Made by a program: the position numbers and the translations under genes
Notes under the pieces: generated by a model
The model's input: the letters and a program-made list of their open reading frames with translations, nothing else
Told to the model about the DNA's origin: nothing
Databases searched by the model: none
In this document: one piece after another, positions 1 through 64,000 of the stretch
Layout: every line of letters begins with the position of its first letter
How positions within the stretch are numbered: the first letter of the stretch is position 1
From: Alphaproteobacteria bacterium
GTDB taxonomy: Bacteria > Pseudomonadota > Alphaproteobacteria > CACIAM-22H2
DNA length: 64,000 bases
Reading direction: 5' to 3'
Assembly (NCBI GenBank): GCA_041690495.1
Contig: JAWLHE010000007.1
Span: 50,165-114,164, forward strand

Positions 1-1
1 G

Positions 2-1384
2 CTCGGCTATCCGGTGGCCTTCGCGTTGGCGGCAAACGGGCTGTTCTTCGGACTGATCGGTATCGAGCTCGGCCTGCTCGGGCCGCAGCTGATGCAGGCT
101 CTTCCGGAGCGCATTTTCGGGATCATGAGCAACGATACGCTGCTTGCGATTCCGTTTTTCACGTTCATGGGGCTGATCCTTGAGCGGAGCGGCATGGCCG
201 AGGACCTGCTCGATACGATCGGCCAGCTGTTCGGTCCCATGCGCGGCGGGCTCGCCTATGCAGTGATCTTCGTCGGCGCGCTCCTGGCCGCTACCACCGG
301 CGTGGTCGCCGCATCGGTCATCTCGATGGGCCTTATTTCGCTGCCCATCATGCTCCGCTATGGCTACCACCGCTCACTGGCGGCGGGCACGATTGCCGCG
401 TCCGGCACGCTTGCGCAGATCATCCCTCCCAGCCTCGTGCTGATCGTAATGGCCGACCAGCTTGGCCGCTCGGTCGGCGACATGTATGCCGGCGCCTTCG
501 TTCCGGGCATCGTGCTCGCAAGCATGTATGCAGGCTGGGTTCTGCTGCTCACGATCTTCAAGCCGAAATGGGCGCCCGCATTGCCGCCCGAGGCGCGCAC
601 ATTGCGCGGGTGGCGCCTGGTCTACCGTGTCGTGGTCTCGCTGATTCCGCCGCTCGTGCTGATCTTTCTGGTTCTCGGCACGATATTCATCGGCGTTGCC
701 ACGCCCACGGAAGGCGGCGCAATGGGTGCGACCGGCGCGCTGGTGCTGGCGCTGGTCAATCGGCGGCTGAGCTGGAGCCTGTTGCGTCAGGCGATGGACA
801 CGACCGCGAAGCTGTCGGCCTTCGTCATTTTCATTCTGATTGGCGCCACCGTGTTCGGCCTTGTCTTCCGCGGGGTGAACGGCGACCTGTGGGTCGAACA
901 TCTCCTGTTAGGCGTCCCGGGGGGGCAGTTCGGCTTCCTGATCGTCGTCAATGTCATGGTGTTCCTGCTCGCGTTCTTTCTCGACTTCTTCGAGCTGGCG
1001 TTCATCATCGTGCCGCTGCTCGGGCCGGTGGCTGACAAGCTGGGAATCGACCTGATCTGGTTCGGCGTGCTTCTGGCGGTGAACATGCAGACGTCGTTCA
1101 TGCACCCGCCGTTCGGATTCGCGCTGTTCTTCCTGCGCAGCGTGGCCCCGCGAACGGAGTATATCGACAAGATCACCGGAAAGTTGACCGCACCGGTCAC
1201 GACCGGCCAGATCTACTGGGGGGCCATCCCGTTCGTCGGAATCCAGATCATCATGGTCACCCTGGTGATCCTCTTCCCGGGAATGGTCCTCAGTTCGCTG
1301 GACGGCGGTCCGAAGGTCGATCCCTCGAAGATCCAGATCGATATCCCGACCTTCGAAGAGGCCCCGCCACCCGATTTCAAGTAA
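2..1384 (+). CDS. dctM: TRAP transporter large permease subunit (DctM family), 5' end truncated by window edge
   Basis: Open frame continues to base 2 with no upstream stop. Polytopic membrane protein with DctM-like motifs (GLILERSGMAEDLLD, many TM helices). Convergent with two DctP solute-binding genes. Confidence 0.85.
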   Translation, partial: LGYPVAFALAANGLFFGLIGIELGLLGPQLMQALPERIFGIMSNDTLLAIPFFTFMGLILERSGMAEDLLDTIGQLFGPMRGGLAYAVIFVGALLAATTGVVAASVISMGLISLPIMLRYGYHRSLAAGTIAASGTLAQIIPPSLVLIVMADQLGRSVGDMYAGAFVPGIVLASMYAGWVLLLTIFKPKWAPALPPEARTLRGWRLVYRVVVSLIPPLVLIFLVLGTIFIGVATPTEGGAMGATGALVLALVNRRLSWSLLRQAMDTTAKLSAFVIFILIGATVFGLVFRGVNGDLWVEHLLLGVPGGQFGFLIVVNVMVFLLAFFLDFFELAFIIVPLLGPVADKLGIDLIWFGVLLAVNMQTSFMHPPFGFALFFLRSVAPRTEYIDKITGKLTAPVTTGQIYWGAIPFVGIQIIMVTLVILFPGMVLSSLDGGPKVDPSKIQIDIPTFEEAPPPDFK

Positions 1385-1414
1385 AAAAGAACCCCGCGCG
1401 AGCGGGGTTCTTCG
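1385..1414. terminator. Bidirectional Rho-independent terminator between dctM and dctP
   Basis: GC stem gaaccccgc/gcggggttc with A-run on one side and T-run on the other, seen directly after the dctM stop (1382-1384). Reads as stem plus U-tract for the minus-strand dctP. Confidence 0.6.
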
Positions 1415-1436
1415 AAGTCTGTCCGTCGATTTGCCT

Positions 1437-2690
<1,254 letters not shown>

Positions 2691-2698
2691 TCAGGGCA

Positions 2699-2728
2699 CA
2701 AAAAAACCCCGCTTGCGCGGGGTTTTCG
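2699..2728 (-). terminator. Rho-independent terminator after second dctP paralog
   Basis: Stem aaaccccgc-ttgc-gcggggttt. On the minus strand it is followed by a T7 run, 27 nt downstream of the stop at 2755. Confidence 0.6.
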
Positions 2729-2754
2729 TGGCCGGTCGAGCCGACCGTCAGCGA

Positions 2755-3846
2755 TCAACGCTGCCGGGCCGACTGGCTATACACAAAGCTGTCGAACGGG
2801 TGCTCCGAGACGCGGAACCAGAGATATTCCTCGCTACGGACCTGTTTCCAGGCGTCATAGATCTTCTTGAACTTGGGATTCTGCGCCGCGATTTCGTCGT
2901 AAAGATCGAATGTGACCTTGTAGGTCGCTTCCATGATTTCGCGGGAGAAGGACCGCAGCTGCGTGCCGTTGGCAACCAGGCGCCGCAGAGCAGCGGGATT
3001 CTGGATGTCGTACTTCGCGAGCATCATGTTGTTGGCTTCAGCACACGCGGACTCGAAGATGGCCTGGTAGCTCTTAGGCAGCGACTCCCAGTGCTTCGAA
3101 TTCACGTACATCGAGAGCTGCGCGGAACCTTCCCACCAGCCCGGATAATAGTAGTACTTCGCGACCTTGTAGAAGCCGAGCTTCTCGTCGTCGTACGGTC
3201 CCACCCATTCGGCGGCGTCGATCGTGCCTTTCTCGAGCGCTGGATAGATGTCGCCGCCGGCGATCTGCTGCGGCACCGTGCCGAGCTTCGCCAGAATCTG
3301 GCCGGTGATGCCCGCAATCCGGAATTTGAGGCCTTTAAGGTCGTCGACGGTCTTGATCTCCTTGCGGAACCAGCCGCCCATCTGCGCGCCGGTGTTGCCG
3401 GCAGGAAACTGGACGATGTTGTAGTCCTTGAAGAACTCGCGGAAGAGGGCGATGCCGCCGCCCTGATACATCCACGCCATCTGCTGGCGCGTGTTCAGAC
3501 CATAGGGCACCGTTGTCTCGAACGCGAAGGTCGGGTCCTTCCCGACATAGTAGTAGCTCGCGGTATGTCCGCACTCGACGGTCTCCGCCTGGACGGCATC
3601 GAGGACCTGCAGGCCGGGAACGATCTCTCCGGCCGCGAAGACGCGGATCTGGAACTTGTTGTCCGTCGCGGCCGCGACCTTCTGGGCAACCAGCTCCGAC
3701 GCGCCGAAAATCGCGTCGAGGCTCTTGGGGAAGCTGGACGCGCAGCGCCACCGCACTTCCGGCTGTGACTGTGCGATTGCGGGGGCAGCGATCGTGCTGG
3801 TGGCGGCGGCTACGCCGGCCGTCTTCAGGAACTGACGACGTTTCAT
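2755..3846 (-). CDS. dctP: TRAP transporter substrate-binding protein (DctP family), tandem paralog, Tat signal
   Basis: [26 protein letters not shown] Tat signal. Highly similar to the 1437-2528 protein, with shared blocks such as [11 protein letters not shown] and [10 protein letters not shown]. Confidence 0.85.
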   Translation of the reverse strand: MKRRQFLKTAGVAAATSTIAAPAIAQSQPEVRWRCASSFPKSLDAIFGASELVAQKVAAATDNKFQIRVFAAGEIVPGLQVLDAVQAETVECGHTASYYYVGKDPTFAFETTVPYGLNTRQQMAWMYQGGGIALFREFFKDYNIVQFPAGNTGAQMGGWFRKEIKTVDDLKGLKFRIAGITGQILAKLGTVPQQIAGGDIYPALEKGTIDAAEWVGPYDDEKLGFYKVAKYYYYPGWWEGSAQLSMYVNSKHWESLPKSYQAIFESACAEANNMMLAKYDIQNPAALRRLVANGTQLRSFSREIMEATYKVTFDLYDEIAAQNPKFKKIYDAWKQVRSEEYLWFRVSEHPFDSFVYSQSARQR

Positions 3847-3998
3847 AGAGGCGGCTCTCCGTGATTAACCATAAACTAAACGCGGAACGCGGAAATGCGG
3901 ACGATGTTTTCGCATCGAATGGCGACAAATCTGCGGCCGAGCCTCACATAGCGGGTCCGCATACGCACGCGCAATCCTGGCGACAGCGTGGCAGGTAT

Positions 3999-4715
3999 TC
4001 AGATTTCGAGCGGCTTCCAGCCCTCGCGCGTCAGCGCCTCGAGCGGCTTGAATCGCGCCTTGTAGGCCATCTTGCGGCTGTTCTCGATCCAGTAGCCCAG
4101 ATAGACGTGGTCGATGCCGCCTGCGCGCGCCATGTCGATGAGGCGCAGGATCAGATAGCTGCCGAGGCTGCGGCGCGCTTCGCCCGGGTCGAAGAAGCTG
4201 TAGACCGCGGAGAGGCCTTTTGCCATGCGGTCGGTCAGACAGGCGCCGACGAGCCGGCCTTCGCGATTGCGCAGCTCGGCGACCAAGGCATCCATCGCGC
4301 CGACCTCGACCATGGTCTGGTAGTCGGACATGCTCATCCGGGCCATCTCGCCGTCGCCGTGGCGGGCCTGCTGGTACCGGCAGAATAGCGCGAACTGCTC
4401 CGGTGTCGCGCGCGCGGGAAGCTGGACAAATTCGAGATCCTCGTTTGCCGCGCGCACGCGGCGCCAGTGCCGCTGCTCTACAAATCGCGCGACCGGGATG
4501 CGGACGGGTACGCAGGCATTGCAGCCGGGGCACGCAGGCCGATAGGCAAAGCCGAGGCTGCGACGAAAGCCGGCTTCGGACAGCAGCTCGTAGCTGAATG
4601 CTGCGTTCGGCCCGCACAAATCGGCAAAGATCCGCCGCTCGATCCGGCCCGGTATGTAGGGGCAGGGCGCCGGTGCCGAATAGTAAAAGCGGGCGGTCTG
4701 GGCGGGTATGGTCAT
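3999..4715 (-). CDS. bpt: Aspartate/glutamate leucyltransferase (arginyl-tRNA-protein transferase ATE1 homologue, Bpt)
   Basis: About 238 aa with a CPYIPG...CPGCNAC cysteine cluster near the N-terminus and an ATE-N/ATE-C-like layout typical of bacterial Bpt. Confidence 0.75.
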   Translation of the reverse strand: MTIPAQTARFYYSAPAPCPYIPGRIERRIFADLCGPNAAFSYELLSEAGFRRSLGFAYRPACPGCNACVPVRIPVARFVEQRHWRRVRAANEDLEFVQLPARATPEQFALFCRYQQARHGDGEMARMSMSDYQTMVEVGAMDALVAELRNREGRLVGACLTDRMAKGLSAVYSFFDPGEARRSLGSYLILRLIDMARAGGIDHVYLGYWIENSRKMAYKARFKPLEALTREGWKPLEI

Positions 4716-5299
4716 CGCGGTGCGCGCGCCTCGCGGGGGGGCGTATCCTCATCCTCGCTTGCATATCGGCGTACGACGATCATGCCAGACAGCCAGTCAT
4801 GAAACGTGCGGCGGAGCGGACTGAGAAAGACGACAAGCAGGAGCAGGCCGGACGTCAGCGCCAGCGTGACGTAGAACAGGACGGCCTGGACGGCCGCCTG
4901 GGTATAGGACGCGCGTGCCCCGGTGGCGTCGAGCACCTGGAGACCGAACAGGCGCTGCCCCCAAGTAGACGACTTCGGGCCGCCGACGAGCAAGGCGTGG
5001 TATGCGACCGGAATGACGGCGATCAGGAGCGCGAGCGGCGAGGCGAGCAATCCGAAGCTGATCAGCACGGCCGGAAGGAACAGGATCTTCGCCGTCAGCA
5101 AGAGGAAGCCGATCGCGCATGCATCGACCAGATAAGCCGCCACGCGCCGCCATACGACACCACGCAGCAGGGAAGCGGGGATCGGCTGTTCGACCCCGGC
5201 ATTCATGAATTCCGCAAAGGGCGTCGGCACCGTGTCAGCCACCTCGTCGAACCTCGTGTAGCGCGCCGGACCGCGCCGTGACGAGCCTAGGACAGCCAT
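4712..5299 (-). CDS. RDD family membrane protein
   Basis: Small protein with 3 predicted TM helices and an RDD-like N-terminal segment. Its stop overlaps the bpt start by 4 nt (ATGA). Confidence 0.55.
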   Translation of the reverse strand: MAVLGSSRRGPARYTRFDEVADTVPTPFAEFMNAGVEQPIPASLLRGVVWRRVAAYLVDACAIGFLLLTAKILFLPAVLISFGLLASPLALLIAVIPVAYHALLVGGPKSSTWGQRLFGLQVLDATGARASYTQAAVQAVLFYVTLALTSGLLLLVVFLSPLRRTFHDWLSGMIVVRRYASEDEDTPPREARAPR

Positions 5300-5382
5300 T
5301 CCGGTGCCGCAAGCACGGGGGCGGCGGCGAAAGAGGGGTAGCGTGACCGGTCAGCCGCACGCGCGCTGACCGTGCCGGGCTG

Positions 5383-6351
5383 TCAGTTCTGCCCGGTGGC
5401 GGGCGCCTCGCGCAGAAGGACGATGCTGATGCGCCGGTTGCGCGGGTCCGTGGGATCGTCGGCGAAGAGGGGTTCCTGGTCGGCCTTGCCGACGACGCGG
5501 CTGATGCGCTCGCCGCGGACGCCGGCCTCGAGCAGACCGCGGCGGCTCGAGTTGGCGCGGTCAGTCGACAGCTCCCAGTTGTCATATGCGCGGCTGCCCT
5601 GGGCATAGGGCGTGGCATCCGTGTGGCCGGTGACGGCGATCTTGTTAGGCAGGCGTTGCACGGCTTTCGCCACCAGTGCAAGAAGCTGGCGCGTATGGTC
5701 GTATGGCGCAGCGGACCCCAGCGGAAACATGGCGACACGGCCCTGGTCGACGATCTGGATGCGCATTCCTTCCGGCGTGCGGTCGATGATCAGGTTCTGC
5801 GCAAGCTCGCGCAGCTCCGGAATATCCTGGATGGCCTGGCGAAGGTCATGCTCCGCCCTGGCGAACTCCTCCTCCTCGCGTTTCGCCAATGCCTTCTGGA
5901 CGTCCTCCTCCGTGACTTCCTTCTTTGCGGTTTCGGCCGGCGGGGACTGCTTGTCTGCTTCGGCCTCACCGGCGTTCTTCTCGCTCAGCCCTTCATCCCG
6001 AGACTCGTTATCCGTCTCCTCGGAATCCTCTTGCGCGGGGTCCTGCGGAATGCCCATGACCACGCCGCCGGTTACCTTCGCCATTTGGCCCTCGGCGAGG
6101 ACGGTGCCGCCGAGGATCGCGCCGCTGCCGCTGTTGGCACGCGACACGCTCTCGGGCGTGAAATACTGGGCAATGCCTTCCTTCTGCTCCTCCGTCGTGA
6201 CGTTCAGGAGCCAAAGCAGCAGGAAGAACGCCATCATCGCCGTTACGAAATCGGCATACGCGACTTTCCAGGCACCGCCATGATGGGGGTGCTCGCCGTG
6301 CTTCTTCTTACGGATGATGATGACGGGCTGATTGCTCTTCTCGACGGCCAT
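5383..6351 (-). CDS. motB: Flagellar motor stator protein MotB (OmpA-like C-terminal domain)
   Basis: N-terminal single TM after a basic stretch, acidic linker, and an OmpA/MotB peptidoglycan-binding C-terminus (TGHTDATPY...NWELSTDRA...NRRISI). Confidence 0.85.
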   Translation of the reverse strand: MAVEKSNQPVIIIRKKKHGEHPHHGGAWKVAYADFVTAMMAFFLLLWLLNVTTEEQKEGIAQYFTPESVSRANSGSGAILGGTVLAEGQMAKVTGGVVMGIPQDPAQEDSEETDNESRDEGLSEKNAGEAEADKQSPPAETAKKEVTEEDVQKALAKREEEEFARAEHDLRQAIQDIPELRELAQNLIIDRTPEGMRIQIVDQGRVAMFPLGSAAPYDHTRQLLALVAKAVQRLPNKIAVTGHTDATPYAQGSRAYDNWELSTDRANSSRRGLLEAGVRGERISRVVGKADQEPLFADDPTDPRNRRISIVLLREAPATGQN

Positions 6352-6371
6352 CGGCTAGCTCCCGCGCCTCG

Positions 6372-7232
6372 CTAGACCGGCGGAAGCGCGGCGACGGCCT
6401 CTTCGACTTCGTAGAATGTCGGCCGTACGTTCGAAAGGAGCGCCTTGCGCGCGAACTCGACCGCTACGGCCGGCGCATAGCCCTGCAGGTAAGCAAGCAG
6501 GCCCGCCTTGATGCAGAGAAGGTACTTGACCTCGGCATCGTAGCGCGCCTTGAGCGCGCTCGAGATCGGACCGACGAAGCCATAGGACAGGAAGACGCCG
6601 AGAAACGTGCCGACCAGCGCCGCGCCGATCAGCTTCCCGAGCACTTCGGGCGGCTCGCTGATGGCTCCCATGGTCTTGATGACGCCGAGCACCGCCGCGA
6701 CGATGCCGAGCGCGGGCATGCCATCGGCCATGGTCTGCAGCGCCGATGCGACCTGGCTCTTCTCGGAATGATGGGTTTCGATCTCCTCGTCGATCAGCGC
6801 TTCCATCTCGTGCGCATTGTCGGTGCCGAGCGTCAGCAGGCGGAGATAGTCGCAGAGAAACGTCATCGCATAATGGTCGGACGCGAATATCGGAAACTTT
6901 GGCCACAACGTGCTCTCGTCGGGCTTCTCGACATGCTGCTCGAGCGCCAGCATCCCCTTGGACTTGGCGAGCTTGAACACCGTGTAGAGAAGGGAGAGCA
7001 GTTCCAGATAAGCCTCTTTCGAATAGGGCGATCCCTTCAGCAACTGGCCCATCGCCCCGCCGACGCGCTTGATGACCGGCAACGGTGTGGCAATGATGAA
7101 TGCGCCGACCGCGGCGCCGCCGATAATCACAAGCTCGAACGGCTGCATCAGGACGGCGAGCTTGCCGCCCATCGCCATATAGCCGCCAATGACGCAGACG
7201 AACGTCGTCGCCGCACCGACCAGGAACAACAT
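6372..7232 (-). CDS. motA: Flagellar motor stator protein MotA
   Basis: Four-TM MotA/TolQ/ExbB-family protein immediately upstream of motB in the same orientation. Confidence 0.85.
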   Translation of the reverse strand: MLFLVGAATTFVCVIGGYMAMGGKLAVLMQPFELVIIGGAAVGAFIIATPLPVIKRVGGAMGQLLKGSPYSKEAYLELLSLLYTVFKLAKSKGMLALEQHVEKPDESTLWPKFPIFASDHYAMTFLCDYLRLLTLGTDNAHEMEALIDEEIETHHSEKSQVASALQTMADGMPALGIVAAVLGVIKTMGAISEPPEVLGKLIGAALVGTFLGVFLSYGFVGPISSALKARYDAEVKYLLCIKAGLLAYLQGYAPAVAVEFARKALLSNVRPTFYEVEEAVAALPPV

Positions 7233-7341
7233 AAGCTAGTGCCTCGCCAATCCGTGCGCGCTGCACGCACGGGCGAAACACGATGAGCGGATCAGGTTAA
7301 GATCCGGTTTATCAATCAAAACCGCCAGTTGTACCGGGACG

Positions 7342-8571
7342 TTAAGGCCGGTCCGCGGCCGTGTTGCCGAGCAGCCGCACGCGGATACCCGACTGCTGGA
7401 TCCGGTCGATGATCTCGTCGAGATGCGCCTTGTTGCGGGTCTCGAGCACGATATCAAGATCGGCGCGCGTCACCGGCACGTCCTGGAACAGACGCTGGTG
7501 GTAGATCTCGATCACGTTTCCGCCGGCGTCGGCGATGGCATTTGCGACACGGGCGAGCATGCCGGGCGTGTCGGTGATCTCGACGCGGAGCTTCGCTATG
7601 CGTCCGTCCCGGGAGAGGCCTCTCATGAGAATGGAGGCAAGAAGGCGCGCGTCGATGTTGCCGCCGGAAACAATCAGGCCCACCCGCTTGCCGCGGAAAC
7701 GGTCCGGCTCGGCCAGCAACGCCGCGAGCGCCGCGGCACCGGCACCCTCGGCCGTCACCTTTGCCTCCGTCAGCGTCAGGTTGACCGCGCGCTCCAGCGT
7801 CGGCTCTGCGACGGTGACCATTTCATCGACGTAGCGCCTGACCAGGGCGCGGGTCAGCGCTCCGGGCTCCTTGACGGCAATGCCCTCTGCGATCGTCGAG
7901 CCTCCGCCCGCGGACACTGCGCCTCGCTCCAGATATGCAGCCATGGAGGGGTAAAGCGCCGCCTGGACGCCGATGACTTTCAGCGCATGGTTGATCGCCT
8001 TCGCCGCGATGCCGCAGCCGGAGATCAGGCCGCCGCCGCCGACCGGGACGACCAGCATGTCGAGGTCCGGTGCCGCGGCGAGCATCTCGAGTGCAACCGT
8101 GCCCTGGCCGGCGATTACGAGCGGATCGTCATAAGGATGGATGAAGATCAGAGACTCGGTGCGCGCGTGCGCCTCGGCGAAGGCGGCCGCCTCCGATAAT
8201 GTCTCGCCCTCGAGCATGACTCTCGCGCCGAGGGCGCTGGTCCGGTCGACCTTGGTGAACGGCGTTCCCTTGGGCATCACGATCGTTGCGGGAATGCCGA
8301 GGCGCTGGCAGTGATATGCGACCCCCTGGGCGTGATTGCCGGCGGACATGGCTATGACGCCGCGCTCTCGCGCGCCCTTGTCGAGGCTCAGCAGCTTGAA
8401 CAGCGCGCCGCGGACTTTGAACGAGCCGGTGTGCTGGAGGTTCTCGAGTTTGAGGACGATGTCCGCGCCGGTGAGGGCCGAGAGCCGCGGCGATGGAACG
8501 GTCGGCGTGGAAATCACCGCGCCGGCGATCTGCGCTGCGGCTTTCCGGATCAGGTCGAGTGAGATGTCCAT
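7342..8571 (-). CDS. ilvA: Threonine ammonia-lyase (threonine dehydratase) with C-terminal ACT-like regulatory domain
   Basis: PLP-lysine motif SFKVRGA, glycine-rich loop GGGGL, and fold-type II PLP enzyme pattern. About 100 aa C-terminal regulatory domain. Confidence 0.8.
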   Translation of the reverse strand: MDISLDLIRKAAAQIAGAVISTPTVPSPRLSALTGADIVLKLENLQHTGSFKVRGALFKLLSLDKGARERGVIAMSAGNHAQGVAYHCQRLGIPATIVMPKGTPFTKVDRTSALGARVMLEGETLSEAAAFAEAHARTESLIFIHPYDDPLVIAGQGTVALEMLAAAPDLDMLVVPVGGGGLISGCGIAAKAINHALKVIGVQAALYPSMAAYLERGAVSAGGGSTIAEGIAVKEPGALTRALVRRYVDEMVTVAEPTLERAVNLTLTEAKVTAEGAGAAALAALLAEPDRFRGKRVGLIVSGGNIDARLLASILMRGLSRDGRIAKLRVEITDTPGMLARVANAIADAGGNVIEIYHQRLFQDVPVTRADLDIVLETRNKAHLDEIIDRIQQSGIRVRLLGNTAADRP

Positions 8572-8572
8572 A

Positions 8573-10987
8573 TCAGTGCGGCGCGAGTATCAGGACCGAT
8601 CCGGCCGATTGCAAGCGGGTGCGGTCGCCGGAGATGGCGAAGTGCAGACCGTCCGCCCATTCCTGCGCGAGATCGCCCCAGTGGCGCGACAGCGGATTGC
8701 CCGATTGGCCGGGCGCAATCATGAACTCGGACCTGTCGAGATCGGCGAGGTCGTAGATCGCCCGCAGGCTCGCGCCGTGGGTATGCGGAAATGCGATGTC
8801 GCGGACGCTGCTGAGGCCGGCACCGCGATTGACGGTAAAGTAATCGCCGTCGGTCGGCACCCGGAAACCGACGAGGTCGCGCATCATCCAGATCCGATCA
8901 AAGACGCCGTGCCGGAACGGTGCGTAGTGCGCATCGCCCCAGCGCCAGCGCGTCATCTCGCGGCCGTACGTGCTCGCGAGATCGTCGAGCGATCTCGCCA
9001 GAGCGCTCGCGATCCGGCCTGCGCAATCTTCGCGACCGGCGGTGCGTACGTCGTCGCAGAACGGCGAGTCTCCGGCAAGCGCCGACCCGATCAGGGCGGG
9101 GTACTCGCCGAGCAACTCATCGGCCTGCTCGCCGAGCTCGTCGGCGATGAGGCTGTAGGTCAGCTCGCGAATCCAGCTGTTGAAGATGAGCGGCTCGGGC
9201 CGGTCGCGATCCATCGCGCCGTCCCATTGACGCAGCATCTCCTGGGCACGGCGGGCGTCGTCGTTGATCGGTGCCACGGCGAGCAGTCGTGGCAACAGCT
9301 CGCGCGCGTATAGCGAGACGGAATCGTGCAAGATCGCTGCCATGCTTCCGGCATCGTGCATGGGCCGCGCATCGATAAGATCGACGATGCGGCGTGCGCG
9401 GAACGGCGAATCCCAGTCGCGGCTGATGAAGTCGGGGAAGTCGTCCGGCACGATCCGGTTATTTGCATTGACGAGCCGCCCCTCGGACGGGTTCAGCGCG
9501 TGCGGCAGCGCCTCGAAAGGCACGAAACCGTCCCAGTCGTATTCACCGGTCCAGCCCGGATGCGGCATCCAGCCGTCTCCGGCTTTTCGGCGTGGCACGA
9601 GGGCAGGGCTGTAGATGCCGATCTGCCCTTCCGTATCGGCGTAGACGATATTCTGCATCGGCGCGTGCCAGTCGCGCAGCGCAGCGACGAAGCTGCCCCA
9701 GTCCGTCGCCCGGTTGAGCGCGAAGAGCGCGGCCGGCGTCCGGTCCGTGACATGAAACGCGGGTGCCGCTAGTGCCAGCACGTGATCGGGCGGCGCCGCC
9801 GCGCGCGCTGCAACAGTGAGATCGGACAGGACCGGCCCGTGGCGTGTCGACCGGGATGTGACGATTGCATCGTCCTGTCCCTTGACCTTGATCGTGTCGT
9901 GCCGCGTCGTGAACGGGTGCGATCCGTCGGGCGTCAGATAGCGGCTCGGATTGCCGGGATCGAGCCGCTCTACATAGATATCCCATGTGTCCGCGTTGGT
10001 CGTGGTGAAGCCCCAGGCAATGCGCCCGTTATGGCCCAGGATGACGGCTGGCACGCCCGGTGCGGTCGCGCCCACGAGCGTCAGGCCGGGGCTTTCGATG
10101 CGGGCCAGATACCATTGGCCCGGCGCGCGGAGGCCCAGATGTGGATCGTTGGCCAGAAGCGGCCGGCCAGTGGCGGTCCTCGACCCGGCGAGCGCCCATT
10201 CGTTCGAGGCCTGCGACGGGCCGAGCGGCGGTGGGAGCGCCTCGGCCAGACTACCGAGATCGAGTTGGCGGTAGAGCCCGACATACTTCAGCGTCGTTGC
10301 GTCGTCGGCAGGCCAATTGGGCCAGAGCTGCGCCAGCATTTCGGGAGGCAAACGGGTCGCCAGGCGCGCACGGGCGAGCTCGCCACGCCAGTTCCCGGAG
10401 AGCTGCAGCGCCATCAACTTGCCCCAGAGCAGGGAATCGCGCGGCTGCCACGGCTCCGGCGTGCGGCCGAGAATGGCGAACTCGGGCGGCCAGGCGCCGG
10501 AATGCCCGGCCAGGAATGCGTTCACCCCGGCGGAATATGCGTCCAGCAGCTCCCGCCATCTTGGCTCCAGCACCGCGAGCGTTGCGTCGGCACGACCCAC
10601 CAGATCCAGTGCGCGCATGAAGCGATCCTGATCGATCGTCGGCGGGCCGATCACCTCCGACAACCGACCCTGCGCGAGAAGGCGCGTGAAGTCCATCTGG
10701 AAGAGCCGGTCTTGTGCATGCACGAAGCCGAGCGCGTACATCGCATCGGACTCGCTTACTGCGAAGATGCTCGGGACGCCGCGCGCGTCACGGATGACCT
10801 CGACAGGCGCGGTGATCCCCTGCACCACGATCCGCCCGTTCGCGGTCGGCAGCGATGTGCGCAACCAGGCATACGCGCCGCCGGCAGCAATAGAGATAGC
10901 GACGAGCAGGGCGAGCGCAATCCGTGCAAACACGCGTCGCCTGCTCTTGCCGCGACGTCGCCGGCGAAAGAGGGATCTGGCGGCCAA
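8573..10987 (-). CDS. Penicillin acylase family protein (Ntn-hydrolase S45; possible acyl-homoserine-lactone acylase)
   Basis: 804 aa with an N-terminal signal/TM, S45 penicillin-amidase blocks (FAVSESDAMYALGFVHAQDRLFQMD) and a conserved internal SNEWA Ser nucleophile context. Confidence 0.8.
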   Translation of the reverse strand: MAARSLFRRRRRGKSRRRVFARIALALLVAISIAAGGAYAWLRTSLPTANGRIVVQGITAPVEVIRDARGVPSIFAVSESDAMYALGFVHAQDRLFQMDFTRLLAQGRLSEVIGPPTIDQDRFMRALDLVGRADATLAVLEPRWRELLDAYSAGVNAFLAGHSGAWPPEFAILGRTPEPWQPRDSLLWGKLMALQLSGNWRGELARARLATRLPPEMLAQLWPNWPADDATTLKYVGLYRQLDLGSLAEALPPPLGPSQASNEWALAGSRTATGRPLLANDPHLGLRAPGQWYLARIESPGLTLVGATAPGVPAVILGHNGRIAWGFTTTNADTWDIYVERLDPGNPSRYLTPDGSHPFTTRHDTIKVKGQDDAIVTSRSTRHGPVLSDLTVAARAAAPPDHVLALAAPAFHVTDRTPAALFALNRATDWGSFVAALRDWHAPMQNIVYADTEGQIGIYSPALVPRRKAGDGWMPHPGWTGEYDWDGFVPFEALPHALNPSEGRLVNANNRIVPDDFPDFISRDWDSPFRARRIVDLIDARPMHDAGSMAAILHDSVSLYARELLPRLLAVAPINDDARRAQEMLRQWDGAMDRDRPEPLIFNSWIRELTYSLIADELGEQADELLGEYPALIGSALAGDSPFCDDVRTAGREDCAGRIASALARSLDDLASTYGREMTRWRWGDAHYAPFRHGVFDRIWMMRDLVGFRVPTDGDYFTVNRGAGLSSVRDIAFPHTHGASLRAIYDLADLDRSEFMIAPGQSGNPLSRHWGDLAQEWADGLHFAISGDRTRLQSAGSVLILAPH

Positions 10988-11011
10988 GGCCGTACGAAGC
11001 CCCGTGCCCGA

Positions 11012-12514
11012 TCAGGTCATGTTCAAGATGATCGTTTTCTTCTGGGTGAAATGCTCAAGCATCGCCTCGAGCGAGGCCTCCTTGCCGAGCCCGGATTGCT
11101 TGATGCCGCCGTAGGAGAGACCGGGTTGAACGACCAGGTTCTGGTTGACCTGCACGAAACCCGCCTGCAGGCGGCGCGTCGCATCGAGAGCGGTCTTGAG
11201 GTCCCTGGTCCACACGGTTGCCGCGAGGCCGTAGTCCGAATCATTGGCGGCCGCAAGTACCTGCTCGTACTCCGTCCATTTGATGACGCAGGTGACCGGC
11301 CCGAAAATCTCCTCGCGCGCGACCGGACTGTCATTGTCGACACCGGTCACGATGACCGGACGCACGAACAGGCCATTCTTGAGCTTGGGATCGTCCGGCA
11401 TGGCAGAGCATTCGATCGTCTTCGCACCGGGCGTCTTTCGGCCGATCTCGATATAGGCGTTCACCTTGTCGAGCTGGGGCTTAGAGATGATGCAGCCGAT
11501 ATCGGTTGCCTCGTCCAGGGGGTCGCCCATCGTCATGGCATCGACCTTCTCTTTCAGCTTGGCGACAAATGCGTCGTGCAGGCTGGCATGGACAAAGATG
11601 CGGCTCGCGGCAGTACAGCTCTGGCCCTGGCGCGTGAAGCGCATGCCGGTAACGGCGCCGGCGACGGCGCGATCGAGATCGGCATCGGGCATGATGATCA
11701 TCGGACTCTTGCCGCCGAGTTCCAGCGTGACCGGCATCAGCTTGTCCGCGGCGGTGCGATAGATCGTTTTTCCGGTCTCGACCGAACCGGTGAAGGTAAC
11801 CTTGCCGACCTTGGGATGGGCAACAAGCGGGCCGCCGCATTCCGGTCCGAAGCCGGAGAGGATGTTGAATACGCCCGGCGGCAGCACCTGGTTCATGATC
11901 TGGCAGGTGCGCAGAACGGCGAGGGGAGTCTCCTCTGCCGACTTCACGACCACCGTATTTCCCGCGACCAGGGCGGGCGCGATCTTGTAGGCCATCAGCA
12001 TCATCGGCACGTTCCAGGGGATGATGGCGCCGACTACGCCGATCGGCTCGCGCACGGTCACCGTCAGCATTTCGGGGCTGAACGGGACGGACTCTCCCTT
12101 CAGTTCCGAGGCAAGGCCGCCGTAGAACACGAATGCGTCGGCGAGGACCGACGTCTCGCCGCGGCTCTCGGTGCGCAATGCCTTGCCGGCTTCCAGTGCC
12201 ACCAGGCGGGCCAGTTCCTCGACGTGATCATTGAGGACCCGGCCGCATTCGGCCAGGAGCTTGCCGCGCTGGCGCGCGGAGAGCTTGGCCCAGCCCTGCT
12301 GTGCCTTCACCGCCGCCGCCACCGCGGCATCGACGTCGGCCTTCTCGCCCAACGCGGCGCGGCCGATTTCCTGGCCGCTCGCCGGATTCATGACGGCGAA
12401 GGTCTTTCCGGATATCGCCGGGACCAGCGCTCCGTCGATCAGGTTGTAGCCTGACATGATCTTGGCCAGGGCGAACGGATCGGTGTTGGGCAGGAGGGCA
12501 TTGCGGGTGGCCAT
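11012..12514 (-). CDS. NAD(P)+-dependent aldehyde dehydrogenase
   Basis: 500 aa with ALDH motifs (catalytic Cys region GQSCTAASR, ELGGKSP, GTFTGSVETG Rossmann). Confidence 0.85.
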   Translation of the reverse strand: MATRNALLPNTDPFALAKIMSGYNLIDGALVPAISGKTFAVMNPASGQEIGRAALGEKADVDAAVAAAVKAQQGWAKLSARQRGKLLAECGRVLNDHVEELARLVALEAGKALRTESRGETSVLADAFVFYGGLASELKGESVPFSPEMLTVTVREPIGVVGAIIPWNVPMMLMAYKIAPALVAGNTVVVKSAEETPLAVLRTCQIMNQVLPPGVFNILSGFGPECGGPLVAHPKVGKVTFTGSVETGKTIYRTAADKLMPVTLELGGKSPMIIMPDADLDRAVAGAVTGMRFTRQGQSCTAASRIFVHASLHDAFVAKLKEKVDAMTMGDPLDEATDIGCIISKPQLDKVNAYIEIGRKTPGAKTIECSAMPDDPKLKNGLFVRPVIVTGVDNDSPVAREEIFGPVTCVIKWTEYEQVLAAANDSDYGLAATVWTRDLKTALDATRRLQAGFVQVNQNLVVQPGLSYGGIKQSGLGKEASLEAMLEHFTQKKTIILNMT

Positions 12515-12541
12515 GCTGGATCCTCGTTTATGGCGGCGGGG

Positions 12542-14062
12542 CTAGCTGGAAAACGCGTCCTTGTAACGCTCGCGCAAGATGTTCTTCTGAACCTTGCCCA
12601 TGGCGTTGCGCGGCAGCTCGTCCACGAAAAAGACGCGCTTGGGCACCTTGAAGTTCGCAAGCTCGTCCTTGAGCCGGTGAATGATGGCGTCGGCGCCGGG
12701 TTCCTCTGATCCGCTGCGGTGCTGTACGACCGCGATGACGCCTTCGCCGAAATCGGGATGCGGGATGCCGACAACCGCGGACTCCGCGACGCCGTCGATC
12801 CGGTCGATCTGATCCTCGATCTCCTTGGGATAGACGTTGAACCCGCCCGAGATGATCAGGTCCTTCGCCCGTCCGGAGATGTAAACATAGCCGCGCTCGT
12901 CGATGCGGCCGACATCGCCGGTGACGAAGAAGCCATCGGCGCGGAATTCCGCCCTAGTCTTCTCCGGCATCCGCCAGTAGCCCTTGAACACGTTGGGGCC
13001 GCGCACCTCGATCACGCCGATCTCACCGGCCGGCAGAATCCTGCCGGTGTCGTCGGCGACACGGACCTCGACGCCGGGCAGCGCCAGGCCGCAGCTGCCG
13101 GCGATGCGCTCGCCCTCGAGCGGGTTCGAGGTCAGCATCCCCGTCTCGGTCATGCCATAGCGTTCCAGGATGGTATGGCCCGTATGCCTGCGAAAGCTGT
13201 TGAACGTTTCGGTCAGCAGCGGCGCCGAGCCGGCGACGAACAGGCGCATGTGCCGGACGAGCGCAGGCGTGAAGCGCTCGTCGGCGAGCAGGCGTACGTA
13301 GAAGGTCGGCACGCCCATGAAGACGGTCGCGCGCGGCAGCAGCCGGATAATCGCATCGACGTCGAACCTGGGCAGGAACAGCATCGACGTGCCATTGAGC
13401 AGCACGCAGTTGGTCGCGACGAACAGGCCGTGGGTGTGAAAGATCGGCAGCGCATGGAGCAGCACGTCGGCGGGCTGGAAACCCCAGGCGCGATGCAGTG
13501 TCAGGGCATTGGACCCGAGATTCCAATGCGTCATCATCGCGCCCTTGGACCGCCCGGTCGTGCCCGAGGTGTACAGGATCGCGGCGAGATCGTCGCGCGC
13601 CGTTTCCACCGTGTCGAATGTCTCGGGCTGGCTCCGACTGTGCTCGGCGAGCGAGCCGCCGCCATGCGGGTCGAGCGTCAGGACATGCGGCACTTTGGTA
13701 CGGCCGGCGATGTCGCGAAACATGGCTTCGGATTCAGGCCTGCAGACCGCAACCCGGGGTTCGGCATCGCCGAGAAAGTATTCTATCTCGCCGCGCTGAT
13801 AGGCGGTGTTCAGCGGCAGATAGACGGCCCCGGCGCGAAGGCAGGCGAGATACAGGAAGATCGCTTCGGGCGATTTTTCGACCTGAACGGCCACGCGGTC
13901 GCCCTTTCTGACGCCGAGCGCGGCCAGCAGCCGGGCAAGGCGCGCCGAGCGGCGATCGAGGTCCGCGTAGCTGTAGGTCCTGCCAGTATCGGTCTCGATG
14001 AAGGTGGCGGTGCGGTCTGCCGGGAACCGGCTCTCGAACAGGCTGTAAAGATTCTCGTTCAT
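12542..14062 (-). CDS. AMP-dependent acyl-CoA synthetase, MatB-like (putative malonyl-CoA synthetase)
   Basis: AMP-binding signature LYTSGTTGRSKGAM, GPNVFKGYWRMPEKT, and a C-terminal lysine motif MGKVQKN. Overall resemblance to rhizobial malonyl-CoA synthetases recalled from memory. Substrate not certain. Confidence 0.6.
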   Translation of the reverse strand: MNENLYSLFESRFPADRTATFIETDTGRTYSYADLDRRSARLARLLAALGVRKGDRVAVQVEKSPEAIFLYLACLRAGAVYLPLNTAYQRGEIEYFLGDAEPRVAVCRPESEAMFRDIAGRTKVPHVLTLDPHGGGSLAEHSRSQPETFDTVETARDDLAAILYTSGTTGRSKGAMMTHWNLGSNALTLHRAWGFQPADVLLHALPIFHTHGLFVATNCVLLNGTSMLFLPRFDVDAIIRLLPRATVFMGVPTFYVRLLADERFTPALVRHMRLFVAGSAPLLTETFNSFRRHTGHTILERYGMTETGMLTSNPLEGERIAGSCGLALPGVEVRVADDTGRILPAGEIGVIEVRGPNVFKGYWRMPEKTRAEFRADGFFVTGDVGRIDERGYVYISGRAKDLIISGGFNVYPKEIEDQIDRIDGVAESAVVGIPHPDFGEGVIAVVQHRSGSEEPGADAIIHRLKDELANFKVPKRVFFVDELPRNAMGKVQKNILRERYKDAFSS

Positions 14063-14143
14063 GCGCCGCTACGCTGTTTCAGGGGGCCGCCTGTCATAAC
14101 GTGGCGGTCCGGCTGGTGCAACGTGGGCCGTGGTGCCGGCGCG

Positions 14144-15043
14144 TCATTCCGCCGGGAGCCGCCGGCGCTCCTGGAGCAGGCCGAACAGGCCATTCAGGGC
14201 CAAGGCCCCGACGACGATCAGCCCGCCCGTCAATGCAAGATCAGACGGACGCTCGCCGTTGGCGAGCCAGACCCAGGCCGGCCCCAGTGTCGTTTCGAGC
14301 AGGGAGAGCAGGCCGATCTCGGCGGCGGAGAGGTCGCGTGCCGCCAGGGTCATCAGCATGCACCCGACCCCGAGCTGAACGGTGCCCATGACCGACAGAA
14401 CGACGACGTCATGGATCGACGCTTCCAGGGGAAGTGCGAGCGGCAGGGCGACGACGACCGAGATGCCCCCGGCGATGACCACGGTCGGTACCATGTCGAT
14501 CGCGCCGGCATGATGCCGGACGACGACAAGGTTCGCCGCGAAGGCGAGCGGCACGCCGAGGGCGATCATCATGCCGACGAAGCCGTCGCCGCGCAGGGAG
14601 TCAGTGAACATGATGATAAGCCCCAGCGCCGCCGCCGCCATTGCCGCCCAGGTACGAGGCGCAATGTGCTCCTTGAGCACGATCCAGCCGAGCAGGGCCG
14701 CGACAAACGGCATTATGCTCATGGTAACCAGCGTGTTGGCGACGGTGGTCCGGGTCAGGGCAATGATGAAAAAGAAGAACGTCATCGCGAGGAAGGCGCC
14801 GGTGATCACGCCCCATACGCCGACATCGCGGAACTTGCTGAATACGGCCCCGCGATGCCACACGACCAGGATTGCGCCGAGCGACAGCATCATCGCGAGC
14901 GAGCGCCAGAACACGATCTCCCAGCCGTCTGTCAGGGCCGTGCTGCGCACCAGGACGCCTCCGGTGCTCCAGCATAGGCCCGCCCCGATCATCAGAATCA
15001 GCCCGCGCAGGCGATCGGAGCCGGCGATTGCGTACGTGCTCAC
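14144..15043 (-). CDS. DMT superfamily (EamA-like) transporter
   Basis: About 10 TM helices with a two-EamA-repeat organisation. Confidence 0.7.
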   Translation of the reverse strand: MSTYAIAGSDRLRGLILMIGAGLCWSTGGVLVRSTALTDGWEIVFWRSLAMMLSLGAILVVWHRGAVFSKFRDVGVWGVITGAFLAMTFFFFIIALTRTTVANTLVTMSIMPFVAALLGWIVLKEHIAPRTWAAMAAAALGLIIMFTDSLRGDGFVGMMIALGVPLAFAANLVVVRHHAGAIDMVPTVVIAGGISVVVALPLALPLEASIHDVVVLSVMGTVQLGVGCMLMTLAARDLSAAEIGLLSLLETTLGPAWVWLANGERPSDLALTGGLIVVGALALNGLFGLLQERRRLPAE

Positions 15044-15297
15044 GCTCGGGCCATGGATTTGGTGCCGGACCGGAGGGCTGGCGTCGTATTGACGGCAAGC
15101 GCGGCGAGAGGACCGACAACGCGGGCGGAGGGCGGCATTCGAAGACCCGGAGCTTCGCCAGGCAGCTACTCGCTCCGGCGGCGGAGTTGTGTAGCTATCG
15201 ACTGTTCGCCTGTCCAGCGCGCGCTCTGCATGCCGCGCCTGCGCGCTTTTGCATGCAGGCTGGCGCAGGTCCGGCGCTGCCGCTTAGAGTGGCACCG

Positions 15298-16170
15298 ATG
15301 ACGCCGCGACTGCATGAACTCAAGGTGCTTGGCCCGCATGGCTTCACGCAGGTCGCTTATGCCGAATGGGGGCCGACCGATGCCGCGCGCACGGCGATCT
15401 GCGTTCACGGCCTGACACGCAACGGACGCGACTTCGACAGGCTGGCGGCTATACTCGCGGCGCAGGGCTTCCGCGTCCTGTGTCCCGACATGCCCGGTCG
15501 TGGCCGCAGCGCCTGGCTCGCCGACCCGTCGGACTACGGCTATCCGCTCTACATGGCCGCCGGTGCGGCGCTGATCGCACGGTCCGGCGCCGCGGACGTG
15601 GCCTGGATCGGCACATCGATGGGCGGCCTGATCGGCATGATGCTCGCGGCGCAGCCGGGGACACCGGTCGCCCGGCTCGTCGTCAATGACGTCGGCCCAT
15701 TCATCCCGAAGGCTGCCCTCGAGCGAATCGGTGCATATATCGGCCATGATCTACGTTTCGATGACATGGCTGAGGTCGAAGCTTATCTGCGGCGCGTGCA
15801 CGCGCCGTTCGGGCGACTGACCGATGCGCATTGGCGGCATCTTGCGGCACACAGCGCTGTTCCGGCGGAACAGGGCAAGCTGAAGCTGCATTACGATCCC
15901 GCGATCGCGATGCCGTTCACCAAGGGAGAGCCGCGGGACGTGAACCTCTGGCCGGTCTGGGAGAACATCGGCTGTCCGGTATTGGTGATTCGCGGCGGCG
16001 CCTCGGACCTGCTGCTGCCGGAGACGGCCGCGGAAATGACCATGCGTGGCCGTGCAGCGTCGGAGGGGCGCATAGAGTTTGCCGAGTTCGACGACTGCGG
16101 CCATGCGCCGGCGCTGATGGACGAGGCGCAGATCGGACGGATCGCCGCCTTCCTCGAGCCGAGGCAATAG
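15298..16170 (+). CDS. Alpha/beta-fold hydrolase
   Basis: HGLTRNGRDF oxyanion region, GTSMGG nucleophile elbow, and a C-terminal DDCGHAP His motif. The ORF-track frame is longer (from 14872); the MTPRLHEL start at 15298 is preferred. Confidence 0.7.
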   Translation: MTPRLHELKVLGPHGFTQVAYAEWGPTDAARTAICVHGLTRNGRDFDRLAAILAAQGFRVLCPDMPGRGRSAWLADPSDYGYPLYMAAGAALIARSGAADVAWIGTSMGGLIGMMLAAQPGTPVARLVVNDVGPFIPKAALERIGAYIGHDLRFDDMAEVEAYLRRVHAPFGRLTDAHWRHLAAHSAVPAEQGKLKLHYDPAIAMPFTKGEPRDVNLWPVWENIGCPVLVIRGGASDLLLPETAAEMTMRGRAASEGRIEFAEFDDCGHAPALMDEAQIGRIAAFLEPRQ

Positions 16171-16183
16171 ACAGGCGCGATCC

Positions 16184-16972
16184 ATGCTCTTCCCGTTTCG
16201 CGACAACAACCCGACGCGCATCACCCCGATCGTCACCATCGCGCTGATCGCCATGAACGCGTTGGTGTTCCTGTACCAGCTCACCCTGCCGGGCGGTGCT
16301 GGCGAGCGCTTTATCTACACTTTCGGCATGATCCCCGCCGTACTGTTCGGCCATGCCGCGCTGCCGCCCGGCCTTGCCGAAATCCCGTCCTGGGCCACCG
16401 TAGTCACATCGATGTTCCTGCATGGCGGGATCATGCACATCGCGGGAAACATGCTGTTCCTGTGGGTGTTCGGGAACAACGTGGAGGATGCGATGGGCCA
16501 TGCGCGGTTCGTCGTATTCTACCTGCTGTGCGGCGTGGCCGCGGCCCTTGCGCAGGGATTCAGCGATCCGTCGTCGCAGATTCCGATGGTGGGCGCCTCG
16601 GGCGCGATCTCGGGCGTTCTCGGCGCCTATCTGATCCTGCATCCGCGCGCCGAGGTCCATTCGCTCCTTTTCCTCGGCTTCTTCATTCGCGTGATCGAGC
16701 TTCCCGCCATGGTCGTGCTTGGCCTCTGGTTCGGCCTGCAGGTCCTCAACGCCATGGTGATGCCGAGCGAAGGGGGCGGTGTCGCATTTCTCGCCCATAT
16801 CGGCGGGTTCATCGCCGGCGCGGCCCTGATACCGCTGTTCCGGGACAAGCGCGCAGTCGAATGGCAGAAGCACGAGCGGCTCGAGCAGGGGCCTTGGCAA
16901 CCGGGGCCTTGGGGCCGGCGCGGGCCTTGGGGGCCGCGCGGTCCGGGCAATCGGCGCGGACCGTGGGGCTGA
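16184..16972 (+). CDS. Rhomboid family intramembrane serine protease with Gly/Pro/Trp-repeat C-terminal tail
   Basis: Rhomboid motifs HGGIMHIAGNM and GASGAISGVLGAY (catalytic Ser), plus AHIGGFIAG (catalytic His). C-terminus GPWQPGPWGRRGPWGPRGPGNRRGPWG. Confidence 0.8.
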   Translation: MLFPFRDNNPTRITPIVTIALIAMNALVFLYQLTLPGGAGERFIYTFGMIPAVLFGHAALPPGLAEIPSWATVVTSMFLHGGIMHIAGNMLFLWVFGNNVEDAMGHARFVVFYLLCGVAAALAQGFSDPSSQIPMVGASGAISGVLGAYLILHPRAEVHSLLFLGFFIRVIELPAMVVLGLWFGLQVLNAMVMPSEGGGVAFLAHIGGFIAGAALIPLFRDKRAVEWQKHERLEQGPWQPGPWGRRGPWGPRGPGNRRGPWG

Positions 16973-16978
16973 GCGGGT

Positions 16979-17962
16979 TTGGCGCTCTCGACAGACGATT
17001 TCCCATCCTTCCGGCCGCGTCCGCCCTGGGTGAGCGGAGATCTTCAGACCCTGCGCAATTTCCTCCGCCGGCCCGCTTTCGATCTGTCCGCATTTCCGGC
17101 CGAACGGCTGGTTCTGCCGATGCGCGACGGCAGCGGCGATCGGCTGATCGGCGAACTCAATCGACCGCGCAACGACCCGGGCCGGCCCCTTGTCGTCCTG
17201 GTCCATGGCCTGACGGGCTGCTCCAGCGGTACCTACATGCTCGCTTCCGCTCTCAACCTGCTGCGGCACGATTACCCGGTCCTGCGGCTCAACCTGCGCG
17301 GCGCGGGTCTGGCACGACCGTTCTGCCGCCAGCAGTATCACGCCGGCCGCAGCGGGGATTTTCGCGATGCGTTGGCCGGGTTGCCGCCGGACCTGCTGGC
17401 GAATGGACTGTTCGCCGTCGGCTACTCGCTCGGCGGCAACCTGCTGCTCAAGTACCTCGCGGAGCAGGGAGACGCCGGGCCGGTTCGCGCCGCGGCGTCC
17501 GTCTCGGCGCCGATCGATCTGCACGCCGCGAGCCGGTGCCTGATGGCCCGGCGCAACCGGCTTTATCATCATTGGCTGTTGCGACGGATGCGGGAGGAGG
17601 CTTTGGCCGGGGAAGGCGTGACCGCCGACGAGCGGCAGGCTATTGCGACCGTCCGGCGGGTCTATGACTTCGATGATCGCTACGTGGCGCCTCGCAACGG
17701 CTTCCGCAGCGCCGATGATTATTACGTCCGGAGCTCGGCGCTGTCATTCCTGCCGGAAATCAGGGTTCCGGCCCTGGTCATCCACGCACAGGACGATCCT
17801 TGGATCCCCGCCGCGAGCTATAAGGGTTTCAACTGGTCCTCCAATCCCATGCTGATGCCGCTGTTGCCACGGCAGGGCGGCCATGTCGGCTTTCATGGCC
17901 TGGACACGCATGTTCCGTGGCATGATTGGTGTTTAATCAAGTTTCTCGATCGGATCCGGTAG
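16979..17962 (+). CDS. Alpha/beta hydrolase (YheT-like predicted hydrolase)
   Basis: VLVHGLTGCS, GYSLGGNLL nucleophile elbow, a C-terminal DDP region and QGGHVGF. Confidence 0.7.
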   Translation: MALSTDDFPSFRPRPPWVSGDLQTLRNFLRRPAFDLSAFPAERLVLPMRDGSGDRLIGELNRPRNDPGRPLVVLVHGLTGCSSGTYMLASALNLLRHDYPVLRLNLRGAGLARPFCRQQYHAGRSGDFRDALAGLPPDLLANGLFAVGYSLGGNLLLKYLAEQGDAGPVRAAASVSAPIDLHAASRCLMARRNRLYHHWLLRRMREEALAGEGVTADERQAIATVRRVYDFDDRYVAPRNGFRSADDYYVRSSALSFLPEIRVPALVIHAQDDPWIPAASYKGFNWSSNPMLMPLLPRQGGHVGFHGLDTHVPWHDWCLIKFLDRIR

Positions 17963-18207
17963 GAGCGCCCTTGGTTAATATTGTAAGTGAACTCGAAAGT
18001 TCGCCCTAAAGGGTTGCCGACACGCGGTTTCTTGCCCGGATTTCTTGTAAATCATGAATTCGGCACGGGGTCGTGTGCGGCGTGAAATAGGGCGGCGCGG
18101 AAATCGACCGTTAAGGCCCGCGACATAAAGTCAAATTGCTGCCGTAAACCTGCACGAGTATCCGCGCGCAGTTGTCGGGCAGTTTCTCCTGCGACGGACT
18201 TCAGCGA

Positions 18208-18495
18208 ATGAATGCGACACGACTTTCGGCAGATCCTCTTGCGCGCGGGACGCGCGACCTCACCGCCTCGCGGCCGGTCCTGAGCAGCAGTGCAGGCCTG
18301 AGCGGCGGCTTGCTGGCAAGCCTGCTGCGCGCGCTGCTGCCGTTCCGGTCTTGGGACAACAAGGCAAGTTCGCTGCAGCGCGCGGAGCCGAGCCTGCGTG
18401 CGGCCCCGGCAGGGGAGATGGGCGACGCGGGCGAGACGCGCCGCGAGCCTTATCTCATGGGCCAGCGCCGGGCGGCTCCAGACGCGGCGGACTGA
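18208..18495 (+). CDS. Hypothetical small protein (about 95 aa)
   Basis: High GC3 over most of the frame. No recognisable domain. Convergent with hemB. Weak call. Confidence 0.25.
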   Translation: MNATRLSADPLARGTRDLTASRPVLSSSAGLSGGLLASLLRALLPFRSWDNKASSLQRAEPSLRAAPAGEMGDAGETRREPYLMGQRRAAPDAAD

Positions 18496-18501
18496 CCAGC
18501 C

Positions 18502-19599
<1,098 letters not shown>

Positions 19600-19651
19600 C
19601 TATGGCGGCCCGTCGTTGACTTGGCCGCGATTAGCGCCGTAGATCAACCGC

Positions 19652-20791
19652 ATGGATTTCGAGCTTTCCGAAGAGCAGCGCGCCATCCAGGACACCGCGC
19701 GCGAATTCGCTGCCGAGGAGTTTGCACCTCGCGCCGCGGCGTGGGACGAGAGCGAGACGTTTCCCGTGGAGCAATTGCGGAAGGCCGCCGCGCTGGGCTT
19801 CGCTGGTATCTATGTCCGAGATGACGTCGGCGGTTCGGATCTGAAGCGCCTCGATGCGGCACTCATCTTCGAGGAGCTCGCCGTCGGCTGTACTTCGACC
19901 GCGGCATACATCTCCATCCACAACATGGCGTCGTGGATGATCGACAGTTTCGGCAACGACGATCAGCGCCGCCAATGGCTGCCCGACCTCGCGTCGATGA
20001 AGACGTTCGCCAGCTACTGCCTGACCGAGCCGGGTGCCGGCTCCGACGCGGCGGCGCTAAAGACCCGGGCGGTCAAGAGCGGCAACTCCTACGTCCTCAA
20101 CGGCAGCAAGGCGTTCATCTCCGGCGGCGGCTCCAGCGACATCTATGTCTGCATGGTGCGCACGGGCGGCGAGGGGCCAAAGGGCATCTCGACGATCGTG
20201 GTCGAGAAGGATACGCCGGGCCTGTCCTTCGGCAAGAAGGAGAGAAAGCTCGGCTGGAATAGCCAGCCGACCGCGATGGTGATCTTCGAGGACTGCCGCG
20301 TGCCGATCGGAAACCGCATCGGCGAGGAGGGCGACGGCTTCAAGATTGCAATGAAAGGGCTGGACGGCGGCCGCATCAACATCGCCGCGTGCTCGCTCGG
20401 GGCGGCGCGCGCCTGCCTCGATGCCGCGCGCGAGCATCTGGGAGTACGAACCGCTTTCGGCAAAAAGCTCGCCGAGTTCCAGGCGCTGCAGTTCAAGCTG
20501 GCCGACATGGCGACCGAGCTGGAAGCGGCGCGCCTGATGGTGCACCGTGCCGCCAGCCGGCTCGACGCGCACGATCCCGAGGCGACGATGTATTGCGCGA
20601 TGGCGAAGCGCTTCGCAACAGATGTCGGGTTCAAGGTCTGCAACGAGGCACTGCAGCTTTTCGGCGGCTACGGCTATCTGAAGGACCATCCGATCGAGCG
20701 CTACCTCCGCGATACCCGTGTCCATCAGATTCTGGAAGGCACCAACGAGATCATGCGCCTGATTATCGCAAGGCGGTTGCTCGGGATTTGA
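19652..20791 (+). CDS. Acyl-CoA dehydrogenase, short/branched-chain (isobutyryl-CoA dehydrogenase-like)
   Basis: ACAD family motifs throughout ([11 protein letters not shown], catalytic Glu near the C-terminus). Head of the valine-catabolic operon context. Confidence 0.85.
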
Positions 20792-20814
20792 AGTTTATCG
20801 AGGCAAGCAAGACG

Positions 20815-21867
20815 ATGAACGACGTGACGACACTCAAGACCGACGAGCTCCTGTTCGAGCGGCGCGGTCGCCTCGGCGTGATCACCATGAACCGGCCGAA
20901 GGCGCTCAATGCGCTGACGCACGAGATGAGCCTGGCGATCGATCGCGTGCTGAAGGACTGGGCGGCCGATCCCAAGGTCGCGACCGTCGCCATCGCCGGA
21001 GAGGGCGAGCGCGCCTTCTGCGCTGGCGGCGACATCCGTGCCCTCCATCAATCAGGGCCGAAGGGCCAGCTCACGCGCGATTTCTACTGGAACGAATACA
21101 GGATGAACCGGCGCATCTTCCGCTTTCCCAAGCCGTACGTGGCGCTGATGGACGGCATCACCATGGGCGGCGGGGTCGGGGTCGGCGTGCCGGCGCGCTA
21201 CCGCGTCGTCACCGAGAAGACGCTGCTGGCGATGCCGGAAACGGGGATCGGCCTCTTTCCAGATGTCGGCGCCAGCTATTACCTTTCGCATATGCCAGGT
21301 CAGCTCGGCATCTATCTCGGCCTCACCGGCGCGCGCGTTCGGGCCGCCGATATCCTGTATTCCGGGCTTGGAACGCACTTCATGCCGTCGGCGAAGCTGC
21401 CGGATTTCCTGACGGCGCTGGAGGGAGCCGCGCCGGACGAGCTGCTTGGGCGCCTTGCGGAGCCATGTCCGGAACAAGCGCCGCTGACACAGCATAGGCT
21501 CGTGATCGACCGCTGCTTCGCGGGCAGCACGGTCGAGGAGATCATGCAGGCGCTCGCGAGGGAGGGCGGTGCCTGGGCCGACCAGGTGCTCGCGTCGCTT
21601 CAGCAAAAATCGCCGATGAGTCTGAAGGTGACGTTGCGAGAGCTGCGCGAGGCATCGCGGCTCACCTTCGAGCAGTGCATGGTGATGGAGTACCGGCTGG
21701 TACAGCGCTTCATGGCCGATCCGGATTTCTTCGAAGGTGTGCGCGCGCTGATCATCGACAAGGACAACAAGCCGAGTTGGCATCCCGCGACTCTCGCCGA
21801 GGTGACGCCGGCAATGGTGGACGCATACTTCGAGCCGCTCGAACACGATCTGACGTTCGAGGACTGA
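20815..21867 (+). CDS. 3-hydroxyisobutyryl-CoA hydrolase (crotonase superfamily)
   Basis: Enoyl-CoA hydratase/isomerase fold (FCAGGDIRAL, ALMDGITMGGGVG) with the HIBCH-type C-terminal extension. The ORF-track frame is longer (from 20389); the MNDVTTL start at 20815 is preferred. Confidence 0.8.
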   Translation: MNDVTTLKTDELLFERRGRLGVITMNRPKALNALTHEMSLAIDRVLKDWAADPKVATVAIAGEGERAFCAGGDIRALHQSGPKGQLTRDFYWNEYRMNRRIFRFPKPYVALMDGITMGGGVGVGVPARYRVVTEKTLLAMPETGIGLFPDVGASYYLSHMPGQLGIYLGLTGARVRAADILYSGLGTHFMPSAKLPDFLTALEGAAPDELLGRLAEPCPEQAPLTQHRLVIDRCFAGSTVEEIMQALAREGGAWADQVLASLQQKSPMSLKVTLRELREASRLTFEQCMVMEYRLVQRFMADPDFFEGVRALIIDKDNKPSWHPATLAEVTPAMVDAYFEPLEHDLTFED

Positions 21868-21900
21868 ACGGAAGCAAACGGAACAAGGGGAGGCAGACTC

Positions 21901-22788
21901 ATGGCGACGATCGGGTTCATCGGGCTCGGGAACATGGGGGGGCCGATGGCGCGCAACCTCGTCAAGGCCGGCCACAAGCTCAAGGTTTTCGATGTGGTGA
22001 AGGCGAATGTCGATGCCGCGGCGAAGGCCGGCGGCGAGGCGGTCGCGAGCGCCGCGGATGCCGCGAAGGGCGCCGAGCTCGTCGTCACCATGCTTCCAGC
22101 CGGCGAGCACGTGCGCGACGTCTACATGGAGCGCGGCAAGGTCATCGCGTCGGCGGCGAAAGGCACCCTGTTCATCGACTGCTCGACCATCGACGTGGAC
22201 ACGGCACGTGCGGTCAGCGCCGCGGCGGTCGCAGCCGGTCATGAGATGGTCGATGCGCCCGTCTCCGGTGGCACGGTCGGCGCCGAGAACGCCACGCTGA
22301 CCTTCATGTGCGGCGGCTCCGATGCGGCCTTCGCCCGGGCGAAGCCGATCCTCGAGGCGATGGGCAAGACCATCGTCCATGCCGGTGCCGCCGGAAACGG
22401 GCAGGCCGCCAAGATCTGCAACAACATGATCCTGGGCATCTCGATGATCGCTGTCTGCGAAGGATTCCTGCTGGCCGAGAAGCTCGGCCTGGACGCGCAG
22501 AAGTTGTTCGACATCAGCTCCAAATCCTCGGGCCAGTGCTGGTCGATGACGACCTATTGCCCGGTCCCGGGACTGGTCCCGACCTCGCCCGCCAACCGGG
22601 ACTACAAACCGGGCTTCAGCGGCGCCATGATGGTTAAGGATATGCGACTGGCGCAGGAGGCCGCGCATGCCACTGGGGCGGCGACCCCCTTGGGGGCGGC
22701 CGCCCAGGCTCTCTACGCCCTGTATTGCAGCCGGGGCGGGGCCGCGGCCGACTTCTCGGGGATCATCCGCATGTTGGCAGGCAAGTAA
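21901..22788 (+). CDS. mmsB: 3-hydroxyisobutyrate dehydrogenase
   Basis: N-terminal Rossmann GFIGLGNMGGPMA. HIBADH signature and length (295 aa). Last gene of the valine-catabolism cluster. Confidence 0.85.
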   Translation: MATIGFIGLGNMGGPMARNLVKAGHKLKVFDVVKANVDAAAKAGGEAVASAADAAKGAELVVTMLPAGEHVRDVYMERGKVIASAAKGTLFIDCSTIDVDTARAVSAAAVAAGHEMVDAPVSGGTVGAENATLTFMCGGSDAAFARAKPILEAMGKTIVHAGAAGNGQAAKICNNMILGISMIAVCEGFLLAEKLGLDAQKLFDISSKSSGQCWSMTTYCPVPGLVPTSPANRDYKPGFSGAMMVKDMRLAQEAAHATGAATPLGAAAQALYALYCSRGGAAADFSGIIRMLAGK

Positions 22789-22849
22789 CGTTAGCTTAAC
22801 GGTAGACCGTTAGCCTTCCGGTTGCACCGAGTCCTGGAAGGAACGGCTC

Positions 22850-23323
22850 ATGAAGCGCGTGTATTTGGAAGTCGTGGCGCTGGTCGAGCGTCTGCACCGG
22901 CAGTTTCTCGAGGTCGTAAAGACCGAGATCGACCGGATGGGCATCCACGACGTCAACAACGTCCAGGCGATGATCCTCTATCACATCGGCTCGGAAGAGC
23001 TGACCGTGGGCGAGCTGACGCAGCGCGGCTACTATCTGGGCTCGAATGTTTCCTACAATCTCAAGAAGCTCATCGAGCACGCCTATATCGCGCAGGCGCG
23101 TTCACCGCACGACCGCCGCTCGGTACGCATCAAGCTGACGCCCAAGGGACTCGAACTGCACGGTCGGCTTGACGCGGTCTTTCAGCAGCATTCGTCTCAT
23201 CTCGAAAAGACCGACCTCGCCGGCGGCGAGCTCAACGACGTGGCCGCGACCTTGCGCCAGCTCGAGCAGTTCTGGGACGGCCGCCTCGGCGCCGGCGCGT
23301 TCGCCCTCAATACAGCGGCCTGA
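22850..23323 (+). CDS. MarR family transcriptional regulator
   Basis: Winged-helix MarR pattern (LTVGELTQRG...DRRSVRIKLTPKG). Confidence 0.7.
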   Translation: MKRVYLEVVALVERLHRQFLEVVKTEIDRMGIHDVNNVQAMILYHIGSEELTVGELTQRGYYLGSNVSYNLKKLIEHAYIAQARSPHDRRSVRIKLTPKGLELHGRLDAVFQQHSSHLEKTDLAGGELNDVAATLRQLEQFWDGRLGAGAFALNTAA

Positions 23324-23543
23324 GCCTCGGCGCGCAGCGCATCGAACATTCATCCAGGCCCGACGCAGGTCGCCCGCACGCACGGTAGAACCGCGTGTCG
23401 GTGCCGGACCCTGTCGTCGCGAGCGAAGACACCCGAAACCTCCTCGAACGCGGTACGGCGACTGGGATTGCCGTCACCGGAACCGTCAGGCGTATCCAGC
23501 GTTGCAGTCCGCGATGTTCAGTTCACTGCGCCCAGAGGACTTC

Positions 23544-23972
23544 ATGAAACGGACCGCTGTCGCCTTCGTCCTCGCGGCTGGCATGCTGAGTGCCGGCACG
23601 AATGCTCAGATGGCGCCGGCAGGGAGCGCCGATCGGGTGCCTGCCACGTCGCAGCGCAATGGCGACATCACCACCATCCGCGTCGACGTCGCGCGGGTCG
23701 CGCTGGGGCATCGCGCGAGCAAGTTGGTCGGTGCGGCAATCGTCACCAACAAGGACGAGCGGATCGGAACGATCGACGATCTCGTGGTCAGCGCGGATGA
23801 CGGCGAGACCTTTGCGGTCATATCGGTCGGAGGATTCCTCGGCGTTGGCAGCAAGCTGGTGGCGGTGCCGTTCCACACGCTGCGCACCGTGAAGGAGGAA
23901 CGCCTGATGCTTCCAGGCGCCAGCAAGGATGCGCTGAAAGAGCTGCCCGAATTCAAGTACGCGAAGGGTTGA
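23544..23972 (+). CDS. Secreted PRC-barrel domain protein
   Basis: Signal peptide MKRTAVAFVLAAGMLSAGTNAQ followed by a PRC-barrel-like core (LVGAAIVTNKDERIGTIDDLVV...VAVPF). The ORF-track frame upstream of 23544 is non-coding-like. Confidence 0.55.
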   Translation: MKRTAVAFVLAAGMLSAGTNAQMAPAGSADRVPATSQRNGDITTIRVDVARVALGHRASKLVGAAIVTNKDERIGTIDDLVVSADDGETFAVISVGGFLGVGSKLVAVPFHTLRTVKEERLMLPGASKDALKELPEFKYAKG

Positions 23973-24079
23973 ACCAACCCTGGTGGCGGCTGCCGCCCGA
24001 AAGGCGGCAACTGTCGTCCAGTGTCACCCGCGGCCCTCGGGCTTCTTTCCCGAGTCGTGCCGCGGGCCCACTGCTTCGG

Positions 24080-25300
24080 CTAGGCCGTGAATGCCTGGAT
24101 TCCGGTCTGGGCGCGGCCGAGGATGAGCGCGTGGATGTCGTGCGTCCCCTCGTAGGTGTTCACCGCCTCCAGATTCATCACATGCCGGATGACGTGGAAC
24201 TCGTCCGAGACGCCGTTGCCGCCGTGCATGTCGCGCGCGATACGGGCGATGTCGAGCGCCTTCCCACAGGAGTTTCGCTTGATCAAGGAGATCATCTCGG
24301 GGGCGGCGCGGCCCTCGTCGAACAGGCGTCCGACGCGAAGGCATGCCTGCATCCCGATCGCGATCTCGGTCTGCATGTCGGCGAGCTTCTTCTGGATGAG
24401 CTGGTTCGCGGCGAGCGGGCGGCCGAACTGCTTGCGCTCGAGCGTATAGTTGCGGGCACGCTGCCAGCAGAACTCCGCCGCGCCCAGCGCTCCCCAGGCG
24501 ATACCGTAGCGCGCGCGATTGAGGCAGCCGAACGGACCTTTGAGGCCTGAAACGTTCGGCAGCAGGTTCTCCTCGGGGATCAGCACCTCATCCATCACGA
24601 TTTCACCGGTGATGGAGGCGCGCAGGCTGAACTTGCCCTCGATCTTCGGGGCCGACAGGCCCTTCATGCCCTTCTCGAGGATGTAACCGCGGATTTCGCC
24701 GGCATCGTCCTTTGCCCATACGACGAACACGTCGGCGATCGGCGAATTGGTGATCCACATCTTTGCTCCGGTGAGGCTGTAGCCGCCGGAAACCTTCTTT
24801 GCGCGCGTCTTCATGCTGCCTGGATCGGAGCCGTGGTCGGGCTCGGTCAAACCGAAGCAGCCCACCCATTCGCCGGTTGCCAGCTTGGGCAGATACTTCT
24901 GCCGCTGCGCCTCCGAGCCGTAGGCATGGATCGGATGCATGACCAGGGACGACTGAACGCTCATTGCCGAACGGTACCCGCTATCGACGCGCTCGACCTC
25001 GCGCGCGACCAGTCCGTAGGACACGTAGTTGACGCCGGCGCAGCCGTAGCCCTGGATCGTCGAACCGAGGAAGCCGAGAGCTCCCATCTCGTTCATGATC
25101 TCTCGATGAAAATGCTCGTGCCGGAAAGCCTCGGTGACGCGCGGCAGGAGTTTCTCCTGACAGTATTCGCGTGCCGCGGCCGCGATCATCCGCTCGTCTT
25201 CGGTGAGCTGCTCCTCGAACAGGAACGGGTCGTCCCACACGAATTGCGTCTTGCCGGCTGACTTGCCGGCGGGCATTGCCTTTGCTGGGGTGGCGCACAT
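24080..25300 (-). CDS. gcdH: Glutaryl-CoA dehydrogenase
   Basis: ACAD family with GCDH-type residues ([18 protein letters not shown]-terminal [22 protein letters not shown]). The start is chosen at MCATPAKAM; the upstream in-frame extension to 25396 is possible. Confidence 0.8.
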
Positions 25301-25425
25301 GGTCGAAAACTCCGGTACTCGATTTGCGGCGGATTGTGTCCGGCGAGGCCCAGCACGTTTAGCGCCGAATGACGGAAGGAGGCAAGCGGCGCCCATCCAA
25401 TGCTGCCAACGCCCCCGGGATGGGC

Positions 25426-25824
25426 TCAGTCAGGAATGACCGCCGTCGCTTCGATCTCGATCTTGGCGCGATCTTCTACGAGCGATTTGACTTCCACCAG
25501 GGCCATGGCGGGGTAGTTCTTGCCGATGACGTCGCGGTATGCGCGTCCGATATCGGGAAGACGCGCAAGGTATTCCTGCTTGTCGGTTACGTACCAGGTG
25601 AATCGGGTGATGTGTTCAGGTTTCGCTCCACCCTCCGCAAGCACTGCAACGACGTTTACCAGCGCCTGGCGGAGCTGGCCGACGAAGTCATCGGTTTCGA
25701 ACGCTCCCGTCGCGCCGTTCCAGCCGATCTGCCCGGCAACGAAGACGATCGTACCGCGAGCGGCAATGCCGTTGGCATAGCCCTTGGGCGCCGGCCAGTC
25801 CCTGGGCTGCAATACGCGATTCAT
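25426..25824 (-). CDS. ridA: RidA/YjgF family reactive-intermediate deaminase
   Basis: 132 aa with the YjgF/chorismate-mutase-like fold signature (AP.GPYS-like APKGYANG, and a C-terminal VEV...IE block). Confidence 0.75.
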
Positions 25825-26024
25825 GGAAGCCGGGTCCCGCTACGACCGACATTTCCAAGCCCGCTGTGCAGCTGCCCCCCGAAAACCGCAACCGTCATTC
25901 GACTCCTCGCTTGTCGTTTTGTCGAAAATTAGTTTAAGCCTAAAATAATTTCCCGGCAACTGGAGGGCGGCCTGCCGCGGGAGCGGCTTGGCGGCGGGGC
26001 CGGAATCGGCAACACTCGGGTCCA

Positions 26025-26221
26025 TGCCGCGCGACGTGATTTTCGAGTTTCGCCGGGTCGGAAACGCCGTTAAGGCCAGCGCGGTCGATACGGAAACCAT
26101 GACGGAAGTCTCGGTCATGGGCCCTGCAACCGCGGACCAGACATCGCTGCGGCGTGCGGCGCTGCGCAAGCTTGAATTCGTCCTGGCGCGCCGTGCAAGG
26201 GAGCAAAAGCCGACGCGATAG
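26025..26221 (+). CDS. Hypothetical small protein (65 aa)
   Basis: Compact frame with coding-like GC3 in a 545-bp gap upstream of livH. No domain recognised. Weak call. Confidence 0.3.
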
Positions 26222-26370
26222 CGGCGCGGCTCATCCGAAGGTACTTTGCGGTACGCGGCTCCCCCGCTACATTTCGTTGCAATTGTCGTCGGCTGGTATC
26301 AAAAAGACCGGCCAATCCGTCCCGGCGAACCGGGCGATTTGCAGGGACAGGGTAGGGGTAGCGGGAGCGA

Positions 26371-27288
26371 ATGGAGTATTTCGTACAACAGCTCATCAAC
26401 GGGCTGACTCTCGGCGCGATCTACGGCTTGATCGCCATCGGCTACACGATGGTCTACGGGATCATCGGCATGATCAATTTCGCCCACGGCGAGATCTACA
26501 TGATCGGCGCCTTCATCTCGGTGATCACGTTTACCTTGCTCGGGATGGGCGGCATCTCCTGGGCACCGCTTTCGATTCTGATCGTCCTCCTCGTTGCGAT
26601 GTTCTTCACCGCCGTTTATGGCTGGACGATCGAGCGTCTCGCATACCGGCCGCTGCGGGGTTCAATCCGGCTGGCGCCGCTGATCTCGGCGATCGGCATG
26701 TCGATTTTCCTGCAAAATTACGTACAGCTCACCCAGGGCGCCAAGATCAAGCCTCTGCAGCCCATCGTCCGCGGAAATTTTCCGCTGCTGGAATCCGCAT
26801 CGGGCTTCACGGTCGCGATCAGCTATCTGCAGATCATCATCATCCTGCTGACCATAGCGCTCATGGCGGGCTTTACTTACATGATCCAGAACACGGCGCT
26901 TGGGCGCGCACAGCGCGCCTGCGAGCAGGATCTCAAGATGGCCTCGCTGATCGGCGTCGATGTCGACCGTACGATTTCGTTCACATTCGTGATCGGCGCG
27001 GCGCTTGCCGCCGTCGCCGGCGTGATGGTGACGATGTATTACGGGGTGGTGGACTTCTACATCGGCTTCGTCGCCGGACTAAAGGCGTTCACCGCTGCAG
27101 TCCTTGGGGGTATCGGCTCGCTGCCGGGGGCGATGCTGGGCGGCATCCTCATCGGCCTGATCGAGGCGTTCTGGTCGGCCTACTTCACGATCGAGTACAA
27201 GGACGTCGCAACGTTCGCAATCCTCGTTATCGCGCTGATCTTCCGGCCGACCGGATTGCTGGGACGACCGGAAGTCGAGAAGGTTTGA
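26371..27288 (+). CDS. livH: Branched-chain amino acid ABC transporter permease LivH
   Basis: Typical LivH length, TM pattern and motifs (FAHGEIYMIGAF). Confidence 0.9.
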   Translation: MEYFVQQLINGLTLGAIYGLIAIGYTMVYGIIGMINFAHGEIYMIGAFISVITFTLLGMGGISWAPLSILIVLLVAMFFTAVYGWTIERLAYRPLRGSIRLAPLISAIGMSIFLQNYVQLTQGAKIKPLQPIVRGNFPLLESASGFTVAISYLQIIIILLTIALMAGFTYMIQNTALGRAQRACEQDLKMASLIGVDVDRTISFTFVIGAALAAVAGVMVTMYYGVVDFYIGFVAGLKAFTAAVLGGIGSLPGAMLGGILIGLIEAFWSAYFTIEYKDVATFAILVIALIFRPTGLLGRPEVEKV

Positions 27289-27297
27289 GGCACCGCC

Positions 27298-28598
<1,301 letters not shown>

Positions 28599-28602
<4 letters not shown>

Positions 28603-29528
28603 ACGAGGATCCCGCGCTCAGCCCGCCGCCGCCCGGGGTCATTCTCGACGTCCAGCATCTGACGATGCGCTTCGGCGGCCTTGTCGCCATCGACGATATC
28701 TCCTTCCAGGCGCATGATCGCGCGATAACGGCAATTATCGGGCCGAACGGCGCGGGCAAGACCACGGTCTTCAATTGTCTTACGGGTTTCTACAAACCCA
28801 CGGTCGGACGCCTTGCGATGCAGAAGGACGGCCGGGTGTGGCTGCTCGAGCGCATGGAGGGCTTCCGCATCGCGCAGCGGGCAGGGATCGCGCGGACCTT
28901 CCAGAACATACGCCTTTTCCCGAAGATGTCCGTGCTGGAGAACCTGATGGTGGCTCAGCACAATCGCCTGATGAAGGCTTCGGGGTGGACCATCAAGGGA
29001 CTGCTCGGCCTGCCGGGGTTCCGCAACGCCGAGCGCGAGGGGCTCGAATTCGCCACTTTCTGGCTCGAGCGGATCAATCTTCTGGACAAGGCCGATTGGC
29101 AGGCCGGGAACCTCCCCTACGGTGATCAGCGGCGGCTCGAGATCGCGCGCGCAATGTGTACGGGGCCTGCGCTGCTCTGCCTGGACGAGCCGGCCGCCGG
29201 CCTCAACCCGCGCGAATCCGCTGCCCTCAATGACCTGCTGCGCTACATCCGCGATGAGGTGAAGATCGCGGTTCTGCTGATCGAGCACGATATGAGCGTG
29301 GTGATGGAGATCTCGGATCACGTCATCGTCCTGGATTACGGCCGCAAGATCGCCGAGGGCGCACCCGAGGCCGTGCGTAACGATCCTGCCGTCATTCGCG
29401 CCTATCTCGGCGAGGAAGAAACCGAGGAATTGCCGCCCGAGATCGCCGCCGATCTGGCGGCGCCGGGCGGGCCGGCTGTAGCCGCGCCCGGCGCGATCGC
29501 ACCTGTCGACAAGAAGGGCGAGACGTGA
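28599..29528 (+). CDS. livG: Branched-chain amino acid ABC transporter ATP-binding protein LivG
   Basis: Walker A GPNGAGKTT, ABC signature, and the LivG-type insertion. Confidence 0.9.
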
Positions 29529-30247
29529 CGATGCTTCGCGTTGCGAACGTGCATACCTTTTATGGGCAGATCGAGGCGTTGAAGGGCGTCAGCATCGAGG
29601 TCAATCGCGGCGAGATTGTCACGCTCATCGGGGCCAACGGGGCGGGAAAATCGACCCTGCTGATGACCATCTGCGGCAAACCGGCCGTTGCGGAGGGCTC
29701 AATCTCGCTCGAGGGACGCGAGATCTCGCAGCTCCCCACGCACGAGATCGCGCGGCTGGGCATCGCCCAGTCACCCGAGGGCAGACGCATCTTCCCGCGG
29801 ATGACAGTGCTGGAAAATCTGCAGATGGGCGCGATGACCACCGATGGGTCGCATTTCGAGGAGGACATGGCGCGCGCCTTCAAGCTGTTTCCTGTGCTCG
29901 ACCGCCGGCGCAATCAGCGCGGGGGAACATTGTCCGGCGGCGAGCAGCAAATGCTGGCAATCGCGCGGGCGCTGATGGGGCGGCCGCGGTTGCTCCTGCT
30001 CGACGAGCCTTCGCTCGGTTTGGCGCCGCTGCTGGTCAAGCAGATCTTCGACACGATTCGCGAGATCAACGAGCGTGAAGGCGTCACCATGCTTCTGGTC
30101 GAACAGAATGCATATCATGCGCTCAAGCTCGCGCATCGTGGCTATGTCCTCGTCAATGGGCGCATCACGCTCGCCGGGTCCGGCTCGGAGCTTCTCGCGA
30201 ACCGCGAGGTGCGCGCGGCCTATCTCGAGGGCGGCAAGAAGCATTAA
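29525..30247 (+). CDS. livF: Branched-chain amino acid ABC transporter ATP-binding protein LivF
   Basis: Walker A GANGAGKST, LSGGEQQML signature, Walker B LLLDEPS. Confidence 0.9.
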   Translation: MTMLRVANVHTFYGQIEALKGVSIEVNRGEIVTLIGANGAGKSTLLMTICGKPAVAEGSISLEGREISQLPTHEIARLGIAQSPEGRRIFPRMTVLENLQMGAMTTDGSHFEEDMARAFKLFPVLDRRRNQRGGTLSGGEQQMLAIARALMGRPRLLLLDEPSLGLAPLLVKQIFDTIREINEREGVTMLLVEQNAYHALKLAHRGYVLVNGRITLAGSGSELLANREVRAAYLEGGKKH

Positions 30248-30259
30248 GGGGCGTAATCC

Positions 30260-30622
30260 ATGCTGCACGAGCTTTTCGGTGGGTCGATCGGGGATTTTCT
30301 CGGAATCACGCTGATCCTCTTCGGGGGCGCCGCTTTCATGACCGGGCAGGCGCTTGCCGGAACCTGGCGACCGTTATGGCAGATCGGCCCTTACGGGCTG
30401 CTGCTGGCAGCTGCGGACCGCTTCTTCAGCTGGGGATTGTTTGGCGGAGAGTTGCGCTCCGTGTCGGGATTCATCATTGATGCCCTTGTGATTCTCGCCG
30501 TCGGTATCGTCGCCTACCGGCTGACGCAGACGCACAAGATGACGACTCAGTATCCGTGGATTTACGAGCGCGCCGGGCTGTTTGCGTGGCGCGTCCGGGA
30601 TGGCGGCAGCCCACCGTCATGA
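30260..30622 (+). CDS. Small integral membrane protein of unknown function, co-oriented with the liv operon
   Basis: 120 aa with 3 predicted TM helices. Starts 13 nt after livF, with coding-like composition. Confidence 0.5.
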   Translation: MLHELFGGSIGDFLGITLILFGGAAFMTGQALAGTWRPLWQIGPYGLLLAAADRFFSWGLFGGELRSVSGFIIDALVILAVGIVAYRLTQTHKMTTQYPWIYERAGLFAWRVRDGGSPPS

Positions 30623-30752
30623 TGATCGTTGCCGACGGCGCGGCGGGGTTCTAGACTCGGCTGCAGGCAGACCGGGCGCGTGCCGAACGGCTGCGACCGG
30701 AGGTTGAGGGGGCCCTTTGGGCTTTCGTTTCAATAACAGGGAGAGAGATCCT

Positions 30753-31874
30753 ATGCGCAAATACATGCTGGGCCTTGTTGCGGCCACGGCGGTGGCGGCA
30801 GGAGCCCAGGGCGTACCCGGAGCTGCGGCCCAGGAGATCGTCATCGCCGTAGCCGGTCCGATTACTGGCCAGTACGCGATTTTCGGTGAGCAGATGCGTC
30901 GCGGCGCGCAGCTGGCGGTCGATGACCTCAATGCGAAGGGCGGAATCATGGGGCGCAAGATCCGCCTCGAGGTTGGCGACGACGCCTGCGATCCCCGCCA
31001 AGCGGTCTCGGTCGCAAACCAGCTGGCCAGCCGCAAGGTCGTCTTTGTCGCCGGCCATTTCTGCTCCTCGTCTTCGATCCCGGCGAGCCAAGTCTACAAC
31101 GAGGCCGGCATCCTGCAGATTTCCCCGGCATCGACGAACCCGGCCTTGACCGATGAGGCGGCCAAGAAAGGTTGGATCAACGTGTTCCGCGCCTGCGGCC
31201 GCGACGATCAGCAGGGCGGCGTCGCCGGCGCTTACCTGGCCGAAAAGTACAAGGGCAAGAAAGTCGCGATCATCCACGACAAGTCGACATACGGCAAAGG
31301 CCTTGCCGACGAGACCCAGAAGGCGATGAACGCCAAGGGCCTCAAGGAAGCGATGTACGAAGCCGTGACGCAGGGTGACAAGGATTTCGGCGCGCTGATC
31401 AGCAAGATGAAGCAGACCGGCGTGGACGTGATCTATTACGGCGGCTATCACACCGAGGCGGGCTTGATGGTCCGCCAGTCGCGCGAGCAGGGCTTCAACG
31501 CCACGCTGATCTCGGGTGACGCACTTGTCGACAACGAGTTCTGGAAGATCACGGGCGCCGCGGGCGAGGGCACGCTGATGACGTTTGCTCCCGATCCGCG
31601 CAAAGTCCCCGAGGCCAAGGAAATCGTGGCCAGGTTCAAGCAGCAGGGCTATGACCCCGAGGGCTATACGCTGTACAGCTACGCCGCGTTGCAGGTCTGG
31701 GCGGCGGCCGTGAACAAGGTCAAGTCGACCGACGTCGAGAAGGTCTCGCCGGCGATCCGCGGCCATGCCTTCGACACCGTACTCGGCAATCTGAAATTCA
31801 ACGACAAAGGCGACGTGTCGAATTCCAAGTACGTCTTCTTCGTCTGGAAGAACGGCCAGTACGCAGAGATGTAA
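30753..31874 (+). CDS. livK: Branched-chain amino acid ABC transporter substrate-binding protein (LivK/LivJ family)
   Basis: Signal peptide and type-I periplasmic binding fold typical of the Leu/Ile/Val-binding family. RBS gggagagag upstream of the ATG at 30753. Confidence 0.85.
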   Translation: MRKYMLGLVAATAVAAGAQGVPGAAAQEIVIAVAGPITGQYAIFGEQMRRGAQLAVDDLNAKGGIMGRKIRLEVGDDACDPRQAVSVANQLASRKVVFVAGHFCSSSSIPASQVYNEAGILQISPASTNPALTDEAAKKGWINVFRACGRDDQQGGVAGAYLAEKYKGKKVAIIHDKSTYGKGLADETQKAMNAKGLKEAMYEAVTQGDKDFGALISKMKQTGVDVIYYGGYHTEAGLMVRQSREQGFNATLISGDALVDNEFWKITGAAGEGTLMTFAPDPRKVPEAKEIVARFKQQGYDPEGYTLYSYAALQVWAAAVNKVKSTDVEKVSPAIRGHAFDTVLGNLKFNDKGDVSNSKYVFFVWKNGQYAEM

Positions 31875-31900
31875 TCGGCGGCGTCGGTCGTCCTGAAATC

Positions 31901-31935
31901 GAAGGCCCGGCGGTTTCCCGCCGGGCCTTTTCCTT
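31901..31935. terminator. Bidirectional Rho-independent terminator between livK and mucR
   Basis: aggcccggcgg-tttc-ccgccgggcct stem-loop followed by a T-rich tract, seen between convergent genes. Confidence 0.6.
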
Positions 31936-31986
31936 TCGTCGGTGCGCAGGATCCGGGGGATGGACCAAGACCACCCCGCCCGGAAG

Positions 31987-32430
31987 CTATTTTTTCGTTT
32001 TGGTGCGCCGCGCGCCCGGTTTGCGTCCCAGTCCGATCTTCTTGGCGAAGGCCGAGCGCTGCGCGGCATAGTTCGGCGCGACCATCGGGTAGTCGGCCGG
32101 AAGCCCCCATTTGATCCGGTATTCCTCCGGCGTCATGTTGTAAGACGTCCGCAAATGACGCTTGAGCATCTTGAGCTTCTTGCCGTCCTCAAGGCACACG
32201 ATGTACTCGGGCGTGATCGACTTCTTCACCGGCACCATTGGCTTCAGGCCAACTGCGCCGAGCGCGCTGCTGCCTCCGTCAAGCGCGGAGATCGAGGAAT
32301 AGATGGTCTTTATGACGTCGGGCAGTTGCGAAGCCGGGAGCGTATTGTTGCCGACATAGGCGGCGGCCACCTCTGCGGTCATACGTAGCAGATCTCCCGG
32401 GCTCGTCTTCTCTCTCGAGAGTTCGTTCAT
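31987..32430 (-). CDS. mucR: MucR/Ros family zinc-finger transcriptional regulator
   Basis: C-terminal Ros/MucR zinc-finger region (ITPEYIVCLEDGKKLKMLKRHLRTSYNMTPEEYRIKWGLP). Start chosen at MNELSREK. Confidence 0.75.
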   Translation of the reverse strand: MNELSREKTSPGDLLRMTAEVAAAYVGNNTLPASQLPDVIKTIYSSISALDGGSSALGAVGLKPMVPVKKSITPEYIVCLEDGKKLKMLKRHLRTSYNMTPEEYRIKWGLPADYPMVAPNYAAQRSAFAKKIGLGRKPGARRTKTKK

Positions 32431-32793
32431 TGTTTCTTCGGACTCCTTGACAACTTCCGGTTTACTGGCATGGCGCCAGACCGCTGTCAACGAGAATTGA
32501 AAGTGACTTCAAGAATTACAATCGATGGTAATGGATTTGCCAGTCGATTTCTTGGCTGCCCTGATGAATTTACCAAAGATCAGGTGCGTGTTCCTGCAAT
32601 GGACATGCGGCCGAAGGGCCGGACATTGTCTCGCGGGCTCCTTTCGGAGAGCGCGCCGAAGCCGCCGCGCCGTACCGCGAGCGGAGACGCACGACTCGGC
32701 GATTCTGACGCCAGTTCAAGAGCTTGTGCCTGATTGGCAAGGCCTTTCGACATATGGTAGGGTCGGCCCCGCTTTCGACCATTTGCACCGGAC

Positions 32794-33228
32794 ATGCCTT
32801 CCGAAACGATTGCCATCGCCGCCGACCACGCCGGACTGGATTTGAAATCCGTCTTGTCGCAGGAATTGCGGCAGTCCGGATTCGAGGTGCTCGACCTCGG
32901 TACCGCTTCATCCGACAGTGTCGACTATCCGGATTTCGCTGACGCCCTTGCGGGCGCAATTACCCAGGGACGCGTCAGTCGCGGCGTGCTCGTGTGCGGC
33001 ACTGGCATTGGCATCTCGATTGCCGCAAACCGCCACAGGGGCGTGCGCGCGGCTCTATGCCGCGATTCCACCGACGCGCGGCTCGCACGCGAGCACAACG
33101 ATGCCAATGTGCTCGTGCTCGGCGGTCGTACGACCGGTGTGGAGACGGCCAGGGACTGCCTGAAGGCGTTCCTGACGACTCCGTTTGCAGGCGGGCGCCA
33201 CGCGCGTCGTGTCGCCAAGCTCGGATAA
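32794..33228 (+). CDS. rpiB: Ribose-5-phosphate isomerase B
   Basis: RpiB/LacAB family ([26 protein letters not shown]). 144 aa. Confidence 0.85.
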
Positions 33229-33257
33229 ACGAACCACCTGGCCCCATTTCTCTCACA

Positions 33258-34594
33258 TGATCAAGGCTTCCCCCTCCATGTCTGTTGCCAAGTCCGCTCA
33301 GGCGCCGTCCGGACCGAAAGCCGCCGACTTCTTCGGTGGTGCGCTTGCCGAAATCGACCCCGATCTGTATCGCGGCGTTCGCCTCGAGCTGAAGCGCCAG
33401 CAGGAGCAGATCGAGCTGATCGCCTCCGAGAACCTCGTCTCGCGCGCCGTGCTCGAAGCGCAAGGTTCAGTTCTGACCAACAAGTATGCGGAAGGCTATC
33501 CGGGCAGGCGCTACTACGGCGGATGCGAATACGTCGACATTGCCGAGGAACTGGCGATCGAGCGCGCCTGCAAGCTGTTCGACTGCGCCTTCGCAAACGT
33601 GCAGCCCCATTCGGGCGCGCAGGCGAACCAGGGCGTATTCATGGCTCTGCTGAAGCCCGGCGACACGATCCTGGGCATGTCGCTTGCTGCGGGCGGCCAT
33701 CTGACGCATGGCGCGCCGCCCAATCTCTCCGGCAAGTGGTTCAACGCCGTGCAGTACGGCGTACGCCGCGATGACGCGCTCATCGACTTCGACGAAGTCG
33801 AGCGCCTGGCGAAAGAGCACCGGCCGAAGCTGATCATTGCCGGCGGCTCGGCATATCCGCGAGTAATCGATTTCGCCCGGTTCCGCGCGATCGCCGACAG
33901 TGTCGGCGCCTATCTAATGGTCGACATGGCGCATTTCGCCGGCCTCGTCGCCGGCGGCGCGCATCCGAGCCCGTTGCCGCACGCCCATGTGGTAACGACG
34001 ACGACCCACAAGACGCTGCGCGGTCCGCGGGGCGGCCTGATCCTTTCCGCGGACGCCGAGCTCGGAAAGAAGATCAATTCGGCGGTATTCCCCGGCCTGC
34101 AGGGCGGGCCGCTGATGCATGTCATCGCTGCCAAGGCGGTCGCTTTCGGCGAAGCGCTGCGGCCGGAATTCAAGGCCTATGCGCGTGCGGTCGTGGAGAA
34201 TGCGCGGACCCTCGCGGCGAGCATGGCTGCCGGCGGGTTCGATATCGTCTCGGGCGGCACCGACACGCATCTGATGCTGGTGGACCTGCGACCGAAGAAG
34301 CTGACCGGTCGCGAGGCCGATCTCAGTCTCGATCGTGCCGGCATCACCTGCAACAAGAACGGCATTCCCTTCGATCCGGAGAAACCGACGGTCACTTCCG
34401 GGATCAGGCTCGGCACGCCGGCCGGCACCACGCGCGGCTTCGGCGTCAACGAGTTCCGGCAAATCGGTGCGTTGATCTGCGAAGTGCTCGAGGGACTGGC
34501 GGCGAACCGCGGGGACAACGAGAGCGCCGAGCGCGCGGTGCGTGCCAAGGTGCTGGACCTGTGCCGGCGCTTTCCGATCTACCGCGACCAATGA
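33258..34594 (+). CDS. glyA: Serine hydroxymethyltransferase
   Basis: SHMT motifs ([21 protein letters not shown] lysine context [14 protein letters not shown]). Start ambiguous between the ATG at 33258 and the ATG at 33279. Confidence 0.95.
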
Positions 34595-34626
34595 ATCAAC
34601 GACGATAGGCAGGGGGCTTAGGGAGG

Positions 34627-35082
34627 ATGCGTTGCCCGTTTTGCGGTCACGACGACACGCAAGTGAAGGACTCGCGGCCTACTGATGACAACAGCGCGAT
34701 TCGCCGCCGGCGGTTCTGCCCGGCATGCGGCTCGCGCTTCACGACCTTCGAGCGAGTGCAGCTGCGCGAGCTTGTGGTCGTAAAGAAGGGCGGGGTCAAG
34801 GAACCGTTCGACCGCGAGAAACTGGCGCGTTCAATCTCGATCGCGGTGCGAAAGCGCCCGGTGGAGCCGGAACGCGTCGAGCGCCTTGTCAACGGCATAG
34901 TCCGCCGGCTGGAAAGTCTCGGTGAGTCCGAAATTCCGTCGACCGTGGTCGGCGAGATGGTGATGGACGCGCTGTCGAGCCTCGATCCGGTCGCGTATGT
35001 CCGGTTCGCGTCCGTTTACCGCAATTTCCGCGAAGCCAAGGATTTCGAAGATTTCGTCGGCAAGCTTGGCGACAAAGACTGA
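34627..35082 (+). CDS. nrdR: Transcriptional repressor NrdR
   Basis: [18 protein letters not shown]...[18 protein letters not shown] zinc ribbon plus an ATP-cone. Confidence 0.95.
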
Positions 35083-35101
35083 TCCGGCCGATATCGGGCA
35101 C

Positions 35102-36184
35102 ATGCGGGCCGCGCTTGCGCTGGCGCGGCGCGGGCTTGGGCGCACATGGCCGAACCCGAGCGTCGGCTCGGTGGTGGTCCGCGACGGCCGCGTCGTCGGG
35201 CGCGGCTGGACGCAGCCGGGCGGGCGGCCGCACGCTGAAACCGAGGCGCTGGCGAGAGCCGGTGCCGCGGCAAAGGGGGCCACGGCCTATGTCAGCCTCG
35301 AGCCATGCAGCCATCAGGGCCGGACGCCGCCGTGCTCGCAGGCGCTGATCGAGGCCGGCATAGCGCGGGCGGTCATTGCGTGCGAGGACCCGGATCCGCG
35401 CGTCAGCGGAACCGGCACGGCCGCGCTCGCCGCTGCGGGAATCGCCGTGCAGGCCGGGGTGCTTGACCAGGAGGCCCGCGAACTCAATGCAGGATTCTTC
35501 AACCGCGTAATGCTCGGGCGTCCGCTCATAACGCTCAAGGCGGCGACCGGGCTCGATGGCCGGATCGCGACGCACCGAGGCGAAAGCCGCTGGATTACCG
35601 GCGAGCCGGCGCGGGCCCGCGGACACTTGCTGCGGGCGACGCACGATGCGGTGATGGTCGGCGTCGGAACGGCGTCGGTCGACGATCCGCAGCTGACCTG
35701 CCGCTTGCCGGGGCTGGAGGCGCGTGCCCCGGTCCGGATTGTCGTGGATGGACGCTTGCGCCTGCCGTTGACCGGCCAGCTGGTCCGCCAAGCCAAGCAA
35801 ATTCCCACCTGGGTGATCGCGGCCGAGGGCGTGGGCGCGCAGCGCCAGGCGGCACTGCTCGACTGCGGTGTCGAGGTCCTGATCGTTGCGCGTGATGCGG
35901 GGGGCGAGTATCCGGACCTGCATGAGGCGATGCGCATCCTCGGCGAGCGAGGTCTTACGCGTGTCCTCGTCGAGGGCGGGGGGCATCTCACGGCCGCTCT
36001 GTCGCGCGCCGACCTGATCGATCGGATCGTCTGGTTTCGTGCCGGGCTGCTCATCGGGGGCGACGGCGTGCCTGTCGCAGTGCCGTTCGGCGTAGACCGG
36101 CTCGATCAGGCACCACGCTTCAGGCGTTCGTCGGTCGACCCGTGCGGCGACGACGTGGTGGAAACTTGGGTGCGGCCAGCGTAG
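35102..36184 (+). CDS. ribD: Bifunctional diaminohydroxyphosphoribosylaminopyrimidine deaminase / 5-amino-6-(5-phosphoribosylamino)uracil reductase
   Basis: CMP/dCMP deaminase zinc motif (HAETEAL...PCSHQGRTPPC) and a C-terminal reductase domain. Possible TTG start at 35066. Confidence 0.9.
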   Translation: MRAALALARRGLGRTWPNPSVGSVVVRDGRVVGRGWTQPGGRPHAETEALARAGAAAKGATAYVSLEPCSHQGRTPPCSQALIEAGIARAVIACEDPDPRVSGTGTAALAAAGIAVQAGVLDQEARELNAGFFNRVMLGRPLITLKAATGLDGRIATHRGESRWITGEPARARGHLLRATHDAVMVGVGTASVDDPQLTCRLPGLEARAPVRIVVDGRLRLPLTGQLVRQAKQIPTWVIAAEGVGAQRQAALLDCGVEVLIVARDAGGEYPDLHEAMRILGERGLTRVLVEGGGHLTAALSRADLIDRIVWFRAGLLIGGDGVPVAVPFGVDRLDQAPRFRRSSVDPCGDDVVETWVRPA

Positions 36185-36193
36185 CTTGCGTCC

Positions 36194-36805
36194 ATGTTCA
36201 CCGGGATTGTCACGGATGTCGGCCGCGTACGCGAGCGTAAGGTAATGGGCGGCGGTCGCGACCTGCGCTTCACCATCGAGACTGCCTATCCCATGCAGGA
36301 GGTTGCACTGGGCGCGTCGATCTGCTGCTCGGGAACGTGCCTGACCGTGGTCGACAAGGGGCCTGACTGGTTCGCCAGCGACGTTTCGGCGGAGACCCTG
36401 GCCAAGACCACTCTCGGCGGCTGGCAGGCGGGAAACCGGATCAATCTCGAGCGCGCGCTCCGCCTCGGCGACGAGCTGGGAGGCCATCTTGTCAGCGGCC
36501 ATGTCGATGGAATTGCGCAGGTGCTCGATCGCAGGACGGATGGCGAGAGCGTGCGTTATCTCTTCGCGCTGGACCGCGGGCTCGGCCGCTTCATTGCTCC
36601 GAAAGGCTCTGTTGCACTGGACGGCGTGTCGTTAACCGTCAACGAGGTCGAGGACACTTCATCGGGGGCGACGCATTTCGGCGTTAATATCATTCCCCAT
36701 ACCCGGCAGAAGACGACTTTCGGCGACGTGGGGCCGGGCATGCGCGTGAATGTGGAAGTCGACATGCTGGCGCGCTACGTTTCCAGACTGAGCCAGAGGA
36801 GTTAG
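36194..36805 (+). CDS. ribE: Riboflavin synthase (alpha subunit)
   Basis: MFTGIV start and a duplicated lumazine-binding repeat. 203 aa. Confidence 0.9.
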   Translation: MFTGIVTDVGRVRERKVMGGGRDLRFTIETAYPMQEVALGASICCSGTCLTVVDKGPDWFASDVSAETLAKTTLGGWQAGNRINLERALRLGDELGGHLVSGHVDGIAQVLDRRTDGESVRYLFALDRGLGRFIAPKGSVALDGVSLTVNEVEDTSSGATHFGVNIIPHTRQKTTFGDVGPGMRVNVEVDMLARYVSRLSQRS

Positions 36806-36807
36806 TC

Positions 36808-38034
36808 ATGCGGGTCTCGAAGCGGCAGGGCGCGTTGCTGGAGAAGGGCGTATCCGATATTGCCGTTCTGTCGTCGGTCGAGGACATTGTCGAAGATGCG
36901 CGCAACGGCCGGATGGTGATCCTGGTCGATGACGAGGACCGCGAGAACGAGGGCGACCTCTACATTCCGGCACAGATGGCGACGCCGGAGGTCATCAATT
37001 TCATGGCCAAGCATGGCCGTGGTCTCATCTGCCTCGCCCTGACGCGCGAGCGCGTCGAGCAGCTCGGCCTGCCGCTCATGGCGCGCGAGAACGGCACGCG
37101 CCATCAGACCGCCTTTACGGTGTCGATCGAAGCGCGCGAAGGCGTGACCACCGGCATCTCGGCTTCGGACCGCGCGCGTACCATTGCCGTGGCTATCGAC
37201 CCGACCAAAGGACGCGACGCGATCGTCACCCCTGGCCACGTCTTCCCGCTGGTCGCACGCGACGGCGGCGTGCTCGTTCGCACCGGTCACACCGAGGCGG
37301 CCGTCGATATCGCACGCATGGCCGGCCTCCTGCCGGCCGGCGTGATCTGCGAGATCATGAACGACGACGGGACGATGGCGCGGCTGCCCGACCTCGTGAA
37401 GTTCGCGCAGTTCCACGGGTTGAAGGTCGGCGCGATCGCCGACCTCATCGCCCATCGCCGCCGGCACGATCGCATCGTCGAGCGCCGGATCGAGACGGTT
37501 CTCGACAGCCGGTTCGGCGGCGTGTTCCGGATGATCGTGTATGTGAACAGCGTCGCCTATGCCGAGCATATCGCCCTCGTCAAGGGTGACGTCACCGGGC
37601 CGGAACCCGTGCTTGTGCGTATGCATGCGCTCAATGTCCTCGATGACGTGCTGGGCGACCGCTCGGTCGGCCGCGGCGAGGTGCTTCATTCGGCCATGCG
37701 CATGATCGGCGAAGCGAGGCGGGGCGTCGTCGTATTGATCCGCGAGCCGCGGCCAACCAGCCTTTCGGACCGCGTTCGCGCACGCCTTGGCGATGCCGCC
37801 TCGCCGGCGATCGCACTCGGAAACTACCTTTCGGAGCGCGGCCGCCAGGCGGCCCGTACGGCGCCGACCGCGGCGGATCTGCGTGACTATGGCATCGGGG
37901 CGCAGATTCTCGTCGATCTCGGCGTCAAGGACATGATCCTGCTTTCGAACGCCCGTCGTAACATCGTCGGGCTCGAGGGCTACGGACTGAAGATCGTCGA
38001 GACGCGCTCGATCCAACCACTTGATCGAACCTGA
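36808..38034 (+). CDS. ribB: 3,4-dihydroxy-2-butanone-4-phosphate synthase fused to a GTP-cyclohydrolase-II-like C-terminal domain (RibBX-type)
   Basis: DHBP synthase core ([11 protein letters not shown], catalytic region VRTGHTEA). The C-terminal half lacks the Cys zinc ligands of active RibA. Confidence 0.85.
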
Positions 38035-38036
38035 AC

Positions 38037-38504
38037 GTGATGGCTGACAAGTCCCATATCATGCTCGTGGAAGCGCGCTTCTACGAACCGATCGCCGACG
38101 AACTGGTCAAGGGTGCCACCGCCGCCCTCGAGCGGGCCGGTGCGACCTTCGAGCGCTTCGCCGTTCCCGGCGCACTGGAGATTCCCGCGGCGATTCGCTT
38201 TGCAGCGGAATCGATCGGGACCGTTGCGCATCGCCGCCGATTTGACGGCTATGTCGCGCTTGGCTGTGTCATTCGCGGCGAGACCACCCATTACCAGCAC
38301 GTCTGCGAGGAAAGCGCGCACGGGCTGCAGGAACTCGCGCTGAAGTTCATGCTTCCGATCGGCAACGGCATCCTGACCGTCGAGAACGAGGAGCAGGCCT
38401 GGGAGCGCGCGCGCGTCGACCGTGCCGACAAGGGGGGCGGCGCCGCAGACGCGTGCCTAGCCATGGTCGCGCTCAAACGCCAATTCGATCTCGGTCCGCG
38501 ATGA
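38037..38504 (+). CDS. ribH: 6,7-dimethyl-8-ribityllumazine synthase
   Basis: Lumazine synthase fold motifs (VPGALEIP, GCVIRGETTHY). Confidence 0.9.
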   Translation: MMADKSHIMLVEARFYEPIADELVKGATAALERAGATFERFAVPGALEIPAAIRFAAESIGTVAHRRRFDGYVALGCVIRGETTHYQHVCEESAHGLQELALKFMLPIGNGILTVENEEQAWERARVDRADKGGGAADACLAMVALKRQFDLGPR

Positions 38505-39019
38505 CCGGAGACGGCAAGGTCGGGCGTGGCAGCGAGCCGGGCCGCCGGGGCCGCCGCAGCGTGGCGCGGCTGGCCGCGGTGCAGGCCCTCTACCAGATAG
38601 ATCTGACCGCAACCCCGCCTGAGCAGGTAATTGCCGAGTTTCTCAGCCATCGCCTCGATGAGATCGGCGGTAAAGGCGCGGCCGACGCGGTGTTCTTCAG
38701 CGAGCTGGTCGGCGGTGTCGTCGCGCGCCGTACCGAGATCGATGCGCTGCTGGCCCCGCTGCTTGCCGAGGGGTGGACGATCGAGCGCCTGGAGAAGGTG
38801 CTGCGCGCCATTCTGCGCGCCGGCGCGTTCGAGATGCTGGCGCGCGGGGATGTTCCTGCGGCCGTTGTCATCGACGAATACGTGCGCGTCGCCCATGCGT
38901 TTTTCAGCGAGCGGGAGCCCGGCGTGGTAAACGGGATTCTCGACCGGCTCGCCCGGACCGTTCGCGCCACTGGATTCGAAGGCCGCCCGCGTGCCGAGCA
39001 AGACGCGACGGATCAGTGA
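38501..39019 (+). CDS. nusB: Transcription antitermination factor NusB
   Basis: NusB helical fold motifs (ARLAAVQALYQ). Its start overlaps the ribH stop (ATGA). Confidence 0.9.
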   Translation: MTGDGKVGRGSEPGRRGRRSVARLAAVQALYQIDLTATPPEQVIAEFLSHRLDEIGGKGAADAVFFSELVGGVVARRTEIDALLAPLLAEGWTIERLEKVLRAILRAGAFEMLARGDVPAAVVIDEYVRVAHAFFSEREPGVVNGILDRLARTVRATGFEGRPRAEQDATDQ

Positions 39020-39983
39020 GTTCGAGCTGATCGCCCGCTACTTCGCGCCCCTCGCGCGCGAAGCTGCGGGGGCGCTCGATCTCAAGGACGATGCCGCGTG
39101 GATCGAGAGCCGTGCCGACGCGCAGTGGGTGGTGACAAGCGATGTGCTGGTCGAAGGGGTGCATTTCCTGCCGGACGACCCGGCCGAGCTCATCGCCCGC
39201 AAGTCCCTGCGCGTCAACCTTTCGGACCTTGCGGCGAAGGGCGCCGCGGCGAAAGCCTATCTGCTCGATCTCGTGCTGCCCGCCACACATGACGAGCCCT
39301 GGATCGCCGATTTTGTACGCGGGCTCGCCAAGGATCAGGTCGAGTTCGGCGTCTCCCTGATCGGTGGCGACACCGCGAGCACGCCCGGGCCGCTGACGAT
39401 CGCGGTGACGGCGCTCGGGCAGGTGCCGACCGGAGAGATGCTGGTTCGTTCCCGGGCAGCGGCCGACGACGATATCTACGTATCGGGAACGATCGGCGAC
39501 GCCGCGTTGGGTCTGGTGGTGCTACGCGGCGGCCTGAACCGGCTCGGTGCCGCTGCGCAGAGCTATCTGGTGGGGCGCTACCGGTTGCCGGAGCCGCGCA
39601 CCGTTCTCGGCCCGAAACTGGTCGGCATTGCCAACGCTGCAATGGACGTCTCGGACGGACTGGTTGCCGATCTTGGCCACATCTGCGCGACCTCGGGACT
39701 GGGGGCAGTGATCGAGGAGGATCTGGTACCAATTTCGCCGGCGGCAGCGACGGCGCTGCGCGAACACCCGGCATTGATCACGGCGGTCCTGACCGGAGGC
39801 GACGACTACGAGATCCTTTTCACCGCACCGGGCACGATGGCATCGACCATCCTGAAGCTGGCGCAGACGCTCAACGTACCGCTTGCCCGCATCGGGCGGA
39901 TGCGGCCCGGCGCGGGAGTGGAGGTGGTAAAGGCCGACGGGAGCGGACGCGAGATCGATACACCCGGCTGGCAGCACTTCTGA
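38991..39983 (+). CDS. thiL: Thiamine-monophosphate kinase
   Basis: AIR-synthase-related fold with ThiL motifs (SEFELIARYF, DDAAW, VEGVHF, GGDT). GTG start overlaps the nusB 3' end by 29 nt. Confidence 0.85.
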   Translation: MPSKTRRISEFELIARYFAPLAREAAGALDLKDDAAWIESRADAQWVVTSDVLVEGVHFLPDDPAELIARKSLRVNLSDLAAKGAAAKAYLLDLVLPATHDEPWIADFVRGLAKDQVEFGVSLIGGDTASTPGPLTIAVTALGQVPTGEMLVRSRAAADDDIYVSGTIGDAALGLVVLRGGLNRLGAAAQSYLVGRYRLPEPRTVLGPKLVGIANAAMDVSDGLVADLGHICATSGLGAVIEEDLVPISPAAATALREHPALITAVLTGGDDYEILFTAPGTMASTILKLAQTLNVPLARIGRMRPGAGVEVVKADGSGREIDTPGWQHF

Positions 39984-40051
39984 TCCGGTTATCCGTTCAC
40001 GGTCCGTTTACGCGGCCTGCCTAGTCTCGATCGAGACTTGGGGCCCGGCGA

Positions 40052-40486
40052 ATGAATCGGCTTTTATCCATCCTCTATGCAGCGCTGCTCGCGCTGCCGG
40101 CCATATGCGTGGCGGCGCCGGCCCCGGCCGGCGATCGCAGCCGGCCTGAATACGAAAAGCTGGAGCAGGGGCCGGTCTATCTGCGGCTCGAACGGATCAT
40201 GGTGCCCATGATCCATGAAAACGCCGTGCGCAAGCTCATTACGTTCATTCTTGTGGTCGAGTTCGCGGATCCCGAGTCCCGCGAGCGGGCGAAGCTGGTG
40301 ATGCCGCGACTTATCGACGCATTTCGGCGCGATCTGCACATCTTGGTATCGCGGCCTGGCAGCCGCGACGAGATGGATCTTGCCCTGTTCAAGCGGTACC
40401 TGCTGGCGTCCGGCAAACGGGTCCTGGGCCATGACGTGGTGAAGGACGTGTTCATCGAGCGCACCCTGGCGCGCAAGGCCGGGTAG
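40052..40486 (+). CDS. Secreted FliL-like (flagellar basal-body-associated family) protein, orphan
   Basis: Signal peptide and a core resembling FliL (PVYLRLERIMVP...PRLIDAFRRDL). Not adjacent to flagellar genes. Family assignment tentative. Confidence 0.4.
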   Translation: MNRLLSILYAALLALPAICVAAPAPAGDRSRPEYEKLEQGPVYLRLERIMVPMIHENAVRKLITFILVVEFADPESRERAKLVMPRLIDAFRRDLHILVSRPGSRDEMDLALFKRYLLASGKRVLGHDVVKDVFIERTLARKAG

Positions 40487-40533
40487 CGAAGCACACGCTT
40501 GTCGGCCCGGCAAGGCGATGCTAGGCAGCGCGT

Positions 40534-41718
40534 GTGCCATCCGATCCCACGCGCCGCAACGTAATCCTTCTCGCCCTTTGCCAAGGGCTCCTGATGATTG
40601 GCACCTCGACGATGATTGCCGAGGCGGCGCTGGTCGGGCATCTGCTGGCGGAGGACAAAGCCTATTCGACCCTGCCGCTCGGAGCCCAGCAGCTTGCGGT
40701 GATGCTGACGATCGTGCCTGCGTCGCTGCTGATGGGCCGCATCGGCCGGCGCGCGGGCTTTTCGCTGGGGGCCGGGTTCGGCGTTGTCGGGACGACGGTC
40801 GCGACGATTGCCGTGCTACAGGGCTCGTTCTGGCTGTTCTGCCTCGGAACCGCCCTGAACGGCGTTTATAACGGCTTTGCGATGTTCTACCGCTTCGCCG
40901 CGGTCGACGGCGCGGAGAAGGGCTGGCAGGCGAAGGCGATTTCGTATGTGCTCGCGGGCGGGGTGCTGGCCGCGATCATCGGGCCCGAGCTTGCCAAGCA
41001 CACCAAGGACCTGCTTGCGCCCGTGGTGTTTGCCGGATCCTTCGCGTCGCTGATCGTGACCGCGTTGGTCGCGCTGGTGATTTTGCAGTTCATCCGCATT
41101 CCGCGACCCAGCGAGGCCGAACGGCGCGAAGCGCAGCGGCCGCTCGCCGTCATCGCACGCCAGCCCGCGTTTCTGGTCGCCGTCCTTGGCGCCATGGTCG
41201 CCTATGGCGGGATGAATTTCATCATGACGGCCACGCCGCTGGAGATGCGCCTTTGCGGGCATCCCTTCGAGTCGACGGCCTTCGTCATCCAGTGGCATGT
41301 CTTCGCCATGTTCGCGCCGTCGTTCTTCACCGGACATGTGATCAGGCGTTTCGGGATGGCCAATGTGATGATCGCCGGTACGACCCTGATGGCCGCGGCG
41401 CTGGCCCTCAACCTTGCGGGCGTCAGCGTATGGCATTTCTGGACGGCCCTGGCGACGCTCGGACTGGGCTGGAATTTTCTGTTCGTCGGCGCGACGACGC
41501 TGCTTACGACGTCGTACCGGCCCGCCGAGAAGGCGAAGGTTCAGGCGCTGAACGATCTTCTGGTGTTCGGCACGGTCGCGATTTCGGCGTTCAGCGCCGG
41601 CTTCGCTCATCACGCCCTGGGATGGAGCGCCCTCAATTACGGCGTGGCGCCCTTCCTGGTCGCGGCGGCGGCGGCGATCGCATGGCTCGCCCGGCAGAGG
41701 CGCGTCTCCGCCGCCTAG
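40534..41718 (+). CDS. MFS transporter
   Basis: 12-TM major facilitator topology and a GRIGRR-type loop motif. Confidence 0.75.
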   Translation: MPSDPTRRNVILLALCQGLLMIGTSTMIAEAALVGHLLAEDKAYSTLPLGAQQLAVMLTIVPASLLMGRIGRRAGFSLGAGFGVVGTTVATIAVLQGSFWLFCLGTALNGVYNGFAMFYRFAAVDGAEKGWQAKAISYVLAGGVLAAIIGPELAKHTKDLLAPVVFAGSFASLIVTALVALVILQFIRIPRPSEAERREAQRPLAVIARQPAFLVAVLGAMVAYGGMNFIMTATPLEMRLCGHPFESTAFVIQWHVFAMFAPSFFTGHVIRRFGMANVMIAGTTLMAAALALNLAGVSVWHFWTALATLGLGWNFLFVGATTLLTTSYRPAEKAKVQALNDLLVFGTVAISAFSAGFAHHALGWSALNYGVAPFLVAAAAAIAWLARQRRVSAA

Positions 41719-41864
41719 CGGCAGGAAGCGCCGACCGCGGTTAAGGCATTGACCCGCTTGCCATCACGATTGGGTTCTGGCATGTTCCGCGCGCTTTTCC
41801 GGCCCGTCCGGAGCCGGTTCTGTCGGTCGTTCGACAGGCAAATCAAGAAAATCAGAGGCCGAAG

Positions 41865-43946
41865 ATGACTGCTGCATATTGGATCGTGATCGCCTGCGGC
41901 GTGTTGGCGCTGATCTACGGCATATACGCCTATCGACAGGTAATGGCCGCCCCGGCGGGCAATCCACGCATGCAAGAAATTGCCGCCGCGATTCAGGAGG
42001 GGGCTCAGGCCTACCTCAATCGCCAGTACACAACCATCGCGATCGTCGGCGTGGTTGTCGCCGTCATCCTCCTTTACCTGGGCCTCCATGTCTCGATCGG
42101 CTTCCTGATCGGTGCCGTGCTGTCTGGCGCCGCTGGATATATCGGTATGAACGTCTCGGTGCGCGCCAATGTCCGTACGGCCGAAGCGGCACGAAGCGGC
42201 CTACAGCCCGCTCTCGACGTCGCCTTCCGCGCCGGCGCCATCACGGGGCTGCTCGTGGTCGGCCTTGGCCTGCTTGGCGTGGCCGTCTACTACGGCATTC
42301 TGCTGGGCTGGAAGGGCCCGGAGAACATGAACACGCTGATCCAGGCGCTCGTGGCGCTGTCGTTCGGCGCATCGCTGATTTCGATCTTCGCGCGCCTGGG
42401 CGGCGGCATCTTCACCAAGGGCGCCGACGTCGGCGCCGACCTCGTCGGCAAGATCGAGGCGGGCATCCCCGAGGACGATCCGCGCAACCCAGCCGTCATT
42501 GCCGACAACGTTGGCGACAACGTCGGCGACTGCGCCGGCATGGCCGCCGACCTGTTCGAAACCTACGCCGTGACCATCGTCGCGACCATGCTGCTCGCTG
42601 CGCTGTTCTTCACGGGCGAGACGCAGGCGACCATGATGCTCTACCCGCTGCTCGTCGGCGGCGTTTGCATCGCCACCTCGGTCGCCGGCACGTTCTTCGT
42701 CAAGCTCGGCCCCGACAATCACATCATGAAGGCCCTCTACAAGGGGCTCGCGGTTACCGGCTTCCTGTCGGCGGTGCTCATCTTCGTGGTCACGAATTGG
42801 TACCTCGGCGGCGAGACTTATACGATCGGTGCGCTCACCTTCACCTGGATGAACCTGTTCTGGTGCGCGATCACCGGCCTCGCCGTCACAGGCCTGCTGG
42901 TCTGGATCACCGAGTACTACACGGGCACGAATTACCGCCCGGTGCAGAGCATCGCCGAGGCCTCGATCACGGGGCACGCCACCAACATCATCAAGGGCCT
43001 TGCGGTTTCCATGGAGGCCACGGCACTGCCGGTGCTGGTGATCTCGGCGGGCATCATTGTTGCCTATCTCAACGCCGGCCTGTTCGGCATTTCGATCGCT
43101 GCGACGACGATGCTGGCGCTGGCGGGCATGGTCGTGGCGCTCGATGCCTACGGCCCGGTCACGGACAATGCCGGCGGCATTGCCGAGATGTCCGGCATGC
43201 CCAAGGACATCCGCAAGAACACCGATGCGCTCGACGCGGTCGGCAACACGACCAAGGCCGTTACCAAGGGCTATGCAATCGGCTCGGCCGGCCTCGCGGC
43301 CCTGGTCCTGTTCGCGGCCTATATCGAGGACCTGCGCCACTACTTCCCGGCCTACAAAGGCCTGACCTTCGACCTGCAGAACCCGTGGGTCGTGATTGGC
43401 CTGTTCATCGGCGGCATGCTCCCGTACCTGTTCGGCGCGATGGGCATGACCGCGGTCGGACGTGCCGCCGGCGCGGTGGTCATCGAGGTCCGCCGCCAGT
43501 TCAAGGAGATCAAGGGCATCATGGAGGGCACGGCCAAGCCGGATTACGGCCGGGCGGTCGACCTCCTGACGCGTGCGGCGATCAAGGAGATGATCGTGCC
43601 GTCGTTGCTGCCCGTGCTGGCGCCCGTGGTCCTCTATGTCGTCGTCCTCTTCATCGGCGGTCAGGCGGCGGCTTTCACGGCGTTGGGCGCCATGTTGCTT
43701 GGCACGATCGTCACCGGCCTGTTCGTCGCAATCTCGATGACGTCCGGCGGAGGCGCCTGGGACAATGCGAAGAAGTACATCGAGGACGGCCATCATGGCG
43801 GAAAGGGCTCGGAAGCCCACAAGGCGGCCGTCACCGGCGACACTGTCGGCGATCCCTACAAGGACACGGCCGGCCCGGCGGTGAATCCGATGATCAAGAT
43901 CATCAACATCGTCGCGATTCTGCTGCTGGCGATCCTCGCGCACTGA
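41865..43946 (+). CDS. hppA: Membrane-bound proton-translocating pyrophosphatase (H+-PPase)
   Basis: 693 aa, about 16 TM, with conserved V-PPase motifs ([40 protein letters not shown]). Confidence 0.95.
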
Positions 43947-43965
43947 GCGCGGGACCCGCGAAACC

Positions 43966-43999
43966 AAAAGCCCCGGAGGCATTGCCTCCGGGGCTTTTT
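43966..43999. terminator. Bidirectional Rho-independent terminator between hppA and bamE
   Basis: aaaagccccggaggc-att-gcctccggggctttt: perfect GC stem with A-run and T-run arms between convergent genes. Confidence 0.65.
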
Positions 44000-44032
44000 C
44001 ATTGGCTCATGGTGGTCGGTCCGGATAGGCCG

Positions 44033-44479
44033 CTAACGGCGGCCCTCCCTCTGTGCGAAGCGGCCGATATTGCCGACGAGCTGCTCTATGACGCTCAGCT
44101 CCTTGCCGGGCGCCGGGGTCTTGCGGGTGACCGGGTCGATGATCTTGCCGTCCTCGAGTGTGTAATGACGGACGTCGCGCACCAGCCCGACGTCGTCAAA
44201 ATCGACCACGACGACATTCTGCTCGATCACCGTCGGCTCGAAAAAGGCGAGGGTTCTGGTCTTGCGCTGGACATAGATCCACGTATCTTCCGAGAACGGG
44301 GTCACGGATGACGGGGTGCCGAGGATCTCCGCGACGTCATTGCGCGTCTGGCCGCCCGGCTTGACACGTTCGAGCGCCTCCCGGTCGGGAACATATCCCA
44401 GATTGTCCACGGTCGGGGCGCAGCCGGACATAATCGCGCCCGCGCAGACTGTGGCGACCAGGGACAGGCGGAGGCGGTT
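44033..44479 (-). CDS. bamE: Outer membrane protein assembly factor BamE (SmpA/OmlA lipoprotein)
   Basis: Lipoprotein signal ...AIMSGC and a BamE fold motif (LGYVPDREALERVKPGGQTRNDVAEILGTP). The upstream in-frame extension in the ORF track is rejected. Confidence 0.7.
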   Translation of the reverse strand, partial: NRLRLSLVATVCAGAIMSGCAPTVDNLGYVPDREALERVKPGGQTRNDVAEILGTPSSVTPFSEDTWIYVQRKTRTLAFFEPTVIEQNVVVVDFDDVGLVRDVRHYTLEDGKIIDPVTRKTPAPGKELSVIEQLVGNIGRFAQREGRR

Positions 44480-44606
44480 CATCGCGATCGGCCAAGCATT
44501 GCGGTTGAAGGGAATTCTGCCTTGGGCCATGGTGCTGGCGCGATTTGGCATGCACCGGTCGCGTCTGTCAATGTCAAGCATTCCGTGATTGGCTGCGAGT
44601 TCATCC

Positions 44607-45173
44607 ATGTTTCGGCGCCTGTTCCGTCAACCTCGCCACCATGAGCAGGCCTATACCATCTACAATGCGATCGTGGCACAAGCACGGCAGCCGGACTTCT
44701 ACACGACGCTGGAGGTCCCCGATTCGGTCGATGGCCGCTTCGAGATGATCGCCCTTCATGCGTTTCTGGTCCTTCAGCGGGTCAAAGGGGCGCCGCCGCC
44801 CGCGGCTGAACTCGGGCAGGCGCTGTTCGATACCATGTTCGCGGACATGGACCGCAGCTTGCGCGAGATGGGTGCCGGAGACCTCGGCGTTGGCGTGCGG
44901 GTGAAGGCGATGGCCCATGCATTCTATGGGCGGATTGCCGCGTATGAATCGGCCCTGGCTGCGCCCGACGATGACGCGCTCGCCGCCGCGCTGCGGCGCA
45001 ATGTCTATGGGACGCGGCGGGGCGACGAGTCGCCTTCGGCATCGGCCGTCGAAGCCCTTGCGCGCTATGTCCGCCTTGGTGCGGACAGGCTGGCGCAACA
45101 GCCGGCCGGTACCCTGCTGACCGGTATTCCCGACTTTCCAGCGGTACCGGCTGTTGCCGCTTCGCGCCATTGA
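44607..45173 (+). CDS. Ubiquinol-cytochrome c chaperone family protein (Cbp3-like)
   Basis: Composition and conserved position between bamE and yceD in alphaproteobacteria. Start chosen at MFRRLF. Confidence 0.5.
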   Translation: MFRRLFRQPRHHEQAYTIYNAIVAQARQPDFYTTLEVPDSVDGRFEMIALHAFLVLQRVKGAPPPAAELGQALFDTMFADMDRSLREMGAGDLGVGVRVKAMAHAFYGRIAAYESALAAPDDDALAAALRRNVYGTRRGDESPSASAVEALARYVRLGADRLAQQPAGTLLTGIPDFPAVPAVAASRH

Positions 45174-45257
45174 TCCTGTGACTGGTCGGGCTTACCTGAC
45201 GGCGGTGCATCCCTTTCTTGCCCCCTCGCCGCGCCTGGCTGCGGCCGAAGCAGCGCC

Positions 45258-45803
45258 ATGACGTCCGATCGGCGTGTCCACACCGAGTTCTCACGGCCGG
45301 TGGACCTCACGCGGCTCGGTGACGCGGAGGCCGAGCATGACATCGAGGCCACGGAGCCGGAGCGGGTTGCGCTTGCTGCGCGGTTTGACCTGGTCGCGCT
45401 GCGCGCGCTCAGGGCGAAAGTGCGGATCCGGAGGATTCACGGCGGTGCGGCGATTCGGCTATCCGGCCATCTTTCCGCCGATGTGACGCAGTCCTGCGTG
45501 GTCACGCTCGAGCCGGTCGAAAGCCATATCGAGGATGACTTCACGGTGGTATATGCGGCCGAGACGTCGACCGACGAAAGCGCCCTCGGGCCCGATACGG
45601 ATATCACCTGGCCCGAGCCGATGCCGGAGGGTCCGCTCGACATCGGCGAGGCCGTTGCCCAGCATCTGTCGCTCGCGCTCGACCCATACCCCCGCGTCCC
45701 AGGGGGCGAACTTGACCGGCAATGGAGCGGAGAAGGGAGCCAAGACACGAGCCCGTTTGCCCGGCTCGCGGCGCTTCGCAAGCCCCCTGGTACCTCAGGT
45801 TAA
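45258..45803 (+). CDS. yceD: YceD/DUF177 family protein (large-subunit rRNA accumulation protein)
   Basis: DUF177 Cys/acidic pattern, located immediately upstream of rpmF as in most bacteria. Confidence 0.7.
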   Translation: MTSDRRVHTEFSRPVDLTRLGDAEAEHDIEATEPERVALAARFDLVALRALRAKVRIRRIHGGAAIRLSGHLSADVTQSCVVTLEPVESHIEDDFTVVYAAETSTDESALGPDTDITWPEPMPEGPLDIGEAVAQHLSLALDPYPRVPGGELDRQWSGEGSQDTSPFARLAALRKPPGTSG

Positions 45804-46061
45804 GCTTGAGGACCGGCCGGTTTTTGTTTAATTAGCCCTGAAGGTCGGCGCATCAATGGTTTACAGGTCCGGGTTGTACGCCGATTGCACGTCGGCGACC
45901 GCGGGTACGCAAGCAACGCCCACGTGCAAGCTGTGGCGCCGGAACCTGCGAACTGCCCTTGATATTGCTACTTTCCAGCTTGTTGTTTAAGTAGAGCGCC
46001 ATCTCTTTCATCCACGAACTTAGCATGTGCCGCCCCCGAAGCGGCCGGAGAAGACAGCACC

Positions 46062-46244
46062 ATGGCCGTTCCCAAGAAAAAGGTATCGCAGTCTCGGCGC
46101 GACATGCGTCGCTCCCACCACGCACTCAAGGCAGCCGGATATGTGGAATGCCCGAACTGCGGCGAGAACAAGCGATCGCATCACGTCTGTGCGGCCTGCG
46201 GCTACTACGATGGCCGCGAGGTCGTCGCGGCGAAGAGCGCCTGA
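46062..46244 (+). CDS. rpmF: 50S ribosomal protein L32
   Basis: [23 protein letters not shown]... with a C4 zinc ribbon (CPNCGE...CAACG). Confidence 0.95.
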
Positions 46245-46283
46245 TCCCGTCGCTCTGAAACGCCGCGGGCGGAGCCGGCCCAC

Positions 46284-47327
46284 GTGACTGCTCGACTGAC
46301 GATCGCGCTCGATGCCATGGGCGGCGACGATGCGCCACAGGTCGTCATCAAGGGGGCGAACCTCGCGTGCAAGCGGTTCCCGGAGGTCGAATATCTTCTG
46401 TTCGGCGATGAACGGCGCCTGATGCCGCTGCTGGCCAAGGCATCGAAGCTGGCGGCCCGCAGCAGCATCCGTCACACCGAGGAAACCGTGCCGAACGACA
46501 TGAAGCCTTCGATCGCACTGCGTCAGGGGCGCCAGTCCAGCATGCGACTGGCGATCGACGCAGTGCGCCAGGGACATGCGGCCGGCGTGGTTTCCGCCGG
46601 CAATACCGGCGCACTGATGGCGATGGCAAAGATTTCGCTCAAGATGCTGTCCGGGATCGACCGGCCGGCGATTGCTTCGTTCTTTCCGACCATGCGCGGC
46701 GAAAGCGTGATGCTCGATCTCGGTGCGAATGTCGAATGCGACGCGAACAATCTCGTGCAGTTTGCGGCGATGGGTGAGGTGTTCGCACGGACCGTGCTGG
46801 GCTGCGTTCAGCCGAGCATCGGCATCCTCAATGTCGGCTCGGAGGAAATGAAGGGACATGACGAGGTGCGCACAGCTGCCGCGATGCTGCGCGCAAGTCC
46901 GCTTTCGGTGCAGTTTCACGGTTTCGTGGAAGGTGACGACATTCCCTCCGGTACGGTCGACGTCGTCGTGACGGACGGCTTTACGGGCAATGTCGCGCTC
47001 AAGACCGCCGAAGGCACCGCAAAGCTCTATGCCGAGTTCCTGCGCGGCGCTTTCCGCTCGTCCTGGCTGGCCCGACTCGGGTATCTGCTTGCCCGGCAGG
47101 AGCTGCAGAAGGTGCGCAGCCGCACCGACCCGCGCCGCTACAACGGCGCAATTCTGCTCGGCCTCAACGGCATCGTCGTGAAGAGTCACGGCGGAACGGA
47201 CCCGATCGGCTTTGCCAACGCGATCGGTGTTGCGATCGATATGGCCGCGAACGGCTTCAACGAGAAAATCCGCGCCGAGCTCGAGCGTCTTACGCCCGAT
47301 CCGCGCGCTGCTGCGGCGGCGATCTGA
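46284..47327 (+). CDS. plsX: Phosphate acyltransferase PlsX
   Basis: PlsX family across the full length ([20 protein letters not shown]). Confidence 0.95.
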
Positions 47328-47328
47328 C

Positions 47329-48318
47329 ATGGCGCACGCAACGGGTCTGTTTCGCTCACAGGTGATCGGCTGCGGGGCATACCTCCCGTCGCGCATTGTA
47401 ACGAACAAAGAGCTCGCGCAGCGCGTCGACACCAGCGACGAATGGATCACGACGCGGACCGGGATCAAGCAGCGTCACGTCGCGGCCGAAGGCGAGTTCA
47501 CGTCCGATCTGGCTGTGCGCGCAGCCGAACGCGCCTTGGCGTCCGCGGACATCGAGGCGCGCGAGGTCGATGCGATCGTGCTGGCGACCACGACGCCCGA
47601 CGAAACCTTCCCGGCGACCGCAACCCGCGTGCAGTCACGGCTCGGCATCAGGCACGGGTTCGCCTTCGACGTCCAGGCGGTCTGCAGCGGCTTCGTTTAC
47701 GCGCTGGCCGTCGCCGACAATTTTCTGAAGCTCGGGCAGGCGCGCACGGCTCTGGTCATCGGCGCCGAGACGTTCTCGCGCATTCTCGACTGGTCCGACC
47801 GCAACACCTGTGTGCTGTTCGGCGACGGTGCGGGCGCAGTCGTGCTGCGTGCGGCGCCCGGATCGGGCAACGGCAAGGATCGCGGCGTCCTCTCGACGCA
47901 TCTTCACGCCGATGGGCGCTTCCATGACGCGCTGTTCGTCAACGGCGGGCCGTCGACGACGGGCGCGGCGGGTGTCGTCCGGATGAACGGTCCGGAAGTC
48001 TTCAAGCACGCCGTTGCCAAGCTCGCCGATGTCGTGGAGGAAGCGCTCGCTGCCAACGGCCTTACCGGCGCAGATATCGACTGGCTGGTGCCGCATCAGG
48101 CAAACAAGCGCATCATCGACGGCATGGCGCGCAAGCTTGGCCTTGGCGCCAATCGCGTCGTCTGCACCGTCGACCATCACGCCAACACCTCCGCCGCGTC
48201 GATCCCGCTGGCCCTCGCCGAGGCCGCCGGCGACGGGCGCCTGCAGGCCGGAAATCTCGTGCTGATCGAGGCGATCGGCGGGGGGCTCGCCTGGGGCGCA
48301 AGCGTGATTCGCTGGTAG
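47329..48318 (+). CDS. fabH: 3-oxoacyl-[ACP] synthase III
   Basis: FabH catalytic triad contexts ([20 protein letters not shown]). Starts 1 nt after the plsX stop. Confidence 0.95.
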
Positions 48319-48429
48319 TTCTGGGACCCGGCAGCGAAGATAGTTGAAAGAAGACGGCCATCCCCCTGTAATTGACGGGTTTATTCCCACGGGGTAGACT
48401 TCGTCAGATGATAGGAACAAGGGGGCGTC

Positions 48430-48789
48430 ATGACGGACACGACGGTTACCCGCGCCGACCTCAGCGAAGCGGTTTATCAGGAGGTCGGCCTGTCCCGGAA
48501 CGATTCGGCGGCCTTGGTCGAGACGGTCCTTAATGAGATAGTCGAGGCGCTTACACGCGGCGAAACCGTGAAGATCTCGTCATTCGGCAGCTTTTCGGTC
48601 AGGCAGAAGGGTAAACGGGTCGGCCGCAACCCCAAGACCGGCGAGGAGGTACCGATCCTGCCGCGTCGGGTCCTGGTATTCCGGGCGTCGCATGTGCTCA
48701 AGAACAAGATCAACCGGGCGCTCAGCAAGGGCGGCGCGCGTCCGGCTGCACCGGCCGCCGCCGTGCCCGCAGCGGAACCGAAGGTTTGA
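48430..48789 (+). CDS. ihfA: Integration host factor subunit alpha
   Basis: IHF/HU fold with the IHF-alpha arm ([23 protein letters not shown]) and an Ala/Pro-rich tail. Confidence 0.9.
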
Positions 48790-48795
48790 TCGATC

Positions 48796-49287
48796 GTGAA
48801 GGCATTGGAACGCCCCGTCGCCGGCTCTGACGTGCCGCAGGAGGCGTCGCTCGGAAACGGGACGAACCGGCGCGGCGCCAAGTCTGCCAGCGCGTTCCGA
48901 ACCATAAGCGAGGTTGCGAGCGAGCTCGATGTGCCGCAGCACGTGCTGCGCTTCTGGGAAACCCGCTTCGCGCAGATCCGCCCGCTGAAGCGCGCCGGCG
49001 GCCGCCGCTATTACCGCCCGGAAGATATCGAGCTGCTGCGCCGCATTCGCGGCCTGCTGTACCAGCACGGCTACACGATCAAAGGCGTGCAGAAGCTATT
49101 GCGCGACGGCGGACGGGCAACCGACGAGCCGGTCGCGGCCGTGGCGGACGAGGCGCCGCCGCAAGCCGTAGCCGCCAAGGCCGGCGTTGCGACAGCGACG
49201 GCCGGGGCACAGCCGGACCGGACGATCAAGGCGGTAATCGACGAGCTCGTCGAGCTCAGGAATCTGCTTCAGGCGCATCGGCGCTGA
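48796..49287 (+). CDS. MerR family transcriptional regulator (ihfA-linked)
   Basis: MerR HTH ([21 protein letters not shown]). Conserved position downstream of ihfA. Confidence 0.75.
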
Positions 49288-49414
49288 CGTACGCTCAAGC
49301 TGCCCCCGCGAAGCATTGAATGGTCTTTGTCGTTGCGGCTATAGTGCCGCGCGCCGTCACGGACGCATGGCAAGTCTTCGGCCCCGCCATGTACCGCGAA
49401 CGCCGCATTCCGGT

Positions 49415-49491
49415 CGGAGCGTAGCGCAGCCTGGTAGCGCATCTGCCTGGGGGGCAGGGGGTCGTGGGTTCAAATCCCGCCGCTCCGACCA
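49415..49491 (+). tRNA. tRNA-Pro (anticodon GGG)
   Basis: Cloverleaf read by hand: acceptor CGGAGCG/CGCUCCG, D-arm GCGCAGCCUGGUAGCGC, anticodon loop CUGGGGG (anticodon GGG with G37), T-arm GUGGGUUCAAAUCCCGC, discriminator A, encoded CCA. Confidence 0.9.
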
Positions 49492-49984
49492 TCATTCCCG
49501 AACCAGCGACATGAGCGAGGGGCGGCGCGCGAGACCGCCCCGCGGCCGATCGAGTGCGGGGAGCACTGCCTGTCGAAGGCGGGCCGGTCGACGATGACCC
49601 GATGTTCGCGTTGCAGCTGCCCGCCTATCGGGTTGCGACGAGCCCGGATGAGTGCGTTCATCGCAGCAAGGCCCCGGCTGCGTCGTCCAAAGGGATACAG
49701 TCATTCGTACCTGCCGCCTCGGACGGATGAGACATGGGGCGGGCTGAGGCTTTCGCATAGAGTTTCGCGGTTTGCGTCACCGCAATTGCGAATGAGCATT
49801 GCGCAACGATGCGGCGCAACAGGCGCGCGCTGCATCTATTGATGACCGACCTGGATCGATCGATGTCCCCGCGCGGATCTGTTCGGCAACAACGCGGATA
49901 TCCAGCGATGCGCTCATGTTCTACCGGCTCGTTGGCTGGTCATGCCGGTGATGGTCCTCCGGTCAGGCGAAGAATCCGGATCCC

Positions 49985-51535
49985 GTGATCGAGTATCAGG
50001 CGCGGCGCACCATTCGGGATGGGGGGCCGCGAGTCGAAACCCTCCGGCACCCGGCGGCCGCTCTTGCCGTCGCGTTGCTGCTCAGCGCGGTCCCTGCGCT
50101 GGTGCGCGCCGTCTACTATCCCGACTATCCCGGCACGGACGACAGTTTCATCCATGCCGCGATTATCGGGAATCTCGCGGCAGGGTGGGGCTGGGGCATC
50201 AATCCGGGCGAGCCGGTCAACCTGTCGACAAGCCCGTTGTTCACGCTGATCATGCTCGCAGTATCGCGGGTCTGGCCGGACGTCGTCGCTGCCGGCTCCG
50301 CGATGTCGGTGGCGGCGGTGTCGCTCGGCGTCTTTGGAACCTTCGTCGTCGCCGGACGGATGACGAACAATGCCGCCGTCGGCCTGTGCGCCGCCGCCGT
50401 TGCCGCGACGAATGTTCACCTCTGGCGATGGGCAGGCACGTTCATCGAGGCGCCGCCCGCGTATGCCGGCGTCATTGCGGTTCTGGTCGCGTTCGACTCT
50501 CTCTATCGCGCGCCGCTGCGGAAACCGGAGCTCGCCCGGTTCGTCGCGCTCGGCTTCTCGATCGGGATTCTCGCGCTGCTGAGATTCGAGTGCGGACTGC
50601 TCGGACTGGCGTTCTTCGCGCATCATCTCGTCAATGACCGCCGCTATCTGATTTCGCGCTACGCAGCAGCGGCATTCGGCCTTGCCGTGCCGCTCGCGGC
50701 ATGGGCGATATTCGCCGGGGCGACCTTTGGCGCCGTGATTCCGACGACCTTCGGAGCAAAGACCTCGGCGGGGCTGATCGTCTTCAATCCGGCTCTGCTC
50801 GTGCAGTATGCCCGCGTCCTCGGGTCGGGGTTTCTCGCGGGAATCGTCCTGACAGCCGGCGCGGTCGCGTTGCTGATCGTCGAGGGCGCATCCGGGGCAC
50901 TGCTTGCCGCGATACGCCGATCCGCCCTGTTCGTGGCATTCGCCGCCGCCGTTCTGGCGTTCTACTATCTCAAGACGGAATCGCTACAAAGCCCTGCCAG
51001 GTACATGCTGCCGGCAATGGCCGTCCTGCCGCTCGCGGCGGCACCGTTCCTCGCCGCCGCGTGGAGCGCCGCGCGTGCCTGGCGGGTCGGAGCCGTCGCG
51101 ATCATCGCCGTGCAGCTCGTCGTGGCGGCGCTCACCAACCATCTGCGGGTCGCGCCTGTCCTGGCCCAGATGAACGATGGTTATGTCGCCGCCATGAGCG
51201 CGGTCGCCGAGCAACTCAACCGGCGTTGCAGCGTCGGCGACGTGGTGCTGGTCGAATTCGACATCGGCGTGGTCTCGTATCGTCACGATCATGGCTGCCG
51301 GATCGCGGACGGCGGCGCGCTCGCCTCGCCGGAGTTGCGCGGCCTGACCATCGCCGAGAAGGTCGCGGTGACGCACGCACGCTACGTTGTCGAGTCGCTG
51401 GGCGATCCGGATCGCAGCGCGCTCGACCGGGTACCGGCTGCGACGCTGCGCTGGAGCCGTGCCTTCGCTTCGCACAGCGTTGGGGCGCCCGATCGCACGT
51501 ATGTCGTTCGTCTCTTCGAGATCGTGCCACCGTGA
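49985..51535 (+). CDS. Polytopic membrane protein, putative GT-C-fold glycosyltransferase (PMT_2/ArnT-like) with C-terminal soluble domain
   Basis: About 11-12 TM helices. First extracytoplasmic loop has an acidic DD-S-F-I-H motif (YYPDYPGTDDSFIH) resembling the DE-x-HF motif of GT39/GT83 enzymes. About 120-aa non-membrane C-terminus. Assignment inferential. Confidence 0.4.
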   Translation: MIEYQARRTIRDGGPRVETLRHPAAALAVALLLSAVPALVRAVYYPDYPGTDDSFIHAAIIGNLAAGWGWGINPGEPVNLSTSPLFTLIMLAVSRVWPDVVAAGSAMSVAAVSLGVFGTFVVAGRMTNNAAVGLCAAAVAATNVHLWRWAGTFIEAPPAYAGVIAVLVAFDSLYRAPLRKPELARFVALGFSIGILALLRFECGLLGLAFFAHHLVNDRRYLISRYAAAAFGLAVPLAAWAIFAGATFGAVIPTTFGAKTSAGLIVFNPALLVQYARVLGSGFLAGIVLTAGAVALLIVEGASGALLAAIRRSALFVAFAAAVLAFYYLKTESLQSPARYMLPAMAVLPLAAAPFLAAAWSAARAWRVGAVAIIAVQLVVAALTNHLRVAPVLAQMNDGYVAAMSAVAEQLNRRCSVGDVVLVEFDIGVVSYRHDHGCRIADGGALASPELRGLTIAEKVAVTHARYVVESLGDPDRSALDRVPAATLRWSRAFASHSVGAPDRTYVVRLFEIVPP

Positions 51536-51541
51536 CGGCCC

Positions 51542-51859
51542 GTGCGGCCGCGTTTGGAACCAGTCTGGCGCGTACGGGTTGGATCTGATGAAGACCTTTC
51601 CAGCGAGGCGGTTGTGGCTGACGTACTGCCCGACACTCACACGGAGCTATGGGTCCGCCCGGCCGGCGGCCGATGGCGCATTCAGCGCGCTGGCACCGGC
51701 CAGATACTCGGCGAGTACGAGGGGCGAGCGGAAGCGATCCAGGAAGCCCGGCTGATCGCGCAGCGTGAACCCGACACTGCGGTGAAGTTCGAGCATGCGA
51801 ACGGTACGATGGAAATTGTGCCGCTGCTCGGGCCCGGCTCCGCCAGCGGGCAGGGTTGA
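51542..51859 (+). CDS. DUF2188-like small protein
   Basis: Core WRIQRAGTGQILGEYEGRAEAIQEARLIAQREPDTAVKFEHANGTM matches the DUF2188 pattern. Starts 7 nt after the upstream gene, so likely co-transcribed. Start codon uncertain. Confidence 0.45.
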   Translation: MRPRLEPVWRVRVGSDEDLSSEAVVADVLPDTHTELWVRPAGGRWRIQRAGTGQILGEYEGRAEAIQEARLIAQREPDTAVKFEHANGTMEIVPLLGPGSASGQG

Positions 51860-52165
51860 AGAGGATGAAGAGCCGCCGCCGACCGGTACGCCCCGAGGAG
51901 GAGGACCGTGGTGCGCAGGCGGCCGCATTGCGCCGCCGCGAGCGCCCGGCGGGGCGCGTTCCAGCCGGAGACGAGGGGCTCAAGCCCAATCCCGACGCTC
52001 ACCCGGTCGAGGAGACCGTTTCGGACACCGAATAGCGGGGATCGGTCGGAGGCCGCACAATCGGCGGATGCTGGAGAGGCGCGGGCTTTCAACCTGTATT
52101 AACCAAACCTTCAGGTCTTAACCCTAGAACAAGTCCAAGGTCCTTGGACCCCTAGGGGAAATGCC

Positions 52166-54169
52166 GTGAGCAGTCGTCTTTCGAAAGACCGGCTGGGCGT
52201 GCGTACGAGCGCGAAGAGCGCCGGCCGCTCGGCAGTGGTAGCTATGGAGGCGCACTGCAAGATGCTCGAGCGACAGCTCCGCGATATGGAGCAACGCTTC
52301 CAGGACCTGCTCGACGCATCTTCCGACTGGATCTGGGAGACGGACCACGAGTTGCGTTTCACCGGGTTTTCCGGCCGGCTCGCCGAAGTGAGCGGCGTCG
52401 ATCCCAAGGCGCTGATCGGCAAGAAGCGCAGCGATCTGATGGACCCATCGATTGCGGAGGATGTCCGACGCGCTCACCTCGACGATCTCGCGGCGCTGCG
52501 TCCGTTCCGCGATTTTACATACCGGACGGTCACCGCAATGGGAACCCGCTACTTCACCATCAGCGGCAAGCCCTGCTTCGATGCAGACGGACGGTTTACC
52601 GGCTATCGCGGCACCGGCCGCGACATCACGGCCGAAATGGAGGCGCGGCAGAGTGCGCAAATGATCCATGCGCGCTTCGTCGACGCGATCGAGAGCGTTC
52701 CCGCGAGCCTGATGCTGCATGATGCCGAAGACCGGCTCGTGATCTGCAACACGATCACCCGCACGTTCTTCCCGGGTCTCGACGACCTGCTCGTGCCCGG
52801 AACGAAGTTCGAGGATCTCGTCAAGGCGCAGGCCGCGCGAGGAACCCTGCCTTCCGCGGTCGGCCGGGTCGACGATTGGCTCGAAGAGCGGATGGACGCG
52901 CACCGCAACCCCAAAGGGGCCATCACGCGCAAGCATTCTGACGGCCGCTGGATCAGGATCATCGAGCGAAAGACCTCCGAAGGCGGCACGATCGGCATCC
53001 GCGTCGACGTCACCGAGCTCAAGAGCAAGGAGGAGCAGCTCGCACAGCAGACGGCGCTGCTCCAGGCAACCCTCGACAACATCAGCCAGGGCCTGAGCGT
53101 CTACGATGCCGATCTGAAGCTGGTCGCGTTCAACGCACGCTACATCGAGATGCTCGGCGTGCCGCCGGAATTCGGGCAGATCGGCCGGCCCTTCCAGGAC
53201 GTCGTGCGCTGGAACGCGGAGCACGGCGAATATGGACCGGGAACGCCGGACGAGCATATCGCCAGTCGCATAGCGCTGGTGACCAGGCCGGAGCCACATC
53301 ATCTCGAACGCCGGCGGCCCGACGGCACGCATATCGAGATTCAAGGACGCCCGATGCCGGGCGGAGGCTTCGTCACGACCTACACGGACGTGACCGAGCG
53401 CAAGCAGTTCCAGGAGACGCTCGAGGCCAATGCGGCGCGGCTCGAGGAGTACGCGCAGGAGCTCAAGAAATCGAACACCGAGCTCGAGCAGTTCGCCTAT
53501 GTCGCATCGCATGACTTGCAAGAGCCGCTGCGGATGGTGGGCAGCTACTGCCAACTCCTGCAGCGGCGGTACAAGGGCAAGCTCGACAAGGACGCGGACG
53601 AGTTCATCGGCTTCGCCGTCGAAGGCGCCACGCGCATGCAGCGGATGATCAACGATCTGCTCACATATTCGCGCGTCGGCCGCACAGGAAAGGGGATGAC
53701 GGATGTCGCGATCGAGGAGATCGCCAGGACTGCGGTCGCGAACCTCCAGGCCGCGATCGCGGAAAGCGGGGCAACGGTGACATGGGCGGCGCTGCCATCG
53801 GTCATGGGAGAGAAGGTGCAGCTCCTGCAGCTCTTCCAGAACCTCATCGGCAACGCGATCAAGTTCCGCGCCGAGGGCCGCAGCGTCGAGGTCCGGATCG
53901 ATGCCCGGCAGGAGGGCGACGCCTGGCACTTCACCGTTTGCGACAATGGCATCGGCATCGAGCCGCAATATGCCGAGCGCATCTTCCTGATCTTTCAGCG
54001 CCTGCACGACCGCTCGAAATACCAGGGCACGGGCATCGGCCTGGCGGTGTGCAAGAAGGTCGTCGAGCATCATGGCGGCCGCATCTGGATCGAATCAGAG
54101 CCCGGCAAGGGAACCACGTTCCATTTCACATTGAGCCGCGATCCCCTGGCTCGAAAGGAGTCCGCATGA
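52166..54169 (+). CDS. Multi-PAS sensor histidine kinase
   Basis: No TM segments. About 3 PAS/PAC repeats ([34 protein letters not shown]), a HisKA H-box [12 protein letters not shown], and N/G1/F/G2 boxes of HATPase_c ([22 protein letters not shown]). GTG start with RBS aggggaa. Confidence 0.85.
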
Positions 54170-54624
54170 CCGCGCGCATGACCAATCGCCCGATCGAGAT
54201 TCTCCTGGTCGAGGACAATCTCGGCGACGCGCGTCTGACACAGGAAGCCCTGAAAGAGGGCAAGGTGCGCAACAACCTCCACCATGCCCGCGACGGCGTC
54301 GAGGCGATGGCGTTCCTGCGCCGCGACGGGGCGAACGCCGACGCCCCGAGGCCGGATCTGGTGCTGCTGGACCTCAACCTGCCGCGCAAGGACGGTCGCG
54401 AGGTGCTGGGCGAGATGAAGGAGGATCCCGATCTCCGGCTGATCCCCGTGGTCGTGCTGACGACCTCGGAAGCCGAGCAGGACGTGCTTCGGACATACGA
54501 GCTCCGCGCGAACTGCTACATCACCAAGCCCGTGGACCTGGAGAAGTTCATCACGATCGTCCGCAGCATCGAGGATTTCTGGCTGACGATTGTCCGCCTG
54601 CCGTCGTTCGACGCGCACGTCTGA
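54166..54624 (+). CDS. Single-domain response regulator (CheY-like receiver)
   Basis: REC domain with the acidic pocket (LLVEDNLGD), a phospho-Asp context ([12 protein letters not shown]) and the conserved Lys region (YITKP). ATGA overlap with the kinase stop. Confidence 0.85.
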
Positions 54625-54649
54625 CCCGGGCAGGAAGGCGTCAGCGCGC

Positions 54650-55804
54650 ATGCTCGTCGGCACGAAAATCTCGGTTCTCCTCGTCGAGGACAACCCCGGC
54701 GATGCGCGGCTGACACGCGAGATGCTGGGCGAGGTGGAATCGTTCGAGTTCGACCTCGAACATGTCGAGCGCCTCGCCGATGCGATTGCCGCACTTGCGC
54801 GCGCCAGGTTCGACGTCATTCTTCTCGATCTCTCGCTCCCCGACTCGCAAGGCCTCGACGGCATCGCGCAGCTGCAGAAATCCGCGCCGACTGTTCCGGT
54901 CGTGGTGCTGACCGGCCGCAGCGACGACGCGGTGGCGATCGAAGTAGTCAAGGCCGGCGCCGACGACTACCTGATCAAGGGGCAGAGCGATGGACAGTTG
55001 ATGGTGCGGGCCATCCGCTATTCGGTCGAGCGCGCGCGCGGCCGGCTGCTGCTGGTCGACGCCAAGGCGAAAGCCGAGATCGCCAACCGCGTCAAGACCG
55101 AGTTCCTCGCCAACATGAGCCATGAGCTGCGCACGCCGCTCAATGCCATCATGGGATTCTCGGAACTGCTCAAGGCGGAGATGCTGGGCCCGCTGGGCCA
55201 CCCCTCCTACGCCGAGTACGCGAAGGATATCTACCAGAGCGCGGCGCATCTGCTGCAGATCATCAACGACATCCTCGATCTCTCGAAGGTCGAGGCCGGC
55301 AAGATCGAGCTCGACGAGCGGCCCATCGATCTCAATACGCTGGTAACGGCGTCGCTGCGCCTGATCACCGAGCGCGCGAGCGAGGCCGGCGTCGAGATCG
55401 TCAATGAGCTGCCGGCCGACCTGCCGCGACTCTATGCCGACGAGCGGCTGCTCAAGCAGATCCTGATCAACCTGCTGTCGAACGCCGTCAAGTTCACCAA
55501 GAGCGGCGGCTCGGTGAAGGTCCAGGCCTGGCGTGAGCCGACGGGTGTTCTGGCGCTCGCTGTCGCGGATACCGGCATCGGCATCTCCGAGGAGAACCTG
55601 CCGCGCGTGATGGAGCCGTTCCGCCAGGCCGACGCGACGCTGAGCCGCAAATACGAGGGCACCGGGCTCGGTCTGCCGCTGGTGAAATCCTTCGTCGAGC
55701 TGCATCGCGGCGTTTTCGAGCTCAAGAGCCAGGTGAATGCCGGGACGACGGCGCTGGCGCGATTCCCGCGCGACCGGGTGATGGAGAGCGCCGCCGCCGG
55801 CTGA
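54650..55804 (+). CDS. Hybrid response-regulator/histidine kinase (REC-HisKA-HATPase)
   Basis: N-terminal REC (VLLVEDNPGD, ILLDLSLPD, YLIKG), then an H-box SHELRTPLNAI and an HATPase_c (NLLSNAVKFT, DTGIGIS, GTGLGLPL). Confidence 0.85.
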   Translation: MLVGTKISVLLVEDNPGDARLTREMLGEVESFEFDLEHVERLADAIAALARARFDVILLDLSLPDSQGLDGIAQLQKSAPTVPVVVLTGRSDDAVAIEVVKAGADDYLIKGQSDGQLMVRAIRYSVERARGRLLLVDAKAKAEIANRVKTEFLANMSHELRTPLNAIMGFSELLKAEMLGPLGHPSYAEYAKDIYQSAAHLLQIINDILDLSKVEAGKIELDERPIDLNTLVTASLRLITERASEAGVEIVNELPADLPRLYADERLLKQILINLLSNAVKFTKSGGSVKVQAWREPTGVLALAVADTGIGISEENLPRVMEPFRQADATLSRKYEGTGLGLPLVKSFVELHRGVFELKSQVNAGTTALARFPRDRVMESAAAG

Positions 55805-55809
55805 TGCGT

Positions 55810-57048
55810 CTACGGATCCTCGGGTCTCCGGTTGGCGGCGAACCACAGCCAGCCCGCGACCTGCGCTGCGAAGACGATGGCGAAGGCCGCCTGATGGCCG
55901 GCCGGTGAGAAGCGGGCGCCTTCGGGCGTGAACCAGCTGATGATCGCGCCGACGCCGGCCTGGATGGCAAAGGCGCAGAGGAAGATCAGCAGGTTCAACC
56001 CGGAATTGACCCGTCCGGCCAGCTCTGCCGGGTACTGCCGGGTCAGATACGAGAATCCCAGGACGGATCCGGTGCCGAGCAGGACGAACGCGACCCACAG
56101 AACCGCACTGCCGGTCGTCACGTTCATCACCAGCGGCACCTGCACAATCAGATAGAGGCCGACCGCAGAAGAGAGCAGGGTGCGGTGACGGATGCCCGCG
56201 CGCATCAGCCGATCGGCAATCACGCCGCCGAGGGCGTAGCCGGGAATCATCGCCGCGGCGACGAAGAACAGCACGGCCGCGGTTGCTTCGCGGTCGAACC
56301 CGGCGACGTCGCGCAACCACGGCCCGGTCCACAGCCCCTGATAGGCGAGAAAGCTCGCCTGCGCCGTGACGGTGACCGGCGCCACGCTCCAGAACTTTGC
56401 CGAGCCAAGAATGGCGCCGACCGCGCGGACCTGGTCCCTGAGATGGCCGCCGGTGCCGGCGCCGCGATCCGGCACGGCGCTCCAGATGTAGGCTGACGCC
56501 GCAGCCGTGAGTCCGGCGAGGCACAGGAACAGGAAACGCCAGTCGGTGATCTTGAGCAGCCATTCGACGGGCAGGGTCGCGACGGTGGCGCCAAGGCCGC
56601 CGAAGCCGAGAATGAATCCGTTGGCGGCGGCAAGGCGCTGCGGCGGCCAGAACATCACATTGGCCTTGAAGCTCGCCATCAGGCATGACGAGACGCCGAG
56701 CCCGATCAGCGCGCGCCCGAGCGCGAGCTGCGGTACGTCGCGGGCGAGGGCGAACACGATCGACCCCGCGGCGGCGCAGAGCAGCAGGGACGCCTCGACC
56801 CGGCGTGGCCCGAAGCGATCGAGCAGGATGCCGAGCGGGAGCTGAAACAGGGCGAAGGTAATGAAATAGGCGCTGGTCAGCAGCCCCAGCCCCGCCGCAT
56901 CGAGTCCGAGATCGGCGACCAGATCCGGGCCGATCACGGCGTTGACGGTGCGATAGAGATAGCTGAGGAAATATCCGGCGGCGAACGGCAGGAAGCAGGT
57001 GGCGATCAGCCTGGGAAGGCCGACCGGCCCGACGGCGGTGCTCGGCAA
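55810..57048 (-). CDS. MFS transporter
   Basis: 12-TM major facilitator topology and an LDRFGPRR loop motif. Confidence 0.75.
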   Translation of the reverse strand: MPSTAVGPVGLPRLIATCFLPFAAGYFLSYLYRTVNAVIGPDLVADLGLDAAGLGLLTSAYFITFALFQLPLGILLDRFGPRRVEASLLLCAAAGSIVFALARDVPQLALGRALIGLGVSSCLMASFKANVMFWPPQRLAAANGFILGFGGLGATVATLPVEWLLKITDWRFLFLCLAGLTAAASAYIWSAVPDRGAGTGGHLRDQVRAVGAILGSAKFWSVAPVTVTAQASFLAYQGLWTGPWLRDVAGFDREATAAVLFFVAAAMIPGYALGGVIADRLMRAGIRHRTLLSSAVGLYLIVQVPLVMNVTTGSAVLWVAFVLLGTGSVLGFSYLTRQYPAELAGRVNSGLNLLIFLCAFAIQAGVGAIISWFTPEGARFSPAGHQAAFAIVFAAQVAGWLWFAANRRPEDP

Positions 57049-57049
57049 A

Positions 57050-57376
57050 CTAAGCCTCGGTGAGTAGTGCTCGCCCTTCGGGCGTCAGACGGCAGACCAG
57101 CCAATCCGGCTTGAGCGGGTTGGCGAACCATTGTTCAGCCCAGCCCTGCTCGATGCAAGCGCGGATCGTGCGGGCATCCACCTGCTTGCCGTCCGCGTCG
57201 AACAGCGGCAGCTTGCCGCCGGGCTGGCCGAGGCCGGAGGAAAGCCAGGCGCGTTGTGCGTCGGTTGGCTGGCCGGGCGCCGATGGGAGACCGCGGGGCC
57301 GCTTCGGCCACGAGGAGTCGGGTTGGGCCTCGCGCCGCGGGCGGAACGGAACCACGGGATTCGCCGGATCGGACAT
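57050..57376 (-). CDS. Hypothetical protein, translationally coupled to downstream MFS gene
   Basis: Stop at 57050 abuts the MFS start at 57048. Pro/Arg-rich N-terminus and a globular C-terminal part. No domain recognised. Start chosen at MSDPANP (57376); the longer frame to 57433 is possible. Confidence 0.4.
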   Translation of the reverse strand: MSDPANPVVPFRPRREAQPDSSWPKRPRGLPSAPGQPTDAQRAWLSSGLGQPGGKLPLFDADGKQVDARTIRACIEQGWAEQWFANPLKPDWLVCRLTPEGRALLTEA

Positions 57377-57472
57377 CCTTGCCGCACCCCCTGCCTTTGC
57401 CGCGACTTTAGGCCAGATACCGGTAACCGCCAAGCTTGGCTTCCGCGATGGCGGGGATTAGCTTTGGAAACG

Positions 57473-57817
57473 ATGGAATTCCGCCTCCTGTACATCACTG
57501 CTGCGAAGGTCGAGGAGGCGCGGCGCATCGGCCAGAGTCTGGTCGAATCGCGCCTTGCCGCATGCGCCAACATCGTCCCGGGCGTGGAGTCGATCTATCA
57601 CTGGCAGGGCGAAGTGGTGCAGGACCGCGAGGTGCTGCTGATCGTAAAGACTCGCGCCGCGCTGGTCGAAGCGGCGATCGCCAGGGTCAAGGAACTGCAT
57701 AGCTATACCTGCCCATGCGTGGTGGCCCTGCCGATCCTGGCCGGCAACCCCGCCTATCTCGAGTGGCTGGGGCAGGAGACCGAGGCCGCCGGGCAAGCGA
57801 AGGATGCCGTGACGTGA
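57473..57817 (+). CDS. cutA: Divalent-cation tolerance protein CutA
   Basis: About 114 aa CutA1 fold pattern (LLYITAAKVEEARRIGQSLVESRLAACANI...YHWQGEV...LLIVKT...YTCPCV). Confidence 0.8.
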   Translation: MEFRLLYITAAKVEEARRIGQSLVESRLAACANIVPGVESIYHWQGEVVQDREVLLIVKTRAALVEAAIARVKELHSYTCPCVVALPILAGNPAYLEWLGQETEAAGQAKDAVT

Positions 57818-57905
57818 CCCGTACGGTACAGGGTTGCGTTTCGTGCATGATGGAGACGCTGCCATACCGGTACGCCGCGGTCCCGCCGGCTGCAACAATG
57901 TGACC

Positions 57906-59117
57906 ATGCCGCAACCGTCCGCCAAGCTCGCGCAGGGCTTCTCCAATATCGGCCATGCGTATTCGCATATCCTGATGGTTCTGTATCCGACCGTCGTGCT
58001 GGCGTTGGAGGGGGGCTGGGGGCTCAGCTACGGCGAGCTGATCGGGCTGATGCTGGTCGGCCAGATCCTATTCGGCGTCGCGGCGCTGCCGGCGGGCTGG
58101 CTGGGCGACCGCTGGTCGACCGTGGGCATGATGGTGCTGTTCTTCGTCGGCACCGGCGGCTCCGCAGTGGTCGCGGGCTTCGCCCGCGACCCGCTCGAGC
58201 TTGCGGTCGGGCTGTCGCTGATCGGCCTGTTCGCGTCGATCTACCATCCTGTCGGCATGGCGTGGCTGGTCCGCAATGCCGTCAATCGCGGTCGCGCGCT
58301 TGGCGCCAACGGCATGTACGGGGCGATCGGCCTCGCCGTCGCACCGCTCATTGCAGGCGCCCTGACCGACATGATCTCGTGGCGTGCCGCATTCATCATT
58401 CCCGGCGGCACCTGTGTCGCGGTCGGCGCTGCGCTGTACGCCGCATCGCGGCTTGGCTACGTCGCCGACACGCATGTCGATCTCAAGCCGCAGCCGGAGC
58501 CGGGCCGGGGCGATGTCGTGCGCGCGTTCTTCGTCCTGTCGCTGACCATGACCTGCGTCGGCCTGATCGGCCAGGCGTTCCAGGTGATGCTGCCGAAGCT
58601 GTTCGCCGAGCGCATGCCGGCCCTTGCCAGCGACAGCGCTTTCGGCGCCGGCACGCTGGTGATGATCGTCTACCTGTTCGCGGCCATGGCGCAGCTCGTC
58701 GGCGGCCGTCTCGCCGACCGTTTCGAGATGCGCAGTGTCTATATCTTCGCCTTCATGCTGCAGGTTCCGGTGCTGTTCGTGGCGGCGACGCTCGCCGGAA
58801 TGCCGTTGCTCATGATCTCGATTACCATGGTCTTCATCAACGTCGCCGCCCTGCCGGCGGAGAACGGGCTGCTGGCGCGCTACACGCCGGGCAAGTGGCG
58901 CGCCACGGCCTATGGCGCCAAGTTCGTGCTGGCGCTCGGCGTCAGCGCCGCGGCGATTCCCCTGATCGGCTACATCTACGACGCGACCGGCGGGTTCTTC
59001 TGGCTGTTCATCCTGCTCGGGTCGCTTGCCGCGATCGTCTTCGGCGCGGCATGGCTGCTGCCCGGCGAGCGGCCGCGCGCACCGGCCCGCGCTCCGGTCA
59101 CGGAAGCGGCGGATTGA
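57906..59117 (+). CDS. MFS transporter
   Basis: 12-TM MFS topology. Start chosen at MPQPSAKL within the longer ORF-track frame. Confidence 0.7.
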   Translation: MPQPSAKLAQGFSNIGHAYSHILMVLYPTVVLALEGGWGLSYGELIGLMLVGQILFGVAALPAGWLGDRWSTVGMMVLFFVGTGGSAVVAGFARDPLELAVGLSLIGLFASIYHPVGMAWLVRNAVNRGRALGANGMYGAIGLAVAPLIAGALTDMISWRAAFIIPGGTCVAVGAALYAASRLGYVADTHVDLKPQPEPGRGDVVRAFFVLSLTMTCVGLIGQAFQVMLPKLFAERMPALASDSAFGAGTLVMIVYLFAAMAQLVGGRLADRFEMRSVYIFAFMLQVPVLFVAATLAGMPLLMISITMVFINVAALPAENGLLARYTPGKWRATAYGAKFVLALGVSAAAIPLIGYIYDATGGFFWLFILLGSLAAIVFGAAWLLPGERPRAPARAPVTEAAD

Positions 59118-59141
59118 GCCCGGCTCCAGAAGGAACGCATC

Positions 59142-59207
59142 ACCCGCGGACTTGATCCGCGGGTCCATGGTGCCTGTGCAATGAATGCCCGGGTCAAGCC
59201 CGGGCAT
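59142..59207. repeat. Two adjacent perfect palindromic hairpins between convergent MFS and metY genes
   Basis: acccgcgga-cttgat-ccgcgggt (59142-59164) and atgcccggg-tcaag-cccgggcat (59185-59207), seen directly. Probable bidirectional terminators or REP-like elements. Confidence 0.45.
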
Positions 59208-59220
59208 GACGCTCCTGGAG

Positions 59221-60573
59221 TCAGACGCGCGCCTTCTTTTTGGCAGACGTCTTCCCGGCGGCACTCTTCGGCACCGCGGCCCGCAGGGCCTGATCGAGAT
59301 CGGCGATGAGGTCGTCTGCGTTTTCGATGCCGACCGACAGGCGGATCACGTCGGGACCGGCGCCGGCCTTGACCTGCTGCTCCTCGGTGAGCTGGCGATG
59401 GGTGGTCGATGCGGGATGGATGATCAGCGAGCGCGTGTCGCCGATATTGGCGAGATGCGAGAACAGCTCGACGCCCTCGACCACCTTCACGCCCGCCTCG
59501 TAGCCGCCCCTGACACCGAAGGTGAAGACCGATCCGGCGCCCCTGGGCAGGTATTTCTTCGCGAGCTTGTGATACGGGCTCGATTTGAGCCCGGCGTACG
59601 ACACCCAGGCGACGGCCGGATGGCCTTCGAGGAACGCCGCCACCTTCTGCGCATTCGCGACGTGGCGCTCCATGCGCAGGTGCAGCGTCTCGATGCCGGT
59701 GAGCGTCAGGAAGGCGTTCATCGGCGCCATGGCCGGGCCGAGATCGCGCAGCGCCACCGCGCGCGTCTTCATGGTGTAGGCGAAATCGCCGAATGTCTCG
59801 GCGAAGTTGAGGCCGTGGTAGGCCGGATCGGGACCGGCGAGGGTCGGGAACTTGCCGCTGGCGCCCCAGTCGAATTTGCCGGATTCGATGACCGCGCCGC
59901 CCATGGAGGTGCCGTGGCCGGACAGGAACTTGGTCGTCGAATGGACGACGATGTCGGCCCCCCATTCGAACGGCCGGCACAGCCAGGGCGAGGCCATGGT
60001 GTTGTCGACGATCAGCGGGATGCCCGCCTTGCGCGCGATCGCCGCGACCGGCTCGATGTCGACGATGATGCCGCCGGGGTTGGCGAGGATCTCGACGAAG
60101 ATCGCCTTGCACTTCGGCGTCAGCGCCTTGCGGAAATTCTCCGGCTCGGTCGGATCGACGAAATGGCACTTCCAGCCGAACTTCTTGAAGCTGTGTGTAA
60201 ACTGCGTGACCGAGCCGCCGTAGAGATTGCGGCTGGCGACGAACTCGTCGCCCGGTTCCATGAGGGTGAAGAACGCGAGCAGCTGCGCCGCATGGCCCGA
60301 CGCCGCCGCAACCGCGCCGCGGCCGCCTTCGAGGCTGGCCAGCCGCTCCTCGAGCACGGCCACTGTCGGGTTGCCGATGCGGGAGTAGATGTAGCCAAAG
60401 GTCTGCAGGTTGAAGAGCGAGGCCGCGTGGTCGGCATCGTCGAACACGTAGGACGTGGTCTGGAAGATCGGGGTGTTGCGCGCCCCGGTGGTCGGGTCGG
60501 GCGTGGCACCGGCATGGACGGCGAGGGTCTCGAGTCCGAACCCCTTCGGCTTGGCACGGCTGTCGTCGGGCAT
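59221..60573 (-). CDS. metY: O-acetylhomoserine aminocarboxypropyltransferase (O-acetylhomoserine sulfhydrylase)
   Basis: Cys/Met-metabolism PLP enzyme family with the MetY-type length. PLP-lysine context (STTKFLSGHG), plus N-terminal GFGLETLAVHAG and TPIFQTTSYVF. Start chosen at MPDDSRAK (60573). Confidence 0.9.
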   Translation of the reverse strand: MPDDSRAKPKGFGLETLAVHAGATPDPTTGARNTPIFQTTSYVFDDADHAASLFNLQTFGYIYSRIGNPTVAVLEERLASLEGGRGAVAAASGHAAQLLAFFTLMEPGDEFVASRNLYGGSVTQFTHSFKKFGWKCHFVDPTEPENFRKALTPKCKAIFVEILANPGGIIVDIEPVAAIARKAGIPLIVDNTMASPWLCRPFEWGADIVVHSTTKFLSGHGTSMGGAVIESGKFDWGASGKFPTLAGPDPAYHGLNFAETFGDFAYTMKTRAVALRDLGPAMAPMNAFLTLTGIETLHLRMERHVANAQKVAAFLEGHPAVAWVSYAGLKSSPYHKLAKKYLPRGAGSVFTFGVRGGYEAGVKVVEGVELFSHLANIGDTRSLIIHPASTTHRQLTEEQQVKAGAGPDVIRLSVGIENADDLIADLDQALRAAVPKSAAGKTSAKKKARV

Positions 60574-60764
60574 GTCGTTTCTCCGGGTCAACTCAGGCGG
60601 TCTGTCTAGCACAACGGTGTGAGAGGGTCACCGGCGCGTCAGTTGGGGCGGCGCGGCTTACGAAATCGCAAGGCATTGATCTACAAGAGGTAACTTGGCT
60701 GCTTCATTGCTTCACCGCGTTTTGCAGTTTGCTGCCGCACGCTCGGGCCCCGACGCCTGTTCCG

Positions 60765-60809
60765 CTGTTTCATCTGTTTCAGCCGTTTCGGCTGTTTCAT
60801 CGTTTTACG
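60765..60809. repeat. Five tandem 9-bp repeats (consensus CYGTTTCRK)
   Basis: ctgtttcat ctgtttcag ccgtttcgg ctgtttcat cgttttacg, read directly in the divergent metY/GNAT intergenic region. Confidence 0.6.
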
Positions 60810-60852
60810 CGGGTCTGCAGAATGACCGCCTTCGGTTCAGGTGCTGCAAAGG

Positions 60853-60887
60853 ATTACGCCCGCCCGGCGAGGCCGGGCGGGCGTAAT
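60853..60887. repeat. Perfect 16-bp GC-rich stem-loop
   Basis: attacgcccgcccggc-gag-gccgggcgggcgtaat, seen directly. No flanking U-tract. Confidence 0.6.
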
Positions 60888-60997
60888 TCTCCGGGCAAGA
60901 GTTCAGCACGATGCCGGCCGGGACGGAATGGGCTTTCTTGACTCAGGATCGGTTTCCGTCCCCAAAAGGACTCGCGAGGAGACAGGCAAGAGGCGCC

Positions 60998-61504
60998 ATG
61001 ACCGGCGACACCGTGCATCCCGTGCTGGCGGAGGCCGCCGACAGGTTGGCGGTCGAGCGGTTGCTGCAGGTCCATCTGCGCGAGCTCTCGGGCTATCGCA
61101 CCGCTCCGGCAACCGACGTTCATGCCTACCCGTATCTCGATCGGTACTGGACCGAGCCGGACCGGCGGGCCTTCCTGATCAGGCCGGGCGATCAGGTTGC
61201 GGGCTTCGCCCTCGTCAATGCCTGGGCGCCATCGGGGCTGCCGGTGGAGCGCGCCATGGCCGAGTTCTTTATCGTCCCGGGCCAACGGCGGTCAGGAATC
61301 GGCACCCGCGCGGCCGTGGAGATCATCGCGGGCCTGCCGGGCGTCTGGGAGATCGGCATGCTGGCCGCGCACGGCGCAGCGCAGGCCTTCTGGACCCATG
61401 TGCTAAGGCAGATGCCCGGCACCGTGCCGAGATGGATCGAGGGCGACGGACGGCGCTGGTCAGGCCGGATCCTCAGATTCCAGAGCACGGGGCGATGCAG
61501 GTGA
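60998..61504 (+). CDS. GNAT family N-acetyltransferase
   Basis: Acetyl-CoA-binding motif A-like QRRSGIGTRAAVE, with GNAT beta-strand context FALVNAW. Start chosen at MTGDTVHP. Confidence 0.65.
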   Translation: MTGDTVHPVLAEAADRLAVERLLQVHLRELSGYRTAPATDVHAYPYLDRYWTEPDRRAFLIRPGDQVAGFALVNAWAPSGLPVERAMAEFFIVPGQRRSGIGTRAAVEIIAGLPGVWEIGMLAAHGAAQAFWTHVLRQMPGTVPRWIEGDGRRWSGRILRFQSTGRCR

Positions 61505-62332
61505 CGCATGCCCCGGCGCGCCGGCGCGCCGCCCGGACCGGAACGGGTGCAGCAGCATCGACGAGACGGTCAGGCAGCTCTGCTCGCGGTGCTCCTCCAG
61601 GCCGATCTGCATGCGCTCGTGGCCAAGGGCAGGGGCGGCGCAGTACGTCGCGAACAGGCGGTCCCAGAACGGGAAGATGGTTCCGAAATTCGAGTCGGTT
61701 TCCGTGCGCTGCGCGGAGTGATGGATGCGGTGCATATCGGGCGTGATCACCACCCGCCGCAAGGAGCGGTCGAGCGCAGCAGGCAGAGTCGCATTGGCGT
61801 GCTGTGCGATCGACACGGCCACGGAGAGCGTCTCGAAGGCGATCACGGCCTCGACAGGCGGCCCGAGCACCGCGATGAGCGCGAATGCCCACGCGATGGC
61901 GACCATCACCTCGAAGGGATGGAAGCGCAGCGCGGTCGTGAAATCATAGTCGAGGTCGGTGTGATGTACCGCGTGGATGCGCCACAGGAGCGGCACGCCA
62001 TGGAGCACGCGGTGAAAGGCATAGCGCCCGAGATCAAGTGCCAGGATCGAGAAAGCAAGGGCCGGCCAGAAGGGCAGCCCGACGGCGTTGAGCAGACCCC
62101 AGCCGCGCTCGCCCAGCGCAACCGACAACGCAATGGCGGAAAGCGGAACCAGGCCGCGCACGACGATCGTATCGATCACCGTCAGCGTGAAATTGCCGAT
62201 CCAGCGCAGCCGCAACGGCGCCGCATTCGCGCGCCGCGGCACTGCTGCTTCCCAGATCGCGGCGACCGTGATGGCGCCCAGATACGCGCCGGCGTAATAG
62301 ACCGCCGCGGTTCCGGAGGGCTCCGCTTCCAT
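61460..62332 (-). CDS. Fatty acid hydroxylase / sterol desaturase superfamily membrane protein
   Basis: Histidine boxes HRVLH, HAVHH and HRIHH in a 4-TM protein. The 3' end overlaps the convergent GNAT gene by 45 nt. Confidence 0.75.
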   Translation of the reverse strand: MEAEPSGTAAVYYAGAYLGAITVAAIWEAAVPRRANAAPLRLRWIGNFTLTVIDTIVVRGLVPLSAIALSVALGERGWGLLNAVGLPFWPALAFSILALDLGRYAFHRVLHGVPLLWRIHAVHHTDLDYDFTTALRFHPFEVMVAIAWAFALIAVLGPPVEAVIAFETLSVAVSIAQHANATLPAALDRSLRRVVITPDMHRIHHSAQRTETDSNFGTIFPFWDRLFATYCAAPALGHERMQIGLEEHREQSCLTVSSMLLHPFRSGRRAGAPGHASPASPRALESEDPA

Positions 62333-62383
62333 CCCGGGGAGAGATCCGCCTGGCGGCGCTGGCCGCCGGGCGGATATGCGTTG

Positions 62384-62560
62384 CTACTTGCGGCGGATGA
62401 AACGATAGGCCACGGCCGCTCCCGCTGCCGCGCTGGCGATCAGGCCCATCGATGACGGCTCCGGGATCGGGACGGTTGTGTTGCCGGCGAACGCGGGGGC
62501 AGCGGCGCTGACGATGCCGGCGACCAGGGCGAGCGTGCCGGCCGAGAAAAATTGACGCAT
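62384..62560 (-). CDS. PEP-CTERM sorting-domain micro-protein (58 aa)
   Basis: Signal peptide MRQFFSAGTLALVAGIVSAAAPAFA, then GNTTVPI, then a canonical PEP-CTERM: PEP, a 17-residue hydrophobic span, RFIRRK. RBS GGAGG 6 nt upstream of the ATG at 62560. Confidence 0.55.
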   Translation of the reverse strand: MRQFFSAGTLALVAGIVSAAAPAFAGNTTVPIPEPSSMGLIASAAAGAAVAYRFIRRK

Positions 62561-62935
62561 GTCCGATTCCTCCAATTGTGCCGACGCACCCGGCTGGCGC
62601 ATCGGCCCTGCCGGAGGGAGACGCAAACACCATGCCATGGAGGGTTAATGTCGCCCTTACAATGACTTGGCGGTGTTTCAAAGCCGGCGACGCGCCAGCA
62701 TTTGTAAGATCCGCCGACACCCGCTGGGCACCGCACCAATTCCGTTGCGTCGCCCGGCCATGCATAATCGGGCCAAGAAGAAATTCGGGAGGAACGCCCT
62801 TGCCATACTTCAGGCTCTCCGCGCGCCGCCCGGCCCACGCCGAGTACGCCGCCGGTCACACGCACGCGCGCTTCGACTGCCGGCCTTCGGCCCGCCGGCG
62901 CGGGCCTGCCGCCACGCGCGCCCCGGAGGTCCCGC

Positions 62936-63433
62936 ATGCAGCTCTCTGACCGCATCACCGGCCTGACGCTGATCGGGGTCGGCGCATTGGCGGCCTACGG
63001 CGCTTCGCGCCTGCCACCGATGCCGGGACAGGATATCGGGCCGAGCGTCTTTCCGGCGGTGATCGGCTTCGGGCTGGCGTTGTGCGGCGCGCTGATCGCG
63101 TTCGGCGTCGGCCGGAGCTTCGAGGAGCAGGCCGAAGCCGATTTTTCAGCGCATCAGGAACCGCAGGAGCGGAGCTCGGACGTACGCTCGCGCTTCCATG
63201 GCCTGCGAGCGCTCGTACCGGTGGCGCTGCTGCTGTTCTACGTCGCTGCTGCGGAAACCGTCGGCTTCGTCCCGGTCGCGGCGATCATCGTCTTTACCAT
63301 CGCGTTCGCACTGGGCGCCGACTGGAGGCACGGGCTGGCCCTAGCGCTGCTGGCGCCGCCGGCCATCCACCTCCTGTTCTCGAAGCTGCTGCGCGTGCCG
63401 CTGCCGGCTGGTCTGCTGCCGATGCCCTGGTAG
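62936..63433 (+). CDS. tctB: Tripartite tricarboxylate transporter TctB family small permease
   Basis: About 165 aa, 4 TM, located immediately upstream of tctA. Confidence 0.7.
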   Translation: MQLSDRITGLTLIGVGALAAYGASRLPPMPGQDIGPSVFPAVIGFGLALCGALIAFGVGRSFEEQAEADFSAHQEPQERSSDVRSRFHGLRALVPVALLLFYVAAAETVGFVPVAAIIVFTIAFALGADWRHGLALALLAPPAIHLLFSKLLRVPLPAGLLPMPW

Positions 63434-63439
63434 ATCCGG

Positions 63440-64000
63440 ATGAGCACGTTCCTCGATGCGCTGTCGCTCGTCGCCCAGCCGGACGTTCTGCTCGCGATAG
63501 TTCTAGCGTCGATCTATGGCCTGGTCGTCGGCGCGCTGCCCGGACTCACGGCGACGATGGCCACCGCCCTGCTGGTGCCGGTGACTTTCTACCTGTCGCC
63601 GATAGCCGCCATCGCGACCATCATCGCCACGTCAGCCATGGCGATCTTCGCCGGCGACATTCCCGGCGCGCTGCTTCGCATCCCCGGCACCCCCGCTTCG
63701 GCCGCCTATACCAACGAAGCCTACGCGATGACGCGCAAGGGCCAGCCCGAACTGGCGCTTGGCATCGGCCTGTGGTTCAGCGCGATCGGCGGCATTGCCG
63801 GGACGCTGTCGCTGATCCTGCTTGCGCCGACGCTTGCCGAGATGGCGCTCAACTTCTCCACCTTCGAGTATTTCTGGCTGGCGCTGCTCGGCCTGATGTG
63901 CGCGACGCTGGTGGCGCGCTCGTCGCCGGTCAAGGCGATCGCCAGTATGCTGGTCGGGCTGCTGTTCTCGTGTATAGGCATGGAGAATCCCTCGGGTGTG
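63440..64000 (+). CDS. tctA: Tripartite tricarboxylate transporter TctA family large permease, 3' end truncated by window edge
   Basis: N-terminal TctA pattern (GALPGLTATMATALLVPVTFYL, GTPASAAYT). The frame runs open to base 64000. Confidence 0.8.
   Translation, partial: MSTFLDALSLVAQPDVLLAIVLASIYGLVVGALPGLTATMATALLVPVTFYLSPIAAIATIIATSAMAIFAGDIPGALLRIPGTPASAAYTNEAYAMTRKGQPELALGIGLWFSAIGGIAGTLSLILLAPTLAEMALNFSTFEYFWLALLGLMCATLVARSSPVKAIASMLVGLLFSCIGMENPSGV

What the first reader, a model, noticed from the sequence alone, without database searches (positions are those of the whole stretch)
49415..55804. tRNA-Pro-proximal module: GT-C-like membrane protein coupled to DUF2188 protein, followed by a three-gene phosphorelay
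Upstream of the tRNA-Pro gene the synteny (bamE...ihfA-merR) is highly conserved. Downstream there is a 490-bp non-coding stretch, then a 516-aa 11-12-TM protein whose first outer loop carries a DD-SFIH motif like the DE-xHF catalytic motif of GT-C glycosyl/mannosyltransferases. After a 7-nt spacer comes a DUF2188-type small protein, then a cytoplasmic multi-PAS histidine kinase, a stand-alone receiver, and a receiver-kinase hybrid. A polytopic transferase tightly paired with a DUF2188 protein is not a described functional unit. tRNA 3' flanks are classic sites for lineage-specific insertions. No integrase or direct repeat of the tRNA 3' end was found, so this may be an old or non-mobile insertion.
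Basis: partly seen in the sequence, partly recalled or inferred. Interest (0 to 1): 0.55.

Follow-up and report, generated by a model that had tools for sequence, protein, structure and literature searches.

The report
Orphan membrane glycosyltransferase beside conserved phosphorelay
The region holds a real but uncharacterised membrane sugar-transferase left over from an eroded cell-surface-sugar gene cluster, a small DUF2188 gene that is only a recent lineage-specific neighbour, and a three-gene signalling pathway that relatives keep with or without the transferase, so it is a mosaic of ordinary parts and not a new functional unit.

Summary

The proposed GT-C/DUF2188 unit fails:
- The 7-nt spacer comes from the longest ORF. 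The orthologue's ATG, a conserved GAGG and NCBI's 81-aa model put the start at 51614, 78 nt after the GT-C stop.
- DUF2188 flanks the GT-C in 1 of 56 distinct homologous loci, the closest relative.
- It has no hydrophobic segment, while the GT-C C-terminal domain is periplasmic by analogy.

Other corrections:
In one relative it stays with the kinase operon although the GT-C is absent.
- The "non-coding" 493 bp holds a 50-bp remnant of a FabG-like reductase gene that is intact in relatives.
- Relatives carry reductase, Wzy_C, sometimes FkbH, GNAT and deacetylase genes, then GT-C, upstream of the same HK, RR, REC-HK, MFS block. Two relatives lack the GT-C.
- Distant homologues sit in surface-polysaccharide clusters.
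- No integrase, att repeat or GC shift was found.

Verdict: an unclassified GT-C subfamily in a decaying glycan cassette. Interest is low to moderate.

The parts
49415..49491 (+). tRNA-Pro (anticodon GGG). It marks the left boundary of the variable segment.
   Evidence: ARAGORN. Rfam tRNA 60 bits. The same gene sits at the same place in L062 and on the opposite strand in L067. A promoter-like site lies at 49316-49345.
49565..49614 (+). 50-bp remnant of a FabG-like short-chain reductase (SDR) gene around its YxxxK active-site codons. The rest of the gene is deleted.
   Evidence: blastn: 80% identity to L062 8933-8983, inside the L062 adh_short gene. tblastn matches EHCLSKAGRSTMT to EYCISKTGLSTMT. 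The intact gene in relatives matches NCBIfam PRK12745 at 357 bits.
49623..49766 (+). Conserved non-coding sequence upstream of the GT-C gene, presumably its promoter or leader region.
   Evidence: 74% identity to L062 9240-9383, which lies between the SDR stop and the GT-C start.
49985..51535 (+). 516-aa GT-C (class A) membrane glycosyltransferase with a predicted polyprenyl-phosphate-sugar donor. Catalytic motif D52-D53, phosphate-binding R200, C-terminal alpha/beta domain from about residue 415 to 516.
51614..51859 (+). 81-aa DUF2188 protein, no hydrophobic segment. A lineage-specific insertion between the GT-C and the small ORF.
   Evidence: PF09954 at 27 bits. Start fixed by the L062 ATG, a conserved GAGG and NCBI's 81-aa model. 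Present only in L062 among the GT-C loci. Only 4 other relatives at 72-83% identity in 5.8 billion proteins by the word-indexed search. dN/dS 0.16. Maximum 19-residue hydropathy 0.39.
51865..52035 (+).
   Evidence: Found in L062, L001, L002/3, L063, L064/5 and L066. Length differences keep the frame. dN/dS 0.08-0.17 in three comparisons and 0.42 in one. No Pfam, NCBIfam or PADLOC hit. In L066 it is present although the GT-C is absent.
52099..52149 (+). Conserved upstream element of the kinase operon: TTAACC-N14-TTAACC (52099-52124) and the palindrome GTCCAAGG-T-CCTTGGAC (52133-52149).
   Evidence: Nearly identical in L062. A related TTAAC-N6-TTTA motif sits at the same position in L001, L063, L064 and L066. 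No Rfam match. Function not tested.
52166..54169 (+). Multi-PAS histidine kinase (PAS_4, two PAS_7, HisKA with H449, HATPase_c). NCBI's model starts at 52262.
   Evidence: Pfam. H-box. Orthologues at 64-89% identity in L062, L001, L063, L064, L066 and L067.
54166..54624 (+). Stand-alone receiver (152 aa, phospho-acceptor D69). Its start overlaps the kinase stop by 4 nt.
   Evidence: PF00072 at 65.7 bits. Sequence read.
54650..55804 (+). REC-HisKA-HATPase hybrid kinase (384 aa, D60 and H158). The longest ORF starts at 54590.
   Evidence: Pfam. Start inferred from the 385-389-aa orthologues. Motifs.
55810..57048 (-). MFS transporter, convergent with the phosphorelay. It is the first gene of the conserved right flank.
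   Evidence: PF07690. Orthologues in L001, L063, L064, L066 and L067.
57050..57433 (-). Conserved hypothetical protein (about 108-127 aa) that always follows the MFS gene.
   Evidence: No family hit. Orthologues in L001, L063, L064, L066 and L067 at E of about 1e-50.

Best explanation
The segment is a mosaic of three independent parts and not one module.

(1) The 516-aa protein is a class-A GT-C glycosyltransferase.
- Inferred mechanism: it sits in the inner membrane with an N-terminal cytoplasmic tail.
- It binds a polyprenyl-phosphate-linked sugar at the periplasmic face. D53 of the D52-D53 motif is at the tip of the first juxtamembrane helix. R200 holds the lipid phosphate.
- It transfers the sugar to an envelope glycan, most likely as a post-polymerisation side-branch on a surface polysaccharide. 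The small C-terminal periplasmic domain would help bind the acceptor.
- It is the last survivor of a variable glycan cassette. Relatives have a FabG-like reductase, a Wzy_C protein, sometimes FkbH, an ACP-like protein, GNAT and deacetylase, then the GT-C. In this genome the reductase is reduced to a 50-bp remnant and Wzy_C is gone. No donor synthase or flippase lies within the 64 kb.

(2) DUF2188 is a recent lineage-specific insertion of about 320 bp between the GT-C and a conserved 56-aa charged ORF. It is maintained by selection but is not a general partner of the GT-C.

(3) The PAS kinase, the single receiver and the REC-kinase hybrid form a multi-step two-component pathway.
- Inferred: the kinase phosphorylates the free receiver and/or the hybrid's receiver, which gates the hybrid's own kinase.
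- No DNA-binding output is encoded here.
- The pathway has its own conserved upstream element. It is retained with the same right flank in relatives whether or not the GT-C is present.

The tRNA-Pro flank is a place where gene content has been gained and lost, not an integration site of a mobile element.
For: GT-C identity:
- The AF2 model has pLDDT 93.
- The family profile hits AftB at E=3.9e-10. Window D52-D53 align to AftB D61-D62, and window R200 (LLRFE) aligns to AftB R221 (LVRPE). D62 is catalytic and R221 is essential (PMC12041299).
- 11 of 42 family members reach PF13231 PMT_2.
- D52, D53, H57, R148, E155, R200, E202, K259, R339 and Y340 are invariant.
- dN/dS is 0.18.

Glycan context of homologues:
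- GT2, deacetylase, GT-C in L004.
- A GT2::GT-C fusion, P0041, inside a glycosyltransferase cluster.
- Exosortase, Wzy_C and glycosyltransferases in L006.
- Wzc-like, Wza-like and Acyl_transf_3 proteins are recurrent neighbours.

Cassette erosion: reductase remnant; intact cassettes in relatives.

No glycan genes were found in the ORFs scanned across the window.

DUF2188 as an insertion.

Independent phosphorelay:
- L066 (kinase 76% identical) and L067 (64%) keep HK, RR and hybrid without a GT-C.
- A conserved upstream motif precedes the kinase.

Not a mobile element: no att repeat, GC 0.64-0.68 throughout, and no integrase in the scans.
Against: - No biochemical data exist for any member of this GT-C subfamily. 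Donor, acceptor and stereochemistry are inferred only from fold, motifs and neighbours.
- The window protein itself misses every Pfam and NCBIfam model.
- The partners a GT-C needs (donor synthase, flippase) were not found in the window, so activity depends on unseen genes elsewhere.
- The glycan genes sit directly upstream of the kinase operon in at least 7 loci with two different left flanks. That is more persistent than expected for unrelated neighbours, so a regulatory link cannot be excluded.
- DUF2188 is under purifying selection and is kept in at least 3-4 related genomes, so it has some function in this position.
- The number of membrane helices and the periplasmic location of the C-terminal domain rest on analogy with AftB and ArnT, not on a topology predictor. 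My crude hydropathy scan was not decisive.
Confidence: 0.72

Rival explanations
1. The GT-C and DUF2188 form a translationally coupled two-protein unit, with DUF2188 docking on the C-terminal domain of the transferase.
For: - The two genes are adjacent on the same strand in the window and in L062.
- Contig-length matches suggest the same arrangement in two more relatives.
- Both genes are under purifying selection.
Against: - The real gap is 78 nt and DUF2188 has its own GAGG ribosome-binding site.
- DUF2188 is absent next to the GT-C in 55 of 56 distinct loci, including five close alphaproteobacterial relatives.
- DUF2188 has no signal peptide or membrane segment. The GT-C C-terminal domain is periplasmic in AftB-type enzymes, so the two would lie on opposite sides of the membrane.
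- DUF2188 proteins occur in unrelated, defence-linked operons (bioRxiv 10.1101/2022.04.27.489752). The window protein hits the PADLOC candidate family PDC-S16 at E=2.5e-5.
Confidence: 0.05
2. The phosphorelay senses or controls the envelope glycan made by the upstream cassette (Wzy_C, GT-C and others). The 56-aa charged protein would be an accessory of this circuit. On this reading the neighbourhood is a functional regulon and not an accident.
For: - Glycan genes lie immediately upstream of the same kinase operon in the window, L062, L001, L002, L063, L064, L066 and L067. These span 64-89% kinase identity and two different left flanks.
- The small ORF is retained between cassette and kinase even when the GT-C is lost.
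Against: - The cassette content changes freely while the phosphorelay stays constant.
- The kinase has its own conserved upstream element.
- No DNA-binding output is encoded locally.
- Distant GT-C homologues never have this phosphorelay next to them.
- Adjacency could simply be inherited within one family-level clade.
Confidence: 0.2
3. The segment downstream of tRNA-Pro is an old, degraded genomic island that integrated at the tRNA gene.
For: - Gene content right after tRNA-Pro differs between the window, L062 and L067.
- A pseudogene remnant lies at the junction.
- The GT-C family is rare and patchily spread over many phyla. Only 16 of 185,579 species genomes were found, by a pattern-seeded search, and 46 proteins in the word-indexed search.
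Against: - No integrase and no repeat of the tRNA 3' end.
- GC content and GC3 are the same as the flanks.
- The same cassette, phosphorelay and right flank occur in relatives where the left neighbour is a PAS-GAF kinase and globin block instead of tRNA-Pro. The junction is therefore a rearrangement or deletion point and not an att site.
Confidence: 0.08

Closest known systems
AftB, mycobacterial terminal beta-(1->2)-arabinofuranosyltransferase (PDB 9dlf, 9dlh)
   Same: - It is the only solved structure detectable by sequence (profile E=3.9e-10 over about 240 N-terminal residues).
- The DD motif at the tip of the first juxtamembrane helix and the LxRPE arginine (AftB D61-D62 and R221) align with window D52-D53 and R200.
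- The architecture is similar: a multi-helix membrane domain plus a C-terminal periplasmic domain.
   Different: - Identity is only 15-17%.
- AftB is about 100-150 residues longer.
- The host is an alphaproteobacterium with no arabinan.
- No DprE1/DprE2 or phosphoribosyltransferase genes lie nearby. The neighbouring reductase in relatives is FabG-like (PRK12745), not DprE2.
- Homologues pair with GT2 enzymes, which points to hexose-type donors and not decaprenyl-phospho-arabinose.
- Retaining or inverting chemistry is unknown.
ArnT (with ArnC and ArnD), aminoarabinose transfer to lipid A (PDB 5f15, 5ezm)
   Same: - In one distant homologue (L004) the gene order GT2, polysaccharide deacetylase, GT-C mirrors ArnC, ArnD, ArnT.
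   Different: - Identity is 11-16%.
- The profile search finds no ArnT sequence match.
- The window has no ArnC or ArnD equivalents.
- The usual neighbours of the family are exopolysaccharide and O-antigen genes, not lipid A genes.
Three-component periplasmic glycan-modification systems: GtrA/GtrB/Gtr* and the GT136 pentofuranose system (PMC11127046)
   Same: - The logic is the same: a lipid-phosphate sugar is made in the cytoplasm, flipped, and added by a GT-C to an already polymerised surface glycan.
- The family's placement in Wzx/Wzy, Wzc and Wza clusters, next to or fused with GT2 enzymes, fits this scheme.
   Different: - In the window only the GT-C component is present.
- Sequence similarity to Gtr or GT136 proteins was not tested.
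- No member of this subfamily has a demonstrated activity.
DUF2188 (PF09954) small proteins
   Same: The 81-aa protein passes the Pfam threshold (27 bits against 22).
   Different: DUF2188 has no known function. Papers place it in defence-type operons controlled by CapH/CapP-like regulators, not with glycosyltransferases. Here it sits between a GT-C and a small charged ORF.
Sensor kinase with a single-domain receiver and a REC-kinase hybrid, as in phytochrome-associated gene sets of Rhodopseudomonas (from my own knowledge, not checked here)
   Same: The gene set and order are the same: sensor kinase, CheY-like receiver overlapping its stop codon, REC-HisKA-HATPase hybrid. All phospho-acceptor residues are present.
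   Different: The input domains are PAS_4 and PAS_7, not a phytochrome. The signal and the output are unknown. NCBIfam gives only sub-threshold partial matches, for example NahK/ErcS' at 177 bits against a cut-off of 1500.

Membership tests
GT-C fold glycosyltransferases, class A (GT-CA) | A conserved N-terminal module of seven membrane helices with two juxtamembrane helices between helices 1 and 2. | tested here: met
   [not shown]
GT-C fold glycosyltransferases, class A (GT-CA) | A catalytically essential aspartate at the tip of juxtamembrane helix 1, in the first periplasmic loop. | tested here: met
   D52-D53 are invariant in 42 homologues. They start helix 52-66 of the model and align with AftB D61-D62. 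D62A abolishes AftB activity.
GT-C fold glycosyltransferases, class A (GT-CA) | Use of a polyprenyl-phosphate-linked sugar donor and periplasmic transfer. | not testable with these tools
   Only inferred, from R200 aligning with AftB R221 (phosphate binding) and from GT2 donor-synthase genes adjacent to or fused with homologues.
Pfam PF13231 PMT_2 (the family that covers ArnT-like and PMT-like proteins) | Score above the Pfam gathering threshold (26.1 bits). | tested here: not met
   The window protein has no PMT_2 hit even at E<=0.1. 11 of 42 family members match at E<=0.01, best 7.4e-08. The window protein is therefore a divergent relative and not a formal member.
AftB-type arabinofuranosyltransferase | Sequence membership plus a decaprenyl-phospho-arabinose pathway (DprE1/DprE2, phosphoribosyltransferase) and an arabinan acceptor. 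| tested here: not met
   Only remote homology, 15-17% identity. The reductase next to the gene in relatives is FabG-like PRK12745, not DprE2. No such pathway genes appear in the window ORFs I scanned.
Three-component periplasmic glycosylation system (Gtr-like) | A co-located donor synthase (GT2 or phosphoribosyltransferase), a flippase and a GT-C. | tested here: not met
   In the window only the GT-C was found. The set is partly present in distant homologues L004 and L008. The partners may be encoded elsewhere in the genome, which could not be examined.
DUF2188 (PF09954) | Score above the gathering threshold (22 bits). | tested here: met
   26.2 bits for the 105-aa ORF and 27.0 bits for the 81-aa protein.
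tRNA-integrated genomic island | An integrase, a direct repeat of the tRNA 3' end, and atypical composition. | tested here: not met
   No repeat at up to 3 mismatches in 64 kb. No integrase domain in the scanned ORFs. GC is 0.64-0.68, like the flanks.
Two-component phosphorelay | HisKA H-box, HATPase_c, and a receiver with the conserved aspartate in each component. | tested here: met
   The Pfam domains are all above threshold. Kinase SHDLQEP with H449, hybrid SHELRTP with H158, receiver LLDLNLP with D69, hybrid LLDLSLP with D60. Phosphotransfer itself is not testable here.

The most novel reading that the evidence does not exclude
The roughly 60-cluster GT-C subfamily would be a Gram-negative counterpart of AftB. 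It has no Pfam or NCBIfam model and no studied member. Like AftB it would use the DD aspartate as a nucleophile, retaining configuration, and would decorate exported polysaccharides, so it would found a new CAZy family. In this alphaproteobacterial clade the glycan cassette, the unclassified 56-aa charged protein and the PAS kinase, receiver and REC-kinase pathway would then form one envelope-glycan sensing and control circuit.
Probability: 0.1. Interest if true: 0.5.

Novelty: new member of a known kind. Interest (0 to 1): 0.22.

Why it matters
Practically, it corrects an over-reading. A 7-nt "coupling" taken from the longest ORF and adjacency in a single genome suggested a new two-protein unit. 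Orthologue-guided start calling and about 56 comparison loci dissolve that.

Scientifically there are three modest points:
- A rare, unmodelled GT-C subfamily recurs in exopolysaccharide and O-antigen clusters of many phyla. It has about 46 proteins in the word-indexed search of 5.8 billion and 176 representatives at E<1e-30. It is remotely related to mycobacterial AftB, so it is a candidate for a new periplasmic glycan-decorating activity.
- The window gives a clear example of a glycan cassette eroding next to a stable signalling operon.

None of this touches a long-standing open question.

Tried and rejected
- DprE2 idea. The AftB hit and an adjacent adh_short gene in relatives suggested an arabinose-donor pathway. 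I rejected it because the reductase is FabG-like PRK12745 at 357 bits and no phosphoribosyltransferase or DprE1 was found.
- Organism identification. Exact-sequence look-ups returned only unnamed NCBI records on a 312,292-bp contig. The genome is not among the species representatives scanned. It stays an unnamed high-GC alphaproteobacterium. The closest named relatives are a soil Alphaproteobacteria MAG at 65% and Reyranellaceae at 46%.
- Global MAFFT alignment of the tRNA to GT-C spacer misplaced the homologous blocks. I replaced it with local blastn.
- Rfam on 49200-52300 found only the tRNA. The promoter and terminator scan gave nothing useful inside the segment.
- The metagenome locus scan recovered only distant homologues, at most 43% identity. 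I could therefore not inspect the two DUF2188 relatives P0313 and P0314.
- Neighbour clustering with crude longest-ORF calling is noisy in high-GC DNA, so I used only the recurrent clusters.
- Hydropathy counting of membrane helices was inconclusive.

Full report
**What is in the sequence**

The window is high-GC DNA (0.60-0.70) from an unnamed alphaproteobacterium.

- ARAGORN and Rfam find one tRNA, tRNA-Pro(GGG), at 49415-49491 +.
- Upstream lie H+-pyrophosphatase, bamE(-), yceD, plsX, fabH, ihfA and a merR-family gene.
- Downstream, after 493 bp without a convincing ORF, come these + strand genes: a 516-aa ORF (49985-51535), a DUF2188 ORF, a PAS histidine kinase (52166-54169), a single receiver (54166-54624) and a REC-HisKA-HATPase hybrid.
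- Then follow a convergent MFS transporter and a conserved hypothetical gene.

**The membrane protein is a GT-C glycosyltransferase**

- The window protein hits no Pfam or NCBIfam model.
- Only 46 homologues exist among 5.8 billion clustered proteins by the word-indexed search. Some reach PF13231 PMT_2, and 11 of 42 do so at E<=0.01.
- A profile of 42 homologues (A1) finds 176 representatives at E<1e-30 and 18,653 at E<1e-3 among 1.84 billion. This is a small, tight subfamily inside a very large superfamily.
- Against PDB sequences the profile finds mycobacterial AftB (E=3.9e-10).
- AlphaFold2 with this alignment gives pLDDT 93.3 and pTM 0.92.
- In the HMM alignment the invariant D52-D53 align with AftB D61-D62, and the invariant R200 (LLRFE) aligns with AftB R221 (LVRPE). 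In AftB, D62 is the catalytic residue at the tip of juxtamembrane helix 1 and R221 stabilises the lipid phosphate (PMC12041299).
- dN/dS against the closest orthologue is 0.18, so the gene is maintained.

**The DUF2188 coupling does not hold**

- The 7-nt spacer belongs to the longest ORF (GTG 51542).
- In the closest relative (L062, GT-C 80% identical) the orthologue starts with ATG exactly where the window has GTG 51614. A conserved GAGG lies 5 nt upstream in both. Upstream of that, conservation collapses and an indel changes the frame relative to the GT-C.
- GC3 of the 24-codon extension is 0.54 against 0.76 for the rest.
- NCBI's own model of this protein is 81 aa. The gap is 78 nt.
- More importantly, phmmer of the DUF2188 protein against all ORFs of 65 fetched loci (56 distinct GT-C loci) finds it only in L062.
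- In the other close alphaproteobacterial relatives (L001/L009, L002/3, L063, L064/5; GT-C 60-65% identical) the gene 7 nt after the GT-C stop is a different ORF of about 60 aa and highly charged.
- That ORF is also present in L062 and in the window (51865-52035, MKSRRRPVRPEEEDRGAQ...), immediately after DUF2188.
- DUF2188 is therefore an insertion of about 320 bp between the GT-C and this small ORF in one narrow lineage. Only four other relatives, at 72-83% identity, exist in the protein collection.
- DUF2188 has no hydrophobic segment. The C-terminal domain of AftB-type GT-Cs is periplasmic, so the proposed docking is also topologically unlikely.
- In the papers I found, DUF2188 appears in defence-type operons. 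The window protein weakly matches the PADLOC candidate family PDC-S16 (E=2.5e-5).

**The small ORF**

- It is conserved in seven loci. Its length differences keep the frame, and dN/dS is 0.08-0.17 in three comparisons and 0.42 in one.
- It has no Pfam, NCBIfam or PADLOC match.
- In L066, where the GT-C is absent, it still precedes the kinase operon. It therefore travels with the phosphorelay side of the locus.

**The "non-coding" stretch**

Local blastn against L062 splits it into three blocks:
- the tRNA with about 30 nt of flank (87% identity);
- a 50-bp block (49565-49614, 80%) that matches the interior of L062's short-chain reductase gene at its YxxxK codons (tblastn);
- a 144-bp block (49623-49766, 74%) that matches the spacer between that gene and the GT-C.

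Two deletions have removed most of a FabG-like reductase gene, which matches PRK12745 at 357 bits in L001.

**Comparative picture**

- L062: H+-PPase ... ihfA, merR, tRNA-Pro, reductase, GT-C, DUF2188, small ORF, kinase.
- L001, L002 and L063: a PAS-GAF kinase, a response regulator(-), a globin(-), then reductase, Wzy_C, (in L063 also deacetylase(-), GNAT(-), a 101-aa protein and an FkbH-domain protein), GT-C, small ORF, kinase, receiver, hybrid, MFS(-), hypothetical(-), CutA1, MFS, Cys/Met-PLP enzyme(-).
- L066 (kinase 76% identical): the same left and right flanks and cassette, but no GT-C.
- L067 (kinase 64% identical): the window's left flank through merR and tRNA-Pro, then five other genes, then Wzy_C directly followed by kinase, receiver and hybrid, with no GT-C.

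The phosphorelay and its right flank are thus the stable element of this clade. The genes between it and whatever lies to the left are a variable glycan cassette. The window has the most reduced version.

I found no integrase, no copy of the tRNA 3' end and no compositional break. Pfam scans of the ORFs I scanned across the window found only housekeeping and transport genes, and no GT2, flippase, Wzy or Wzx.

**What the GT-C probably does**

Distant homologues (30-43% identity) come from Acidobacteriota, Holophagae, Fimbriimonadaceae, Gammaproteobacteria, Kiritimatiellia, a Mycobacterium MAG, Nitrospirae, Ignavibacteria and others. They sit among surface-polysaccharide genes:
- GT2, polysaccharide deacetylase, GT-C in L004, the ArnC/ArnD/ArnT order;
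- a GT2::GT-C fusion in a glycosyltransferase cluster;
- exosortase EpsH/EpsI, Wzy_C and GDP-sugar enzymes;
- recurrent Wzc-like, Wza-like and Acyl_transf_3 neighbours.

This fits the general scheme of periplasmic post-polymerisation glycosylation by a lipid-phosphate-sugar synthase, a flippase and a GT-C (PMC11127046).

I therefore infer a polyprenyl-phosphate-hexose-type donor and a surface polysaccharide acceptor. Neither is shown.

**The phosphorelay**

- The kinase has PAS_4, two PAS_7, HisKA (H449) and HATPase_c.
- The receiver's ATG overlaps the kinase stop by 4 nt.
- The hybrid (best start ATG 54650, 384 aa) has REC (D60), HisKA (H158) and HATPase_c.
- No output domain is encoded locally.
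- A conserved element precedes the kinase: TTAACC-N14-TTAACC at 52099-52124 and the palindrome GTCCAAGG-T-CCTTGGAC at 52133-52149. A related TTAAC-N6-TTTA motif occurs in the other relatives. This suggests the operon has its own control region. It has no Rfam match.
- Whether the phosphorelay regulates the neighbouring glycan genes stays open. I give that about 0.2.

**Verdict**

- The interpretation as a new functional unit or an insertion module is not supported.
- What is there is an uncharacterised member of the GT-C superfamily stranded by cassette erosion, a lineage-specific DUF2188 insertion, an overlooked small conserved ORF, and a clade-conserved three-gene two-component pathway.
- Novelty: new member of a known kind. 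Interest: low to moderate.

Noticed in passing
window 51865-52035 (+): A conserved 56-aa, highly charged ORF (12 K+R, 12 D+E) with no family assignment. It lies between DUF2188 and the kinase. It is found in seven related loci and is retained in L066, where the GT-C is absent.
   Followed up: partly
window 49565-49614: A 50-bp remnant of a FabG-like short-chain reductase gene around the YxxxK codons. The gene is intact in L062, L001, L063 and L066. The "non-coding" spacer is a decayed gene.
   Followed up: yes
window 52099-52149; same position in L062, L001, L063, L064, L066: A conserved upstream element of the kinase operon: TTAACC-N14-TTAACC followed by the palindrome GTCCAAGG-T-CCTTGGAC. 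Other relatives have TTAAC-N6-TTTA, which resembles a CtrA-type TTAA-N7-TTAA box (resemblance from memory only), and a different palindrome (GGCGA-A-TCGCC) at the same place.
   Followed up: partly
L067 5481-5557: In this relative, tRNA-Pro(GGG) after merR is on the opposite strand from the window and L062. This suggests a local inversion at the same junction.
   Followed up: no
window 54193-54241 and 54668-54716: The N-terminal receiver segments of the stand-alone receiver and of the hybrid kinase share 84% nucleotide identity over 49 nt, so the two REC domains are probably paralogous.
   Followed up: no
L063 7874-9882; L066 7687-9728; L007 9576-10867: The glycan cassette of relatives includes an FkbH-domain protein (TIGR01686, 266 bits) preceded by a protein of about 100 aa that may be a carrier protein, plus GNAT and deacetylase genes. 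A Bryobacteraceae homologue has a 76-aa ORF and a KAS III gene right after the GT-C. This hints at an acylated or glycerate-bearing glycan.
   Followed up: partly
L008 8001-10247 (P0041); L004 6328-9569: One homologue is a natural GT2::GT-C fusion of 748 aa. Another locus has GT2, polysaccharide deacetylase, GT-C in the ArnC/ArnD/ArnT order. Both are useful clues to the donor type for this subfamily.
   Followed up: partly
window 51614-51859: The DUF2188 protein weakly matches the PADLOC candidate defence family PDC-S16 (E=2.5e-5). In L062 its stop overlaps the start of the small ORF by 4 nt (ATGA).
   Followed up: partly
window 57050-57433 (-): A conserved hypothetical protein without any family hit. 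It always sits just downstream of the convergent MFS gene in relatives (E of about 1e-50).
   Followed up: no
window 52166 vs 52262: NCBI's model of the kinase is 635 aa (start at M33). The 667-aa ORF start is conserved at the DNA level in L062, and relatives are called at 665-667 aa, so the annotated start may be too short.
   Followed up: partly
window 49316-49345: A sigma-70-like promoter match (TTGAAT-18-TATAGT) about 70 nt upstream of tRNA-Pro, inside a block that is 87% conserved with L062.
   Followed up: no

Follow-up and report, generated by a model that had tools for sequence, protein, structure and literature searches.

A conserved module of short repeats, a GC hairpin and an IHF-like site as a candidate control region upstream of metY in uncultured alphaproteobacteria

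Introduction

MetJ operators consist of tandem, abutting 8-bp units that occur in variable number upstream of methionine-biosynthesis genes, the unit (met box) being the palindromic AGACGTCT. In E. coli, distal repeated response-regulator sites precede narG (NarL heptamers, IHF, FNR) and ompF (OmpR F1-F4, IHF), and the OmpR half-site reads TGAAACA. Arrays of heptads are coated by the omega repressor. At the RNA level, TRAP binds the (G/U)AG repeat leader of the Bacillus trp operon, and a further parallel is CsrA, which binds GGA repeats. BldC coats arrays of short direct and inverted repeats (PMC5859096).

In many alphaproteobacteria, sulphide enters methionine mainly through direct sulfhydrylation by MetY. 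In Rhizobiales and Rhodobacterales, metY is under control of SAM-II (SAM_alpha), which is found only in these two orders and not in Rhodospirillales (Leyn et al. 2014, PMC4239095). For Rhodospirillales only SahR is listed, the motif of which is a 20-bp palindrome, and no metY regulator has been described for Rhodospirillales-like lineages (PMC4239095). The MetR motif is ATGAA-N5-TTCAT, while MetJ, whose motif is treated as a tandem repeat, is reported only from gammaproteobacteria (PMC4239095).

Here we analyse the region upstream of metY in a 64-kb stretch of alphaproteobacterial DNA (the window) together with related loci. Both the repeats and the hairpin of this region prove to be real and recur in uncultured relatives among the alphaproteobacteria, and the repeats are most likely binding sites of a candidate regulator.

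Results

The metY locus and its core promoter-like element

The gene downstream of the module (Table 1) has a product that matches the Pfam family Cys_Met_Meta_PP (1.4e-133), and the top one of 8000 homologues is 90% identical and named O-acetylhomoserine (thiol)-lyase. Its ATG is at position 60573 on the minus strand. A GNAT-like gene, assigned by a weak family match, starts at 60998 on the plus strand. The intergenic gap (60574-60997) has 424 bp, and a reading of the sequence confirms what the first-pass annotation had described, a divergent gap with repeats and a hairpin upstream of metY. The GGAG ribosome-binding site is aligned in most of 13 metY loci.

Table 1. Features of the metY upstream region in the window. 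Coordinates are those of the window; sequences are given in the sense of metY.
Feature	Position	Strand	Sequence or remark	Basis
Block A, conserved promoter-like block	60891..60939	-	AAGAAAGCCCATTCC-N-CGGCCGG-N4-GTGCTGAACTC	nhmmer profile
GC hairpin	60850..60890	.	arms ACGCCCGCCCGGC/GCCGGGCGGGCGT, 3-nt loop	repeat search
Distal array	60756..60809	-	TAAAACGA TGAAACAGC CGAAACGGC TGAAACAGA TGAAACAGC GGAACAGG	sequence, repeat finders, motif matrix
39-aa ORF made by the 9-nt repeats, judged non-coding	60681..60800	-	MKQPKRLKQMKQ...	ORF list, comparison
Conserved segment adjoining the proximal pair	60716..60732	-	GCAAACTGCAAAACGCG	identical in window and L072
Proximal tandem pair	60699..60715	-	GTGAAGCAA-TGAAGCAG, 8-nt period	present in every module locus
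IHF-like site	60669..60681	-	GATCAATGCCTTG, one mismatch (at W) to WATCAANNNNTTR	aligned ATCAA
Weak, degenerate inverted copy at the +7 position	60661..60669	-	GCGATTTCG	motif matrix
P2, core promoter-like	60603..60631	-	GTGACC (60626-60631), 16-nt spacer, TGTGCTAGACA (60603-60613)	13-locus alignment
Ribosome-binding site	60581..60584	-	GGAG, 7 nt 5' of the metY ATG	read from sequence
metY, gene downstream of the module	59221..60573	-	O-acetylhomoserine sulfhydrylase	ORF list and Pfam

The element closest to the gene, P2, has the segments TGACC and TGCTA-A, which are invariant or nearly so and hold a fixed spacing in 13 metY loci, including those without repeats. It lies about 35-60 nt before the metY ATG and is followed by GGAG. 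P2 resembles the promoter of the tRNA in the window, TTGAAT-N17-GCTATAGT. The alphaproteobacterial form of a sigma-70-type promoter has a TTGAC-like -35 and a GCTAnA-like -10 hexamer 16-18 nt apart, and the sequence conserved in the 13 loci, GTGACC-N16-(TGTG)CTAGAC, may be of this type. Nothing was found at P2 by an E. coli-type promoter scan, the putative -10 element TAGACA lacks the usual final T, and the exact Caulobacter-type promoter pattern has no match in the 64-kb window. A sigma-54 reading of P2 was rejected by eye, as the GG/GC spacing is wrong and there is no conserved match. P2 probably represents the basal metY promoter, which would give a leader of about 25-30 nt; the long GC-rich leader that had been assumed on the metY side is not borne out.

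Conservation among related loci

Related loci were collected from the contigs of the closest MetY proteins, by a DNA-pattern scan, and by a search with the neighbouring GNAT gene. The closest MetY proteins (84-90% identical) come from soil metagenomes and from MAGs labelled Rhodospirillales or Alphaproteobacteria. The metagenome scan with the pattern GCTARACA-N20-45-ATGCCYGACGACAGC returned only 4 loci, 2 of which were new. In total there are eight distinct upstream regions that carry the module, the window and seven others: the window, L072, L075 (= L076, L077, L079, L080) and L081 form one part of the set, and L057, L063, L062 (= L070) and L064 (= L065) the other. Where the gene is present, MetY is 87-90% identical. 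Downstream synteny is constant (MFS, CutA1, a 108-aa gene, MFS); the upstream neighbour varies and may be a GNAT, CYTH/CHAD, DUF1330 or hypothetical gene.

The elements follow each other in the same order in all eight regions, while copy number and spacing change. This is the outcome of the comparison of orthologous metY upstream regions that the first-pass annotation had asked for: repeats, hairpin and order are kept in seven other regions. The window is the outlier of the eight, having no good inverted partner, no T-run after its hairpin and a mismatch in its IHF-like site. For these three reasons, the copy in the window may be partly degenerate, or it may work only via direct repeats.

Repeats are absent from L066, L067, L071, L069 and L058-61, and in the module-less loci with P2 the gaps are only 190-225 nt. 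No module was found in more distant metY loci (61-83% identity).

A displaced arrangement is seen in L068: two TGAAAC pairs lie 1.35 kb upstream of metY, preceded by a different hairpin and separated from metY by an inserted gene. For the 113-aa ORF that follows these repeats, a single near-identical fragment exists among 5.8 billion proteins, and Pfam returns no match. The ORF has no family and provides no sign of a second target gene.

The distal array

On the plus strand, positions 60765-60809 read CTGTTTCAT CTGTTTCAG CCGTTTCGG CTGTTTCAT CGTTTTACG. The five tandem 9-bp repeats reported at this place are thus borne out by the sequence itself, by Tandem Repeats Finder (60760-60799, period 9, 4.4 copies, 77% matches) and by a separate repeat search (four copies, spaced 9 nt apart). 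Of the five units, the fifth is degenerate, as is an additional unit, CCTGTTCCG, at 60756-64. The octamer common to the module is TGAA(A/G)C(A/G)G, which in the distal array takes the form TGAAAC(A/G)G in the sense of metY.

Across the module loci, the array has 2-9 copies with a spacing of 8-10 nt and retains the TGAAAC core. It consists of 5-6 units at 9 nt in the window, of nine perfect units at 8 nt in L062, of two units at 8 nt in L057 and L063, of seven units at 8-10 nt in L072 and L075, and of two units at 9 nt plus scattered units in L081.

Allowing at most one mismatch, the repeat motif occurs 16 times in the 64-kb window, compared to 5.9 expected, and in none of 100 shuffles were there at least 16 occurrences. 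Four of the 16 matches fall into the metY gap, and there are no other motif clusters in the rest of the window. In the related loci, about 0.47 Mb in all, motif clusters and hence a second target were likewise not found, with the exception of L068.

A literature search for the unit sequence returned nothing relevant. Matches to the array obtained by blastn in a plasmid collection are coding GCGGAAACA repeats (Ralstonia) or traD repeats (E. coli) and were rejected as chance similarity; the MetY homologues of that collection are at most 64% identical.

The hairpin and block A

In the sense of metY, block A comes first, then the GC hairpin and then the distal array. The arms of the hairpin (60850-60868 and 60872-60890) have 19 nt and are 95% complementary. 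Its inner 16 bp (60853-60887) are perfect, so that the repeat search agrees with the perfect 16-bp GC stem-loop noted before. The hairpin sequence occurs a single time in the 64-kb window. It was also correctly described as lacking a U-tract: there is no clean T-run on either strand, the tail being TAATCCTTTGC in metY sense and TAATTCTCC in antisense, and a simple terminator scan makes no call. With respect to intrinsic terminators, the window has the GC-rich stem-loop and lacks the T-run after the stem. The hairpin is present in 8 of 8 loci, with invariant outer arms (CGCCCG/CGGGCG) and an inner stem that varies and pairs in each of them. In L057, L063 and L064 the sequence TTTTG comes after the stem, and in L081 (CGCTTTTCG) and L075 a T-rich tail, so that the T-run is a feature of some relatives only.

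Block A has a consensus of about 45 nt, AAGAAAGCC-RTTCC-N4-CGGC-N-CSG-N4-TGCT-N-AACTC. An nhmmer profile gives one match per module locus and none elsewhere in 0.53 Mb. The GG-N10-GC spacing within the block is fixed in seven of the eight loci, the exception being L062, which has no GC. When block A is read as a sigma-54 promoter, equal scores are obtained at many unconserved positions. The block is also without the -11 A of the sigma-70 -10 element.

Proximal pair, IHF-like site and inverted copies

The proximal pair, TGAAGCRG-TGAAGCRG, has an 8-nt period in all eight loci, is located about 125-145 nt before the metY ATG (-141/-133 to -125) and is the most position-constant part of the module. 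The conserved segment next to it is represented in L057 and L063 by GCAAATGCAAACTTGCG. At a distance of 17 nt from the pair, again in 8 of 8 loci, the ATCAA core of an IHF-like site is found at the same aligned place. The IHF consensus used is WATCAANNNNTTR, and its full 13-mer is present in five of the eight loci. The module thus carries the consensus of an IHF-binding site, and binding of IHF is predicted.

In the relatives, inverted copies of the unit (CTGYTTCAC and variants) occur only +7, +18 or +28 nt after the ATCAA core. With these steps of 10-11 nt, they lie on the same face of the DNA helix. In the window, the motif matrix score is negative at +7, +18 and +28, and none of the candidate partners is strong. 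The weak copy at +7 belongs to a GCGATTTCG-N-GCC segment on the minus strand of 60660-60674, which is the GCGAUUU-N-GCC segment seen in the initial inspection and is indeed present.

Several other readings were rejected. In the window and in L081, a sigma-54-like TGGCTGCTTCATTGCT overlaps the proximal pair in antisense, but the other sublineage does not conserve it, and the conserved pieces ATCAAT and GTTCC, inspected by eye as FixK/FNR, LexA (GTTC-N7-GTTC), MetR or CcrM (GANTC) sites, show no fit across loci.

Discussion

A proposed control region acting at the level of DNA

Our best explanation, which we hold tentatively and at slightly less than even confidence, is that the region is an upstream control region of metY in which repeated sites for a candidate regulator are combined with an IHF bend and a short-leader promoter. 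From the elements and from their observed order, spacing and conservation we infer promoter function, IHF binding and the existence of a regulator, which might act by activation or by repression. The module would be lineage-specific, comprise about 370 nt and act on the DNA level. Transcription of metY would start from a proximal housekeeping-type promoter, GTGACC-N16-TGTGCTAGACA, with a leader of about 25-30 nt. All octamer copies, that is the fixed pair, the variable distal array and, in the relatives, the inverted copies near -35, would be sites of one sequence-specific regulator, and the duplex TGAAGCAGTGAAGCAG is its predicted binding target. The IHF-like site would bend the DNA and thereby bring upstream-bound regulator into contact with regulator on the inverted, helically phased sites at the promoter side. 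The GC hairpin and its conserved flank may be the upstream edge of the module; most likely, the hairpin would serve as a two-way transcription stop which insulates the control region from the upstream gene. The suggestion of the first-pass annotation that the repeats are iterated binding sites for a regulator is supported, the TGAAAC core, the hairpin and their order being kept in the seven other regions. The model is further favoured by the common order of elements in eight regions with different upstream neighbours, by the conservation of P2 in module-less loci as well, and by the identity of the module between L057 and L063 (89%), which exceeds that of fourfold-degenerate metY sites (81%) and of the stretch just upstream of block A (47%).

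Some observations count against the DNA-level model. Apart from L068, there is no second target in the 64-kb window and in the related loci; the 8-10 nt spacing of the distal array is not helical; the window is without a good inverted partner; and TAGACA is without its final T, with the E. coli-type scan being blank.

Action at the level of RNA

As block A is promoter-like and aimed at the array, the array may be transcribed. An alternative that we consider unlikely is built on this: block A would be a promoter, P1, the transcript of which crosses the hairpin (as a 5' stem-loop or leaky terminator), (UGAAAC)n would be a platform for an RNA-binding protein, the pair and the inverted copy would form a hairpin, and the resulting leader of about 330 nt, or a small RNA, would control metY. 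A specific version is improbable in our view. According to it, the block A transcript with its stem-loop and 4-11 UGAAAC units would be bound by a TRAP-like multimeric protein which senses methionine, SAM or sulphur, and the hairpin of unit and inverted unit would switch metY.

One argument for RNA is that both arms change together in three independent comparisons. L057 has GCG/CGC where L063 has GCA/TGC, in all three copies, the sequences being otherwise 89% identical; L062 and L064 share AACA/TGTT, and L064 has GGAACA/TGTTCC. For such co-changes of upstream and inverted copies, base pairing is a simpler account than protein binding. For the pair region, folding gives a hairpin of 85 nt with ATCAAUG at its tip (L072, L057 and L064; -39 to -42 kcal/mol), and several arm mismatches are G-U in metY sense. 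In most loci the motif units are predicted to be more unpaired (in the window 0.60, compared to 0.34 for the rest), copy number and spacing vary as in protein-sponge RNAs, and block A is conserved with a fixed internal spacing.

However, folding energies show no consistent strand preference for the whole module; the antisense strand is more stable in 5 of 8 loci, and in L075, L081 and L063 its advantage amounts to 10-20 kcal/mol. The covariation term of RNAalifold is about zero (+0.64). Double changes affect 3 of 16 pairs, and this value, like the absent covariation and the absent strand bias of the minimum free energy, comes from eight sequences, which are too few. The array is located 3' of the terminator-like hairpin and therefore cannot control that hairpin, and no terminator follows the long hairpin. 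P2 is conserved alone in the module-less loci, block A does not have the -11 A of a sigma-70 -10 element, and there is no Rfam match. Partner positions quantised in steps of 10-11 nt and a fixed IHF-like site are of the DNA type, as RNA pairing gives no reason for such steps. We favour the DNA-level model because of these steps, the fixed IHF-like site, the near-zero covariation, the missing strand preference and the placement of array and P2.

Neutral repeats, mobile elements and other readings

The repeats might also be without function. The units would then be a slippage minisatellite, the inverted copies would have arisen by quasi-palindrome template switching, and the persistence of both would be due to linkage with metY. 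The variation of copy number between 2 and 9 speaks for this, and the nine perfect 8-nt units of L062 are typical of recent slippage. The inverted partner is lost in the window, the L068 version is displaced and degenerate, and the module-less relatives L066, L069 and L058 manage without repeats. Template switching between quasi-palindromic arms could even mimic covariation. We nevertheless consider this improbable. Spacers, period and copy number drift around a constant TGAAAC core (in L072 and L075 the spacers diverge to 8, 9 or 10 nt), which argues for selection on the units. Across eight lineages the pair and ATCAA hold their positions, although identity at fourfold-degenerate metY sites is only 67-81%, and between L057 and L063 the module is more conserved (89%) than these sites (81%). 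The view that the repeats are a small microsatellite or neutral slippage product, which had been left open initially, is not borne out: with repeats and hairpin conserved in relatives, neutral slippage alone is disfavoured.

With its short repeats in direct and inverted orientation and its IHF-like site, the module resembles the ends of transposons. It may be asked if it descends from the end of a mobile element (MITE or transposon), either as a relic or by domestication, in which case the inverted octamers would be terminal repeats, the units transposase sites and the IHF site a part of the end. Presence within the clade is patchy, and the homology between L057 and L063 starts abruptly, exactly at block A (47% identity upstream, 89% from block A to the ATG). 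We consider this origin highly improbable, as each locus has a single copy in the same position with respect to metY, as 0.53 Mb contain block A and the repeat cluster nowhere else, as neither a transposase gene nor a target duplication was seen, and as the octamers are far shorter than known transposase sites.

A SAM-II or other SAM/SAH riboswitch in the metY leader has hardly any probability left, and this reading is effectively refuted, although metY is a core SAM-II target in Rhizobiales and Rhodobacterales (PMC4239095). The first-pass annotation had itself doubted SAM-II, and the covariance-model check that it called for justifies the doubt. A permissive Rfam scan (E<=10) of 60200-61300 gave only spurious miRNA-type hairpin matches and no SAM family, a scan at gathering threshold over the whole window and eight related loci gave one tRNA only, the predicted leader of 25-30 nt is too short for a riboswitch, and SAM-II is absent from reports on Rhodospirillales (PMC4239095).

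A coding function of the repeats, for a small basic protein or for a leader peptide that contains methionine, is equally remote and is refuted by the comparison of loci: the 39-aa ORF (60800-60681, minus strand) is intact from ATG to stop, repeats MKQ and has its frame preserved by the 9-nt period in the window, but its frame is not conserved in the orthologous regions, since in L072 the reading frame from this start is closed after three codons and with the 8-nt period of L057, L062, L063 and L064 no reading frame can be held, and its ATG has no Shine-Dalgarno sequence.

Comparison with described systems

The module shares with the MetJ met boxes that tandem abutting 8-bp units in variable number are found upstream of a methionine-biosynthesis gene, and the 8-bp period is exact in the fixed pair and in the arrays of L062, L057 and L063. 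In contrast to MetJ, the unit is TGAARCRG and not the palindromic AGACGTCT, the units are located 75-200 bp upstream of the -35 without promoter overlap, inverted copies and an IHF-like site are added, and the distal array of the window has a 9-bp period. The abutting 8-bp units of a MetJ operator are found (the pair, in 8 of 8 loci), while the unit is not close to AGACGTCT and MetJ is reported only from gammaproteobacteria (PMC4239095). Concerning MetR and SahR, ATGAA occurs inside the units, but there is no TTCAT 5 nt off and no short-range palindrome. SAM-II acts at the same gene in the same bacterial class and serves the same regulatory need, whereas here there is no match to its covariance model, which describes a pseudoknotted fold with a conserved AAAGC box, the predicted leader is too short and the conserved elements are upstream of the promoter. 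As their defining sequences or models were tested and not found, the module is outside MetJ, MetR, SahR and SAM-II.

With narG and ompF the module has in common a set of short sites that are non-palindromic and lie well upstream, an IHF-like site placed between these and the promoter, and further sites by the -35, and the OmpR half-site resembles the unit found here. It differs in the period of the distal array, which is 8-10 bp and not 10-11 bp, and in the class of gene, and no two-component system is evident nearby. Arrays of the omega repressor and of BldC likewise consist of a variable number of non-palindromic units of 7-10 bp, direct and inverted, which are cooperatively bound by a small protein, but they differ in sequence, lie over or directly beside promoters and belong to Firmicutes plasmids or Streptomyces. 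If transcribed, the module would resemble the TRAP leader in having a 5' stem-loop followed by many short, irregularly spaced repeats upstream of an amino-acid biosynthesis gene; in contrast to it, the repeats follow a terminator-like hairpin without overlapping it, and the unit has 6-8 nt rather than 3 nt. Control regions of this general kind are known, and the module is a variant specific to its lineage.

An array which varies between 2 and 9 copies in close relatives, next to a fixed core of pair, IHF-like site and partner, is an unusual natural case. If the module were to act as RNA, it would represent a new class of protein-binding leader. The defined 8-nt recognition unit could serve as bait for isolating the regulator and as a basis for regulon prediction. 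For Rhodospirillales-like alphaproteobacteria, the module provides a concrete and conserved candidate for the missing control of metY.

The metY upstream module and its relatives

On the strand opposite metY, the proximal TGAAGCRG pair of the module reads as TGGCTGCTTCATTGCT, a good sequence match to a sigma-54-type -24/-12 element (GG-N10-GC, TTGCT). Of the other loci with the module, L081 has this 16-mer without any change and L072 has a weaker version; no such match over the pair, antisense to metY, was found in L057, L063, L062 and L064. As the local example of a housekeeping promoter we used TTGAAT-N17-GCTATAGT, which precedes a tRNA gene in the window.

In the window, the upstream end of block A, the conserved promoter-like block at the upstream edge of the module, is flanked on both sides by a perfect 9-nt inverted repeat (GGGACGGAA / TTCCGTCCC), which was not seen in the sequences of relatives. 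The sublineage of L057 and L063 has additional GC hairpins, GGGGCGGCTTGAGCCCGCCC and GGCGGGTTGAAACCCGCC, in the stretch from block A to the proximal pair, the latter with a TGAAAC unit inside its loop, and L063, compared with L057, carries a 45-nt insertion.

A gene of 107-113 aa with no Pfam match is kept in close relatives with and without the module. It is oriented divergently from cutA, and the gene immediately after it encodes an MFS transporter.

Features in the window and in compared loci
Feature	Locus	Position	Strand	Remark
tRNA promoter example	window	49310-49345	+	tRNA gene at 49415-49488
107-113-aa gene	window	57050-57376	-	equivalents in L057, L062-L064, L066-L069
Sigma-54-type match	window	60696-60711	+	
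Inverted repeat	window	60920-60928 / 60954-60962		
Additional GC hairpins	L057	2680-2720, 2790-2830		equivalents in L063
TGAAAC pairs	L068	1-160		
GCGGAAACA units	L074	1455-1545		megaplasmid

Similar repeats at other positions

In L068, two TGAAAC pairs (TGAAACGgTGAAACG ... TGAAACAcTGAAACAg) are located 1.35 kb upstream of metY and are preceded by a hairpin other than that of the module (CCCTCTCCCG-TTTA-CGGGAGAGGG). Between these pairs and metY there are an oppositely oriented gene of 191 aa and an orphan 113-aa ORF, for which no family was found. In the plasmid collection searched by blastn, the sole similarity to the distal array consisted of eight GCGGAAACA units within long overlapping ORFs of the Ralstonia syzygii megaplasmid NZ_CP115945.1. 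They were judged to be a coding repeat that resembles the array by chance.

Variation and contig ends

Near-identical contigs from different samples (L075 versus L076, L077 and L079) differ at two positions upstream of metY, the first directly preceding the inverted partner (gcCTGCTTCA versus gtCTGCTTCA) and the second within the promoter spacer. The same upstream region is the end point of several metagenome contigs, that of L078 ending in mid-hairpin and those of L064, L065 and L067 ending 190-320 nt upstream of metY. The assemblies may have been broken by the hairpin or the repeats, or these may vary within populations.

Follow-up and report, generated by a model that had tools for sequence, protein, structure and literature searches.

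The window, by which we mean the whole 64,000-nt stretch of DNA that was analysed, contains a very small gene that is followed on the minus strand by a gene for a membrane hydroxylase. Megablast of 24 kb against plasmids matched only at about 75%, in alphaproteobacterial housekeeping genes (Shinella, Sinorhizobium, Methylobacterium), and the window accordingly looks alphaproteobacterial. Translation of the minus strand from 62560 to 62384 gives a protein of 58 aa, MRQFFSAGTLALVAGIVSAAAPAFAGNTTVPIPEPSSMGLIASAAAGAAVAYRFIRRK, here called the mini protein. The features of the locus are as follows; other loci are cited as L001 and so on.

61460..62332, minus strand: fatty-acid (FA)-hydroxylase-superfamily gene, 290 aa, integral membrane protein with three His boxes, 51 nt 3' of the mini gene
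62345..62374, minus strand: GC-rich hairpin without a T-run, within the 51 nt that separate the mini and hydroxylase genes
62384..62560, minus strand: mini gene for a predicted PEP-CTERM precursor, 58 aa, stop codon included in the span
62386-62384, minus strand: stop codon of the mini gene
62404-62387, minus strand: basic tail RFIRRK, the 6 residues from the helix to the protein end
62455-62405, minus strand: transmembrane stretch of 17 hydrophobic residues
62464-62456, minus strand: PEP motif, abutting the hydrophobic helix
62485-62465, minus strand: linker GNTTVPI, the 7 residues after AFA/G
62560-62486, minus strand: signal peptide (residues 1-25), beginning MR-, with a hydrophobic core and an AFA/G end
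62569..62573, minus strand: Shine-Dalgarno sequence GGAGG, 8 nt 5' of the mini-gene ATG; GGAG is kept in L001 and L088
62622..62637, minus strand: predicted sigma-54-type -24/-12 promoter TGGCATGGTGTTTGCG, 62 nt 5' of the ATG
62703..62719, minus strand: 17-nt motif 1 TGTCGGCGGATCTTACA, predicted PrsR enhancer-binding site, 65 nt 5' of the sigma-54 element

An earlier, sequence-only reading had described the protein as a signal peptide (AFA/GN), GNTTVPI, PEP, 17 hydrophobic residues and RFIRRK, preceded by a GGAGG ribosome-binding site. The translation of the open reading frame matches this description exactly, and the GGAGG was located at 62573 to 62569, 8 nt 5' of the ATG. The N-terminal signal peptide that is expected of PEP-CTERM proteins was recognized by inspection and family alignment, and its signal-peptidase site was assigned by eye and from the same alignment. 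At the extreme C-terminus, PEP, hydrophobic helix and basic cluster form the tripartite sorting signal, and the PEP-CTERM assignment was borne out by the curated models PF07589 (24.6 bits, gathering threshold 20.7) and TIGR02595 (18.2 bits, cutoff 16). No second PEP-CTERM-like reading frame turned up in the 64-kb window when its six frames were scanned with a regular expression. An NCBI record already lists the identical 58-aa sequence among its called proteins. An 84-aa reading from the ATG at 62638 was rejected because it is absent from the protein collection, whereas the 58-aa form is present, because it would start 5' of the predicted sigma-54 promoter and because its extra region lacks protein-level conservation in relatives.

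Proteobacterial PEP-CTERM genes are preceded by a 17-nt motif 1 that ends in TTTACA and is the predicted PrsR site; it lies 62.8 +/- 10.6 nt from a sigma-54 element, which in turn lies 71 +/- 38 nt from the start codon (Haft 2006; PMC1569441). The same cis-element precedes the mini gene in the order TGTCGGCGGATCTTACA, 65 nt, TGGCATGGTGTTTGCG, 62 nt, ATG. Both spacings agree with the published values, and the sigma-54 element occupies the position of motif 2 in that work. Motif 1 of the window has the pattern TGTCGG-N5-CTTACA and matches once exactly in the window, where 0.09 matches are expected with one mismatch allowed; the sigma-54 pattern matches twice against 0.29 expected. A search of 2.69 Mb on both strands for exact TGTCGG-N5-YTTACA gave eight matches at six independent loci, all eight of them 5' of a mini PEP-CTERM reading frame. 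With one mismatch allowed, the bipartite site is present at 11 independent loci, the window counted (window, L001-3, L088, L084, L085, L005, L007, L009, L041, L051 and L065). The sigma-54 element is kept in L001-3 and L088 and has equivalents in L005, L007, L009, L041, L051, L065, L084 and L085. In a three-way alignment with L001 and L088, motif 1, the sigma-54 element and the Shine-Dalgarno sequence stand out as conserved islands amid diverged DNA. Neither an intrinsic terminator nor a sigma-70 promoter was found in 61300-63000, and hence none between the mini and hydroxylase genes. The intercistronic hairpin, with a stem of 12 bp in the window and 9 bp at the same place in L001 (z-scores -1.3 and -1.0), is not significant against GC-rich shuffles and may act as an attenuator or stabilizer. 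A comparison of 62200-63000 with Rfam returned nothing meaningful.

A word-index search with the mini protein retrieved one homologue (P0002, 57 aa, 67% identity), which is carried by three metagenome contigs (L001-3) in the gene order of the window: divergent tctB, small gene, FA hydroxylase and convergent acetyltransferase-like gene. The order tctB, mini, hydroxylase recurs in L088, the sole addition from a metagenome rescan with the hydroxylase; its hydroxylase is 61% identical to that of the window and its 57-aa gene has the layout of the mini gene. A metagenome scan with the mini alignment gave no confirmed relative. Nei-Gojobori counts against L001 gave a dN/dS of 0.27 and a GC3 of 0.83 for the mini gene and of 0.26 and 0.82 for the hydroxylase gene. 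Linker and PEP together form the most constrained segment of the mini gene (pN 0.05 versus pS 0.64). We conclude that the mini reading frame codes for protein and is under purifying selection.

When 1.84 billion representative proteins were searched exhaustively with a profile, 67 matched at E <= 1e-3; of these, 60 are no longer than 102 aa and 55 are 40-74 aa in length and align with the mini protein end to end. In an alignment of 52 minis, drawn from a family that the profile search skews to PEP-containing sequences, full invariance is confined to P-E-P and to the -1 Ala of the signal-peptidase site, and the -3 Ala comes close to it. The linker varies and ranges from 4 to 11 residues. Tandem copies of the mini gene occur in L035, L065, L084 and L086.

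The sequence-only reading had also allowed that the gene might be a remnant of a larger protein, and had kept a random reading frame in view. A pseudogene left by 5' truncation of a larger PEP-CTERM gene, or a frame open by chance in GC-rich DNA, would accord with the very small size and the single word-index homologue. A remnant or chance frame would hardly have its own signal peptide, Shine-Dalgarno sequence and PrsR-box/sigma-54 promoter, the low dN/dS and high GC3 given above, homologues of 50-70 aa that align over their whole length and about 60 clusters of the same 40-100-aa architecture. A longer intact gene was sought at the orthologous loci, which hold 57-aa homologues and no longer, N-terminally extended version; in the longer relatives discussed below it is the C-terminus, and not the N-terminus, that carries the extension. 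On all these grounds both readings were rejected, and we regard them as extremely improbable. The mini gene is very likely a real, regulated PEP-CTERM gene.

The product of the adjoining gene scores 104 bits with PF04116. The OlsE equivalog model NF052566 gave 74.2 bits against a cutoff of 475, so that the hydroxylase is not an OlsE orthologue. It resembles OlsE and other bacterial PF04116 members in membrane fold family and in its His boxes (HxxxH, HxxHH, HxxHH) and differs from OlsE in falling far below that cutoff; the assignment is to the PF04116 superfamily only. A sequence search of the PDB with the hydroxylase found no match. By the positive-inside rule, the His boxes are predicted to face the cytoplasm. 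We know of no characterized bacterial PF04116 member that is paired with a sorting-signal peptide.

With the hydroxylase as query, a scan of one genome per species gave 80 loci of 30-49% identity (best 49%). In 42 of the 81 informative hydroxylase loci, the gene directly 5', on the same strand, has the mini layout, that is, it encodes a signal peptide, a short linker, a hydrophobic helix and a basic tail; the count is approximate because regular expressions and reading by hand were used to find the small frames. Such a partner is lacking from about half of the hydroxylase homologues. Pairing falls with distance of the hydroxylase, from 32 of 49 closer relatives to 1 of 13 among the most distant. 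The partners are of the following kinds.

PEP-CTERM mini partners: window, L001, L005, L007, L009, L022, L035 (two), L041, L051, L053, L059, L065 (three), L077, L084, L085
IPTL-CTERM mini partner: L024 (TIGR04174, 27.4 bits)
'VPVDSP' mini partners, weakly IPTL-like: L011, L014, L020
Mini partners without a recognized motif: L004, L006, L015, L063, L067
Midcut-by-XrtH partners: 18 loci

This set was anchored on the hydroxylase and is blind to the motif, and in about 34 of the 42 partners the signal is a curated one (PEP-CTERM, IPTL-CTERM or midcut). The shared pattern is a linker of 4-25 residues between a signal peptide and an exosortase-type sorting signal, and the pairing extends over Alpha-, Beta- and Gammaproteobacteria and Acidobacteria. 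The link was also seen from the side of the small gene: a search from mini P0003 led to L084, where two minis are followed by an FA hydroxylase, and one from mini P0004 to L085, with one mini and then an FA hydroxylase. The search from mini P0046 led to two tandem minis, after which the contig ends. All-against-all clustering of neighbouring reading frames revealed no other recurrent neighbours than midcut, exosortase H and the XrtH-associated protein. Around the PEP-type modules the flanking genes tested, mostly the 5' one, include no exosortase; they are housekeeping genes of unrelated function (hisS, ispH, purU and the like), so the PEP-type unit is a free-standing two-gene module. Some single assemblies carry two modules of different signal flavour (L005 and L020, L024 and L049, L004 and L019), which fits a matching to different sortases. 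The mini gene had earlier been placed between a fatty-acid hydroxylase and the tctBA genes; the adjacency holds, but with 42 of 81 loci paired the hydroxylase is no mere neighbour. It is the conserved and apparently co-transcribed partner of the mini gene, and we consider it likely that the two form a functional unit.

A related arrangement is found in cassettes with exosortase H. L010 (Candidatus Nitrotoga) has, in this order, the genes for a midcut-by-XrtH protein (NF033207, 99.6 bits), hydroxylase homologue, exosortase H (TIGR04177, 191 bits) and XrtH-associated membrane protein (NF041730, 193 bits). The same type of cassette is present in L012, L016, L017, L021 and L025 and in part in L071 and L044. 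L071 has exosortase H and the associated membrane protein 3' of the pair; L044 has only an exosortase H homologue, 5' of the pair. Exosortase H thus adjoins the pair in eight loci, some of them in Betaproteobacteria. The midcut proteins consist of a signal peptide ending A-x-A/G, a linker of 14-25 residues, IPTLS with helix and basic loop, a second hydrophobic segment with an A-x-A-like end, and a domain of about 80 aa that is rich in S/T/N and contains two Cys. The window shares with these cassettes the A-x-A/G signal peptide, a short Pro/Val/Thr-rich linker and a sorting signal with basic tail; a homologous FA hydroxylase (30-42% identity) directly 3' of the target is likewise common to both, an observed feature rather than part of the curated definition. 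The window nevertheless differs in that its signal is of the PEP-CTERM and not the IPTL type and that its protein lacks the second hydrophobic segment and the Cys-containing domain of about 80 aa, ending 6 residues after the helix where a midcut protein continues from its mid-protein signal into a further domain of about 100 aa. NF033207 matches the mini protein weakly in its N-terminal third, with 15.1 bits over model positions 11-62, far below its cutoff of 45. Among the window reading frames there is no homologue of XrtH or of its associated protein to adjoin the mini gene. A midcut protein resembles a fusion of the mini module with a second exported domain; the mini module of the window would then represent the conserved core and the midcut extension an add-on. 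The class had been called essentially undescribed in the sequence-only reading. This was too strong in so far as a related target family, NF033207, is curated; we found no paper on that family or on the class itself.

These data bear on another possible role of the mini protein, that of a small single-pass subunit or regulator which, once freed of its signal peptide, binds the hydroxylase in the membrane through its helix and is not cut; PEP would then be a helix-capping or topology feature only. The tight, conserved adjacency of the two genes would fit such a role, as would a possible excess of mini expression (strong Shine-Dalgarno sequence for the mini gene versus a weak one for the hydroxylase, plus the intercistronic hairpin), the partners of the same layout without a recognized sorting motif (L006, L015, L063, L004) and the PEP-type modules that have no adjoining exosortase. 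A subunit would, however, leave unexplained why PEP is invariant in the 52 aligned minis, a set partly chosen by a PEP-containing profile, and why most of the motif-blind partners (about 34 of 42) carry a curated exosortase-type signal, with the three VPVDSP partners adding a weak resemblance to IPTL. Nor does it account for the neighbouring exosortase H in eight loci or for a regulatory box that is otherwise specific to PEP-CTERM genes. We therefore judge the subunit reading rather unlikely.

The window itself was searched for the enzyme and its regulators. No exosortase H homologue was found by phmmer against all window reading frames, and no exosortase in Pfam/NCBIfam scans of about 25 of them, which covered most polytopic membrane proteins; outside these scans lay the MotA-like (6372-7232), LivH/M-like (26371-28602), pyrophosphatase (41865-43946) and TctA (63440-64000) reading frames. 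The earlier statement that the window holds no exosortase is upheld for the frames tested in these two ways. PrsK, PrsR, PrsT and rpoN were not found among the window reading frames tested. The sensor-kinase genes at 52166-55804 were considered as PrsK/PrsR and rejected, their best models being NahK- and TorS-like kinases, and a 516-aa protein with nine transmembrane segments (49985-51535) was rejected as an exosortase, with no significant match to this or another family. The phylogenetic profile of the upstream DNA site equals that of PrsK/R/T and is confined to EpsH-positive Proteobacteria (Haft 2006; PMC1569441), and the source genome therefore presumably encodes the Prs regulators and an exosortase. 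This route is indirect; we think it probable that the genome has an exosortase and that it cleaves the mini protein.

The likeness to the PEP-CTERM/exosortase (EpsH, XrtA) system of Haft 2006 comprises the signal peptide, PEP, helix and basic cluster recognized by the curated models, and, in the DNA, a large upstream non-coding region, a motif 1 ending in TTACA, a spacer of about 63 nt, the sigma-54 element and a start codon about 70 nt further on. Ordinary PEP-CTERM proteins have a cargo domain and mostly form single-gene operons (PMC1569441), whereas the mini protein has a 'cargo' of 7 residues and its gene is followed by that of a hydroxylase. We somewhat favour the view that the mini gene is expressed, encodes a deliberately minimal PEP-CTERM precursor and is the first gene of a conserved mini-hydroxylase operon. 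The mini and membrane di-iron hydroxylase genes would be co-transcribed under PrsR/sigma-54 control, and the precursor would be exported by Sec and cut after AFA. The C-terminal helix would then hold the protein in the inner membrane with PEP at the periplasmic face, where an exosortase encoded elsewhere in the genome would cut at PEP and move a peptide of about 9-10 residues, GNTTVPIPE(P), to an acceptor. The chemistry of exosortases is not biochemically established (Haft 2023 preprint). Against a substrate role it can be noted that the released peptide would be very short and is variable across the mini family, and that the partners without a motif (L004, L006, L015, L063) would equally fit a generic small membrane partner.

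The earlier proposal had been a minimal exosortase substrate or a decoy. The substrate option fits the evidence; the decoy is kept as a rival. As a decoy, primer or competitive regulator, the mini protein would occupy or prime the exosortase or cap its acceptor, and the hydroxylase would be unrelated to this function. That reading draws on the near absence of cargo, on co-regulation through the PrsR box as in ordinary PEP-CTERM genes and on the four loci with tandem minis (L035, L065, L084, L086). Since it explains neither the reciprocal, phylogenetically broad link to one hydroxylase subfamily nor the place of the hydroxylase between target and exosortase H, we consider it improbable.

If the mini protein is a substrate, the hydroxylase would make or modify a membrane-lipid acceptor or product rather than act on the exported peptide. 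Direct hydroxylation of the exported linker is unlikely because the His boxes are predicted to be cytoplasmic. This topology and the precedent of archaeosortase ArtA, for which lipid anchoring of substrates needs PssA and PssD, encoded in synteny with artA in Methanosarcina (PMC7157517), are the reasons for favouring a lipid-acceptor role. In both cases the genes of a sortase-family system are coupled to those of membrane-lipid enzymes. The archaeal enzymes are, however, a phosphatidylserine synthase and decarboxylase and not a di-iron hydroxylase, and the archaeal targets are large proteins (PMC7157517); the analogy is functional only. By this analogy, a role of the hydroxylase in a lipid acceptor is a tentative suggestion. 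More speculative still is the full proposal that the minis (PEP-CTERM, IPTL-CTERM and related) and the hydroxylase form a widespread, so far undescribed exosortase-dependent pathway, the 'cargo' of which is a peptide of about 10 residues that becomes attached to a hydroxylated membrane lipid or that, by being cleaved off, controls production of this lipid.

Of the elements described here, the PEP-CTERM domain, the regulatory box and the XrtH cassette were known before, the cassette from NCBIfam curation only. We found no paper on the mini-hydroxylase pairing, whether under XrtH/midcut or under PEP-CTERM with sterol desaturase or fatty acid hydroxylase. As far as can be told, the new points are three: that cargo-less PEP-CTERM precursors form a widespread family, that this family has a reciprocal link to one hydroxylase subfamily, and that the mini module underlies the curated midcut targets.

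Exosortases occur widely among environmental bacteria that form flocs and biofilms. To our knowledge, neither the target of exosortase attachment nor even transpeptidase action is yet known. If true, the proposed pathway would amount to a sortase-made lipopeptide or envelope modification that is switched on with the biofilm/floc regulon, and it would be a pointer to the long-sought acceptor chemistry of exosortases. The module offers a compact genetic handle on this acceptor, as the substrate is reduced to its recognition signal and is genetically linked with a lipid-type hydroxylase, and in relatives also with a dedicated exosortase. The product of the mini gene is small, which would make mass spectrometry far easier than for a large glycosylated PEP-CTERM protein.

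Two features of the window lie next to the gene for the 58-aa mini PEP-CTERM precursor and the fatty-acid-hydroxylase-superfamily gene downstream of it (hereafter the hydroxylase):

62735-62766: block of about 32 nt (minus-strand sequence GATTATGCATGGCCGGGCGACGCAACGGAATTG) between the predicted PrsR site (PrsR box) and the divergent tctB
60911-61504: convergent 197-aa ORF, whose 3' end shares 45 nt (61460-61504) with the hydroxylase 3' end

The block is near-invariant across the window and the close syntenic relatives L001 and L088, and the DNA on either side of it has diverged. It matched neither motif 1, the PrsR motif, nor the sigma-54 element, and Rfam returned nothing for it; it could be a second enhancer, an IHF-type site or a regulatory site of tctBA. 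Besides the mini-gene promoter, the pattern TGGCAY-N5-TTGC had one further match in the window, at 33009-33023 on the plus strand, about 175 nt 5' of an ORF (33185-34594) that is followed by an NrdR-like gene. Motif 1 is absent there, and the match may be due to chance or represent a separate sigma-54 promoter. At the other end of the hydroxylase gene, the convergent pair is kept in close relatives only; the window copy of the 197-aa ORF had no family match and its L001 counterpart matched an acetyltransferase family (PF00583) weakly.

Two genes elsewhere in the window were also recorded:

16184-16972, plus strand: gene for an intramembrane protease of the rhomboid family (PF01694, 122 bits)
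49985-51535, plus strand: 516-aa ORF with about nine predicted transmembrane segments and coding-like GC3

Neither Pfam nor NCBIfam gave a significant match to the 516-aa protein (lowest E 0.013), whose first loop carries a YPGTDDSF motif that recalls GT-C-type glycosyltransferases. The protein was rejected as an exosortase since no model supports this assignment.

Among loci with hydroxylase or mini homologues, two or three mini PEP-CTERM copies stand in tandem ahead of the hydroxylase in L035 (141-612), L065 (9341-9956), L084 (5350-5738) and L086 (124-476), resembling the precursor-gene arrays of peptide-modification clusters. Single genomes can also hold two paralogous modules of partner and hydroxylase that differ in sorting-signal type:

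L005 and L020, same MAG (JADKDK01): PEP with VPVDSP
L024 and L049, same contig (CAWAJO010000003.1): mini-IPTL with midcut (curated exosortase H target family, midcut-by-XrtH)
L004 and L019, JBJKSP01: KEP-type with midcut

The VPVDSP-type mini partners (L011, 2330-2521; L014, 9758-9937; L020, 9747-9938) share the signal H-A-x-x-x-V-S-V-P-V-D-S-P-[WF]-A-L-G, which scores narrowly under the IPTL-CTERM cutoff (19.3 versus 20.5 bits) and may be an uncurated flavour of sorting signal. No sorting-signal partner was found in a Sphingomonadales hydroxylase subgroup of eight loci (L028, L030, L031, L034, L040, L042, L043 and L046), whose conserved neighbours form a separate set of their own. Hence, coupling of the hydroxylase subfamily to mini or midcut genes is not uniform.

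In the midcut-by-XrtH proteins examined (L010, 9485-9994; L016, 2484-3017; L013, L019, L032, L036, L045 and L058), the N-terminal part reads as a mini module consisting of signal peptide, linker, IPTLS helix and basic loop. Fused to this module are another hydrophobic segment, which bears an A-x-A-like site, and a domain of about 80 aa that is rich in S, T and N and contains two cysteines. This layout suggests that midcut-by-XrtH arose as a mini precursor gene fused to the gene of a second exported protein.
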